A DNA stretch of 64,000 bases from Octopus vulgaris (lineage: Eukaryota). Positions 1 through 64,000 of the stretch are shown here, one piece after another. The stretch is from assembly GCA_951406725.2 (NCBI GenBank), contig OX597827.1, positions 24,924,001 through 24,988,000 on the forward strand. Direction: 5' to 3'. A program made the position numbers and the translations under genes. How positions within the stretch are numbered: position 1 is the stretch's first letter; each line of letters begins with the position of its first letter. The notes beneath the pieces are model-generated. The model saw nothing but the letters and a program-made list of their open reading frames with translations, ran no database searches and was not told the origin of the DNA.

Positions 1-206
1 AATGCCTCCTACGTATGATAAGAACTTTGCCTTTTATCTTCCAGGTCGACAAAAAAAAAGGCACCAGTAAAGGGTCGACGGTTTCTACCGATCCCTCTCT
101 CTTCAAATTGGTAGCTTTGTGCTTCAATTTGAACCCATTATTATCGGAATTGCATTTGGTGACATCGAAGAGCTGTTGTTACTGCGCTGGTTAAAAAACT
201 AAACTA

Positions 207-490
207 ACACTCCGTCGGTTACGACGACGAATGTTCGAGTTAATCCGATCAAGTGGTTGAGTATTCCATAGACACGTGCACGCCTGACGTAATTCTCAGG
301 GAGATTCAACATGACAGAGTGTGACAAGCCAAGTCCCTTTTGTATCACAGGTACGGCTCATATTTGCCAGCTGAGTGGACTGAAGCAACAGGAAATAAAG
401 TGTCTTGCTCAAGGACACAATGAGATGCCGGGGACCGAGCTCAGAACCTTACGATCTTGAGACGAATGCCCTAACTACTAAGCCGCGTGT
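207..490 (-). mobile_element. tRNA-derived SINE family S3
   Basis: The minus strand shows an A/B-box-like head and a CORE-like GTGTCCTTGAGCAAGACACTT. The tail is shared with 38506-38882. Confidence 0.8.
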
Positions 491-709
491 TCTCGCTTGT
501 TTCTTTCAAGAAAACCAATGCGACGTTAATTATGGATTCCAAACAAGTAAAAACGAACAAACAAACCATTACGATTCCCCATTCTTACATTTACCTCATC
601 AGTGAAAAGTTCAAAGTAAATTAAACAGAACAGAACAAATCTACTTACTGCGAATTTGTATAAAAGAGAACGTTTATTTAATCCCGTTTAGTATGGGAAT
701 ATCAAAATA

Positions 710-1090
710 GGTCGGCGAGCGGGCGAAATGCTGAGCGGTATTTCGTCTGCCGTTACGTTGTGAGTTCAAATTCCGCCGAGGTCGACTTTGCCTTTCATCC
801 TTCGGGGTCGATTAAATAAGTACCAGTTACGCACTGGGGTCGACTTAATCCGTTTGTCCGTCCTTGTTTGTCCTCTCTGTGTTTGGCCCCTTGTGGGTAG
901 TAAAGAAATAAGTATTTTGTCCGTCTTTATGTTCCGACTTGAAATTTTGTGGAGGTTGACTTCGCCTTTCATCTTTTCGTGGTCGATAAAATAAGTTCCA
1001 ATTGAGAACCGGGATGGGGGTCAATGTCATCGACTTAATCTCCACCCCCACCCCGAAATTGCTGGCCTTGTGCCAAAATTTGAAACTATT
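710..1090 (+). mobile_element. SINE family S1, full copy joined to the headless body of an older copy
   Basis: GGCGAGC...GAGTTCAAATTCCGCCGAGGTCGACTTTGCCTTTCATCC...TAAAGAAATA, then a second, diverged body. Confidence 0.85.
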
Positions 1091-1999
1091 ATTTTAAAAT
1101 CTAAATATTACTGAGTCACTGATACTTATTTTATAGCAATTAACGTGTACACACACACACACACGTACACACACACATGTATATGCACACGCACGCACAA
1201 AAGTACACACATGCACATGCACACGCACACACACAAATACACACATACACGCACACATGCACAGATGCACGCACACACGCACGCACATACGCGCGCACAC
1301 GCACATACGCACGTACACTGACGCACACACAGACGCACACGCATACACCACCCCCACACAGAGAATATGTATAATTATGTATGTATACATACACATAAGT
1401 TGGTCTCTTGGCAGATTCGTTAGAACGTTGGATAGAATTTCTTTGAGGTTTCAGTTTTCTGCGGCCTGAGTTCAATTCCCGTCCAGGTCAACTTAGGCTT
1501 TCATTCTTTCGGGGACGGTAAAGTAACTGTCCAATATTGAAGATTGATTATTTCCTTTCTCTCTTTCTTTCTTTCTTTCTCCCTGTCTCACTCACTCTCG
1601 CTCTAGAAGATATTTACTGTTGTCAGACTTAGAGAGGGATGGGCTCCACCAGATCTAAAATTATACACACCACATGCCTTATGTCACAATGGCACTCCTG
1701 TGAATCATCAAGACGTTAAGCGCAAGTGTATACATATATATATATACACACACAAACATATATATGTGTGCGTGTGTGTATGAATATTTATAGTTTATAC
1801 ATGAATACAGGTTTACATATTCGTGATGGTATGTGATGATTTGTTGCCACAAATGATCCGTCCATTTTTTCCTTGTTCTTCTAATTGTTGTTTCTCCTGT
1901 CCGCTTTTGTATCGTCTACCTGTCCGAATGTTTAATTGTCCTCTATTGCGTTTTGCGTTTTTGATACATACATACACACACATATATATATATATATAT

Positions 2000-2054
<55 letters not shown>

Positions 2055-2061
2055 TATATAA

Positions 2062-2096
<35 letters not shown>

Positions 2097-2129
2097 AATA
2101 CATATATATATATATGTATAAAAATATAT

Positions 2130-2460
2130 ATAAAAATACAAAATGGGACAAGAACGCAAAACATTCAAATAGACGATACAAAAAACGGACGGGTCATTCG
2201 AAGCCTCTAATCTTCAGTCAAGAACCGGATCATCTTCGCAATTTCGGCTAATTAATCTTGAGATTGCTCCGATCTGGCCAGCCCCAAGGAAAAACTAAGC
2301 TACGAGCATTAGATTTCTTGGAAAAAGGATCGAATGTATACGAAACTAGGACAGAAAAACGGACGATGTTACACGAATATAAATACAAAAAACAAAAAGT
2401 AATACGAATATAAATACAAAAAAACAATAATAATAATAATGACAGGACAAAAAGAACATT
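2130..2460 (-). repeat. Unclassified structured repeat next to (TA)n (copy 1; possibly Penelope-like)
   Basis: Homologous to 13490-13760. A diverged inverted copy of its end lies at about 1860-1965, across the microsatellite. Strand is tentative. Confidence 0.55.
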
Positions 2461-2645
2461 ATTACTCATAAGAGCTAATAATATTAGTGGCTGCAAGCAT
2501 AAAACCGTACAGGCAAAATTAATAGATATATATAAAAATGTATATAAAATCGGGGTGCTAAGAAGCACCAGCTTAGCTAAAAATAGCTGGTGCTTCTCAT
2601 TGCCCCGATTTTATATATATTTTATATATATATCTATTAATTTTG

Positions 2646-2693
2646 CCTACCTACCTACCTACCTACCTACCTACCTACCTACCTACCTACCTG

Positions 2694-2770
<77 letters not shown>

Positions 2771-2790
2771 TTATCTATCTGTGTGTGTGT
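2646..2790. repeat. (CCTA)n(TCTA)n(TG)n microsatellite
   Basis: Seen directly. Similar (TATC)n tracts occur at 5686-5800, 18437-18650 and 49220-49300. Confidence 0.95.
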
Positions 2791-3001
2791 GCGCGTGTCT
2801 GTCTCCCTGTCTATGCATCAACATTTTGTAAACAAACTTTAGAAGCGTCGAATGTGTTTTGCATTTTACAGACAAGAAAGTAACATTGCTTCCTTGCAGT
2901 TTAGCTGTGAAAATAGCACAAGACAAATGGTATTTTACCCTTATAAGACGGGAAAAGTTCTGAAGTTTGCTTACAAAATGTTGTTGCATTCCAAAATCTT
3001 T

Positions 3002-3258
3002 GAGGCTGTGTGGTAAGAACCTTGCTTACCAACAACATGGTTCAGGGTTCAGTCCCGCTGCGTGACACCTTGTGCAAGTGTCTTCTGCTATATCCTCGGA
3101 CCGATAAAAGCCTTATGAGTGGATTTGGTAGACGGAAACTGAAAGAAGCCCCCGCCGCTTCTTTATATATATATATATATATATATATATCTTTTACTCT
3201 TTACTTGTTTCAGTCATTTGACTGCGATAGCACCACTTTAATCGAGCAACTCGACACC

Positions 3259-3299
<41 letters not shown>

Positions 3300-3392
3300 G
3301 ACGGGCTTCTTTCAGTTTCCGTCTACCAAATCCACTCACAAGGCTTTGGCGGCCCGATATGTAGAAGACATATATATATATATACTCCTGCG

Positions 3393-3427
<35 letters not shown>

Positions 3428-3562
3428 CTCGTTATATATATATATATATATATATATATACGGCAGGCTTCTTTCAGTTTCCGTCTACCAAATCCACTCA
3501 CAAGGCTTTTATCGGCCGGAGGATATAGCAGAAGACACATATATATAATAAATCTCTGAACG

Positions 3563-3643
<81 letters not shown>

Positions 3644-3762
3644 TACGACGAGGTTCTTTCAGTATCCGTCTATCAAATCTACTCACAAGGTTTTGGCCGG
3701 CCCGAGGTTATAATAGAAGACACTTGCCCAAGGTGCCAAGCAGTGTGACTGAACTAGAAACC
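3002..3762. mobile_element. SINE family S2 pieces (one +, several -) separated by (TA)n
   Basis: Head GGCTGTGTGGTAAG...GGTTCAGTCCC and CORE-like CACCTTG.GCAAGTGTCTTCT. The block TTCTTTCAGTTTCCGTCTACCAAATCCACTCACAAGG recurs at about 3305, 3468 and 3653. Confidence 0.8.
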
Positions 3763-3801
<39 letters not shown>

Positions 3802-4615
3802 CGTGTGTGTGTGTGTGTGTGCGTGTACAATGGCTCTCCACTGGTGTCCGAGGAAAAGCATCACTAACAATTGCCCATGCAAAATGCAAGTAATACCCAT
3901 GCATGAGGTTAGTGCAGCCGCGGTCAGCTTCACCCACGGTTTCCATATTCGCTATGGCGCCCTACTACTCGACCGGGCATCAGACAGTTGTCTCGCTTGC
4001 GATTGCACAACCTGATAACGTTTGCACAGCTCCTCCCAAACCCTCTGCACTTTATTGACACAACAAAAGAAACAAAGCGGGGCAAGATATCCAGTACTAA
4101 TATGGGCCGCAGTCTCAGGAGTGTGGGAGGGCCATGATCTCAAATCTCAAAATGTTCAATGCCATTCGCAGCCCCACCCCCTATATATATATATACATAC
4201 ACTTGCATATTTATGTGGTGCAATTTAAACTTTAAATTGTACAAAAAAAATAACCAGGACTTAATAACAAGAAATTCATGTGAATTTCCATATATCTGAA
4301 ACTAGGTCATGAGGAGGACGCACAATTTGATTCTATAATTTAACATTATGTAACTAATAACCATTTTAATGAAACGACTGTAAGAATGAGTAATTAAATA
4401 TCTTATAAACAAATTACGTCTATGATATTTTTCTGTTACATATATGTGTGTGTGTGTGTGTGCATTCATATATATATATATATATATATATGCGTTTGTA
4501 TGTATATATGTGTGTGTGTGTATTTATGTATGTATACATGTAGCTGGATAGCTCTACCAGTACGAAAGCGTTTTAAATAGAGAGTGAGTGAGTGAGTGAG
4601 AGAGAGAAAGAGAGG

Positions 4616-4653
<38 letters not shown>

Positions 4654-4966
4654 CGTCTTTAACGATTTCAATTGAATGTCACTCGGATGTCCACCTCATT
4701 GAGAGGAGACGAGGGACGTGTTTCCACACAGAGTGGGCGTTGACAAATCAGTGAGTGGTTCTCCAGAATGACCTTTAATGCGATGGCTAGAATAAGAAAA
4801 TAAAAACAAAAAGCAAAACACAACGATGACGACGAACAGAGAATTATGAACTAGAGAACGGAAGAACATTTCCCTTCTAACCGTTCTCTTCACGGATGAG
4901 GGAAAAAATTGGTTTCAGATCGGCTGAAATTGTGAGTACAATAATATTCTATCGCGAGTGTCAATA

Positions 4967-5352
4967 GAGTGGAACCTCGCAGTACGAGTGCACCATTATA
5001 CGAGTAATCTGCTGTACGAGCTGAGACTCGTACGAATTTTTGTCTTGAAGTATGAGCAGAAATCCAGAGTACGAGCACACAAATCATCCCATCTTTAAGG
5101 TAATTCAGTTAATAAAACCCGTTGACATATTTCTTTTGCATTCTCTTTTTTATAATTGTCATTTTACTTGTAACTACACCTTTCCTGTTTTAAAACCCGT
5201 AGAAAAATTATTTTTGATTGGTTTTTGAGGGCTGGAACGGATTAATTATATTTTAGTTAATTTCAATGGGGAAAATTGATTTGTAAAACGGGTAAATCGT
5301 AAGACGAGCTCGGTCGTAGAACAAATTAAACTCGTACTGCGAGGTATCACTG
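4967..5352. mobile_element. Tigger/pogo-like MITE
   Basis: 23-bp TIRs GAGTGGAACCTCGCAGTACGAGT and (reverse complement) CAGTGATACCTCGCAGTACGAGT. TA at 4965-4966 and 5353-5354. Confidence 0.85.
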
Positions 5353-5685
5353 TATTTAGTTGATATCTGGGAAATATGGTGTGTCGATCTGACCCTTAGA
5401 TACTGTCTTAACGTCCCTGAATTACCTGATCTTTAGAATAAAAAAAAATACCAAAACTTACAGGTGTACACCGTAAAGCTATCTCTAGACTTCACCTTCA
5501 AATTACTTTGTATTTCTTTTTCGTTTTCCGTTTTCTCAATCTGTAAGAAACCTTTTTACACATTTCCAAGAACCTGGTTTTGTATTTCATTGGTGTTCTG
5601 TTAATCTTCCAATTGATTCAAATATTTTTCTTTCGATACTTGATTAAATCAACATTTATTATTCTGCACCCCACTCTATTCCACC

Positions 5686-5801
<116 letters not shown>

Positions 5802-6015
5802 GGACGGACGCTAGTCAAATGGGCTCCACGTAAGTTGACCACTTTTACATGTTTAAAACTCCTTGTTGTCAAATATTTTGTCTTAATCGTTGTGCAAGTT
5901 CATTCACTAAAAAATCTGAGAATTATTCACGTAGAATTCCGCCCCTGTATGGGCGAAATTACCAAAAATTTTCAAAACTTTCGTGGGTTCCTTTTAGCCA
6001 TTTTTCATTTTGAAA

Positions 6016-7969
6016 ATGGCAACTAGAAACCACGTGGCTAGCCCGTCAGTCATGCGGAACGGTAGCGAAACACTATTACTACCACTAGCTGCTAAACCTC
6101 GCAGCTTGAACACCGCTGTCACCACCACCACCACCACCACCACCAACAACAACAGCAACAAAACTAACGTTGCAAGACCATTCACCATCGCCGCGACCAA
6201 AGACATTAACTTAGATTTTCCCCCACTCCCTACACCACTTGTCGATGAAAAAAGGACGGAGAAAGGGATTTCAAAAACGAATACAGACGCAAACATGAAT
6301 GCCAGCACCACCACCATTACTACCAACAACAACAACAACAACAACAACGAGATCAGCACAAAGCCGCCTACCGAAGACAACACCGCCAACACCAACACCA
6401 CTACCACGACTTCAACTGCTACAACTAACTCCTCTGCTGCTAACACCGCCAAAAGTAAAACGAATTTCGCTGATGCGGCAAAACAAAAACGAACAATCGT
6501 AAAATTCACCACACAGGAAATAAACCTCACAAAAGCACTCTTCACCAAAGAAGGAGATAAATTGCATCTTCACATTCCACAACACACCGTGGAAAACACA
6601 CACACACAAAAAAACAATAATCTACAGTCATCAACAAGAAAACAAGACGACCAGAAAATGCACCGCAGGAAAAAATTGAAAAATGCCTTCGTCCTGCATG
6701 GGACTCAAAGGAGTATATCAGTTGGGGAAATAAATTTGGCACAGTCCAAGTACGTTTCCTCAACGAAAATCTAGCAAAACGATTTTCCACATTGGTGCTG
6801 CATTCAGACGACTTGGTAATGATACCAATCTATTTAGGCCAGAGGTAACGAAAGTCTAAATAAAAAATTTACCACCTGAAGTCGAAATACAATGGTTAGT
6901 CTCTGCCATCTGCTTTGAAATGGCAGAGACAAACATTCTTGAAATCGCTGTTCTAGGACAGAAAAACTGGGTGCGAAAAATCAATCCAATTCCTCCATCA
7001 ATTGGATGAAACAACAAGAGAAAAGATACCCACCACTATAGAACTGCCAGAAGGCTACAAACTCTATATAGTGGTAGAGGGCAGGCGACCACGTTGCTAT
7101 TTGTGTGGAAGCGAAACACACTTGAAAAAGAAGTGCCCAACCACTGCACATCAAGAGCAACAGCAACCACTACCACAACCAAAACACTCCGAGAAAAAAA
7201 GCTCTACTACCCACACCACCATCAACACAGAATACGACAAAAGAAGCACACCAAGCTAATCCATCAACAACCCCAAATTACTCAACACCCGAGAAAATAC
7301 CAACACCACCAATAACAGCAAGAACAAGAGGAACAGAAAAACAAAGAAAATATACAAAAACTGATTCCCCATCCCTTATACCGCACTCACCACACACAAA
7401 CACTCAACAACCAACAGCAACGAAAACAACAACACAACCACTTACACAGACATACATAGAAGCCTACAACATACCCCTACCCCCTTCTGATTCCTCAGAA
7501 ATTTCGTCGGAAGACGAAACCAGTGAGGAATGGCAAATAGCTAGAAAAAGGAAGGAAAATAAAGAGCAGAAACACAACCAAACCAAATGCAAACACGAAC
7601 AAAGCAGGGGGAAATACATCTCCCAAAGACATTTCAAAACCCAACACAAACAACAGCCACACCAACACCACAAAAATATATACAGCAAACATGCTCACAG
7701 CTATAGACACCAAAAACACAAATTTGATGGAATACATCAAATCAAAAACAAACATAACAGAAGATGACATAAAAACAAACAATCACCCATACACAACACC
7801 ACCGGGCCACATCAAAATATTACGTATCTCCAGAAGTCTGCACCACACACTAAAAGGCATTTTCCCCAGTGCGGTTGGTAAATGCCAAAAATACCTCACA
7901 AAGAAACTTTACTGGGATCTCCTCGAGGACAAACCAAAGGAGGAGAAAGCAAAAACTTTCGAGCAGTAA
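6016..7969 (+). pseudogene. Tx1-like ORF1 (gag-like), disrupted by frameshifts and stops
   Basis: ORF pieces at 6016-6774, 7002-7259 and 7691-7969. Zinc knuckle CYLCGSETHLKKKC (CX2CX4HX4C). The last stop lies 45 bp before the ORF2 ATG. Confidence 0.8.
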
Positions 7970-8013
7970 GTAACCCTCTGTTCCTTTCACTTGTATTCTA
8001 ATTCATTAGGATT

Positions 8014-10325
8014 ATGATCAAGATTGGTTGTGTAAATGCGCGTGACTTGGGGTCCCCTTGGAAACAAGGGTACCTCTTAAATGACATAAAGTCACACAAG
8101 TTAGAAATCATAGCCATAAGTGAGACCAGACTCCACAATCCGCGGGCCCTAAAGACCATGTTTGGCGGACAGTTCAACATTTATTTTCCCCTCTGTCTGC
8201 CAAGAATGGGCGGTAGTGACACCGCGGTACTTTTTCGCAAGAGTCTGGATCTCAAAGTAAAGACAATATTCGTAGACCCGGAGGTTAGACTGGTCGTCCT
8301 GGATGTCGACGGCAGCAATGGGTGCGCTTTTCGACTCGTATCAGTCTACGCACCGCTAACGGGTCGAGCGTATTTCTTTCAACGTCTAGAAGTATTCTTG
8401 GGAACGTCTCGTCCTTTACTCTTAGTGGGGGATTGGAATGCTACCTTGGACACGCATGTAGACTACGTGGGCAGAGATAGGAATAGACAGGGATGCACAT
8501 GCCTCAGAGACCTGCTCAGACACTTTCAACTGTCTGACAGGTTCCGACTAGACCACCCGAATGCGCCAACGTGGACATGGAGCAACCGCATCGGGTCATC
8601 GAGAGCGTATCTAGATAGGATACTGTGTAGGACAGTAGATAGAGATAGCATAGGATGTCCACAATTCCACATAGTCAGCTACATGGATCACAAACTTGTG
8701 ACATGTACGCTAGACTTAGGTAAGATACATAGGCAGGGTCCCAGATACTGGAAACTAAACGCGTCTTTCCCATCGAGACAGGTTTTCAGAAACAGGATTA
8801 GCACACTAGTAAAGAGGGCTTTGACGGGAGCCATCATCAACAACAAATGGTGGTTTGCCCTCAAGAGAGCAGTAAAAGCAGAAACGATTAGGTACAGCAA
8901 AGCACTAGCCATAGATAGAAATAGAGTAGAGGGTGCGCTAGTTAAGAAGCTAGAAGAGGCAATTAGAAGCGGCATTGCATCCGACGTTTTGGCGGCGAGG
9001 TTGGCCCTCGACCAACACTTCTACGCCAAACACGAAGGGTGTGTTGTCAGAGCTAGGATGCGTGCTCTAAGGAACGAAGGTGTTGGAGCTGCGAGAGAGG
9101 CCCGGGTGGCAGAAGCGCAACAAGGCAACGAATCCACCATTCGGTCTCTGGTAGATGAACAGGGGCGCGAATTGCTCGAGCCAAGTAAAATGTGTGAGGC
9201 CCTTCAACAGTATTTTGCCCGACTGTTCGGGACGAGTGGCGGGCAAGAACGTAGGGTGGACTTCAGTGCCTACCTACACAGCCTACCACGACTCTCGACA
9301 AGAGAGGCAGGGCGCTGCGAAGGTACCATCACGGCGGCGGAAGTGCAGGACGCGATGGCAGAATGCTCGAGGGACAAATCGCCGGGTCTGGATGGTCTAC
9401 CCTACGAGCTTTACAGTTGTATGCCAGACTTGTTTGGAGACGTCTTGGCAGCGATGTACTGCAACTGGCAGCAAAACGGGAGCATTCCTGGTTTTCTGAG
9501 CTGAGGAGCCGTAACACTGCTGAAGAAAGATCTAAACAAAGAGAATGTAATAGATAACTTTAGGCTCATCACTCTGCTTAATGCAGACTTGAAAATTTTG
9601 GCCAAGCTGTTAGCCAAGAGGTTGGCGCTTGTCATCGAGAAATTGGTCGACAAGGCGCAAACGTGCGCCGTGCCGGGCCGAAGCATCCATGACAACCTCC
9701 ACCTGATGCGCTACATCATAGACAGGGTAGTTAACGAACCTGGCATGGGTGGGGCGCTAATCAATTTGGATCAATCGAAAGCTTTCGATAGGGTAGACCA
9801 TCGATACTTGGAGGCAGTCCTGAGAGCGACTGGTTTCGGTCCCGTCTTCCGCGGCTGAATAGCTGCTTTGTACAGAGGCATCCGTTTGGCAATTCGCGTA
9901 AATGGACATCTATCGAGACCTTTCGATATCGCACGTTCGGTCCGTCAGGGATGCCCCCTCTCGTCGCTTCTATACGTATTGACTCTCGAGCCATTATTGC
10001 GGAAGCTGGCAACTCTGAGGGGCATCCCGCGAGAACTGGGGTGCGGGACGAGCGTGTCTGCATACACGGACGACATCACCGTCATAGTGTCTAGCCACGA
10101 GCACATAGAGCAGGTCGGCGAGACACTGAAAAACTACGAAGCGGTGACAGGAGCGAAAATCAACCGGGAAAAATCAGTGGGCTTGCGACTCGGCACCTGG
10201 AGAAGCAAGCCCATGCCATCCACCAGCGCCTCCGTCGTGGGACGCTGGACCGACGGTCCGCTCGATTTGCTCGGGGTCTGGTTTGGTCCGGACCTCCAAA
10301 TGGAGAAGAACTGGAACGCAGTAAC
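8014..10325 (+). pseudogene. Tx1-like ORF2: APE endonuclease + reverse transcriptase, two in-frame stops
   Basis: APE motifs: ISET, VYAP, GDWN, YLDRI, DH. RT motifs: KSPGLDG, FRLITLLNAD, DQSKAFDRV, VRQGCPLS, YTDD. ORFs 8014, 9589 and 9868 share one frame, interrupted by TGA at 9502 and 9856. Confidence 0.93.
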
Positions 10326-10336
10326 TTACCAAGTCC

Positions 10337-10430
10337 ATAAGTTACATTTGATCGTCTGGTGGGATTGCATAAGTTACATTTGATCGTCTGGTGGGATTGT
10401 ATAAGTTACATTTGATCGTCTGGTGGGATC
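10337..10430. repeat. 32-bp tandem repeat, three copies
   Basis: ATAAGTTACATTTGATCGTCTGGTGGGATTGY at 10337, 10369 and 10401. Confidence 0.95.
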
Positions 10431-11439
10431 TTGATTAGAATTGGTGGATTTTCCGTCTTTTTTGTTTGTCGTCTATGTTTCCATGAAGTTTGTCAAAGAA
10501 CAGTTCTGCAATAGTCGCGAGAGCTTTACGATTGAATTCTTAGGCTAGTTTTCGTTGGTCTTCATAATTTATTCCAAATAATCATTGTAACATCGTAGAA
10601 GGATTTTGCAGAAACTTTTGCAAAATGGATCAGGTGAGCCGCACCGTAGCTGATGGGGAAGCAAGGTGAGCGACTGCTCCTCCCGAGTACATTTTTAAAA
10701 TCGGCTCCTTTTCAACAATTATTTTAACATTTTAGTTCAGTTATGCAATAAAAATCGAATCTCTCTTTTTTCTTTTGTTAATCATATGGCCTTAAGAGAA
10801 CTTTCTGGAGTTAGAGTTTTATTTCACCAACCTTCCGTATTTTTGAACTGTGCTCAATTTCCGATGATGTTTTGGTGGGCGCTGGCATCTGAAGAACGAA
10901 AACAAGCCCTGACGTCATAACCTCTCAATACTGGATGATCCCGTGGAGTTTCATTATTTTCACGCCACACCTATATCAGCAACTGTAAGTTTAATGACAT
11001 TACTGAAACACGAAATTAATGAATGTCAAAGACAATTAAGTAGATTATAACTAATGAAATATTTCGCGTAATATAGGAGAATTGAGTTAAAAATTGTTTG
11101 GTATATGCCACAGCTCCCTTTTTTATGTGCTTGCTTCCCCTAACTTTAGAACCTAGCATCAACTCTGTTACAGTGGACCCCTTGTGTTATTACATCATAC
11201 AAGACCTGTTTACCTGAGCCTTGTTTGATGATAGTGACTTCGAAGCTGTCAACATCAGATTTCTCCTTGACTGCAATGCTGGTGACGCTGTTTTCTTATT
11301 TTATATTCGTCATTGACAGAATATTCTGTTGGAGAAATCTTACACATCTCATAGATTTCTCGATGGTATAGGGTCCATGTTGAGTATCCGTCGAGTAAGG
11401 TTAATACACCATGTAAAAGAAACTCTTATATATATCCAA

Positions 11440-12085
11440 TTTATTTACTCATCATGCTAGGAAAAAGCCTTGCCATACCCAAAGCTGAAAATTGGTCAAA
11501 GTGGTCCGGGAAAACCCTCAGGTTGTTTGTAAAACCGCAAGTGTTGATGCAGTTGGAAGTTGGCGAATGTCAGCAATGTTTGGGGAAGTCTTTCAAATTC
11601 GTCACGTGAAAGATTAGAATAAAAGTTTCTGCCATGACGAGACGAAAGGAATGTTAATTCGTTGAAAGCGTAGGAAAATTTTTGTGACAAAAATGGAAAA
11701 GAGAAAATGTAGGTGGCTAGATGATGGCTTTGAGCTAATTCCCCCAACGAAAAAGACAATGCTCGTTTTCCGGCACTTAGGCGAACAAGGAAATGATTCA
11801 GGAGTATCCGCAGTTATCAGAGCCTGCGTTGAGTCAAACGGTGCCCCTAACCTACACAACATTTGCATATCTGGTAAAACCGCAAGTGTAGACGCCCAAG
11901 CAGCTAAAGAGTCCTTTCAGATATTTAAAAATATCATCGCAAGTAGCTACTTGACCTACGGCTTGACTTCAAAACGTGGACGAAACAAGTCTTTTCCGTT
12001 AAAGACTCTCATTCCACACGTTTTTCTCCCGAGAAGAAAAGATGCTTCTGGATTCAAGGCCGGAAAAGACATTTTAACATCAATA
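11440..12085 (+). mobile_element. pogo/Tigger-like transposase relic
   Basis: KMEK...WLDD, NLHNICISGKTASVDAQAA and ASGFKAGKD.LT are typical of CENP-B/pogo transposases. Heavily deleted. Confidence 0.65.
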
Positions 12086-12597
12086 TCTGTCGACTGTAGT
12101 CATCCTAAATATAGCTTCTTCTATTTTTCGCTGACGTAATTCAAATGAATTAAGTATGAACAGAGCAGTGTACTCGTCATGGAAGTTAATTGTTTCAAAA
12201 CGTTCACCAATAAGTAAACTTATATCATAATTCTGATTATAACATAATTTCAGCTGATCACGTATAAGCATCATATTATGTAATATTAATTGAAGTTATT
12301 AAGTGCTTAAAGGGAGCGACTGTAAGTCTCTGGAATTTTCAGTAGTTTCGTTTGCGTTTGTATTACAAATAACCGAGCGCACTCGTGTTTATGTTCATAT
12401 CTATGCTGTCACAGCCTTCCGCTCCCCGCAAATAGCACGATTTCAGTTAGCACTGCATTTAGCTTTGGCGTGTATCAAAGCGTTAATCGAGATATTTTGA
12501 ACAATTTTAATCTCTCATGCTTACAGATTTTATTACTATCTGAGGAGTCGTTAGACTTTTTACAGAGAAACAGATCATTAAATTATCATTTAATATA

Positions 12598-12823
12598 AGG
12601 CGGTGAGCTGGCAGAAACGTTAGCACGCCGGGCGAAATGCTTAGTGGTATTTCGTCTGCCGTTACGTTCTGAGTTCAAATTCCACCGAGGTCGACTTTGC
12701 CTTTCATCCTTTCGGGGTCGATTAAATAAGTACCAGTTACGCACTGGGGTCGATATAATCGACTTAATCCGTTTGTCTGTCCTTGCTTTTCTCCTCTATG
12801 TTTAGCCCCCTGCCGGCAATAAA
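12598..12823 (+). mobile_element. SINE S1
   Basis: Full-length match to the other S1 copies. Confidence 0.88.
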
Positions 12824-13416
12824 CAGTTTCTCCCAGTTTTAATTGGATTCCGATACACTGCATTTTTTTCTGTAATTCCCAGTAAATCGTTTACCCACGT
12901 TTGTTACAAACTTCTACCGAGGGACTCATGTAACATAGTTCACCTCTTCTTCCACTGTTACCTTCCACAAATACGGTATTTAAATTATTTACGTTTGACT
13001 GATATTTGTCCCCATCTTGTTTGTTGTTAACACAACGTTTCGGCTGGAGGGTATATATCAGCCGAAACGTTGTGTTAACAACAAACAAGATGGGGACAAA
13101 TATCTGTTAAATGTAAATAATGAAAATAATGTAAATAATGTACATAATTCCTCATCTCTTAAATATAGAACTCTACTTCCACAAATAGTTAAAGTATAAA
13201 TATATATCTATGTATATACATATATACATATATAAATATATATATATGTATACACACACACATATATATATATATATGTATGTATATATGTATATACATA
13301 GATATATATGTATATATGAATTCACCTACATTTTGTTTTGCTTTTGTTTTATTTATATACATTTTATATATATGTATGTGTATGTATGTGTATATGTATG
13401 TAGATACATATGTACG

Positions 13417-13476
<60 letters not shown>

Positions 13477-13489
13477 AATAAATGTTTTT

Positions 13490-13760
13490 ATATATAAAGA
13501 ACGTGAAATACAGGAAGGGACGAACACGGAACACAGACAAATCATTCGAAGCCTTCAATCTTCAGTCAGACACCGAATCATCATAGCAAATTTCGGCTGT
13601 TCAATTCTGATATTTGCTCCAACTCGGCCAGCCCCCCCCCCCAAAAAACTAAGCTGTAAGCATTAGATTTCTTGGTAGAAGACAAGAATGTAAACGCAAG
13701 AGACGGATGTAAATACAAGAGACGAAAACGAAATTGAAAACAGTAATGGATAAACAAAAT
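13490..13760 (-). repeat. Unclassified structured repeat next to (TA)n (copy 2)
   Basis: TCATTCGAAGCC...ATCTTCAGTCA...TTTCGGCT...GGCCAGCCCC...AAAAACTAAGCT...AGCATTAGATTTCTTGG is shared with 2190-2320. Confidence 0.55.
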
Positions 13761-14508
13761 ATAACGGTGGTTGTCTTACGACTTTAGACCAAATGAGACA
13801 AAAACAACAACAACATAGCAGCTGGCGTAGAAATAATTACATTTTCGGTAGAGGGGACACATGTTGGTCGAGATACGATCGCCAACAGAATGGTTAAGAA
13901 GCAGCAGGTTGCAGGAGAGAGAGAGAAAGAGAGACAGAGAGAGAGGGAATCAAAGAGGGTGGAAGGCAGGGGACAGAATTCAGTGACCAAGAGAAAAGGA
14001 GAAAGAAGGGATTGAGGAGGATGGGAGGAAGAGGGGGGAAGAATCGGAGGGCGCCAAAATAGTTTGGTAAAGAAGCAATGGCGGGTAGGAAAGACAAAGT
14101 ATATAGAAGTCGTGCAGGGTTTAAAATTGGATAAACATATATATTTGTATATATGTATATATATATTTGCCTAATTTCTTTTATTTCATCCATAACTGAG
14201 GCGAAGCCATTCAAAGCAATTGATGACCAATTAGATTACGTAACTGAACAAAAGTAACCCCTGCCTACTTCTCGCAAGATTTCACCTACTGCATAAAGAA
14301 AAAAAGTAACGGAGAAATAAACATATCACGTTTATATGAGAATATATATAAGTTTGTGTAATATTGTTATAATTATATTATATAATTACAATGATACAAG
14401 CTACTGCACTTACCCTCCCTTCTAAAACATAAACGAGGGGCGTTCAATAAGTAATGTCCCTGACCCTCTTCCCATAGCAGTAGAGCAACGATACTCGGCA
14501 CAGTTATT

Positions 14509-15410
14509 AGTCTTTTTCTACATAGCAACCACCCAGAGTTATGCATTTCTCCCATCGTTTGATGCAGCTCTGGAGACCGTTTTTGTAGAAGAACCCAGCT
14601 TGGTCCACTAACCTGAACGTGACTTCAGAAATCAAGGCTGCATCATCTGGGAAACGCTTTCCTTTCAAAAACAACTTCATGATTGGGAAGAGGTGAAAAT
14701 CAGAGGGTGCAAGGTCAGGAAAGTAGGGTGATGGGGGAGGAGTTCATAGCCATACGCCTGTGCTTCTGATCTGGCGACAAGCGAGTTGTGGACCGGAGCG
14801 TTGTCCTGCAGGAGGAGGATGCCTTTGCTGATCTTGCCCCGCCTCTTGATTTTGATAACTTCTCTTAATTTCCTCAAAAGTGAAGCATAATAGGCTCCTG
14901 CAATTGTGGTACCCTTTGCCAGGAAATCTGTCATCACTACTCCGTCCTGGTCCCAGAAGACTGTGAGCATAACCTTGCCAGCGGAGGGCTGCACCCTTGC
15001 CTTCTTTGGAGGGAGTGAGTCACGGTGCTTCCACTGCATTGACTGGGCTTTGGTCTCTGGATCATCGTGATGGACCCAGGTTTCATCCTGTGTAATCAGT
15101 CTTTTGAAAAATTTTGACTCATCTTCTTGGCACATCTCCAAATTCACCCTCGAGCACTCGACGCGTTCTTGCTCCTGGAAAGGCTTGAGCAACCTGGGAA
15201 TCCATCTGGCAGACACCTTTTGCATATGCAAATGGTCATGAATGATAGTTTCCACAGACCCGGTACTAATCTTGACCTCATGGGCTATTTGGCGAATAAT
15301 TATGCGTCGATCTTCCAAAATGGCAGACTCAACTTGACGGACAGATGCCTCATCAATGGCAGAAAGGGGCGACCAGATCTGGGAGCTGTTTCCACAGAGT
15401 TCCGACCATG
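14509..15410 (-). pseudogene. Mariner DD34D transposase, left arm (frameshifted)
   Basis: WIPRL, TQDETWV, LQDNA. The YFPDLAPSDFHLF motif is shifted out of frame. Confidence 0.9.
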
Positions 15411-15654
15411 CTCTGAATTACGATGTGGTTTCTGATTTACAGGTGTTATGATGGGGCATCATCACCATAAGTGGAGCCTGTTCAGTTTCATCAAAAGTCT
15501 CCGTGGTGTTTGTATTTCAAATACAAAACCGGATCACTTTTCGACACTGAACAGGCTCCATTTCACACTTGACTGGTGTGATGCCCCATCATATGACCTT
15601 GTAAATCAGAAACCATCGTGAATTCAGAGCATGTAATTTGCCACTTACTCTATA

Positions 15655-16536
15655 CAGCTCCCAGATCTGGTCGCCCCTTTCTGCCATTGATGAGGCATCT
15701 GTCCGTCAAGTTGAGGCTGCCATTTTGGAAGATCGACGCATAATTATTCGCCAAATAGCCCATGAGGTCAAGATTAGTACCGGGTCTGTGGAAACTATCA
15801 TTCATGACCATTTGCATATGCAAAAGGTGTCTGCCAGATGGATTCCCAGGTTGATCAAGCCTTTCCAGGAGCAAGAACGCGTCGAGTGCTCGAGGGTGAA
15901 TTTGGAGATGTGCCAAGAAGATGAGTCAAAATTTTTCAAAAGACTGATTACACAGGATGAAACCTGGGTCCATCACGATGATCCAGAGACCAAAGCCCAG
16001 TCAATGCAGTGGAAGCACCGTGACTCACTCCCTCCAAAGAAGGCAAGGGTGCAGCCCTCCGCTGGCAAGGTTATGCTCACAGTCTTCTGGGACCAGGACG
16101 GAGTAGTGATGACAGATTTCCTGGCAAAGGGTACCACAATTGCAGGAGCCTATTATGCTTCACTTTTGAGGAAATTAAGAGAAGTTATCAAAATCAAGAG
16201 GCGGGGCAAGATCAGCAAAGGCATCCTCCTCCTGCAGGACAACGCTCCGGTCCACAACTCGCTTGTCGCCAGATCAGAAGCACAGGCGTATGGCTATGAA
16301 CTCCTTCCCCATCACCCTACTTTCCTGACCTTGCACCCTCTGATTTTCACCTCTTCCCAATCATGAAGTTGTTTTTGAAAGGAAAGTGTTTTCCAGATGA
16401 TGCAGCCTTGATTTCTGAAGTCACGTTCAGGTTGGAGGACCAAGCTGGGGTTCTTCTACAAAACGGTCTCCAGAGCTGCATCAAACAATGGGAGAAATGC
16501 GTAACTCTGGGTGGTTGCTATGTAGAAAAAGACTAA
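15655..16536 (+). pseudogene. Mariner DD34D transposase, right arm (same frameshift)
   Basis: Same motifs as the left arm. After a frameshift near 16310 it continues PYFPDLAPSDFHLFP...WEKCVTLGGCYVEKD*. Confidence 0.9.
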
Positions 16537-17101
16537 TAACTGTGCCGAGTATCGTTGCTCTACTGCTATGGGAAGTGGGTCAGGGACATTACTTATTGAA
16601 CGCCCCTCGTATATTAAATATTTTCACCGTATGCATGGATGACTGCTAGTCTTCCATAAACAACCTTGCCCGGACTTGTGCCTGGGAATGTAACTTTCTA
16701 GGTGCAATCCCATGGTCAGTCATGATCGAAGGGGGTCTCAGCAATGTATATGTATGTTTATTATAAGTATGCATATGTGTGTGTATTTATATTTATAACT
16801 TAGCCTTATGTACTTTCTAAAATCTCTGACGAAGCCTAGAGAAACACCCAAGTACCTCAATTTCATCTACTGGAGGGATAAAGGTAGAATGAGGTATTTT
16901 TGCCTCTTGGCTAAAACAGTTGTAAGATATTCTCCTAATTTCTATTCATTGGTATCTTTATATATTATATATGTAAAGCATAATATGTTATACATGTACG
17001 TATATTGTTGTAATTGTCATTTTAGTAAATAAATAAATAAATTGACATAATATAATGTCTAAAAGTTGATGAATACCACCTATTGATCCCCTCCATTTTC
17101 T

Positions 17102-17211
<110 letters not shown>

Positions 17212-17229
17212 CATACATACATACATAGG

Positions 17230-17390
17230 TGCAGTAGTGGCTGTGTGGTAAGTAGCTTACTTACCAACACATAGTTCCGGGTTCAGTCTCACTGCGTGGC
17301 ACCTTGAGCAAGTGTCTTCTACTTTAGCCTCGGGCCGACCAAAGCCTTATAAGTGGATTTAGTAGACGGAAACTGAAAGAAGCCCGTCAT
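17230..17390 (+). mobile_element. SINE S2, 5' half
   Basis: Head and CORE-like domain, ending at GAAGCCCGTC + (AT)n. Confidence 0.85.
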
Positions 17391-17982
17391 ATATATATAT
17401 ATATATATATATAAATAACGGGAAGCTTTATGAAAATAGACAAAAGACGAAGGCAGGTTTACGGAAATAAACAAACGACGAAGGCAAAGTACCAGTTACG
17501 CACTGGGGTCGATGTAATCGACTTAATCCGTTTGTCTGTCCCTGTGGCCAATAAAGAAATATACATAGATGTGTGTGTGTGTGGAAGCTGCATATTTAGA
17601 TATATATCTAAGTATCTATCTGTCCGTCTATCTATCTGTCTATACAGAGAGAGAGGGAGAGAGAGTAGTTTCGTCTCGTTAGTTGCAGCCTTTGTCTAGC
17701 GTTTTGACTTTAACTTGGTGTTATGTGAAGACATAAGGTTAACACACTTATGAAGCTTTTGTGCAGAATATTTAGTGCGTGACGAGGAAAGGTACATAGA
17801 AAGATGCATGCACACACAAACACTCACGCACACACACATACGAGCACATACACGCACACACACACGCGCACGCACAAATACATTCATTTGTTCATTCATA
17901 CATGTGTGCGTGTGTATGTGTGTATGTCTATATCCTCATATATTGAAACAAACAGATATATATATATATATATATGTATTTG

Positions 17983-18070
<88 letters not shown>

Positions 18071-18458
18071 ATATTTTTTCTGTATCTTCCTTTATACATA
18101 CATATATATATGTACTTATGTGTGTGTGTGTGCATATATGTGTATATATGTGTATATATGTGCATTTGTTTGCATATACAGGCACACTCAGGGACACGTG
18201 CCTACACGTACAATTCAGCTCAAGACATTAGAAATGTATCCAAATTGACATAAAGAGTCGTTTGGTTATTAGAAACATCACCGTCCGGCTGGTGATGGAG
18301 GTGGGGGGGGACCTCCGTCCCACGCCGACGAGGGTTCGTTGGTTCAATAATTGGCTAACACGTGATGTGTGATATGTGTTCTGCTATCGTAACTGTGAAG
18401 CGAATTTTTATATCCTCTAGGCAATACTGCCCCTACTATGTCTATCTATCTATCTATG

Positions 18459-18513
<55 letters not shown>

Positions 18514-18516
18514 TTG

Positions 18517-18549
<33 letters not shown>

Positions 18550-18584
18550 TTGTCTATCTATCTTTCTATCTATCTATCTATCTT

Positions 18585-18651
<67 letters not shown>

Positions 18652-19359
18652 GTCATTTCAATATTTTTCTTCTACATAACACTCTAGGTCACAGGTTTGC
18701 AACTGACCATTTACTAGTTCATTGAATTTACAATGCCAAAAGGGACTAGCGATTCCCTGTAAAAATACAGCAGTAAAAGGACCACAAGGTAATTTTGCAT
18801 CGAGGCATTGGTTGCCGTTTTTTTCGCTGATGTCTCCGTGCAAGACACGCACATACGCATCCCCACACACTAACACACACACGTCCAGTGATGTTTTTGT
18901 CTCGTATTCGTAGTCACTATTCAAAGAACATCTCTGTCTAATTAACGAATAACATGCACCATAACTATTCTTAGCTTTCCTCGTTTTTACTGGAATCTGG
19001 CGCAGTTTTTACACCAATCACAGTTTTAGAAAGCAATTACAAGTTTTCAAAAAGTACTTTAATATTTTTTTTAAATGAGAGAGTAACCTTGTTTTATTTT
19101 TGTACAAACCTCTTTCAAATCTGGTTTTAAAGCAAACCGTTGAATTCTCATTTCTGCCTCGGCACCCGATCTATTTTAACAATTAGATTTTTTTGTTATT
19201 TTGACATAAGCAGAAAATCATTGTTTGAGGAGAGAAGTACTTTAACAACCGATCCTGAAAATAGGGGGTTCCTTTCCTTATTTGTCCAAAATTCAAACAT
19301 TGTCAATCATTTGATTGATGTACGCAAAAAGAAATTTGAATAAATATATTTTTCCTCTG

Positions 19360-19532
19360 CTTTGTTTTTGCTCGTTTCAGGAATTAGACTGCGGCCATTC
19401 TGGGGCACTGCTTTAAAAGTTTAATCGGACTTCTATTTTTAAAGCCGAGTTCTTATTCTATCAGCCCCTTTGTGGCGAACCACTAGGTTACGGGGAGGTA
19501 AGCAAACAAACACCGGTTGTCAAATGGTGATG

Positions 19533-19569
<37 letters not shown>

Positions 19570-19755
19570 CTCTCTCTCTCTCTTTCTCTCTCGCTACACA
19601 TACACACACACACACACATGCATATGACGGGCTTCTTTCGGCTTCCGTCTATCACATCCACTTACAACGCTTTGCCCATGATGCCATGCAGTGCAACTAA
19701 ACTCAAAGCCACGTGGTTAGAATGCAGGCTTCTTAGCACACAACATCACCTGCGA
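19360..19755 (-). mobile_element. SINE S2, degraded, with an internal (CA)/(CT) tract
   Basis: Colinear with 44815-45262. Confidence 0.75.
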
Positions 19756-20089
19756 CTATAAGGTCAATATGTTTTCTCTGTTCGAGGGTCTGACTTGCAT
19801 ATTGGATGTATCACGAATCTAACTTCCTTTTCTAATTCCATCCATTGATCATTTCATATATTGATCATTTGAAAAGCATTTACTTTCTGAATTACAAAAG
19901 TCTTCTCTGTGTCGACATGCTTCATTAAGTTGAATAATTATTAAAAATAATTAACATCACCAATAGATGAGCTGGAAATATATTTGCAAACAGGGATATG
20001 AGGGTAGGTTTTCTCCAAAATTCAAATTTACTTTCGAAAGTTTGACTTACATTACTGGTTGGTTTGAAATTCGGACAAAAGACCAGCAA

Positions 20090-20250
20090 GTTCTACCTCT
20101 GTGCTCAGCTGGTACTAATCGCATCGAGACTCCGAAAATGTGAAAGGCAAAGTCGACCCCGGCGGAATTTGAACTTAGAGCATAAAGACAGACGAAATGC
20201 CGCTAAGCGTATTTCCCGGCTTGCTAACGATTCTGCCAAATCGCCAACTT
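20090..20250 (-). mobile_element. SINE S1
   Basis: GAAAGGCAAAGTCGACC...GGAATTTGAACT...TAAGCGTATTTCCCGG. Confidence 0.8.
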
Positions 20251-20679
20251 TGATTGTTCCATTATCAACAGGAAGAAAACTGTTACTTGCTTCCCTTATA
20301 ACGAAAGGTTAACATAATTCGGCTTGACAAAAATGTCAACCAAATAATCAAATCTGAGCAATCACATTTTTTCTGCTAATCGTTCTTCTAAATGGAAATT
20401 ATATTCCGTAAAAATGCCAATAGGGCATTTCTTAATTCCAACAACCAGGTTAATGTCCCTTATCGAGACAATCATGGTAATTATAAACCAAAAATCTCGA
20501 TACAAAAGTCTTTATTAAGAACATAACCCACCCACATTCCTTGCGCCCCCACCCCAACAAACCATCTCAAACATAGACTTCTTTCTGAAGCAAATTCAAA
20601 ACAACTGTATATCACAAATAAAACTTAGCCTAACGAACCGATTTTTACATGAATCACTACCCTATCATCTCCCCATTTT

Positions 20680-20756
20680 TCTTCAACGCCCCACTGGAAC
20701 TTTCCACCGTCCCGAGGGGGTGGTGGTGGAAATACTGCCCATTTTGAGAACCACTG
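20680..20756. mobile_element. Charlie/MER20-like hAT terminus
   Basis: Ends TTTGAGAACCACTG (reverse complement CAGTGGTTCTCAAA) followed by ATTTAGAA, a Charlie-type target. The other end was not found. Confidence 0.55.
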
Positions 20757-20999
20757 ATTTAGAAGAATGATTAGCAGAAATAATGTGATTGCTCAGACTT
20801 GATTATTTGGTTGGCATTTTTGAAGAACATAACTTTTTCTTTTGCCTATTTTCCTCATCGACAATTGTAGAGTTGCATAAACATGGAAACAGTTGATCCC
20901 CCGACTGCATTTGTCGCAAATACTCTTGTCTTTTCTTCTCCGCATAATTATTTTTATTTAGTATTTAAAAAAAAAAATTTGAATGGATTAAATACAATG

Positions 21000-21400
21000 A
21001 AGTAAGAAGTTTGCTTCCCAACCACATGGTTCCGGGTTCAGTCTGACTGCGTGGCATCCTGGCCAAGTCTCTGTTGCAATATTCTTGGGCTGACCAAAGC
21101 TTTGTGAGTGGATTTCGTAGATGGCAACTGAAAGAGGCCCGTCACACACACACACGTGTGTGTGTGTGTGGGTGTATCTTTGTCTTTGTGCTTATTCCCA
21201 ACCATCGCTTGACGACCGGTGTTGGTGTGTTTGCATTCCCATAACTTAGCCGTTCAGCAAAAGTGTCCGATAGAATAAATACCAGGCTTTAACGAAAAAT
21301 AAGTATCGGCATCGATTTATTCGACTAAAAATTCTTCAAGGCAGTACTCCAGCATGGCCACAGTCAAATGATTGAAACAAATAAATGATAGAAGATAAAA
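21000..21400 (+). mobile_element. SINE S2
   Basis: Near full length, with a central (CA)(TG) tract. Confidence 0.8.
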
Positions 21401-21974
21401 GATTGATTTTCATAGGGATGGCGTCCCTGTGTAGCTTTCAGTAATTTTATTTTATAAAATGTGCTAATTATCACGTCTAATTATCTAATTATCAAATTAT
21501 CATGTCTACATGTGCAATATTCTACACGCAATTAGGAATTTTCTCAACCCTACTTCTGCAAGTTCTGTGAAGTAAATGTTTCGTTGTGGTGGCTTAATAA
21601 AACCGGAACATGTATAACGTTATCTCCCTTACATGCTGGAAAAAATGAAAACAAAAGTAATCCCGAAGTAAAACCGTATTTTCCCCACCGCATAATTCTT
21701 TCTGACTAACATTTTAATGCTATTTGTCCACTCTAGTTTAATTCTTTCTGTGTGGTTTTTTCTCGAATCCTCCATATTCATAAACCTATTTTCATAGTTA
21801 GGAAGTTTGCTGTTTTGTGAAAACCTCTGAATAGTATAATTTTGTTCGGTAGTTCTTTTTAACTTTTCTTCATCGTTTTTCAAGGTTTTCAGTTCTTTTC
21901 TTCCTTAGAAATTCGTAGAATCACTATAATAACTTTTATACAGGTTGCGGAAAAAAGCACCCCACCCTTGTTGT

Positions 21975-22198
21975 ATATGTTTCTTTACTACCCACAAGGG
22001 GCCAAACACAGAGGGGACAAACAAGGACACACAAAGGGATTAAGTCGACTACATCGACCCCAGTGCGTAACTGGTACTTAATTTACCAACTCCGAAAGGA
22101 TGAAAGGCAAAGTCGACCTCGGCGGAATTTGAACTCGGAACGTAACGACAGACGAATTTCGCCCGGCGTGCTAACATTTCTACCAGCTCGCCGCCTTA
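21975..22198 (-). mobile_element. SINE S1
   Basis: Full length. Flanks TTGTTGTATA and TTATTGTATA are TSD-like. Confidence 0.88.
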
Positions 22199-22394
22199 TT
22201 GTATAGACTGACAAACGTTTCAAATGGAAATGCATGATTGCAACAGCTCAAACCACAATGGTAGCTAAAAATAAGGAACAATAAAACATTAGCTTCATGA
22301 AAACACCATTTCTATCTACCTGACTTCACTGGCGCCACCCCAACAGCTGGATAAAATGTGGCGGTTTCTTCTGCTGCAGTTTGTACATACTACG

Positions 22395-22722
22395 GGAACT
22401 CCGTCGGTTACGACGGTGAGGGTTCCAGTTGATCCGATCAACGGAACAGCCTGTTCGTAAAATCAATATGCAAATGGCTAAGCACTCCACAGATACGTAA
22501 ACCCTTAACATAGTTCTCAGGGATATTCAACGTGACCCAGAATGTGGCAAGGCCGGTCCATTTTATATTGCTGGTACAACTCATCTTTGCCAGCTGCGTG
22601 GACTGGAGCAGAGTGAAATAAAGTGTCTCGCTGAAGGACGTATTGCGCCGCTAGGAATCGAACTCACGACCTTACAATCGTGTGTCGAATGCCCCTAAAC
22701 ACTAAGCCAGACGCCTTCACTG
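22395..22722 (-). mobile_element. SINE S3
   Basis: Colinear with 207-490 and 34055-34365. Confidence 0.82.
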
Positions 22723-22801
22723 TATATAGATGTCCCATGTATATACCGATGTCCTATATCCTTATTGTATTTATGCTAACGCCAACTTAATTATTTCACT
22801 A

Positions 22802-23007
22802 CAGTAATTTCACGCCATATCGCAGCTCACCTATCGCGCACTCAGTACATCGCGGATTTTTCTGGCTAATATATGTAAATTTATATCGTGGACTCCTCAG
22901 TATATCGCGGGTTTCTGCGGCCGATATGTATTTATGTCTTTTTAGATTTTAATTATTTCTGTGGGAGGTTTTGAAACGTAGCACCCGCGATAGTCGAGGG
23001 ATTGCTG
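22802..23007. mobile_element. Tigger-like MITE, degraded
   Basis: TA-CAGTAATTTCACGCCATATCGC versus reverse complement CAGCAATCCCTCGACTATCGC. Internal TATCGCG repeats. Confidence 0.6.
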
Positions 23008-24169
23008 AATATGTTTCTAATTCTTCACTTTTGCAAATAAAAATAAAATTTATTCCAAACGAAAATATTTGGACGAACCATTTTTTCACCTGAAAGAAAA
23101 CCGTTCAATAATCTTTTCTAATATCTTTTATATCTTTTGGATCTTTACTATATGGTTAAATATTTTATCGTTACTTAATTTGCCTTCATGGCGTGTGCCG
23201 AGCTTGTCATTGTGTGGTGTGTCATTGTGTAATGTGATGCGTCATCGTGTAGTGTGTCATTGTGTAATGTGATGCGTCATCGTGTAGTGTGTCATTATGT
23301 GATCTATCATTATAGCGTGTCTCATGTCTCATGCAAAGCTGACATGTTATGCATCATGAAATACATTGCTATCGTGTTGTGTATCATTATGGGAAGTGTT
23401 ATCGTTTTATGCGTCATAAACGCAGTAGAGGGGAAACCCACTTCGAAATAAATCTACAATGCAACTCCTGTGGTGGCGATATACACCACAATTCAAAGAA
23501 ATAAGATCAACCAAAGTTCCGAGTTCAATCCTCACAAAAGGTAACATCATAAACAATTGGGGGACACCTTGGAGATATGACCTTAATGGGTCCGGCTCCC
23601 TTAGATTAGCGGGAACTAACACTCCGTTCGCGCCGTAACTAGTTTCCACGTACTAATGTTATCTTAACTGTCATTAAATAGTGTGCCGTCACTTTGTGTG
23701 TCATTACAGTGTGCCATCACGTTGGGCGTCATTACAGTGTGCCATCACGTTGGGCGTCCTTCATCATGTTGCGCGTTGTTACATCATACGGTGCTTTTCA
23801 GATTCTTTCAATCGCCGTCCATTTCTTTTGATAACACTTTTTTCAACGCCCCATCACCTACGCTTTAAGAAAGTTTATTAAAAAAACTATCTAAAAAGAA
23901 AGTAATGTCGACTGAGATTTAAAGCACCAATACCCAAATCCTAGCTGTGCCAAATAGAGCTGTTTTTTGGGGCCTGCACTGCCCTCATGTCAATTCCAGT
24001 TTCTCCGACATATTTCTCGAACTGGTTGTCATTGCTCTGAGTGTCTCTAGAACTACTAATGTAACAATTACTCCCGTCATTGCTCATATTCCTGCAATTT
24101 CGTCTTTTCCAGCTCTTTGTCATCTACGCGTGCATCTCCAAGTATGGCGATATCTAGGCTCTTGGATGG

Positions 24170-24375
24170 TTGCGAGCTGGCAGAAACGTTAGCACGCCGG
24201 GCGAAATGCTTAGCAGTATTTCGTCTGCCGCTACGTTCTGAGTTCAAATTCCGATGAGGCCGACTTTAACTTTCATCCTTTCGGGGATCGATAAATTAAG
24301 TATCAGTTGCGTACTGGGGTCGATGTAATCGACTGGCCACTTCCCCCAAAATTTAGGGCCTTGTGCCTAGAGTAG
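24170..24375 (+). mobile_element. SINE S1 (alternative tail)
   Basis: S1 head and body with the tail CCCCCAAAATTTAGGGCCTTGTGCCTAGAGTAGA. Confidence 0.85.
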
Positions 24376-24423
24376 ATCAGAATATCTATACTCTTTGTTT
24401 CCTTTTTTCCTTTATCTACCATG

Positions 24424-24622
24424 ATATTAGCTGATCTCTGAGCTGATCTCAGTGACACCCTTTGGCTCATGTTTGTACCATATCCGTGCTGCGTCCATAC
24501 CGTACTTTTCACCGAGTCTCCAGTAAACAGACTTAGCCACGTTATCGTGCCTCCTTTCTGTTGTGCTTTTTGAGCCAGCTTATTACACTCTCTCATAATA
24601 TGTAAGAATGTTTCGTTCTGCA
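24424..24622 (-). mobile_element. R4/Dong-like zinc-finger/RHD fragment
   Basis: ETFLHIMRECNKLAQK, then after a shift RHDNVAKSVYWRL...WYKHEPKGV. Confidence 0.7.
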
Positions 24623-25247
24623 TGCTCTCGTACAGTGCCCACGCATTGCTGACTTGTGGAGCTTTGTCGAACAGTTATTGTCACGTGTAGGATGGATACA
24701 GCTATCGTCTGAGTCCATTGTGAAGGTCGCCCCGCCTCCTTCCTTTGGCCGGGGAGGACAGGCAAGTTTTTCTCTGTCTGCTCGCTATGGCAAAAGAGGT
24801 TGTGTGATGGATGCGATTGAAAGGGTTGAAGACGCGTACCTTCCTCTTCGGCCAGGGCGTCATTGATTTTTTTTTCAGGTTCCACCTAAAAAGGAAAGTG
24901 AAGCTGGAAGGAGAGGTGCTGTCACCCAGTAAGTTGGCTGAATGGTGGGTGAATGCGGCAAGAATGGCCCGTGTGAATAGGCCTACTCTAAGTGTGCGCT
25001 TGTAGGCCAGATGGAATGAGGAGAAGAGGAATGCCTACCTGAGGTGCCTTTGATGTTAGGGGTCCAAAGTGTGTGAAGTTCCTTTGGTCACCTCTTGGTG
25101 GAACTCACCCCTATTGGGGAAGTATGTTTATGGTTTAATCTCCTTGCTAATTGCTGTGTTTTTTGCTGGTTACACGTTTAACCCCACTGTCCCTCGTCAG
25201 CATATCGTTCTTTATGCTGTGTGTTCGGCTCTGGTGGCCAATAAAAA
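24623..25247 (+). mobile_element. 3' end of a Tx1-like LINE (ORF2 C-terminus + 3' UTR)
   Basis: ALVQCPRIADLWSFVEQLL...RLKGLKT...FRFHLKRKVKLE resembles the Tx1 C-terminal region. The stop is at 25005 and the UTR ends GTGGCCAATAAAAA. Confidence 0.65.
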
Positions 25248-25249
25248 GT

Positions 25250-25304
25250 ATTGTTGTTGTTGCTGTTGTTATTGTTGTTGTTGTTGTTCTTCTTCTTGTT
25301 CTTC

Positions 25305-25357
<53 letters not shown>

Positions 25358-25395
25358 CTTCTTCTTCTTCTTCTTCTTCTTCTTCTTCTTCTTCA
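25250..25395. repeat. (TTG)n(TTC)n compound microsatellite
   Basis: Seen directly. Confidence 0.95.
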
Positions 25396-25794
25396 TCTCA
25401 TTATGGCCAAGGACTAAGAAAAATATATTTCTTGTATTTGTTTCAGTCTTTCCTTCCATACGTCCTACTCTTCAAGACCGACTGGTGTTTATGCAATACC
25501 TACAAGGAAAATACCAAAGCGACAACAACGTGTGACTATTGGCTGCAAAAAAATTACCTCACGTACGGAATATTGCAAAGAGAGTAACAAGTGATTTCTT
25601 CTGAATTGCGGTTTGGTAACCGATATAGAAATCTTGACAGCAAATATGTAAAAACAGGAATGGTTACTATAAGGACAAGAACATCAACAAAAGCAGGAAC
25701 AGCTACAACAAGATTAAGAACAAGAACAACAACAACAACAACAACAGCAATAAGACAACGCTGAAGCTGATAGCCGCGGTGACAAATCCAATAT

Positions 25795-26003
25795 AATTCT
25801 TTACTGCCCACTAGGGGCTAAACATAGAGGGGACTAACAAGGACAGACAAAAGGATTTAAGTCGATTACATCGACCCCAATGCGAAACTGGTACTTTATT
25901 TATCGACCTCGAAAGGATTAAAGGCGAAGTCGACCTCGGCAGAATTTGAACTCAGGACATAAAAACAGACAAAATGCCGCTGGGCATTTCGCCCGGCGCG
26001 CTG
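25795..26003 (-). mobile_element. SINE S1
   Basis: S1 body and tail, truncated in the head. Confidence 0.8.
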
Positions 26004-26077
26004 TCATTTATGCCAGCGGCGCGCCGCCTTAGGGTGACAACTCCAATGACATCGATTTCGGAACAAACGAGGTAAGT

Positions 26078-26199
26078 ATAATAATAATAATAATAATAAT
26101 GATAATAATAATAATATTAATAATAATAATAATAATAATACTAGTAATAATAATAATGATAATAATACTAATACTAATAATAACAACAACAACAACAAC

Positions 26200-26261
<62 letters not shown>

Positions 26262-26316
26262 TGATGATAATAATAATAACAATAATGACACCAATAATAA
26301 CAATAATAACAACAAC

Positions 26317-26362
<46 letters not shown>
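26078..26362. repeat. (AAT)n/(AAC)n compound microsatellite
   Basis: Seen directly. Confidence 0.95.
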
Positions 26363-26364
<2 letters not shown>

Positions 26365-27752
26365 TCAGGAGAGCATGTTATCACAAAGTAAGAGCAATAC
26401 TCAAGACAGAGCTGAATGCGAGAAACAAGATCGAAGCGATCAATGCTTTAGCCGTACCTGTCGTGACATACAGTTAGTTACAATATCGTTAACTGGTCAA
26501 TTACCGAAATATGTAATCTTGACAGAAAAGTACGAAAACTGTTGACAATGCATAGAATGCACCACCCTAAGGCAGATATAAAACGACTTGACCTGCCAAG
26601 AAAAGAGGGAGGCCGTGGACTTTTACAACTGGCAATAACAATGAAGATTGCCACAATTGGCCTAGACACCTACCTGAAAACCTCTGAGGACTGGATGTTA
26701 AAACTTGTCTCAAAACATGAAAACAAGTAAGCATCATACTCAGTAACAAAACAGGCAAAGGAATATCTAAGTGAATTCCAAATACAACAAATTCCAGAAT
26801 TTGACGTACTGGAAACAAGCACAGAAAAAGCTAAGCGCATGAAAACCCGTGCTAAGACTGCTGCCTTAGATATTCTTACTGATAAATGACAAGAAAACCT
26901 CTCAATGGCAAATACCCAAAGAGAGCTAAGAATGCCAATGCTGACAAATCCCGTGCCCATCAATAGTTAGTGGCTTCTGGCTTAAAATCAGAAACAGAAG
27001 GGTTTATCATAGCAGTCCAAGATCAATGCCTATCTACAAGAAACTACCTGGCCAACATATTAAAGAACGGCAGCTGCCCAACATATGTATGTCAGCAACA
27101 AAATGAAGCCATTGATCATGTTGTCTCCATGTGCAGACTTCTTGTGCCTACAGGCATGATAGAGCAGCATAGTATATTCACTGGGTAATTTACAAAAACC
27201 TGGATCTACCCCATGATAAAAACTGGTGGGAATACAAACCACCTCCAGTGCTTGAAAATGATCACATCTCCCTCCACTGGAACTTCACAATTCAAACTGA
27301 CAGAAAGATCGATGCGAATAGGCCAGACATCATATTGAAAGATTTCAGACAAAAATCATGTCACCTCATTGATTTGACTGTCCCAATCAATATAAAACTG
27401 AACAAGTATAAAGATCTTGAAATAGAAATTAGCAAAATGTGGAACCTGAAGACTAAGACAATACCTGTTGTTATAGGTACCCTGGGAATGATAGCAAAAG
27501 GAGCTGATTGCTGCCTATCTCAGATACAAGGAAACCCCAAAATGGCAGAAATTCAAAAGATAGTGCTCATGGGAACTTCTCATATCCTACGCAAAATACT
27601 TTCTATGTAATCTCAAGTTTTAAAACAAACATAATTTTCTTATGGTTTCTTAAACATTCTCTAGAACAACACTATGTAGAAAAACAAATATATGGCACCC
27701 TAGGCATAAAACCAACATGAACTTCCAATTTGTTGTCTCTTGACATAAAATA
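26363..27752 (+). mobile_element. R4/Dong-like LINE, 5'-truncated and degraded, inside an (AAT)n/(AAC)n tract
   Basis: MHHPKADIKRLDLPRKEGGRGL, GLKSETEGFIIAVQDQ, NRPDIILKD, KYKDLEIEISKMW...IQKIVLMGTSHILRK. Confidence 0.88.
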
Positions 27753-27959
27753 ATAATAATAATATCGTTCACTAGATAACAATGGCACTCTTCTTTTAAT
27801 TTTGACTCTATATCTTCAGGTGGAGTTACCTCAATCCTTTCTATATTAACCAAAATGAAGTAGATTGACATATTATTTTTTAAACCAGTTGAAGACACAC
27901 AAAATGTCGAAATATCGTTCACAAGATAGCAATGGCACTCTTCTTTTAATAATAATAAT

Positions 27960-28016
<57 letters not shown>

Positions 28017-28020
28017 AATA

Positions 28021-28361
28021 ATGGCAATGTTTCTCTAAAAGAAACGGAGAAACTTTCAAAATACAAAGATCTGGAAATAGAGGTAACTCGAATGTGGAGT
28101 GTAATAACAGAAACAATTGCTATCATAGTGGACGCACTAGGTATGATAAAAAAAAAACATTCAGACAAATACATAACAAAAATACAAGGACTTACAAGTA
28201 TATATAAATAGCACCCATAGGCACCGCACACATTCAACGCAAAACACTTTCAATACAGTAAAAATAAGAGCCCTACACCAAACTACAGCACATGCCCAAG
28301 GCACATAGAGCTGCGCTCGGTAGTGAAGTGAAAGCACGTGATAAAAATAAGACTACTGAAT
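28021..28361 (+). mobile_element. Short 3' fragment of a Dong-like LINE
   Basis: Aligns by eye with 40590-40930 and ends GACTACTG followed by (AAT)n. Confidence 0.85.
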
Positions 28362-28365
28362 AATG

Positions 28366-28420
<55 letters not shown>

Positions 28421-28422
<2 letters not shown>

Positions 28423-28948
28423 GCCCTGATGCAGTACCAGGCAGTGGCTCTCATGGCTCCTGATCTTAACTGATTGGAAGTGTTATCATGTACATTGTTT
28501 TGTCTTGGTATAAAAGATGGGCTACAGCAAATATTCTGCTCAATACCACAGATTTGCTTGTCAGTTGTTTGACTTTAACCAGTTGACCATATCCCTTAGT
28601 GGCTGACGATATGTGCATCTCTGATCACGAGCATAAGTAGTGGGAGAGCATCATAGCCATGTGTTGAGAGGGATTCTTTGAGGTTTGAATAATTCACCTC
28701 TGGAAACATGGGTGGTTTTTTCAACATCCTTAAACAACCCTTATTCAGGGACCTTTTGAGCGGGATGGGCTACTCAACCTGAAGAAAATTCTAACTGGGC
28801 CCCACCTGCAAGGTCATGTGCTGTTTATCTTGATATGAGATCATCATGTCGCTTACATATGTGCATGGTGTACCCTTATCAGACGGGTAGTCATGATGGG
28901 TATATTGGGCTTCGTATATTTTACCCCAGTGTCACTGCTCTCTCACTC
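28421..28948 (+). mobile_element. Unclassified non-coding repeat of about 530 bp bounded by (AAT)n (copy 1)
   Basis: Colinear with 49448-49980. Perfect (AAT)n tracts on both sides. The strand is inferred from the AAT tail. Confidence 0.7.
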
Positions 28949-28976
28949 AATAATAATAATAATAATAATAATAATG

Positions 28977-29065
<89 letters not shown>

Positions 29066-29072
<7 letters not shown>

Positions 29073-29413
29073 GCATTCAGACAAATACATAACAAAAATA
29101 CAAGGACTTACAAGTATACCTGGAAATAGAGGTAACTAGAATGTGGAATCTGAAAACAGAAACAATTCCTATCATAGTAGGAGCATTAGGCATGATAAAA
29201 AATATTCAGACAAATACATAACAAAAACACCAGGACTTACAAACACATATAACATACAGAAAATTGCACTACTAGGCACTGCACACATCCTACGCAGAAC
29301 ACTTTCCATACAATAACCATCAGAGCATCACAACAAATCACAGCACATACCCAAGGCACACAGAGCTGTGCTCGGTAGTGAAGTGAAAGCACGTTATAAA
29401 AATAAAACTACTG
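29066..29413 (+). mobile_element. Short 3' fragment(s) of a Dong-like LINE
   Basis: 29119-29413 is almost identical to 40633-40930 and is preceded by a duplicated piece of about 50 bp. (AAT)n lies on both sides. Confidence 0.88.
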
Positions 29414-29908
29414 AATAATAATAATAATAATAGGCACATAAACGTAATAACAATAATTACAGCAGCAACAACGAAGTAATAAAGCTCGTGTACTCCGCCT
29501 ACTATCACTACCACCATCACCACCACACTTACCACAACAATCAACACTACCACCACCGCCACCATTGTCATCAGCTTCATCGTCATCGCCCCAGTCGTCG
29601 TTATCATTATCCGCATCAACATCATCGCATCACCAGCGTAACCACCATCGATCAACAACGCTTAACGTCGAGAAATCCAATCAATGTTTGTTATATTCAA
29701 GACACAGCAGCTGAATGCCTTCCCTTGTAAATTGTCCAGGCGGAATTGTAATTGCAAAGCCTGTTCACTTGTCTTGTACATTTCATGTTTCCCGTCCGTT
29801 CCACAACCATCGGAGCGACTTTACACAGGCGACTTGTAAGTCCCGCTTGTATGTAAACATACATACATACATACATACATATATGTATATATATATATAT
29901 ACACACAC

Positions 29909-29941
<33 letters not shown>

Positions 29942-30033
29942 CCTCCCTGCTTCCATTTCCTGAGCGCCTATTAATAATAATACTGTACTTGTTCCCTTGT
30001 TGTTGTTTTTTTGTTTCCCGTTTGGATTAAAAT

Positions 30034-30065
<32 letters not shown>

Positions 30066-30089
30066 CCCATATTTTTCACCCTCATTTTG

Positions 30090-30139
<50 letters not shown>

Positions 30140-30512
30140 CAAAATGAGGGTGAAAAATATTGGATATTAATTTAATAACATCAATTTTTACACCAGTGGT
30201 CTAGCATATAAAAAAATTGAGATTCAGTAAATAGTATATAATATATATATATATATACACGTACATGCTTATATATATATGTAAACATATACAAATATAG
30301 TTAAGGGTTTAATTTTGTGACAAACTGAAACAGTAAACACAAAAGTAAACGATTGATTGACAAATTAATTAATTAGTTAATTAAATGAGAGAGAAGGCCG
30401 ACCATAGTTAAAACAACAGGTTTGTAAAAGAACGGGCGAAAAGAAAATCACACACACACACAACCCTCATCTAGGCTGCTCTGTAGTGAGTACTTTAGCC
30501 TCAATTCCTCTG

Positions 30513-30613
30513 ACTACTACTACTACTACTACTACTACTATTACCACCACCACCATCACCACCACCATCACCACCACACCACCACCATCACTACTACTAC
30601 TACTACAACTACG

Positions 30614-30657
<44 letters not shown>

Positions 30658-30688
30658 GACGACGACGACCACCACCACCACCACCACC

Positions 30689-30779
<91 letters not shown>
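30513..30779. repeat. (CTA)(CCA)(CGA)(CTG) compound trinucleotide repeat
   Basis: Seen directly. Confidence 0.95.
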
Positions 30780-30780
<1 letters not shown>

Positions 30781-30804
30781 CACTTACATCCTACACAGGA
30801 ATGC

Positions 30805-30870
30805 GGTGGGATTGGTTGGTCGCCTGGACAAACTACTTATAAAGAGCAAGTTGCGTATCACTTTAAAAAC
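30805..30870 (+). promoter_or_regulatory. Possible core promoter of the Kv gene
   Basis: Reverse CCAAT (ATTGG 30811-30815), TATAAAG (30838-30844) and an Inr-like TCACTT (30858-30863) lie in non-repetitive sequence about 500 bp before the ATG. The TATA-Inr spacing is shorter than canonical. Confidence 0.3.
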
Positions 30871-31055
30871 GTCTTCCCTCGACTGTTTGTAATAACCTAT
30901 AAAAACTAACAACAAAGCAACAAAAACAAAAACACATGCCGATAAACACGTCTTCTTTTTTCTTCTTCTTCCGACATATACCTTGCTGATACTGTCATTA
31001 ACAAGTTTATGTATACATATATATAGATATAAATATAAATATATTTATACATACA

Positions 31056-31133
<78 letters not shown>

Positions 31134-31358
31134 TATAAACTTATATATTTGTATCTATATATCTATATCTACATATATGTAATAATTACTTTGTATTAAG
31201 CTTAATTCGTTAGTATTTCTCCCAGTAACCAGTTTTAATATGTTATAATATAATTATAATATTATTGTAAATATATTATAAGTATAGTTTTGTTACAATA
31301 GATATACTTTGAATATAATTATAAAAATTTGCTATTTTCTTCGTGAAGTGAAATAAAA

Positions 31359-31925
31359 ATGCCGGCAACAAAAGGACTCAAAAGAACCGCACTTGCTGCT
31401 TTGATTCCTGGAACTAAGTTTGATCCCAAGACATTTGAAGTGTCTGCAGTTGCTGATCCAGATGCCCCGACTGTTGTCTTTAATGTACGTGGAACTATCT
31501 TCGAAACATATCGTTCAAATTTATACCGGAAAAATCTGAGCAATTTGTCCAACGAAGAGTTTCTCGGTCAATTCTACCGAGTGAGATCAAACGATTATTT
31601 CTTTGACCGCGATCCTTCACTTTTTTCATCAGTGTTGGAATATCAACGGACCGGTGTGTTACATATTCCAGTGAATGTGTGTGGTAAAGTGGCACGGCAG
31701 GAGCTGGAATTTTGGGGAATTGACGAAAGCTGTATCGAAAAATGCTGTTGGAGCACTTTTGATTCCTGGAATAGCACTTACGACGCATTAAAACAATTGG
31801 AAGAAGCCCAGAACAGAACATTTAACCAATATACAGAGTCAAAAATTGCTGGAATGAAATATGGAAAAATGAGAGCAGCGATTTGGAATTTTCTTTCTAA
31901 CCCTAGATCGTCAAACGGTGCGAAA
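31359..31925 (+). CDS. First coding exon of a Shaw/Kv3-like voltage-gated potassium channel (T1/BTB tetramerisation domain, ending just before S1)
   Basis: The ORF reads VVFNVRGTIFETY...YFFDRDPSLFSSVLEYQRTGVLHIPVNVCG...ELEFWGIDESCIEKCCW. It carries the HX5CX20CC Zn motif of non-Shaker T1 domains and ends IWNFLSNPRSSNGAK. The start is AAAATG with an upstream in-frame TGA (31344). A phase-0 donor AAA|GTAAGT sits at 31926. There are no stops or frameshifts. Confidence 0.92.
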
Positions 31926-32594
31926 GTAAGTATTGTCTTGTTTTATATTCTTATCTCTTCATTTGTCGAAAAAGGATAATTTTGAAAACTACTTTATATA
32001 CTTTTGACAGCATTTTATAATTTAATGATGTGTGTGTGTGTGAGTGTGTGTGTGGGGGGTTAAATAATTACCTTTTGCAAAATTCCGGTAAGATTCGTAA
32101 TGGAGTACTGTCTATTCCTACATCTTAGACGGGTTTGTTGCAAGACAACAATCATGCTAGACCATTATCCAAAGAATGACATTTACCTCACTGACATAAA
32201 GTCGCTTACGAATAGTCTTCATCTTTGCCCCAACAGACACGCTGTGCCTTCTCTTAGGCTCGACTACTGCACTACTGTGGAGACGGCCATTATTGGTCGA
32301 TCTCTACGAAACCTCTTTCATTACTCATCTCCCTTCTCCTCGTTATCAATATTATGTTTCCCGCCATAACTTATGGAAGAAGCACTTTTTTGTAGTCCAT
32401 CATTCTCAGAACATCGGTTTTCTAGAATTCCTCCGTTTACTTGCAACTTTTCAATGGGATCATTAACTTTTTTCTATTGCAACGGTCTCAGAGGGTCTGT
32501 GTGCAATTCTTGGGCGCACCCGATTCCTTCGAGCCAAGTCAATGAGACAAGATAAACCATTAAGCTATAATTGTAAACACGCATAATATACACC

Positions 32595-32730
32595 CACTGC
32601 ATGCAACTATGCATACATATATACATGCATGCATATATTCACATACATACAAACATGTACATATATACATAGACGCATATATATACATACATGCACATAT
32701 ATACATGCATGCACATATATACATACATGA

Positions 32731-32761
<31 letters not shown>

Positions 32762-33000
32762 CACGTACATATATACATACATGTACATATATACATACAT
32801 ATACACAAATACCTTCATGCATGCATACATACATGCACATATATACATACATATACATATATACATACATGCACATATACATATACATACATATATACAT
32901 ATACATACATATATACATATATATACATATATACATACAAGCATATATACATTTATACATGTACATATATACATATATTTATATACACGTGCATACATAT
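32595..33000. repeat. Degenerate alternating purine-pyrimidine (TA/CA/TG) tract
   Basis: Seen directly. Similar tracts occur at 1145-1390, 13195-13475, 17800-18180 and 47800-48270. Confidence 0.9.
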
Positions 33001-33724
33001 AGACGCACAAACATTCATACGGAGTTATCTTGAGAAGAATTTGTATGGTAAGGTTTTCATGGAACGAAGACCATCATCAAATTCACACAAATGTACAATA
33101 CGAATATTTCTAGAATGTAAACGCACACACACACGCGCGCGCACGTGCACAGAGACATACAAATGGATCCCTTGATGACAGGACATGATGGGACTCGTTC
33201 GTGGGCCCTATGATGTGCAGTCGTCAAGAGTCGCACAAATGAAAGAAGAGCTGGTCGTTATTAGATTCAATACACAACCATAAGCAACCGACAGTGCGAC
33301 ATTTTGTGTAATAAGACATTAATCAAATGCCATCAGTCAGACATTATACCTCAAATACTGTCAGTCAATGGCATCAAACAATAACCAGCAATCAAATATC
33401 ACTAATGCCATCAAGGAAGTGTCATTAATCAAACTACCGTCGATCAGTCAATGTGGAAATCTAGGGAGGCGAATTTGCACGTATTTGATTTCTATGCTCC
33501 ACTATTGCACTTACCGTTTAACGCATACCGATTGATCCGTTAAGAAGAACGGCATGTTTTTATTCCTTAGCAAGTAATCTCCAATCAGAAGTGCACGCGC
33601 ACGCTGACACGAAGTAAATCGATCAATGATCTGATTTATACAATAAGTACTCCGAATGTTCGATTAACTGAAATGTCCATTCCTCGAATTAGGTATAAAT
33701 TGCTGGGTATCCCTAACGTGTACC

Positions 33725-33952
33725 TATTTCTTTACTACTCTCAAGGGGCTAAACACAGAAAGGACAAACAAGGACGGACAAACGGATTAAGTCAATTATA
33801 TTGACCCCAGTGCGTAACTGGTACTTATTTAATCGATCCCGAACGGATGAAAGGCAAAGTCGACCTCGGCGGAATTTGAACTCAGAACGTAACGGCAGAC
33901 GAAATACCATTAAGCATTTCGCCCGGCGTGCTAACGTTTCTGCCAGCTCGCC
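33725..33952 (-). mobile_element. SINE S1 with TSD, inserted in an S3 relic
   Basis: Flanked by GTATCCCTAACGTGTACC (33707-33724) and GTGTCCCTAACGTGTGCC (33953-33970). Confidence 0.9.
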
Positions 33953-34054
33953 GTGTCCCTAACGTGTGCCCTTAATGTAATTTTCAGGCAGAATCCGAGT
34001 GGTAATAAGACTGGTCCTTTGAATTCGGGGTATAACAGGCATAACGGGGTACGT

Positions 34055-34365
34055 GGCATTCCGTCGGTTTCGACGATGAGCGTTCCAGTTGATTCGATCA
34101 ACGGAACAGTCTGCTCATGAAATTAACGACCAAGTGGCTGAGTACTCCACAGAAACGTGTAACCTTAACGTAGTTCTCAGGAAGATTCAGCATGACATGG
34201 ATGTGTCAAGGCTGGCTCTTTGAAATACAGGTACAACTTGTATTTGCCAGCTGTGGGACTGGAGCAACGTGAAATAAAGTGTCTTGCTCAAGGACACAAC
34301 GCATCGCTGGGAATCGAACTCACAACCTTACGACCGTGAGTCGAATGCCCTAACCACGAAGCTGC
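34055..34365 (-). mobile_element. SINE S3
   Basis: Near full length, with a tRNA-like head at the right end. Confidence 0.85.
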
Positions 34366-35149
34366 ATGGTTTCACAACGGGGTATAGTCTTTAACGGTGT
34401 ATTGTCCACTTTGAAGGACTTTCACTGTCTCTGTCCCTTAACACAATCTGGGATTAGACTGAGTGTGACAGCGTGTGACAAGACTAAGTCTTTGAACCAT
34501 CGCTGCTGTCCATCCGATGAGCTTCAGTACAGTTTCCATCTTCCCTCAATCTCGATCTCGATGTTTGACTGAATCAGAAGCTTTGGTCGAAGCTATTCCT
34601 TTACTTAGTCTTTCTTCATTTGTTTGTTTGTTTCTTTCGTTCGTTCGTTCTTTCGTTCTTTCGTTCCCTCATTCACTCACAATAGCCAGAAAACCGTCCT
34701 TAGGCGTCTGTTGCACGTCGACTCACTAACCTCCATTTTCCATTGTTGTTTACCTAAGAGAAAAATAAAAGTTTATTACTTTCCCGCCAACACTTTAAAC
34801 AAGTATCAAGCGGTTTTTTTATGTCTCTCTCTCTCCCTCGCCCTCTCTCTCATTCTCTCTGTCTGGCGCTGGAGTTGGAGCTGGGGGTGAGGATGGGGAA
34901 CACACTGCACAGTGTTTTTGTTCGATTACATTAACGTTAGCCTTGTCACAGTCCAAATATGACATCGTTTGTTGTGCAACTTGTGTAACTTTGTTGTGCA
35001 ACTTACAAATGTCAAGTTCACAGCAAGATCCACTTGGTTTGGCTATAAGCCAGCCTGAGCCAGATGTAAAGTAGCGCACGTGGGACGGGTAGCGTTTAAT
35101 ACAAAGAGGCCTTGACTCGAAATACATACAAACATATATATATATATAT

Positions 35150-35410
35150 CTTATCTTTTATCTTTTACTTGTTTCAGTCATTAGACTGCGGCTATGCTGG
35201 GGCACTGCCTTGAAGAATTCTTAGTCGAAGGGATCGACACCGGCACATTTTATATAAGACTGGTACTTATTTTATCGGTCTCTTTTGGAGAACTACTAAG
35301 TTACGGGGACGCAAACACGCGACACCGGTTGTCAAGGATATAGTGGGAGGCAATCCATCGTAGTGCCACCTAGTGGGACTGAACCCAGAACCTTACAACA
35401 CAACCACGTC
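35150..35410 (-). mobile_element. SINE S2 with an internal deletion
   Basis: Tail TTTTACTTGTTTCAGTCATT...; head GTGGGACTGAACCC. Confidence 0.75.
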
Positions 35411-36851
35411 TGTACGTATATATGAAAATATTAATTGCTTCATCCTGTGATTATTTTAGCAAGGCTGTACTCAATTGTTTTCGTACATTAATTAAGGACA
35501 TATCTTAATTAATGACACAAATTAATTGATTGTCATAGCCAATTGCCATTCGAATTAGAAAATGGTAACGCGTAAGAATGAAATGGCAGAAGAGTGTTAG
35601 AAGAATTCTTGGTGCAAACGTATTTTTCTCATATTCACCCTCAGAAATAATGGTTCCTGATTAAGCTATAAGGTCAGCGATTTTGAGATGAGTGGTTATT
35701 CGACGCTGTCGATCTTACTACTTCACGAGAACTTTACTTTATCGACCCCGAAAGAATAAAAGGCAAAATTAATCTCGGCGCGATTTGAACTCAGAACATG
35801 AAAAACCGGAATAAAATGGAAAGCATTTTATCCGATGTTCTCACGATACTGCCGGTTCGCTGCTTCCACCATTTTGGAATAATGATTTTTCTATAATGCC
35901 ATGAGCACTTAAAATCTTTGGCGGAGTCTTAGGGATGCAGCTGTGGCAGATGGGTATATCTTGGGCTTATCTATTTAGAGGCAGCGGAACCTAATCTTAC
36001 CATCTGAGGGGGACATGATCGATTTCTTCCTGAGATGAAAGAAACAGACATGCAAAAAAAAAAAAAAAAAAAAAAGGAAAGAGTTAGAGAAGAATCGATT
36101 CAAGGACACGATATGTACTTTATTTACCAGCAGCAAGAGCTTGGAAAACAAAAATTTACCTTTATCGGATTCGCACTCAGAAAGTTGGAACGATTAACGC
36201 AAAGGAATATAGTTGGCGATCTCAAGACGCTGCCAATTGGCCGCCTTAATTCTTGCGCTCATAAATAGGTTATTGGAATTCTTGTTCCCTGGCCAAACTC
36301 ATTAACTTTATTTAAGTTTTGCAATAGTATTTCAGTATACCTACCTCACCCAATTGCTTCCGTCTACATTGGGATGCTCAGATCCCCACTACTTTGTCTT
36401 TTCCAAGAAAGAAATTCCAAGTACAAAACCACAGTGCCTTGTTAGTGCCTTGAGAAAGGAAAAGGCTGGAGGACACAACATCGACAGTAAATCAAGAGTG
36501 GAGTCCCTTAGGCAGTCCGGTGCCATATTTGACACCCCTTCGTCAACTCGAGAGTAGATGGAGCTCTCCAGCCCTGTAAAGAAGTTCACCTAGGAGAAGG
36601 CCACTCCTACGTAAAACCTACATCTTAATGGTCACCGCAACCGTCTTAGTCCATTAAGCCATTGCAGTCAGAACTCCAAGTCTAAAAAGTGGGGTCCGAT
36701 TGCATGGATTGACTCTCTCTAAAGCTACAAAGCGGAGCAGGAAGAAAAACCTTGCAGTACAAAGGATCAGTTTCCACAGTAACTCGAGGGCGTGCTATCG
36801 TTCCTCATGATCTTCGGTCACGAAGAAACTGTCATTATTACAGATAACATA

Positions 36852-37460
36852 AAGCGGCGAGCAGGCAGAGACGTTAGCACGTCGGGCGAAATGCTTAGCG
36901 GGATTTCGTCTGTCGCTACGTTCTGAGTTCAAATTCCGCCGAGGTCAACTTTGCCTTTCATCCATTCGGGGTCGATAAATTAAGTACCAGTTACACACTG
37001 GGGTCGATGTAATCGACTTAATCCATTTATCTGTCCTTGCTTGTCCCCTCTGTGTTTAGCCCCTTGTGGGTAGTAAAGAAATAGATATTTCGTCTGCCGT
37101 TATGTTCCGTTATGTTCCGAGTTTAAATTCCACCGAGGTCAACTTTGCCTTTCATCCTTTCGGGGTCGATTAAATAAGAATCAGTTACGCACTGGAGTCG
37201 TCTACGTAGTCGACTTAACCCCATCCTCCAAATCTGAGGCCTTGTGTATCCAGTAGAAAGAATCGTTAGCACGTCGGGCGAAATATTTAGCGGTATTTCC
37301 TCTGCCGCTGCGTTCTGTGTTCGAATTCTACCGAGGTCAACTTTGCCTTTCATCCTTTCGGGGTCGATAAATTAAATACCAGTGAAACACTGGGGTCGAT
37401 TTAATCGACTAGTCCCTTCCCCTCAAATTTCAGGCTTTGTGCCCTTAGTAGAAAGGGTTA
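36852..37460 (+). mobile_element. Tandem array of three S1 SINE units
   Basis: GAGGTCAACTTTGCCTTTCATCC occurs at about 36941, 37135 and 37333. Confidence 0.88.
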
Positions 37461-38059
37461 CTACCGATAACGTAATACTAAGTAGTCAGCCTCAAATCAA
37501 AATGGAATTCTTAAACAAGTCATAAACATTTTATGGTGTACAGATCTCCATTTTAACTTTATGCCGTTAAAGCAACAACCACAACACTAATAATAACATA
37601 ATTTAAATTTATATAGTCACCTTTTCAACGCTCGTCTACAATGACAACTCTATATTACTAAAAGAACATTGTGTTTATGCTTGGCACACTTGCACATTGA
37701 CCTTCAACAATAGTATGATCATAATTCGCCATTGACAGTTTTTCTCAATGACCTGTGCGCGCGGGTTTGAATATGTGTGAGAGTATGCGTGTGTGTATGT
37801 ATGTTTGTGTGTGTGTGTGTGTGTATGTGTGTGAATAGGTGAATGTGGGAAGGCGGGTTGCTAAAACACCTCAAACAATACACTGCTACGGTGTGTTCTC
37901 CCGTCCGCCGCCCCCGATAGAGAAGCTTTAAAAACTTGTCTTGTTTAAAATGTTGTCTGGGAAGCAACAGAAACAAAATCAGAGATTTCAGAGTAAACAT
38001 AAATAAATCAAAATCAAAAATAAAAACAAAAAAAACCCAACACCGACACCTAAGCAGTG

Positions 38060-38151
38060 TTTCTTCTTCTTCTTCTTCTTCTTCTTCTTCTTCTTCTTCT
38101 TCTTCTTCTTCTTCTTCTTCTTCTTCTTCTTCTTCTTCTTCTTCTTCTTCT
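38060..38151. repeat. (TTC)n microsatellite
   Basis: Seen directly. Confidence 0.95.
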
Positions 38152-38505
38152 GATTATAGTGAATGAATGAAAGAAAAACAAGATAAAGAATAAAGAAAAG
38201 AAGGAATTAATAACTGAACGCATGAATGAATTGGTTGATACCTTTTACCAAAGCCGGAGCTCTATCCAAGTTTTGTGACTGGATTCGTATTGACGGAAAT
38301 TGTAAAGAAGCCTGTCAAATGGACTGCATCCATAACTCAGAGACCAGGTCCTCTCTCACAGCGAGTTTGTCACAGTGACCCCGCATGGGGATTGTGATAA
38401 TGGCCGTCTGAAATTTGAACTAGAAGCCAACCGGTTGATCAGTCAAGTAGTGCATGTGGCGTGGAAATTTTTGACACTTCACAATAGGTGGTATTGTTTT
38501 GAAGT

Positions 38506-38882
38506 GGAGGCGTAATGGCCCAGTGGTTAGGGCAGCGGACTCGCGGTCGTAGGATCGCGGTTTCGATTCCCAGACCGGGCGTTGTGAGTGTTTATTGAAC
38601 GAAAACACCTAAAGCTCCACGAGGCTCCGGCAGAGGATGGTGGTGATCCCTGTTGTACTCTTTCACCACAACTTTCTCTCACTCTTACTGTTTCTGTTGT
38701 ACCTGTATTTCAAAGGGCCGGCCTTGTCACTCTCTGTGTCACGCTGAATATCCCCTAGAACTACGTTAAGGATACACGTGTCTGTGGAGTGCTCAGCCAC
38801 TTACACGTTAATTTCACGAGCAGGCTGTTCCGTTGTTCGGATCAACCGGAACCCTCATCGTCGTAACCGACGGAGTGCTTCT
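38506..38882 (+). mobile_element. Young tRNA-derived SINE (S3-related)
   Basis: A box TGGCCCAGTGG and B-box-like GTTTCGATTCC, with a TCG anticodon-like position. CpGs are retained. The 3' half is shared with the S3 copies. Confidence 0.85.
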
Positions 38883-39154
38883 AATAATTGTTTTGAAACA
38901 CACTAAAAAAGCTAGCTCGCTGGCAGAGACGTTAACACGCCAGAAAAACGCTTAGCGACGCTTCATCCGTCTTTACATATGATTCTGGGGTCAATAAAGT
39001 AAAGATACAGTCAAGTATCGGAGTCAATGAACTCAACTTGCTTCCCCTCCTGGAAACTGCTGGCTTTGTGTCAAAGTTTGAAACTATAATCAAGAGACAA
39101 ACGAAATGTGCGTATGTTGTACAGTAGTTTAAATTACTCTTCCACGATGTTAAG

Positions 39155-39448
39155 AAGAACGAAAGGTAAAGCTGACCTCAGCGGGCGGAATTTGAACTCA
39201 GAACGTAGCAGCAGACGAAATACCTATTTCTTTACTACCCACAAGGGGCTAAACACAGAGAGGATAAACAAGGACAGACAAACGGGTTAAGTCGATTATA
39301 TCGACACCAGTGCGTAACTGGTACTTATTTAATCGACCCAATGAAAGGCAAAGTCGACCTCGGCGGAATTTGAACTCAGAACGTTACGGCAGACGAGATC
39401 CCGCTATGCATTTCGCTCGGCGTGCTAACGACTCTCCAGCTCACTGCT
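39155..39448 (-). mobile_element. SINE S1 plus a partial second unit
   Basis: Minus-strand junction AAAGAAATA|GGTATTTCGTCTGC. This SINE forms the spurious N-terminus of ORF 39310. Confidence 0.85.
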
Positions 39449-39510
<62 letters not shown>

Positions 39511-39517
<7 letters not shown>

Positions 39518-40930
39518 ACACACAAATGAAAGAGAAAATAAAAAAAGAATATTATAGACGAGTTAGATCAATACTAAAAACAGAGCTCAATGCTAAAAAC
39601 AAGATAATAGGTATCAACACTTTAGCTGTCCCAGTTATAAGTTACAGCTACAATATCCTTAACTGGACACGAAATGAACTGTCCAAAATAGATAGGAAAA
39701 CAAGAAAAATACTGACAGGATCTAGGATGCATCACCCAAAATCTGACATAGAAAGACTATATATACAACGTATAGAAGGTGGTAGAGGCCTTATACAGCT
39801 GGAAAACTACTATAAAATAACCACCATAGGACTGCAAAAATATCTACTTCAGAAGGAAGGAAAACTGATCCAGATAGCAGCAAAATACGAGCAAAACAAA
39901 AAACTGTTCTCAGTATTTAAGGAAGCTGACAAATACAAACAAGAAATCATACCACCTAATAAACACGAAGAAGAAGAAGAAGAAGATGATGAAGAAACAA
40001 CAAAAGCTATAAAACAAATGAAATCCAAACTAAAAATAGAACAGCAACGAACCATGATAAAACGATGGCAAGAAAAGCCCCTTCATGGTAAATACTGCAC
40101 TAAACTAAACGCAAAAGAAATAGACAAAGAAAAATCCCAGCAATGGTTGAGAAGCTCAGGACTCAAAGCAGAAACAGAGGGATTTTTAATTGCAGCACAA
40201 GACCAAAGCCTCCCCACCAGAAATTACCAAAAACATGTAATGAAAAGAAATATTACAAGTAACTGCAGAATATGTGGAGATGGACAAGAAACAATAAATT
40301 ATATTATCTCTAGCTGCCCAGTCCTGGCTAAGAAGGAATATATTCACAGACATGACAGAGTTGGAACCTACATACATTGGAAGCTATGCCAACATTATGG
40401 AATAACATCAGAAAAAAAATGGTATAGGCACACACCAGAAAAGGTCACAGAAAACGAGAAAGCAACCATACTCTGGGATATGCCGATACACACAGATAGA
40501 GAAATTAAGGCCAACAGACCAGATATAGTTGTCAGAGATCATGAAGAAAAAAATGCTTTCTAATTGATGTATCAATACCGGCAGATGACAACGTGTCTCT
40601 AAAAGAAATGGAGAAACTCTCAAAATACAAAGACCTGGAAATAGAGGTAACTAGAATGTGGAATCTGAAAACAGAAACAATTCCTATCATAGTAGGTGCA
40701 TTAGGCATGATAAAAAAATATTCAGACAAATACATAACAAAAACACCAGGACTTACAAACACATATAACATACAGAAAATTGCACTACTAGCCACTGCAC
40801 ACATCCTACGCAGAACACTTTCCATACAATAACCATCAGAGCATCACAACAAATCACAGCACATACCCAAGGCACACAGAGCTGCGCTCGGTAGTGAAGT
40901 GAAAGCACGCTATAAAAATAAAACTACTGA
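39511..40930 (+). mobile_element. R4/Dong-like non-LTR retrotransposon (RLE endonuclease), 5'-truncated, young, inside (AAT)n
   Basis: RT thumb ELNAKNKIIGINTLAVPV, EGGRGL; zinc finger CRICG...ETINYIISSC; RHD; RPDIV...LIDVSIP...KY. One frameshift in the A-run near 40550 and the stop at 40832. The 3' UTR ends AAAACTACTG, with (AAT)n on both sides. Confidence 0.92.
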
Positions 40931-41439
40931 ATAATGATAATAATAATAATAATAATAATGGTGATGATGATGATGATGATGATGACGATCGTAAGGGTTT
41001 AGGTCTGTATATTTCTCAACATACTCCCATGTGCACGATGAGATAAACTGTGATAATATTCGCACTACGATTGCGTTTGACCAGATTTGAGAAACAAAAG
41101 GCCAGAAATAAGTACCTGCTGTGTTACTGGTGTGAGCGAGGGTAGCGGCGCGACTCGTTGAAGACTGCGGTTATCAACTATTCAATGGGGAAGTAGGAAG
41201 TGGTTCGGTCTGAAATTCCAAAAGGAAAACATTTGAATATGCGTAGCAGGGTAAAATTTGTTCTTTTTCTATATTTAGTTTAAAGTACTACGGGTGGTAA
41301 AAAATCGAACTGCACTCAGTCGTAGACTGGATTATGGCCTTGTTTTCTAGGCCTCTCTTCCACCATCGGGGCCATCGAACGGTCTTCCTGTCGTAGTGGT
41401 TTAGCGCTCTCGTCTTAGCACAAGCAACACATCCTTCGT

Positions 41440-41725
41440 CTACGATGTATGCAAACTCCGTCTATAAGCCTCTTTTAAACAGTTCAAAAGCACCTTCTTT
41501 ATTCTTGTATTCTCTACAACAACATCTTTGTGCTATATCCAGTCGATGCTACTCTACATTTTGCTGATGTAGGTTCCTGTAAATTCCAGCTTGATTAGTT
41601 TGATAATCCTGCCCCTAAAATCATCTGATCAGAAAAAGATACGTTCAGCTTCCAGCATCCATGTCCTTGTATATTGTCTGTTATAAGTTGATTGCACAAG
41701 CCACGAAATTATGATCCGTGTAAGC
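41440..41725 (-). mobile_element. Old Tx1/L1 ORF2 fragment (end of endonuclease domain)
   Basis: The minus strand gives TDHNFVACAINL...QGHGCWKLNVSF, matching MDHKLVTCTLDL...QGPRYWKLNASF of the 8014 ORF. Confidence 0.65.
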
Positions 41726-42105
41726 TAGTGGCGGACTGGCCAGGCTGCCAGCTTGCCCGATGGCAAATGGACCCCTGTTTCATTAGAATCCATATATGGT
41801 GACCCATGTTAGTATTCCCTCAAGTTTGAGAATTTTTTTATTCACTCCTGGAAGAATGCACTAATTATTTCATCTGGCTGGGTTTGTAAACAGTTACTCC
41901 TTTACTCTTTTACTTGTTTCAGTCATTTGACTGGCCATGCTAGAGCACCGCCTTTTAGTTGAGCAAATAAACCCCAGGACTTATTCTTTGTAAGCCTAGT
42001 ACTTCTTCTATCGGTCCCTTTCGCCGAACCGTTAGGTTACGGGGACGTAAACACACCAACATCGGTTGTCAAGCGATGTTGTGGGGCCAAACCCAGACAC
42101 ACAAA

Positions 42106-42173
<68 letters not shown>

Positions 42174-42444
42174 CGACAAGCTTCTTTCAGTTTCCGTCTA
42201 CCAAATCCACTCACAGGGCTTTGGTCGGCCCGAGGTTATAGTAGAAGACACTTGCCCGGAACAATGTGGTTGGTAAGTAAGCTACTTGCAGCCACTCCTA
42301 CGCCTAGTTGAAAATAATACTTTAAAAAGATAAATAAATTATAGTATTGTAGTTGCCGTTGGGTCCCCTTGTAGTTGCGGGGGCCCTCTTATAGTTGCGG
42401 GTGGGCTCCCTTAGTCTCCTATTTTTAGACCCAGCCCTCCACTG
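41726..42444. mobile_element. hAT-like non-autonomous element with a nested SINE
   Basis: TIRs TAGTGGCGGACTGG and (reverse complement) CAGTGGAGGGCTGG match 11/14. Flanks CGTGTAAGC and CGTGTAGC resemble an 8-bp TSD. Confidence 0.55.
41897..42305 (-). mobile_element. SINE S2 with internal (CA)n
   Basis: Near full length and nested in the hAT-like element. Confidence 0.85.
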
Positions 42445-42812
42445 CGTGTAGCCATGAAATAGTGGAAAATAACTTTATAACACAGGCAGAAGGCTATAAA
42501 GTTGTGGGTGGTAGCTTAGTAATTAAATCGAACAAGTACTTGACTGTTTTTTTTTTATCATAACTACAGTGGAATGACGAAAGGTCTGAGATGCTACAGG
42601 AAGAATGCCTTCATTCTTCTCGCTATTTCCAAATCATTTCGTAACCCAGTGATAGATTTGTCAGTATGATATGACTTGTCAAACCAGACATGGCTTTCAC
42701 GTTAAAGATACAATTGTTTTCTAGAAATGTGCGCGCGCATGCATACAGGTATGCACACATAGACATACGCACACACATGCACACACATGGACACACACAT
42801 GCCAATATTACA

Positions 42813-42851
<39 letters not shown>

Positions 42852-42883
42852 AACTACCTACATGTATATATGTGTGTGTGTGA

Positions 42884-42926
<43 letters not shown>

Positions 42927-44188
42927 CATATTCATATATATATATGTATATATATATACATATATATATGGTGGTTGCCCCCTCGTTATCGAGTATGGTC
43001 ATTGCACGAAGCTTAATCAATGTTGTTATCGTGCAATGCCTGTGCAAGAAGATTTTTTAAAGTGAGGAAAGGGTGTGCACTGAGTCAATCCCACTCACTA
43101 AGCAACAGCAGCCATAATCCGAAAAGAAGAACAAGTCAACATCATCGGTAACCACTGAGCCGCACGTTTTATGTCGGAGTTATCCCAGTTACCTGAGTTA
43201 CCTTCTCCTAGAAGGATGCCCTAACAAAGGCTAGGAGTCCTTCACTCCCAATGGTTTAACCGCGCGATCGGGTATTCAGTCCGATTATTTCTATGTCCCC
43301 GCGCATGATACAGTCTTTAGACATTTATTGGATGGCCGTTGACTCTCAAGAGTTCCTCCGCCCTTTGATGGGTTTTGTTTTTCATCTCGCTGGGTGTCCA
43401 AAAAACATCCTCCTCACCAAGCAAGTTTGGTGGGGTTGCCGGTTTAGTCGCCGACGGCCCGACCATGCAACAGGTTGTACTGGGTTACATGTTACCAGTA
43501 GCACTCGAAAGTGACCTGACACAAATATATATATATATATATACATATGTATATACATATATACATACATGCATATATATATATATACATACACACACTA
43601 CACACACGCATATATGTATACATACACACATACACGTATATACTTTCATTTGAAAATGTATACTACAAAGCTTCCTGTTTATACCATCATGTATAAAATA
43701 CACAGCTTTATTTTGAGATTGCTAATGTTAATAATACTCGCAAATGAAATACAGACTGGAGTTGTAGTGCTCCAAGTGAGCTATATTCCACTTAATAATC
43801 TCAATGGAGGCAATACAAGCAGGAACTAGAGGACCATAATTAATAAACACGTTCGAAAATCAAATGCATACATATATCTTCTATATTTATAAAACGGAAA
43901 TAAAAATTCCAAATATATAAATATAAAGATACACGTAAAGTAGATAAATATTGATGTGATACATAAAACATAGTGAATTTACATTTAAAAGTTATAATAT
44001 ATTGGTGTAATAAAAATTTGAGATGATAAAGTATCAAAAGGACGTACAAAAATACCACGAAAGTAATACAAAAATTTAAAAGTTTAAAAGTTCCATCTAC
44101 GGACCGTTTCAGGGACGTGCCAAGTAATATGATATATTTCATATTTTTAAAACTGACACTCTCTTCATCATGTATATAGCAATAGCGC

Positions 44189-44326
<138 letters not shown>

Positions 44327-44814
44327 TGTTTTTATTAGCCACAGGGTCTCAACAGGTACAATAGATTACAATAAACATTAAAGACACGAATTTTACAACA
44401 CGTGAAGTGTTGGACAAAGTTATTATATAAAAAGCTTGATCAGAGAGGACAGTATTCAGTAGACAGATAATTAATTGAATATAAACAAGTATAAAATAAT
44501 AAAAATAAATATAAAATAATAAAAAAGGCAATAATTAAAACAAGATCTAATTTCAATTTATATACCATATAAAACAATTAAGGTTTCGCACGCAATAAAG
44601 CTCTGGCTAAATTGGGTCGAATTAATCCACAACACGCCCTTCAGCTATTCCTCTTACAGATCTCTGGGGGGTGGGAGGGGTACCCGAAGACACTTGCTGG
44701 AATACTTTGGCTAGGGCAATTTAGGAGTCTCATTCCGTTTTCTGGTTCTCTTTGTTTCACAACAATTTGTCTCATAACCGCAGCCGCAGCGCTTTACTAA
44801 TCTCTTTCTGTCAT

Positions 44815-45050
44815 TGGCTTACTCTTTGCTCTTTTTACTCTTTTACTTCTTTCAGTCATTTGACTGTGACTATACTGGAGCACCGCCTTTAGTCGAGCAA
44901 ATCGACCCCAGGACTTATTCTTTGTAAACCTAGTACTTATTCTGTCGGTCTCTTTTGCCGAACCGCAAAGTTATGGGGACGTAAACGCACCAGCATCGGT
45001 TATCAAGCGATGTTGGGGGAACAAACACAGACACAAAAAACATATACACA

Positions 45051-45098
<48 letters not shown>

Positions 45099-45262
45099 AA
45101 TATACGACGGGCTTCTTTCAGTTTCCGTCTACCAAATCTGCTCACAAGGCTTTGGTCGGCTCGAGGTTATAGTAGAAGACACTTGCTCAAGGTGCTTCGC
45201 AGTGGGACTGAACCCGGAACCATGTGGTAGGTAAGCAAGCTACTTACCACGCAGCCACTCCT
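44815..45262 (-). mobile_element. SINE S2, full length, with internal (TA)n
   Basis: Best-preserved S2 copy: head, CORE-like domain, microsatellite and AAAAGAGT-repeat tail. Confidence 0.9.
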
Positions 45263-45639
45263 ATTGTTTATAATTCGCATCTTTAAAAGACTCTTCGCAA
45301 AATATTTCATTAATAAACTCGTAAGACGCTTTAAAAAACGTTTTTCTCTTTCTTTCTCGCAATCCAGTTCTCTGCTGGGAAATTCGTGGCATTTTCCTGG
45401 GGAGGTGGTGTCTCTCCAAACAATTCAATGCTCTTTTTGAGTACATTATCTTTTTTTCCTTGAGATCATTTTGTTTTATCGATGGTTTATACATCTGGCC
45501 CTCCTATATCTATTCATACACCACACTGGAAGATAGGACGATGCTACCAATTGTTACGGCTGGGGACGGGGTACCCAACCGAGATTGTTGCCAAGATTGG
45601 ACATGAGATCACCTAATGGTTCTCTGGCAAAAGCTGGCT

Positions 45640-46245
45640 GGTACTCCGTCGGTTACGACGACGAGTGTTCCAGTTGGCTGGATCAACGGAACAGCCTGCT
45701 CGAGAAATTAACATGCAAGTGGCTGAGTATTCCACAGACACAAGAATCCTTAAAGTATTTCTCGGGGAGTTTTAGCGTGATACACAGAATGTAACAAAGC
45801 TGGCCCCTTTGAATTACAGGTACAACTCATTTTTGCCCGCTGAGTGGAATGGAGCAACGCGAAACAAAGTGTCTTACTCAGGGACACAACGTGTCGCCGG
45901 GAATTGAATTCATGACCTTACGATCGAGATCCGAATACCTATTTCTTTACTACCCACAAGGGGCTAAACACAGAGAGGAAAAACAAGGACAGACAAACGG
46001 ATTAAGTCAATTATATCGACCCCAGTGTGTAACTGGTACTTATTTAATCGACCCCGAAAGGATGAAAGGCAAAGTCGACCTCGGCGGAATTTGAACTCAG
46101 AACGTAGCGGCAGACAAAATACCGCAAAGTATTTCGCCCGGCGTGCTAACGTTTCTGCCAGCTCGCCGCCTTTTTTTTTTCAATGATCCTCCTTCCCACA
46201 TACCTCGGAGCCGAATACCCTTACCACCAAGCTACGCACCTTTAC
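45640..46245 (-). mobile_element. SINE S3 interrupted by SINE S1 (45940-46170)
   Basis: TSD CCGAATACC at 45931-45939 and 46211-46219. Confidence 0.88.
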
Positions 46246-47855
46246 TCTGCTAAAAGGGACAGTCTCTCCGCTGTTTTCCTCTCCTCAGCTTTACTAATCT
46301 TCTTAGTTCTTCAGGGCCGATGGCTCTCAAGTACTTTTTACTATCACTTATAACTAATCCTTTCTACCTATTCCATTAATCTCGTGTCCTTCGTTTTGGT
46401 GCTTCCAATTACGCCATACTCTGATTCGGCCTTGTGACTGTCAGGGTAAATAAGAATTTCAAATGCATCTTGCCTCCTTCGGACCAATTGCTATCGGTCT
46501 CCTCGATCAGGCCTTATACAGGGATGGGTGGGTAAACCACAGCAATAATAACTGCAACAACAACTAATTAATATTCGTAAAAACCGGAGATTCTTTGAGA
46601 GTCCAAGTTGAGATCTTGACGAGGCCAGTTTTGCCTCTCGTTTTTATGGCACCCAACACCCCGATACCCCTCCAAACACCAAGTCAATCACTAGCTCGAT
46701 TTAATCGATTGTCGGCAACCGTCTCCCAAATTTGCAGTCTTGAGTCTATGTCAGAGGTCAATGTAGAGAAATGAATAATGAATACTTTTGCCCGTAATTT
46801 GGTTCAAGAAGAACAACCAAAACAGGCTAACAAAACAAGCTCTTTATTTCATTTAATTTCTTCTCGTTTGTTGATAATTAAAAGAACTATTTGAGCCATC
46901 TTTAATCGAAATACACGGAAACTAAAAACGAAGTGAAATCTTTCTTTATTCAAAGCTTGTCCAAAATACCACACATGGGATCGAACTCAAGAACTAATTG
47001 CAAAGCGAACTTTATAAACACGTAAATCCTGCGTAGTTAGGTGTGAAGGACGGGCGTAGGATGAAGAATGAGGGCAGGGCGATGCGCATTAGGCTTAACT
47101 TCATTTTTTTTTGTTTATACTTAAGTTAGGCAAAAGAAGAGAGTTAGAACGTAAGTCTTTTACAGATTCTTCCTATCTAATGGAATCGATTTAGTTCGCA
47201 TTCAGTTTGGTCATTGATTGGTCGGGGTTTACTCCAGAACGTCACAGTTCTGAGGAGTAATACCTGTGCGCAGAGTTTTTACTGGAGCGCCCCTTACCTG
47301 TATAAATGTAGACAGACAAGATTTTTTGATAACATAATGCTGTGGACAATTTTCCGTTTTTGAAATTCACCGGAATCTCTTGAACACACAAGACGTCACA
47401 TATTTGGGTTTAATGGATATCATTCGATATGACTGGCCGAGAAGAAAGGATTATGTTATGCAGCCAACTAATTCAGAAGAATAATTGTCGAGCTAGTAGT
47501 AGTAGCAGAAGTAGTAGTAGTAGTAGTGATAGTAGTAATAGTAGTAGTGGTAGTAATGGTGGTAGTAGTAGTAGTTAGAGAGGAGCCCAAGGATTAATCA
47601 ACAGTTCTCGTGCTCATAGTGGGAAGGTTTCTTCTTTTGGAATATGGTCTAGAATGTCATTCTACGAAGCAACCAACGTCGTCCCAGAGGTGATTGCAGT
47701 ACTTCAGTGTGGATCTTACTCCAAATTTATTGAGGGTCAGCGCAAATACTGACCAGAACTCTCGAGCCTTTGCAATCTAGTGTTAACAATGCTCCACTAG
47801 CACACGCGCACACGCATATATTTATGTTTCAATGTACATGTGTATTTGTATATAA

Positions 47856-47913
<58 letters not shown>

Positions 47914-47949
47914 GCACATGCATATATATGTGTGTATGTGTGGGTGTGG

Positions 47950-47992
<43 letters not shown>

Positions 47993-49219
47993 CGCGCATG
48001 CGTATATATGTGTGTGTGTATGTCTGTGCGCACGCTTGTGTATCGGAATCTATGATTTGCTGCATGCGTTTTTCGAGTTTGTCATCAAAGAAAAAAAAGG
48101 AGTCAGTTTCAGACCTAGGATTAAGGTTCTGGCGTTGGAATTCGGACAATATCAACGAGGTATGCACGTATGCACGTATGCACGTATGCATGTATGCTTA
48201 TATTTATGCATGTACAATATTTGCAATATACATGTGTGAACATATGTTCACACGTATGCATGTGTGCAAATATGGACGTCAGAGGGTCTTTGCGGCTGTA
48301 TGTTTTGACTTACGTAACGTGTACACATTCAGAGAGTGAATGTCTACACCGTGTGTATATTTATTTATTACATGCTAAATTTCTCCAATGTTTTACGTAC
48401 TTTCGCAGTACCTTTAATGCCCTGTATTTTAATGCCTTGTATTTTTAATTTCTTGTATTTTTAATTTCTTGACACATCATGTCCTTTCTGCTTTTGCGAA
48501 TCCCAGATTCTCAAGATTGTTACTGAAGCAGGTGGTCGCGTAGCGAAATGCTCCATCAATGACAGGAATCTAAAGTGATATAAACGTGACGGAACCGTTG
48601 CATATTTCTCTTCGTTTCAGTAGAGCTGTTACCTTTTTCAGTAAACTTTAACACTTTATTAGTATTCGCTGGGAAACTGATTTCGATTACTGTCTACAAC
48701 TTCTTTCTCTTCTTTAGGATCCTTACATCTGGTCCATAAATCTTGTGTTTTACGGAGGCATTTCTACCAATATTCTTTCATATTCTAAGTTATTATAGCC
48801 TCCCTATGAGTGTAATTCCTGTCCCCAACTGTACCCTTTCTAGGGTTTGCGTTCTACAATGTTCTAGCTACGACAGCATGCTTCACAAATAAATACCAAG
48901 ATACTATTTTCGGACATCTACTGTACTCTATTGAGCGGATAGAGTACTGCTCAATAAGGATAACTTAATATAAAAACAGAACAAAACAAAACAATAACAG
49001 CAACAACTGTAACAGAAATGGTAATGGCAGCAGCAGCAGCAGCAGCAGTAGCTGTAGCAACAGCAACATTAGACCCTTTCACATGACGAAATGTATCCAA
49101 GAGTTAGGAATTGTTTGAGAAATGTAAGAAGCATTTATAGCGCCGAATATTTAAAATATGTAAAACAAGCGACAAGAATACAAACACACACACACACAAA
49201 TACACGCACACACACACAC

Positions 49220-49359
<140 letters not shown>

Positions 49360-49447
49360 GCATAAATGCATATAACATACATATATGTGTGCATGCAAAT
49401 AATTAAAACTGCTGAGCATTTTGTCCGGTGCTCTAGTCATTCTGCCT

Positions 49448-49980
49448 TGTGGCTCTCATGGCTTCTGATCTTAAACTGATTGGAAGTGCTATCAGGTACA
49501 TGTTTTGCCTTCGTGTTAAAGATGGGTTACAACAAATATTCTGCTCAATACCACAGATTTGCTTGTTAGGTTTTTGACCTTAACGAGTTCTCGTATTCCT
49601 TGGTGGTTGACGATATGTGCATCTCTAATCATGAGCAGGTATAATGGGGGAGCATTATAGCCATTTGTTGAGGGGAATTCTTCGGAGGTTTGAATAGTTT
49701 ACCCCTGAAAACCTGGGTGATTCGTTCATCATCCTTAAACAATCCTTATTCAGGGACCTTTTGAGCGGAATGGGCTACTCGACCTGAAGAAAAAAAAAAT
49801 TCTAACTGGGTCCCACTTGCAAGATCATGCGCTGTTTAACTTGATATTAAGTCACCATGTCACACACATATGGTTGTGATGCATTGCCTAGTGTACCTTT
49901 ATCAGACGGGTAGTCATGATGGGTATATTGGGCTTTGTACCCTGAGTCACTTAGATGGCGCATACGGCTCTATCCCTGAA
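49448..49980 (+). mobile_element. Unclassified non-coding repeat of about 530 bp (copy 2)
   Basis: Shares GTGGCTCTCATGGCT.CTGATCTTAA ... ATCAGACGGGTAGTCATGATGGGTATATTGGGCTT with 28421-28948 and ends in AATAACAATAAT. Confidence 0.7.
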
Positions 49981-50201
49981 TAACAATAATAACAATAATC
50001 TTTTCTACTATAGACACAAATCCTGAAATTTGGGGGAGGGGGACAGTCGATTGGATCGGCTCCAATACTCAAGTCGAACTTATTTTATTCGTCCAGTAAG
50101 GATGAAAGGCAGAGTCGACCCCAGCATTGGAATTTGATCTCAGATCGTAAAGGCAGAGGAAAATGTCGCTAAGCATTTCATCCGGCCAAATCGCCGCCTT
50201 G

Positions 50202-50240
<39 letters not shown>

Positions 50241-51670
50241 TCAGAATGGATTTCGGACTGAAAAAGTGTGGTGTGTTAGTCTTGAAGAGAGGCAAAATCA
50301 AATGTATGGACAGGCTAACGATATCGTAGGGGGACGTTATGAAGCAGATAGAAGAGACGGGCTATAAGTACTTGGGGTTATTGGAAAAGGATAAATTGAT
50401 GGAGAAAGAAATAACAGAAAAATTTAAGGTGGATTACTTGTGCAGACTGAGACTGATCCTTAAATCGAAATTAAATGGACGGAATAAGATCGAAACTATC
50501 AACACCTGGGCGGTTCCACTCCTTAGATATGGAGCAGGGGTAATCGCATGGACAGTAGACAAATTAAACAGCTTAGACAGAAAGACAAGGCAGTTGCTGA
50601 TTAGATATAGGATACTCCACACAAAACGTGACACACACAGACTGTATGTACCAAGAAAATGAAGGTGAAGAGGACTGATCGGATGCAAACACAGCATTAG
50701 AGCAGAAGAAAACAATATAGCATGGTATGTATAAACGCCACAGAACCGCTATTATTGGAAGTAAGAAGGCCAGGATTGTGTAGGATGGGAGATTGCAAAG
50801 ATAAAACATTGTACAAGCACTTGAGAATGAATGAAACTGAAAATAGGTGGGTAAAGAAAAGACAGACGGAGAAAAAGAAAAGACAGACGCAGAAAAAGAA
50901 AAGACAGACGGAGACAAAAATGGCTATGGATGACTAAAAGTGATTTAAGACAGGGAACTGAGTCTCTAATCTGTGCTGCCCAAGAGCAAGCTTTAACAAC
51001 CAATTACATCAAATACAGAATAGACAACACATCAGAAAGTGATAAGTGCTGAATTTGTGGAGAAGATGGAAACCGTATGGAATATTATCAGTCAATGTAC
51101 GCCACTAGCCGAGAAAGAATATAAGAGACGTCATGACAAAATAGAAGGATTGTCCATTGGACACTTTGCAAGAAGTATGGACTTGATAGAGCAAAAAGTA
51201 GTACGAGCATAAAACCCGAAGGCATCATCGAAAATGATAATGCAAAGATCCTGTGGGATTTTATGATCCAGTGCGACCATGAGATGGAGAATAGGAAACC
51301 AGACATAGGGTTAATTGAGAAAGAAAGCAAATGATGCTCAGCTGACAACAAGGTTTGCGATAAAGAATAAAGAAAAGTCGATAAATATGACAGGTTAGCT
51401 TGGGAGGTTAAACAGTTGTGGTCGATGAAAAAGGTGGTAGTGGTACCAACAACTATCGGAGCCTGAGGAATAGTGAGTAAAAATCTCGAGAAGTACATGG
51501 AACAAATACAGGTTGCAATAAGAGTGAAGCACTTGCAGGAAACAGCCCTACTTGGAACCGCTGGAATACTCCGGATGGTGCTCGAAACACAAGGGTGTTA
51601 CCTGAGTTCACTGGTAGTGAACAGATGGCACCGTAGCGCATCTCCAGCGTTAAAGGTTGTGCAAAAGCAA
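50241..51670 (+). mobile_element. Second R4/Dong-like family, degraded, inside (AAT)n
   Basis: MDFGLKKCG, YKYLGLLE, KLNGRNKIETINTWAVPLLRYGAG, LICAAQEQAL, RHD, ILWDF...NRKPDI. AAT repeats lie on both flanks. Confidence 0.85.
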
Positions 51671-51719
51671 TACATAATAATAACAACAACAACAACAACA
51701 ATAATAATAATAATAATCT

Positions 51720-51933
51720 CTTTTAGTCTTTTACTTTTTACTTGTTTAAGTCATTTGACTGTAGCCATGCTGGAGCACCGCCTTTAGTCGAGCAAATCGA
51801 CCCCAGGACTTATTCTTTGTAAGCCTAGTACTTATTCTATCGCTCTCTTTTGCCGAACCGCTAAGTTACGAGGACGTAAACACACCAGCATCGGTTGTCA
51901 AGCGATGTTGGGGGGACAAACACATACACACAA

Positions 51934-51988
<55 letters not shown>

Positions 51989-52130
51989 CGACGGGCTTCT
52001 TTCAGTTTCCGTCTACTAGATCCACTCACAAGGCTTTGGTCGGCTCGAGGCTATAGTACAAGACACTTGCCTAAGGTACCACGTAGTGGGACTGAACCCG
52101 GAACCTTACCACACAGCCATTCCTACTCCT
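51720..52130 (-). mobile_element. SINE S2 with internal (CA)n(TA)n
   Basis: Colinear with 44815-45262. Confidence 0.88.
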
Positions 52131-52857
52131 ATGCTTACCACACAACCACTCCTAATTTTGGCACTTGGCCAGCAACTACGGCGGAGGGGTAAGTCGATTC
52201 TATCGACCTCAATGCTCAGCTGGTACTTATTTCATCGACCATGAAAGGATGAAAGATAAAGTTGACTGTGGCGGAAAAAAAAAAAACAATGGCTTTTTAT
52301 TTGGGCAAAAAAACAACAGTTTTGGGGCGAAGAAAGGAGTCAATGGCATCAACTCGAGGACTTGATCGTAGGATTTGAACGCAGAGAGGAAAAACCTGTA
52401 CGAAAGTCCGCAAAGTGTTTTGTCTGACGCCTTTATGTTCCTTCCAGCTGGTGGCACATCCTAACAACAACGACGACGACGATGACAACAATAACAACAA
52501 CAGCAATAACAACAAGAGCAATAACTACAACAATGTTTGTTGTAGTTATTGTAGTTACTGAAGGGCGTAGCAAATCTGTAGGTGACAAGTTTGTGTACAT
52601 CAAAACTCATTTTTTTCATCCGGTTTTTAATTTCATTGGAAAATATTTATTGATAAAAAAACAACCTCCAGCCTGACAAAGGACACAAAATAAGAGAAGT
52701 GAAAGGAAAACATTCAAGTGTTTAAATGTTCAGTAAGAAAGCAAAAGTCCTATTGTGTGGAAATCATCAGAGCGAAAAATTAATATACCTCCTTAAGCTA
52801 TATACATGTGGGTGTATACATTATATACATACATACACACATACACATATATATACG

Positions 52858-52922
<65 letters not shown>

Positions 52923-53082
52923 ATGTATATATATATATATATATTGATAGATAGATATGTACATATATATACATGTGTGTGTGTAGGTATGGGGGGGTGT
53001 ACAAAATAATGTAAATAGTTAAATAGAAATTACTTAATAAAAACTCGGTTCATCAATGTCTACTATATAAATAAAAAAACTG

Positions 53083-53365
53083 CGAAGACGCGTGGCTTAG
53101 TGGTTAAAGTAATCGGCTCACGATCGTGGGTATGTGAGTTCGATTCCTTGCCTAGCGTTGTGTCCTTGAGCAAGGCATTTTATTTTTCGTTGCTTCAGTT
53201 CACTCAGCTTAGTTGTACCTGTAATTCAAAGGGGACCAGCTTTGTCACACTCTGTGTCACGCTGAATCTCCCTAAGAATTATGTTAGAGGTACGCGTGTC
53301 TGTGGAGTACTCAGCCACTTGCACGTTAGTTTCATGAGTAGGCTGTTTCGTTGATCGGAACGTCG
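53083..53365 (+). mobile_element. SINE S3
   Basis: GCGTGGCTTAGTGGTT...GAGTTCGATTCC...GTGTCCTTGAGCAAGGCA. Confidence 0.82.
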
Positions 53366-54299
53366 CCGTGCTAGTTAAATACATCGATGGCAGAAGGAAG
53401 TTAATTGCTGATCCAAAATTCGATTATATTGAGGTGTGACTGTGTGGTCCTATCTAAGTGGTCTATTTCCTTTCTGTGCTCTCTGAATCAATTTGAATAA
53501 CATCAGCCATTAGCATCCTGGAATTTTGCCAAAAAATGGGGAAAATTGTGTGTACGAAACGATCGACATAAACAACCCAGATATTCCTGGGTGTTAACTG
53601 CCATGTACAATAACAAAACGACCGAGAGAATTCCGTGGTGTGTCTGCCCAAATGATCACAGAACCACCACCAGGATTCACGGTTAGGTCTCCAGACATAA
53701 ATCTGCACAGAAGTGAGAAAAAGAGAGAATGATGATTCATAAGAGATGGCGTTGTGTTATTGAACTATTGATAGTCTCTGATTGCTTAGACCCCATATTT
53801 TCCGATTATCAAACTTGATCGGGGACAGGAAGTCTTCCAATGGTATATAACGTAAAAGAGCTGAAGACGAACTGTTTAGAAAAGAGGTAGAGCAGACCTG
53901 CTATTACTTATGATGCCGTTTTTCGATAGTTTTTAGGTACAATTTGTTTCACTATGCTGTTGTCCTTCTTTGTGTGTGCTTTGCTTTCTGTCCAGTATTA
54001 TGCTTGGAAAAGCTGGTTTTCCAACATGACGTTAGAGACTGTGTCTCTTTAAGCATTAAGCAAGCCAACAGATTTAGTGACTGAGGCTTCAGCCATCTGT
54101 ACTCTAACGATTTGATGCATTTAGAAATCAGATAAGTAAAACCATTTTTATGTATTTAAATATTAATATACGCAAAAGGTAAAAGAAAAACGGTGACCAA
54201 TATTACGAATACAAGGCATACACGACCCATATTAACGCATAAATGAGTTTTGAAGGCGTCATATTGCTAACAGAAAAAATAGTTATTTTGTACAACCAG

Positions 54300-54600
54300 T
54301 GTATATACCATCTTCCATACTTGCATGGGTAGGACGGTTGACAAGAGCCAGCCAGGTAGAAAAACTATCCTAGGCTACTGTGTTTGCTTTGGCAGGGATT
54401 TAATGGTTGGATGCTCTCCCTAATATCAACCGCTCCGCAGAGTGGACTCAGTGCCTTTTACGTGGCACCAGCACAGGCGAAGTAAAATTTGGCATGGTTT
54501 TTACAGCTGGATGCCTTTCCAAATGCCAACTACGTTATAGTGTGGACTGGATGCTTTTAACGTGGCACCAAACACTGGCAGGGTAACCAAGTAACTCACA
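54300..54600 (-). mobile_element. SINE-like repeat with two tandem V-domain-like units
   Basis: Reverse complement GTTGGCATTTGGAAAGGCATCCAGCTGTAAAA resembles the V-SINE domain. The unit repeats at about 130-bp spacing. Confidence 0.45.
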
Positions 54601-54920
54601 AGACAAGGAATTATGAGTGGAGCAGGGCATTTGAGGTGGAGCGGGAATTTGTGTCAGACGAGATGCTAGATTGTGACAAAGATGGACATTGGTCTTTTGG
54701 TTGCTTGGTTGGTTGGTTGGTTCCCCGTATATAGGAACAAGTTTTGAGTGGTAGTGGGTTTCGTGACGTCACTTTATATTGATAAAGAAGCTGCTTTTGT
54801 ATTGGTCAAGATCTGTTGAAAGAGACTACCGGGAAGAGAAAGTCCTCATTAAAGAATGCTAAGTATATATGGTCAATGTATGTAGGATATGAGGTGTTTA
54901 GGTCGTGTGATGTTCATGAT

Positions 54921-55100
54921 TAGAGAGAGAGAGAGAAAGAAAGACAGAGAGGAGTGGGAAGGGAGAGATGGAGGGAGAGAGAGAAAGAAAGAAAGAAAGA
55001 GAGGAGTGGGAAGGAAGAGAGATGGAGGGAGAGAGAGAGAAAGAAAGAAAGGAGTGGGAAGGGAGAGAGATGAAGGGAGAGAGAGATAGAGATAGAGAGG
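54921..55100. repeat. Polypurine minisatellite (about 50-bp period, three copies)
   Basis: GGAGTGGGAAGG.AGAGA..TG.AGGGAGAGAGAGA is repeated three times. Confidence 0.85.
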
Positions 55101-55264
55101 AATGTTTCCATAACTCATATTGTGGGATTCCAGATTTCTCCTGTATTTATAAGATTTCATTCCATCCTAATTTCAGGCTCCCTAATAACTCCGATTGTAA
55201 TGACCCGATCTTAGTTAGGTTTAGGGTTACGAACACTTTGAAATTTAAGAAGGCCTATGTGTAT

Positions 55265-55998
55265 TAGTGTTCCCCCAAGACGCAATTCGCTTTGCCAGAA
55301 ATTTAGAAATGGCATGCTGTCCTGCTTGGCTTTCGCGCCAGGAGCTCCAATACACACATTTCAGAGTGATTGGGTGTTAATCTGAGGATCGAGCAATCTG
55401 AAGACATTTAACAAGAGTGATAAAGATCAAACATTCAGTCAACATCATGGTGTTTGGAGTGATCGCTAGTGATAGTGATGTTATGCCTCCATTCATCTTC
55501 CCATACAGATGCCTACATCAAGTGCCGGGAGAGGTAGTGTTGCCCTGGGTCAAGAGGGTGACTGCTGGAAGACCTTATGTCTGGCTACAGGACTCTGCAC
55601 CACACCACGAAAGCAAGAGAACCTAGTCACAGCTGTCAGATAATTTCTGCGACCACATCACCCCTAACATATGGCCACCCAACTCCCCAGACTGTAATTC
55701 CTTTGATTATGATGTGTGGAGTGCAATTGAGCGAGAGACCAACAAAACTCCTTGTAACACCAAAGATGAACTGAAGGCAAGGATTATGACAACATTCACC
55801 AACTTAAACAAGGAGACCGCCCAGAAGAGTTGTAAGAGATTCCAGAGTTGTCTGGAAGTCATGGTTGGAGCCATGAATAAATTTACTCTTTAGTATTTCA
55901 AGATATTTTTGTGCAATTTTGGCAAATATATCTGTTAAAATGAGATGTCAGTGTTATTTTCGTTTTTGCATAATTTAGACGACAGTTTATTTGCCGCA
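55265..55998 (+). mobile_element. Tc1/mariner-superfamily (maT/DD37D-like) transposase relic with internal deletions
   Basis: KHSVNIMVFGVIASD..VMPPFIF, YVWLQDSAPHH, WPPNSPDCNSFDYDVW. Confidence 0.75.
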
Positions 55999-56004
55999 CT
56001 CGAT

Positions 56005-56044
<40 letters not shown>

Positions 56045-56048
<4 letters not shown>

Positions 56049-56388
56049 TTGTGTCAGTCATTAGTCTGCAGCTGCGCTATGGCACCCCGCTGGAAGAATC
56101 TACCCCAGTACATATTTTTAAAGCATGATAGTATTCTATCAACCGAATCGTTCAGTTATGTAAACACACCAACACCGGTTGTCAAACGATCATAAGGAAC
56201 AAATACAGACACAAAGACACACATACACACGCGCATATACGACGAGCTTCTTTCAGTTTCCATCTACCAAATCCACTCACAAGGCTTTGGTCGGGCTGAG
56301 GCTGTAGTCGAAGACACTTACCCAAGGTGTCATGCAGCGGAACCATGTGGTTGGGATGTAAACCTCTTACCACGCAGCCACGCCTGTG
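56045..56388 (-). mobile_element. SINE S2, degraded
   Basis: Colinear with the other S2 copies. Confidence 0.78.
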
Positions 56389-56705
56389 CTTAATATACAT
56401 ACATACATACATATGCATATGCTTACATACACACGCACATGCTTACGCACCCACACATACACACACGCACACACATATACACATCTCCTTTATCGGATCG
56501 TATCAGAATAAACTGTCATTAGATTTTCCGGCTGGATTCCGAAGAGTCACCAAATGAGACTATGGATATTAACCGCACATCTCGCCTTGGTTATCCTTAG
56601 GCTTCCCGACCCATTTGGTTTGTTTCAAAGAATCCGTTTTGCGATTCTTTCCTGTGACAAGCTAATCACATTTCTGTAGTAACGGAACCGCAACCTATGA
56701 GTGCA

Positions 56706-56737
56706 GAATCAGGGTTCGATTCCGGAGAGGGAGCATG
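56706..56737 (+). rRNA. 32-nt fragment of 18S rRNA (not a gene)
   Basis: GAATCAGGGTTCGATTCCGGAGAGGGAGCATG matches the conserved eukaryotic SSU segment that normally continues AGAAACGGCTACCAC. Confidence 0.75.
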
Positions 56738-57234
56738 CGGGGGTGGGTGCTGGTGCCAGTCGAGCTAGTGGACCGGGTTCGGCAGCGACGCGCACGGCGG
56801 TGATAGAGGCAGAAAAGCGGCTGTTGTACCAAGCGCGCACTTCGAAGGCCCTGCGACAGATTGCGGCCAAACTGCGGTCAACGAGCGTGCGATCGGCGGT
56901 GGCCGCGACAACGCGCAACAGCAGCGGTGGTGACGACGCTGCTGCGATCCCGGGATAAGAGCGGGCAATGCCGCCGAGCAACTGCCGAGGACGAGGATTC
57001 TCGTCGCGGCGGCAATGTAGCGACACCCGGAATTGAAGCGTCGGTTTTGTCCGGGGCGGGACAGACGGTGCCGTTCTTTTTCGGTGACACCACGTCGTCT
57101 GTGGCGGATCGGGAAACGGCTATTAGCCCGTCCACCGCGCCGCTGGCGAAGCGACACGAGGTCAGTGGTGTAACCTCTCAGTGCGGAGAAGTAGTGTCTC
57201 GTTCTGGAATGACATTTTGGCTTCCAGGCTACAA

Positions 57235-57560
57235 ACCTTCAAGCTACGTCGTTCATGACCATAAATCACAAAGACGAAATTGAAAATAGCAAGTCTGGCT
57301 CTTTTACAAACCTCCCCTCTTCTGAGGACCGAATGCTGGAGCTGGTGCATCACTGTGCCTGCGCCTACAAGTTTAGTGTTTAAGCCGTCCTCCTGAAACC
57401 CATCACTCCTGAATACGATCTCAAGATCCTTAAACTTCTCTACTTGTTCAAGTGATGTTCCACTAACATGTAGAGGGCAAAGGCACAAGTTTCTTGAGAG
57501 GACCAATGTCTCAGTCTTTGCAGCACTAATCCTCATCCCAGAGTATCTATGTAACAAAAT
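57235..57560 (-). mobile_element. RTE-like LINE RT C-terminal fragment
   Basis: GMRISAAKTETLVLSRN...LHVSGTSLEQVEKFKDLEIVFRSDG. Confidence 0.7.
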
Positions 57561-58384
57561 CCGTAAAGCATTTGGTCCGGTGCCCTAACTATTCTGTTAG
57601 TTTAATGCCTTAATAATTCTTTCTACAATAGGCACAAGGCCTGAAACTTAAGGGGAGTGAGATAGTCGATTACATCAACCCCAGTACTCAAATGGAACTT
57701 GTTTTATCGACCCCGAAAGGATTAAAGGCCACAGGCGTTTTGTCTGACGCTCTTTTCTGCCTGTTAACTGCACATAACAATTACAAATGCAATGTTTTGT
57801 ATTGACAAAAGACGTTATCTAAATAAATAAACAGCGTAACGAATCTGTATGTGATAATTATGAGTAAACAGAAACAACCTTTTTATCTTGTTTTGATTTC
57901 ACTGGGACATTTTAATTGACAACAAACAGCCACCAACCTACCATAGCATACGAGATAAAAAGAAAATAAACGAAAGAATTGAATGTTTAAATGTTCAATA
58001 AAAACCAAACGTCATACCATTATGTCGAATCAGTGGAGCAAAAAATCACGAGTCAATATTTACATGTGGGTATGTGTGTGTTATGTATATCTACGTAGAA
58101 AAAAATAAATGCACCCTTTTAAAGCTTAACCAGGCTCATGGGCCCGGTTTCCCGGTTTCTATGGCGTATGTGTTCCCCAGCTGGACGGGACGCCAGCTGG
58201 ACGGGACACAATCTTATGATCATGATGCTGACACCCTAACCACTAAACCACGCGCCTCCATTATATACGTAGATGGGACAGAGAAAATAATGGATCCATT
58301 TAAATGGAAGTTTTAGTATTCAATATGGGGTTAGTCGAAAGTTGGCATCAATGACAATGCATGGTTGTTAGAGGGAATTTTGGG

Positions 58385-58760
58385 TCATTCTTCAAGTAAA
58401 GACTGCTTCAGCTCTTTCAGCAACGATGGCAGAAGAAAGCAGTTCCTTACTTGCTGATCCAAAATGCACCAAAAATTTTCGATTATATTGAAAACTTGTA
58501 ATTCTTTAGGCCAGTCCAAGTGGTATGCTTCACTGTTATGCTCCATGAACCAATTCTGAATCGGTGCATCATCATCATCCTGTGAGATTGCACTTACAAC
58601 GGAGAACCATGTTTGTACAAAACATTGCACATGGTCAGCCAAAATAGCCAAATAATCCTTGGCGTTAACTCTATCATGCTGGACGGCAAAAGTGCGAATG
58701 ACCACAGAGCCACATTCATGATTCACTGTAGGGTTTCCAGGGATAAACTTGCTCCAAAGT
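58385..58760 (-). mobile_element. Tc1-like (DD34E) transposase relic
   Basis: VNAKDYLAILADHV...QDDDDAP...HLDWPKELQVFNIIENFW, a degenerate WPxxSPDLNxIENxW motif. Confidence 0.65.
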
Positions 58761-58879
58761 GAAAAACAACGGGAAGGAGGACTCATCAGGGAAGATGACG
58801 ATGATTGCTTATAATTGCATAGACACCATTTTCCCCGGCTTATCAGAGTTGATGGATGATATGAAAGGTGTATCAATCA

Positions 58880-59625
58880 TTTCTTATCTACTCAACGCAA
58901 AAGGCCACAAATTTTGGGGGAGTGTGTGTGTGGGGGGGGGGGGACAGTCGATTAGATGGACTCCAGTAAGCAACTACTAGTTAATTTATGGACCCCAAAA
59001 TGATAAAAGGCAAAGCCACCTCGTCGGAATATGATCTCAGAACGTAAAGGCAGACGAAATACCGCTGAGCATTCCGCCCGGTGTGCTAACGATTCTGCTA
59101 GCTCGCTGCCTTAAATAATCTTTTCTACTCTAGACACAAGGCCCAAAATTTTTGGAGAGGGGGCCAGTCGATTAGATCGACCTCAGTACGCAACTGGTAC
59201 TAACGTTTCTTATTTCTTTATTGCTCACAGGGGGCTCAACAGAGGGGACAAACAAGGACAGACAAAGGGATTAAATCGAGTACATCGACTCCAGTGTGTA
59301 ACTGGTACCTAATTTATCGACTCCGTAAGGATGAAAGGCAAAGTCGACCTCGGCGGAAATTGAACTTAGAACGTAGCGGCAGATGAAATACCTATTTCTT
59401 TACTACCCACAAGGGGCTAAACACAGAGAGGACAAACAAAGACATACAAACGGATTAAGTCGATTACATCGACTCCAGTGCGTAACTGGTACTTATTTAA
59501 TCAACCCCAAAAGGATGAAAGGCAAAGTCGACCTCGGCGGAATTTGAACTCAGAACGTTATGACAGACGAAATACTTCCAAGCATTTCGTCCGGCGTGCT
59601 AACGTTTCTGCCAGCTCGCCGCCTT
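58880..59625 (-). mobile_element. Tandem array of four S1 SINE units
   Basis: AAAGGCAAAG bodies recur at about 59006, 59334 and 59518, with a tail-only unit at about 59115-59200. Confidence 0.88.
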
Positions 59626-60074
59626 GAAAGGAGTATCACTTATAACCCCTTTATGGTATCCAACTTTAAGGAGCTGAAGACGAACAGTTTTGATTGCCAG
59701 AAGTTTGACAAGTTGGTGGTTTAGTTCTGCTCTCGCTTACGAGGCCATAATTCGATAGATTCTAGGCACAATACGTTTCACTATCCAGCTGTATATGTGT
59801 GTGCTTTACTTTCTGTCCTATATCATGATTGCCAGAGATTCTGTTCCTCATCTTTGGAATTTCAACATGATTTGAGAGACTGTGCCACGCGAAACATTAA
59901 AAAAACTCGGGCAGTTTTAGTGAGTGAAACCCTCTCCATCTGTACCCTGACAATTTGTTCTGTTTAGAAAAGAGATAGGTCATGCATTTGAATATATTTA
60001 AATATGTCTGCAATAAACAAAAGGAAAACGGAGATCTATTTCTTGAAGTGCGAAGCATATGTAATAAATATGAA

Positions 60075-60127
<53 letters not shown>

Positions 60128-60225
60128 GCACACACACACACACACATACACACAGTCATATAGACTAGAACAGTTTTGAATTTCTCAAAGTGATGTTTCC
60201 AAAATTTTGTGTATCTCCTCTCTGT

Positions 60226-60293
<68 letters not shown>

Positions 60294-60379
60294 AGTGTGT
60301 ATCTATACTATGGGTATGTATATGTGTATATATACATACACTCACACGCGTGCGCACTCACTCATTCTCTCTCTCTCTC

Positions 60380-62440
<2,061 letters not shown>

Positions 62441-64000
62441 AAGGAGCCTTGGGTCTAGGTTAGAAACCGGCTCTTTCTCTAATGTGAAGAAATCTTGAAA
62501 TAAAACTGAACAATTGCACACATACATACACACACACACACACACACATACATACATACATACACACATACATACATAATACATACATACATACACACAC
62601 ACATACATATATTTCAGTGCCCAGTGTGCATTTTATTGATGCCTTTCTACCAATATTCTTTCATATTTTGAAGCATTATAGCCTTCACCTCGTTGTATTT
62701 CCTTATATTTATTGTCCTCAAGTTTGTGTTTTCTCGGATTGCATTCCACAATATTCTTGCTATGATATCATATCTCATTAATAGAAAATACGAAGATGAT
62801 ATTTTCAGAAATCTACTAATGATGTAAGCTATATTAAATCCCTGAGCGAGATGTCAACAGTGGCAATACGGAATCGTAGCATATAATTGCCAACCAAATG
62901 TGATTTCCTATACAGGACAGTGATACTGACGTTTATACCCCAGTAAGACATCTCTTCTAGCTGGCTAACAACACACATTCTGTGTCCAATTAGTATTTGC
63001 GAGGTGAGGTCATCGCTCCGATCCCTAGTCTTACGTGATACACATGGACTCGAGTTTCTGGGTGGTTACCCGTCCTCAGCGTTTGTTAATTACCAGCTAG
63101 TGATGAAAACTCACCCCATTCGCAAAATACTTTATGCTTTTTCCTACGACGAACCGTCGCTGATCTCGAATAAGGAGAAATAAGCTATATTAAATCTCTG
63201 AGCGAAATATAAACAGTAGCAATACGGAACCATAACATATAGTTGATATCTTTATTACTATTTCTACTGAGTCTACACCGGTTGTTGTCTCTAGGTTGTT
63301 TATTTGCATCGCGATCCTTTTTGTACATCAGGAATTTTTGTCATCATCTCTCTCTCCTCTACCGCAAAGGCTTACCAAAAGCTAATATCTCGGTTGCCTT
63401 GATCAAGGATTCACTATTCTGGTTATCAATGTTGCTATCAGTTCGAAGCCTTCTGGGAATAATATTTATGCATGACTTTTTCGTTATATGCATACAGATT
63501 GCCTTTCCTATACCCTATAGTACATCAGTTCAAGAATACTTCCCGAGGAGCTCCTTTCAAATGTACTCATGATTTTATCAACCTCCCTGGATAGATCTTC
63601 AGCATCTGGTGGTTAGTAAATGTTATTAAAAGGATATGATATGGCATTTGTTGGCAGTTGGAAACGGATGTTGAGCTTCGACTACGTAAACTTAATTTTA
63701 GGCAATGGCGACCTATGTTACTGTTCATGTGTGCATTTCTGGTGCGGAAGAGAGCTTTGTGTTTTACTAACGATATCTGAATCTCATCTAGCGTCCAGCT
63801 GAGTAACTCTGTCATCTACTATTGTATCAAACCATTGCTTATGTTACTCTAGAGGTTTGTCAGAAGAGCCCCTTTTCGGCCGCCTGCACCCGCGGTCTTA
63901 TTACACTTTTGGTAATTACCCAACATTCATGACTACAGGTTAGGAGAGGCACGAAAATGGAAATGAAGATAAGGAATTTGGATTTTTTTTCTACCAGCCT

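Follow-up and report, generated by a model that had tools for sequence, protein, structure and literature searches.

Targeted SINEs that are moved by Tx1 LINEs, as exemplified by SINEU, are already known, and so are arrays derived from SINEs. In the available part of its report, the crocodilian pair SINEU-3/Tx1-Mar is described as a SINE with a target preference inside another repeat, a preference common to Tx1 LINEs, and as showing a 16-bp duplication and sequential tandem insertions (PMC4494074); these traits recur in S1, the SINE of Octopus vulgaris considered here. The SINEU-3 target, according to the same text, is a Mariner transposon, and its tandems keep the duplication between units (PMC4494074). 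In contrast, S1 is targeted to its own head or to unique DNA, and self-nests lose both head and duplication. The SINEU head is, as far as that account goes, derived from snRNA (U1/U2), whereas the S1 copies at 33-47 kb of the window (the 64,000-nucleotide stretch of DNA analysed here) have no snRNA match in Rfam.

The window, which occupies positions 24924001-24988000 of its contig, is rich in microsatellites and SINEs, and searches were extended to the whole genome (2.8 Gb, 227 contigs). S1 is a 232-bp SINE repeat whose consensus is the majority of 118 full copies. S2 is its older sister, with positions 1-167 common to both and a different tail, and S3 is a SINE-like repeat unrelated to S1 or S2. 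As befits a SINE, S1 is short, interspersed, non-coding and present in more than 100 copies (51,481 genome-wide occurrences of the exact 28-base tail); it has target-site duplications (in 70 of 140 elements, with a mode of 14-18 bp) and a 3′ tail common to a LINE. A- and B-box-like motifs can be recognised in the head by eye; ARAGORN reports 0 genes there, and Rfam returns no tRNA match in 33-47 kb. The octopus SINEs OK, OR1 and OR2, reportedly the subject of work by Ohshima and Okada in 1994, are ones that we take to be tRNA-derived, and S1, S2 or S3 may be among them.

An initial annotation had noticed six places in the window where an S1 tail abuts GGTAY, and all six are found in the sequence: GGTACACG at 33724(-), GGTATTCGG at 45939(-), GGTATTTCG at 39224(-) (previously placed at about 39223), GGTATTTCA at 59392(-), GATATTTCG at 37084(+) and AGTATTTTG at 911(+) (Table 1). 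The nesting of S1 is real and family-wide, mostly as that annotation guessed, with four corrections. The duplication of about 18 bp that it described at 33.7 kb measures 18 bp with 2 mismatches, one of them within the motif (GGCAC in the 5′ copy), and the counterpart of this site in the S3 body reads mostly GGGTACACG. The site is empty in two runs from a related, more distant organism, in which one contig covers 33003-33724 and resumes at 34435 after 84 letters; because 33724 is joined there to 34435, both the S1 and the neighbouring S3 copy are absent. At 45.9 kb a duplication is likewise present, but it is 12 bp long (11/12 alike) instead of the proposed 9 or so, and 36 extra bases precede the S1 head. 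Three copies had been set aside as exceptions to the motif. That at 25.8 kb (TATTG) is a true exception, but the copy at 22.0 kb, with the tail AAAGAAACA and then TATAC, fits a wider motif defined below, and the tail of the 12.6-kb copy has decayed.

Table 1. Repeats, duplications and nested junctions in the window (window coordinates).
Feature	Positions	Strand	Remark
S1 SINE monomer, consensus positions 5-232	33725..33952	-	no counterpart in related organism's contig
3′ copy of 18-bp target-site duplication, begins GGTAC	33707..33724	-	
5′ copy of that 18-bp duplication, GGCAC, 2 mismatches	33953..33970	-	
Decayed S3 body, host of the 33.7-kb insertion	33661..34036	-	flanks aligned to S3 copy 34050-34400
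S1 monomer within the head of an S3 copy	45940..46171	-	
3′ copy of 12-bp duplication, GGTATTCGG...	45928..45939	-	
5′ copy of 12-bp duplication (46208-46219) and 36 extra bases ahead of S1 head	46172..46219	-	
S1 (720-910, head partly deleted), then old S2-type resident from position 49 at 911, about 75% alike	720..1093	+	
Array: S1 (to 37083), then two S2-type units, one from position 49 (37084) and one from position 16 (37259)	36854..37463	+	
S1 (39442-39225), then resident fragment from position 49, ending near position 114	39161..39442	-	
Array: S1 (to 59393), older S1 from position 49 (59392-59211), S2 fragment at position-16 site, full S2	58881..59623	-	
S1 monomer, TATAC after tail	21972..22195	-	fits wider DRTAY
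Older S1 monomer, 16-bp duplication beginning TATTG/CATTG	25794..26017	-	exception to motif
LINE-A copy, 3′-truncated, L1/Tx1-like, (TATC)n-specific family, tail homologous to that of S1	5802..10383	+	relative of the partner, not the partner
LINE-B 3′ end, similar tail, then (TTG)n	24615..25249	+	further relative

Genome-wide, GGTAY follows 28,599 of the 51,481 exact S1 tails, and in 3,543 of these cases the next base is not T; after the exact tail comes A, C or T in 13,219 cases, and G with a base other than G behind it in 4,527. Target-site duplications were called without use of the first five bases, at a threshold that 1.8% of mismatched flank pairs pass, and were found in 22 of 45 arrays and 48 of 95 monomers. 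They are mostly 14-18 bp long and begin at the base after AAAGAAATA, and non-consensus targets are preserved in both copies from the first base. Since the duplications start directly after the tail, the motif is target DNA rather than tail, as had been proposed, and the 5′ copies indeed carry GGTAT-like bases: at 56 verified sites (a set that includes loci picked by their 3′ bases, and from which 14 microsatellite or duplicated entries were dropped) they read G32 G30 T45 A43 T35, with a pyrimidine ahead of the site in 42. Beyond +6 these copies carry no signal, and the off-target sites have no likeness to the SINE site there. The wider target motif is Y|DRTAT.

An unselected sample of 855 kb contains 160 S1 tails, of which 63 lie in non-SINE DNA. 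At these, GGTAY is present in 15 of 63 against a background of 0.13%, and DRTAY in 40 of 63 against 2.9%; GGTAY is therefore enriched outside dimers, a point on which the initial annotation had let its proposal stand or fall. The preference is nonetheless a loose one, as the 5′ copy is an exact GGTAY at only 4 of the 39 unselected verified sites and differs from it by no more than one base at 14, and the description of GGTAY as a preference and not a rule is borne out. Mismatches between the two copies favour the motif in the 3′ copy (17 versus 4 in the raw unselected data, about 9 versus 4 bases after removal by eye of microsatellite and duplicated loci), a weak hint that some of its bases are supplied by the RNA. 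The S2 tail, if read to AGAAAAG, is followed by the target core xxTAT (AATAT), as in S1, which suggests machinery related to that of S1.

Insertion into other SINEs, the destination originally proposed, proves to be mainly insertion into the family itself: position 49 of S1 or S2 continues 90 of the 160 unselected tails (13 of 23 in purely random stretches), but S3 is hardly used, receiving 2 of the 160. Among restarts after an S1 tail, counted with chains at locus edges left out, position 49 accounts for 170 of 192 junctions and a minor site at position 16 for 3. The idea that GGTAY alone causes this targeting fails, since only 25 of the 930 GGTAY sites found in random DNA are at SINE position 49, a position used about 200-fold more per site than bare GGTAY. 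Position 49 marks the loop-stem edge of a 12-bp inverted repeat in the head, being the first base past the 4-base loop of a predicted hairpin (z -1.96), and this hairpin edge may be the reason that the position is favoured, a lead provided by structure prediction. The target allele matters as well, because C at position 49 is common in monomers (38 of 81) yet rarely hit by S1; about 13 of 30 loci read out of 679 matches have an S1 tail before CGTATTT. In the predicted head hairpin, T44 pairs with G49 and G44 with C49. The minor site in the head (position 16, AGAAACG) also lacks a second head where used, as at 37259 and 59210 of the window and in loci L087, L117 and L319.

S1-in-S1 junctions without a second head had been ascribed to resolution of the 5′ end by homology with the resident copy. 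Nested insertion with resolution by homology stands, but the single head that survives is the new copy's and not the resident's. Head origin was judged from the differences between S1 and S2, as head-body linkage inside S1 is too weak. Above S2 residents, the array head resembles S1, as do bases 49-64. At position 64, G is found in the first unit in 18 of the 22 cases in which the resident carries T. Resident variants at 50-64 recur upstream in 22 of 125 instances, no more than at control positions (81 of 560), and heads above residents that are less than 85% alike have a divergence of only 0.071. Array heads are, however, slightly more worn than monomer heads (0.070 versus 0.049, p=0.024) and richer in G49 (59:15 versus 28:38), so that some resident sequence may survive, which counts against clean replacement. 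Classical nests, in which head and duplication are kept, do exist at position 49, but they are rare. Of 84 arrays, 3 retain the resident head together with a duplication, the residents there being 71, 75 and 90% alike. An exact head plus site without continuation has 40 genome-wide matches against 20,980 tail-site junctions, a rough ratio, as the pattern overlooks duplications shorter than 15 or mostly longer than 17 bases; about 6 of 30 loci read from these matches are complete classical nests, and at two of the 30 the head is multiplied. This pattern returned no LINE, which does not speak against one, since it is also blind to the 5′ end of the SINE-targeting LINE.

Dimers and longer arrays differ in origin. 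Insertion had been held to build the arrays, and dimers are indeed nested insertions, but in arrays of at least four units most inner units come from later local duplication. The two units of a dimer differ as much as copies drawn at random do (median distance 0.098, n=35, versus 0.092 between loci), and 2 of 35 pairs are less than 3% apart. The downstream S2 is farther from its own consensus than the upstream S1 in 18 of 18 cases (0.081 versus 0.042), an asymmetry that the pooling of S2 subfamilies may inflate, and in S1-S1 dimers the downstream unit is the older in 24 cases versus 14 (p=0.045). With units unrelated and the downstream S2 older in all 18, dimers are not copies of one composite master with equal divergence in both halves, the possibility against which the initial annotation had set its own reading; nor do they resemble a fixed dimeric SINE of the Alu kind, as the halves are neither equally old nor shared across loci. 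Outer duplications of S1-S2 arrays, after exclusion of the whole-element duplicates L160 and L220 and the duplicate locus L164, are worn to 0.19 (n=7), like those of S2 (0.24), versus 0.10 for S1 monomers (p=0.023). The last units of 73 arrays form no clades, with 0 of 2,628 pairs sharing at least three rare variants, and many are truncated or have old tails. Arrays of at least four units (a sample in which three loci were fetched on purpose) have 36 of 62 neighbour pairs less than 3% apart, with rare variants in common, and these arrays alone, homogenised within loci, are SINE-derived satellites. Unrelated units, older downstream copies and the lack of clades thus mark dimers as insertions into residents older than the insert, with expansion of the long arrays coming later. 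Placement of a truncated new unit downstream of the resident was rejected, since GGTAT stands at the junctions but is often absent from the outer targets, and since the older unit is the downstream one. Reads of relatives at two dimers (L039) gave contigs that break in the repeat, none of them bridging, and no pre-insertion allele of a dimer was observed, which counts against the nesting model. At L160, L220, L286 and L307, a whole S1 with its duplication, or a 64-65 bp head with the site, is found in short tandem arrays.

The S1 tail matches those of a group of L1/Tx1-like LINEs, being 28/35 identical to the tail of a SINE-targeting LINE and 28/35 to that of LINE-A, a level reached by 0 of 20,000 shuffles. 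LINE-A is young (150 of 150 scored matches are 99-100% identical), its ORF2 has all three domains (APE, RT and zinc), and in 40 of 41 cases its tail runs into (TATC)n-type sequence as CATATCT or CTTATCT. The LINE-A family has many intact 1,130-aa ORF2 frames and is often stacked in (TATC)n (loci L181-L216); LINE-B is its older relative, with another copy at L033 6371-7350. The SINE-targeting LINE was sought as non-head sequence ahead of CGTATTTCGTCTGY (679 matches), and the 30 loci read comprise 13 S1 tails and 3 LINE ends. In loci fetched for the ending of this LINE, its tail is present in 8 of 9, all at position 49, although these were selected by that very junction; a SINE head plus site lies upstream of the LINE in 7 of the 8, and the remaining one has a shorter head. 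These heads are 91% alike among themselves, compared with 99% for the LINE 5′ ends, which assigns the heads to the residents. Pfam identifies zf-CCHC, RVT_1 and zf-RVT in the SINE-targeting LINE, the APE region being seen only by tblastn to LINE-A; the ORF1/ORF2 domain layout is of the Tx1 type, and the best solved match is human L1 ORF2p. Insertion is sequence-specific in LINE-A and, on junction-picked loci, in the SINE-targeting LINE.

The copies of this LINE recovered here occupy the C variant and end in AAATT, whereas S1 ends in AAATA and prefers the G variant; given these differences in site variant and end, they are at best siblings of the true partner, and most S1 copies were presumably moved by a sibling LINE that uses the G variant. 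The C49 type is common in monomers and seldom hit by S1, yet is the site of the LINE copies found. Two other candidates were rejected as partner, namely an RLE-type LINE beside the window (L036), the tail of which is unlike that of S1, and an LTR-like repeat with a stretch similar to the S1 3′ part, which is not flanked by a LINE ORF. Among the matches listed for a pattern of LINE-A-like tails ahead of GGTAY, all 100 had tails of the S1 type. Several further elements were noted in the fetched loci. At L344 5778-8205, a 2.4-kb element with ORF1, mere remnants of ORF2 and the LINE's ends occupies a SINE position-49 site. At the 5′ junctions of L341-L349, the 5′ and 3′ copies disagree at bases 62-64 in the majority of loci, so that a small number of target-like bases may come from the 5′ end of the LINE itself. 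The LTR-like repeat with the S1-3′-like stretch is represented in L261-L280, three copies being joined to an S1 unit at position 49. The RLE-type-looking LINE (L036 1969-5870), about 50 kb past the window end, has an intact 1,235-aa RT frame and ends in (TAA)n, and L033 1486-2434 and L037 5902-6982 are two similar long single-exon frames with ion-channel-like membrane segments by eye.

The motif, the 14-18 bp duplications, the fixed site, the age order, the head origin and the presence of a LINE at the same base with the resident head kept are observations, and one mechanism would bring them together: S1 is copied by the enzymes of the L1/Tx1-like LINE group and nested at position 49, with head replacement by annealing. 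We put the probability of this reading at roughly 0.7. The LINE endonuclease would nick mostly at position 49 and more loosely at Y|DRTAT elsewhere, and reverse transcription would begin at the last base of the S1 tail. In a SINE target, the 3′ end of a full-length cDNA could then anneal 48 bases upstream, to the homologous head of the resident, and replace that head, which would leave neither a second head nor a duplication. Passengers without such homology (the LINE, or else S1 where the target is S3 or unique DNA) would be end-joined with a duplication left behind, and once a dimer exists, unequal exchange or slippage could multiply the 184-bp unit. In R2, according to the part of the study available, annealing to upstream homology leaves no duplication and does not raise insertion efficiency (PMC11331408); the latter counts against the model. 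It is also conceivable, at somewhat less than even odds, that LINE and SINE form a closed loop, in which the SINE supplies its carrier's landing site, half of its insertions overwrite older fronts, and site and enzyme chase one another, such that the C49 variant (with a compensating change at 44) has largely escaped S1 and a young LINE subfamily uses it.

Among the alternatives, an unlikely one has S1 nesting classically, second head and duplication being kept at first and the adjacent 64-bp heads collapsing later by recombination or slippage. Kept-head nests do exist, mostly over diverged residents (71, 75 and 90%), and the multiplication of a 64-65 bp head unit at at least two loci (L286, L307) means that tandem heads recombine. 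Yet thousands of dimers still hold 184-bp tandem units with a similar level of identity, whereas more than 99% of heads over near-consensus residents are gone (after a rough correction for pattern misses), and crossovers across 1-64 should leave resident alleles 5′, but the excess wear is even over 9-28, 29-48 and 49-64. Less probable again is read-through, by which a nested S1 would be transcribed into the downstream unit and the dimer RNA copied whole to new sites. The new head, the older downstream unit and the single outer duplication (22 of 45 arrays) would all follow from it with no head replacement, but it is at odds with the absence of clades among the last units of the 73 arrays (0 of 2,628 pairs), the old outer duplications of S1-S2 arrays (small n), the many truncated or old-tailed last units and the great rarity of candidate sources over young residents.

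The location of position 49 as the first base past the predicted 4-base loop would also suit template jumping or RNA ligation, with the reverse transcriptase running off an RNA cut in the hairpin loop before 49 and jumping to the 3′ end of another S1 RNA. Such a process predicts units of equal age, whereas in 18 of 18 cases the downstream one is the older; moreover, the LINE and the classical nests use position 49 with a duplication, the mark of a DNA target, and we regard template jumping as improbable. Hardly credible is the view that GGTAT is part of the SINE tail or of one fixed dimeric master, the arrays being plain tandem duplications: the 5′ duplication copies carry the motif, non-consensus targets appear in both copies from the first base, and dimer units are unrelated (2 of 35 less than 3% apart). 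The near-identical inner units of long arrays (36 of 62 pairs below 3%) do fit plain tandem duplication, which is refuted for dimers and holds only as a second step in long arrays.

With targeted insertion and head replacement as the preferred reading, the genome offers natural insertions at a single base in their tens of thousands, made by a passenger that is homologous to the target and by another that is not. This set is a genome-scale test of 5′-end joining in non-LTR insertions, a step that is poorly understood. It also outlines how a dispersed SINE can turn into minisatellite arrays, with targeted insertion as the first step, and carries a warning that S1 dimers, the halves of which differ in age, are not subfamilies. 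In the accessible parts of the literature searched, which includes PMC3531059, PMC4758252, PMC3747384, PMC9115989, PMC8967140, PMC10886601, PMC10760644 and PMC13282606, with Repbase entries, subscription papers and supplements outside its scope, there is no SINE targeted to its own head with head replacement.

Similar comparisons extend to the carriers. The available text on Tx1 in Tx1D, and on Kibi and Koshi in microsatellites, describes APE-type LINEs aimed at repeats, like LINE-A and the position-49 LINE (PMC4494074). Unlike in those Tx1-clade LINEs, as they are presented there, the target here is a SINE whose tail is that of the LINE group itself, and the likeness is one of domains and site. 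The "anneal" outcome of R2 resembles the model for S1, in that the cDNA 3′ end pairs upstream of the nick and leaves no duplication, with end-joining where homology is lacking (PMC11331408, in the portion available). R2, however, has an RLE endonuclease and a 28S rDNA target (PMC11331408, same portion), and in S1 the homology arises since the passenger belongs to the target family. As for the arrays, the accessible accounts of squamate SINE-derived satellites (PMC10702118) and of tandem SINEs in Scapharca (PMC11481361) describe tandem partial units with a longer end unit, as here, and longer arrays that are more uniform, again as here (PMC10702118, PMC11481361). In those accounts the first duplication is ascribed to unequal recombination, whereas in S1 it is the site-specific insertion of an unrelated copy at one base.
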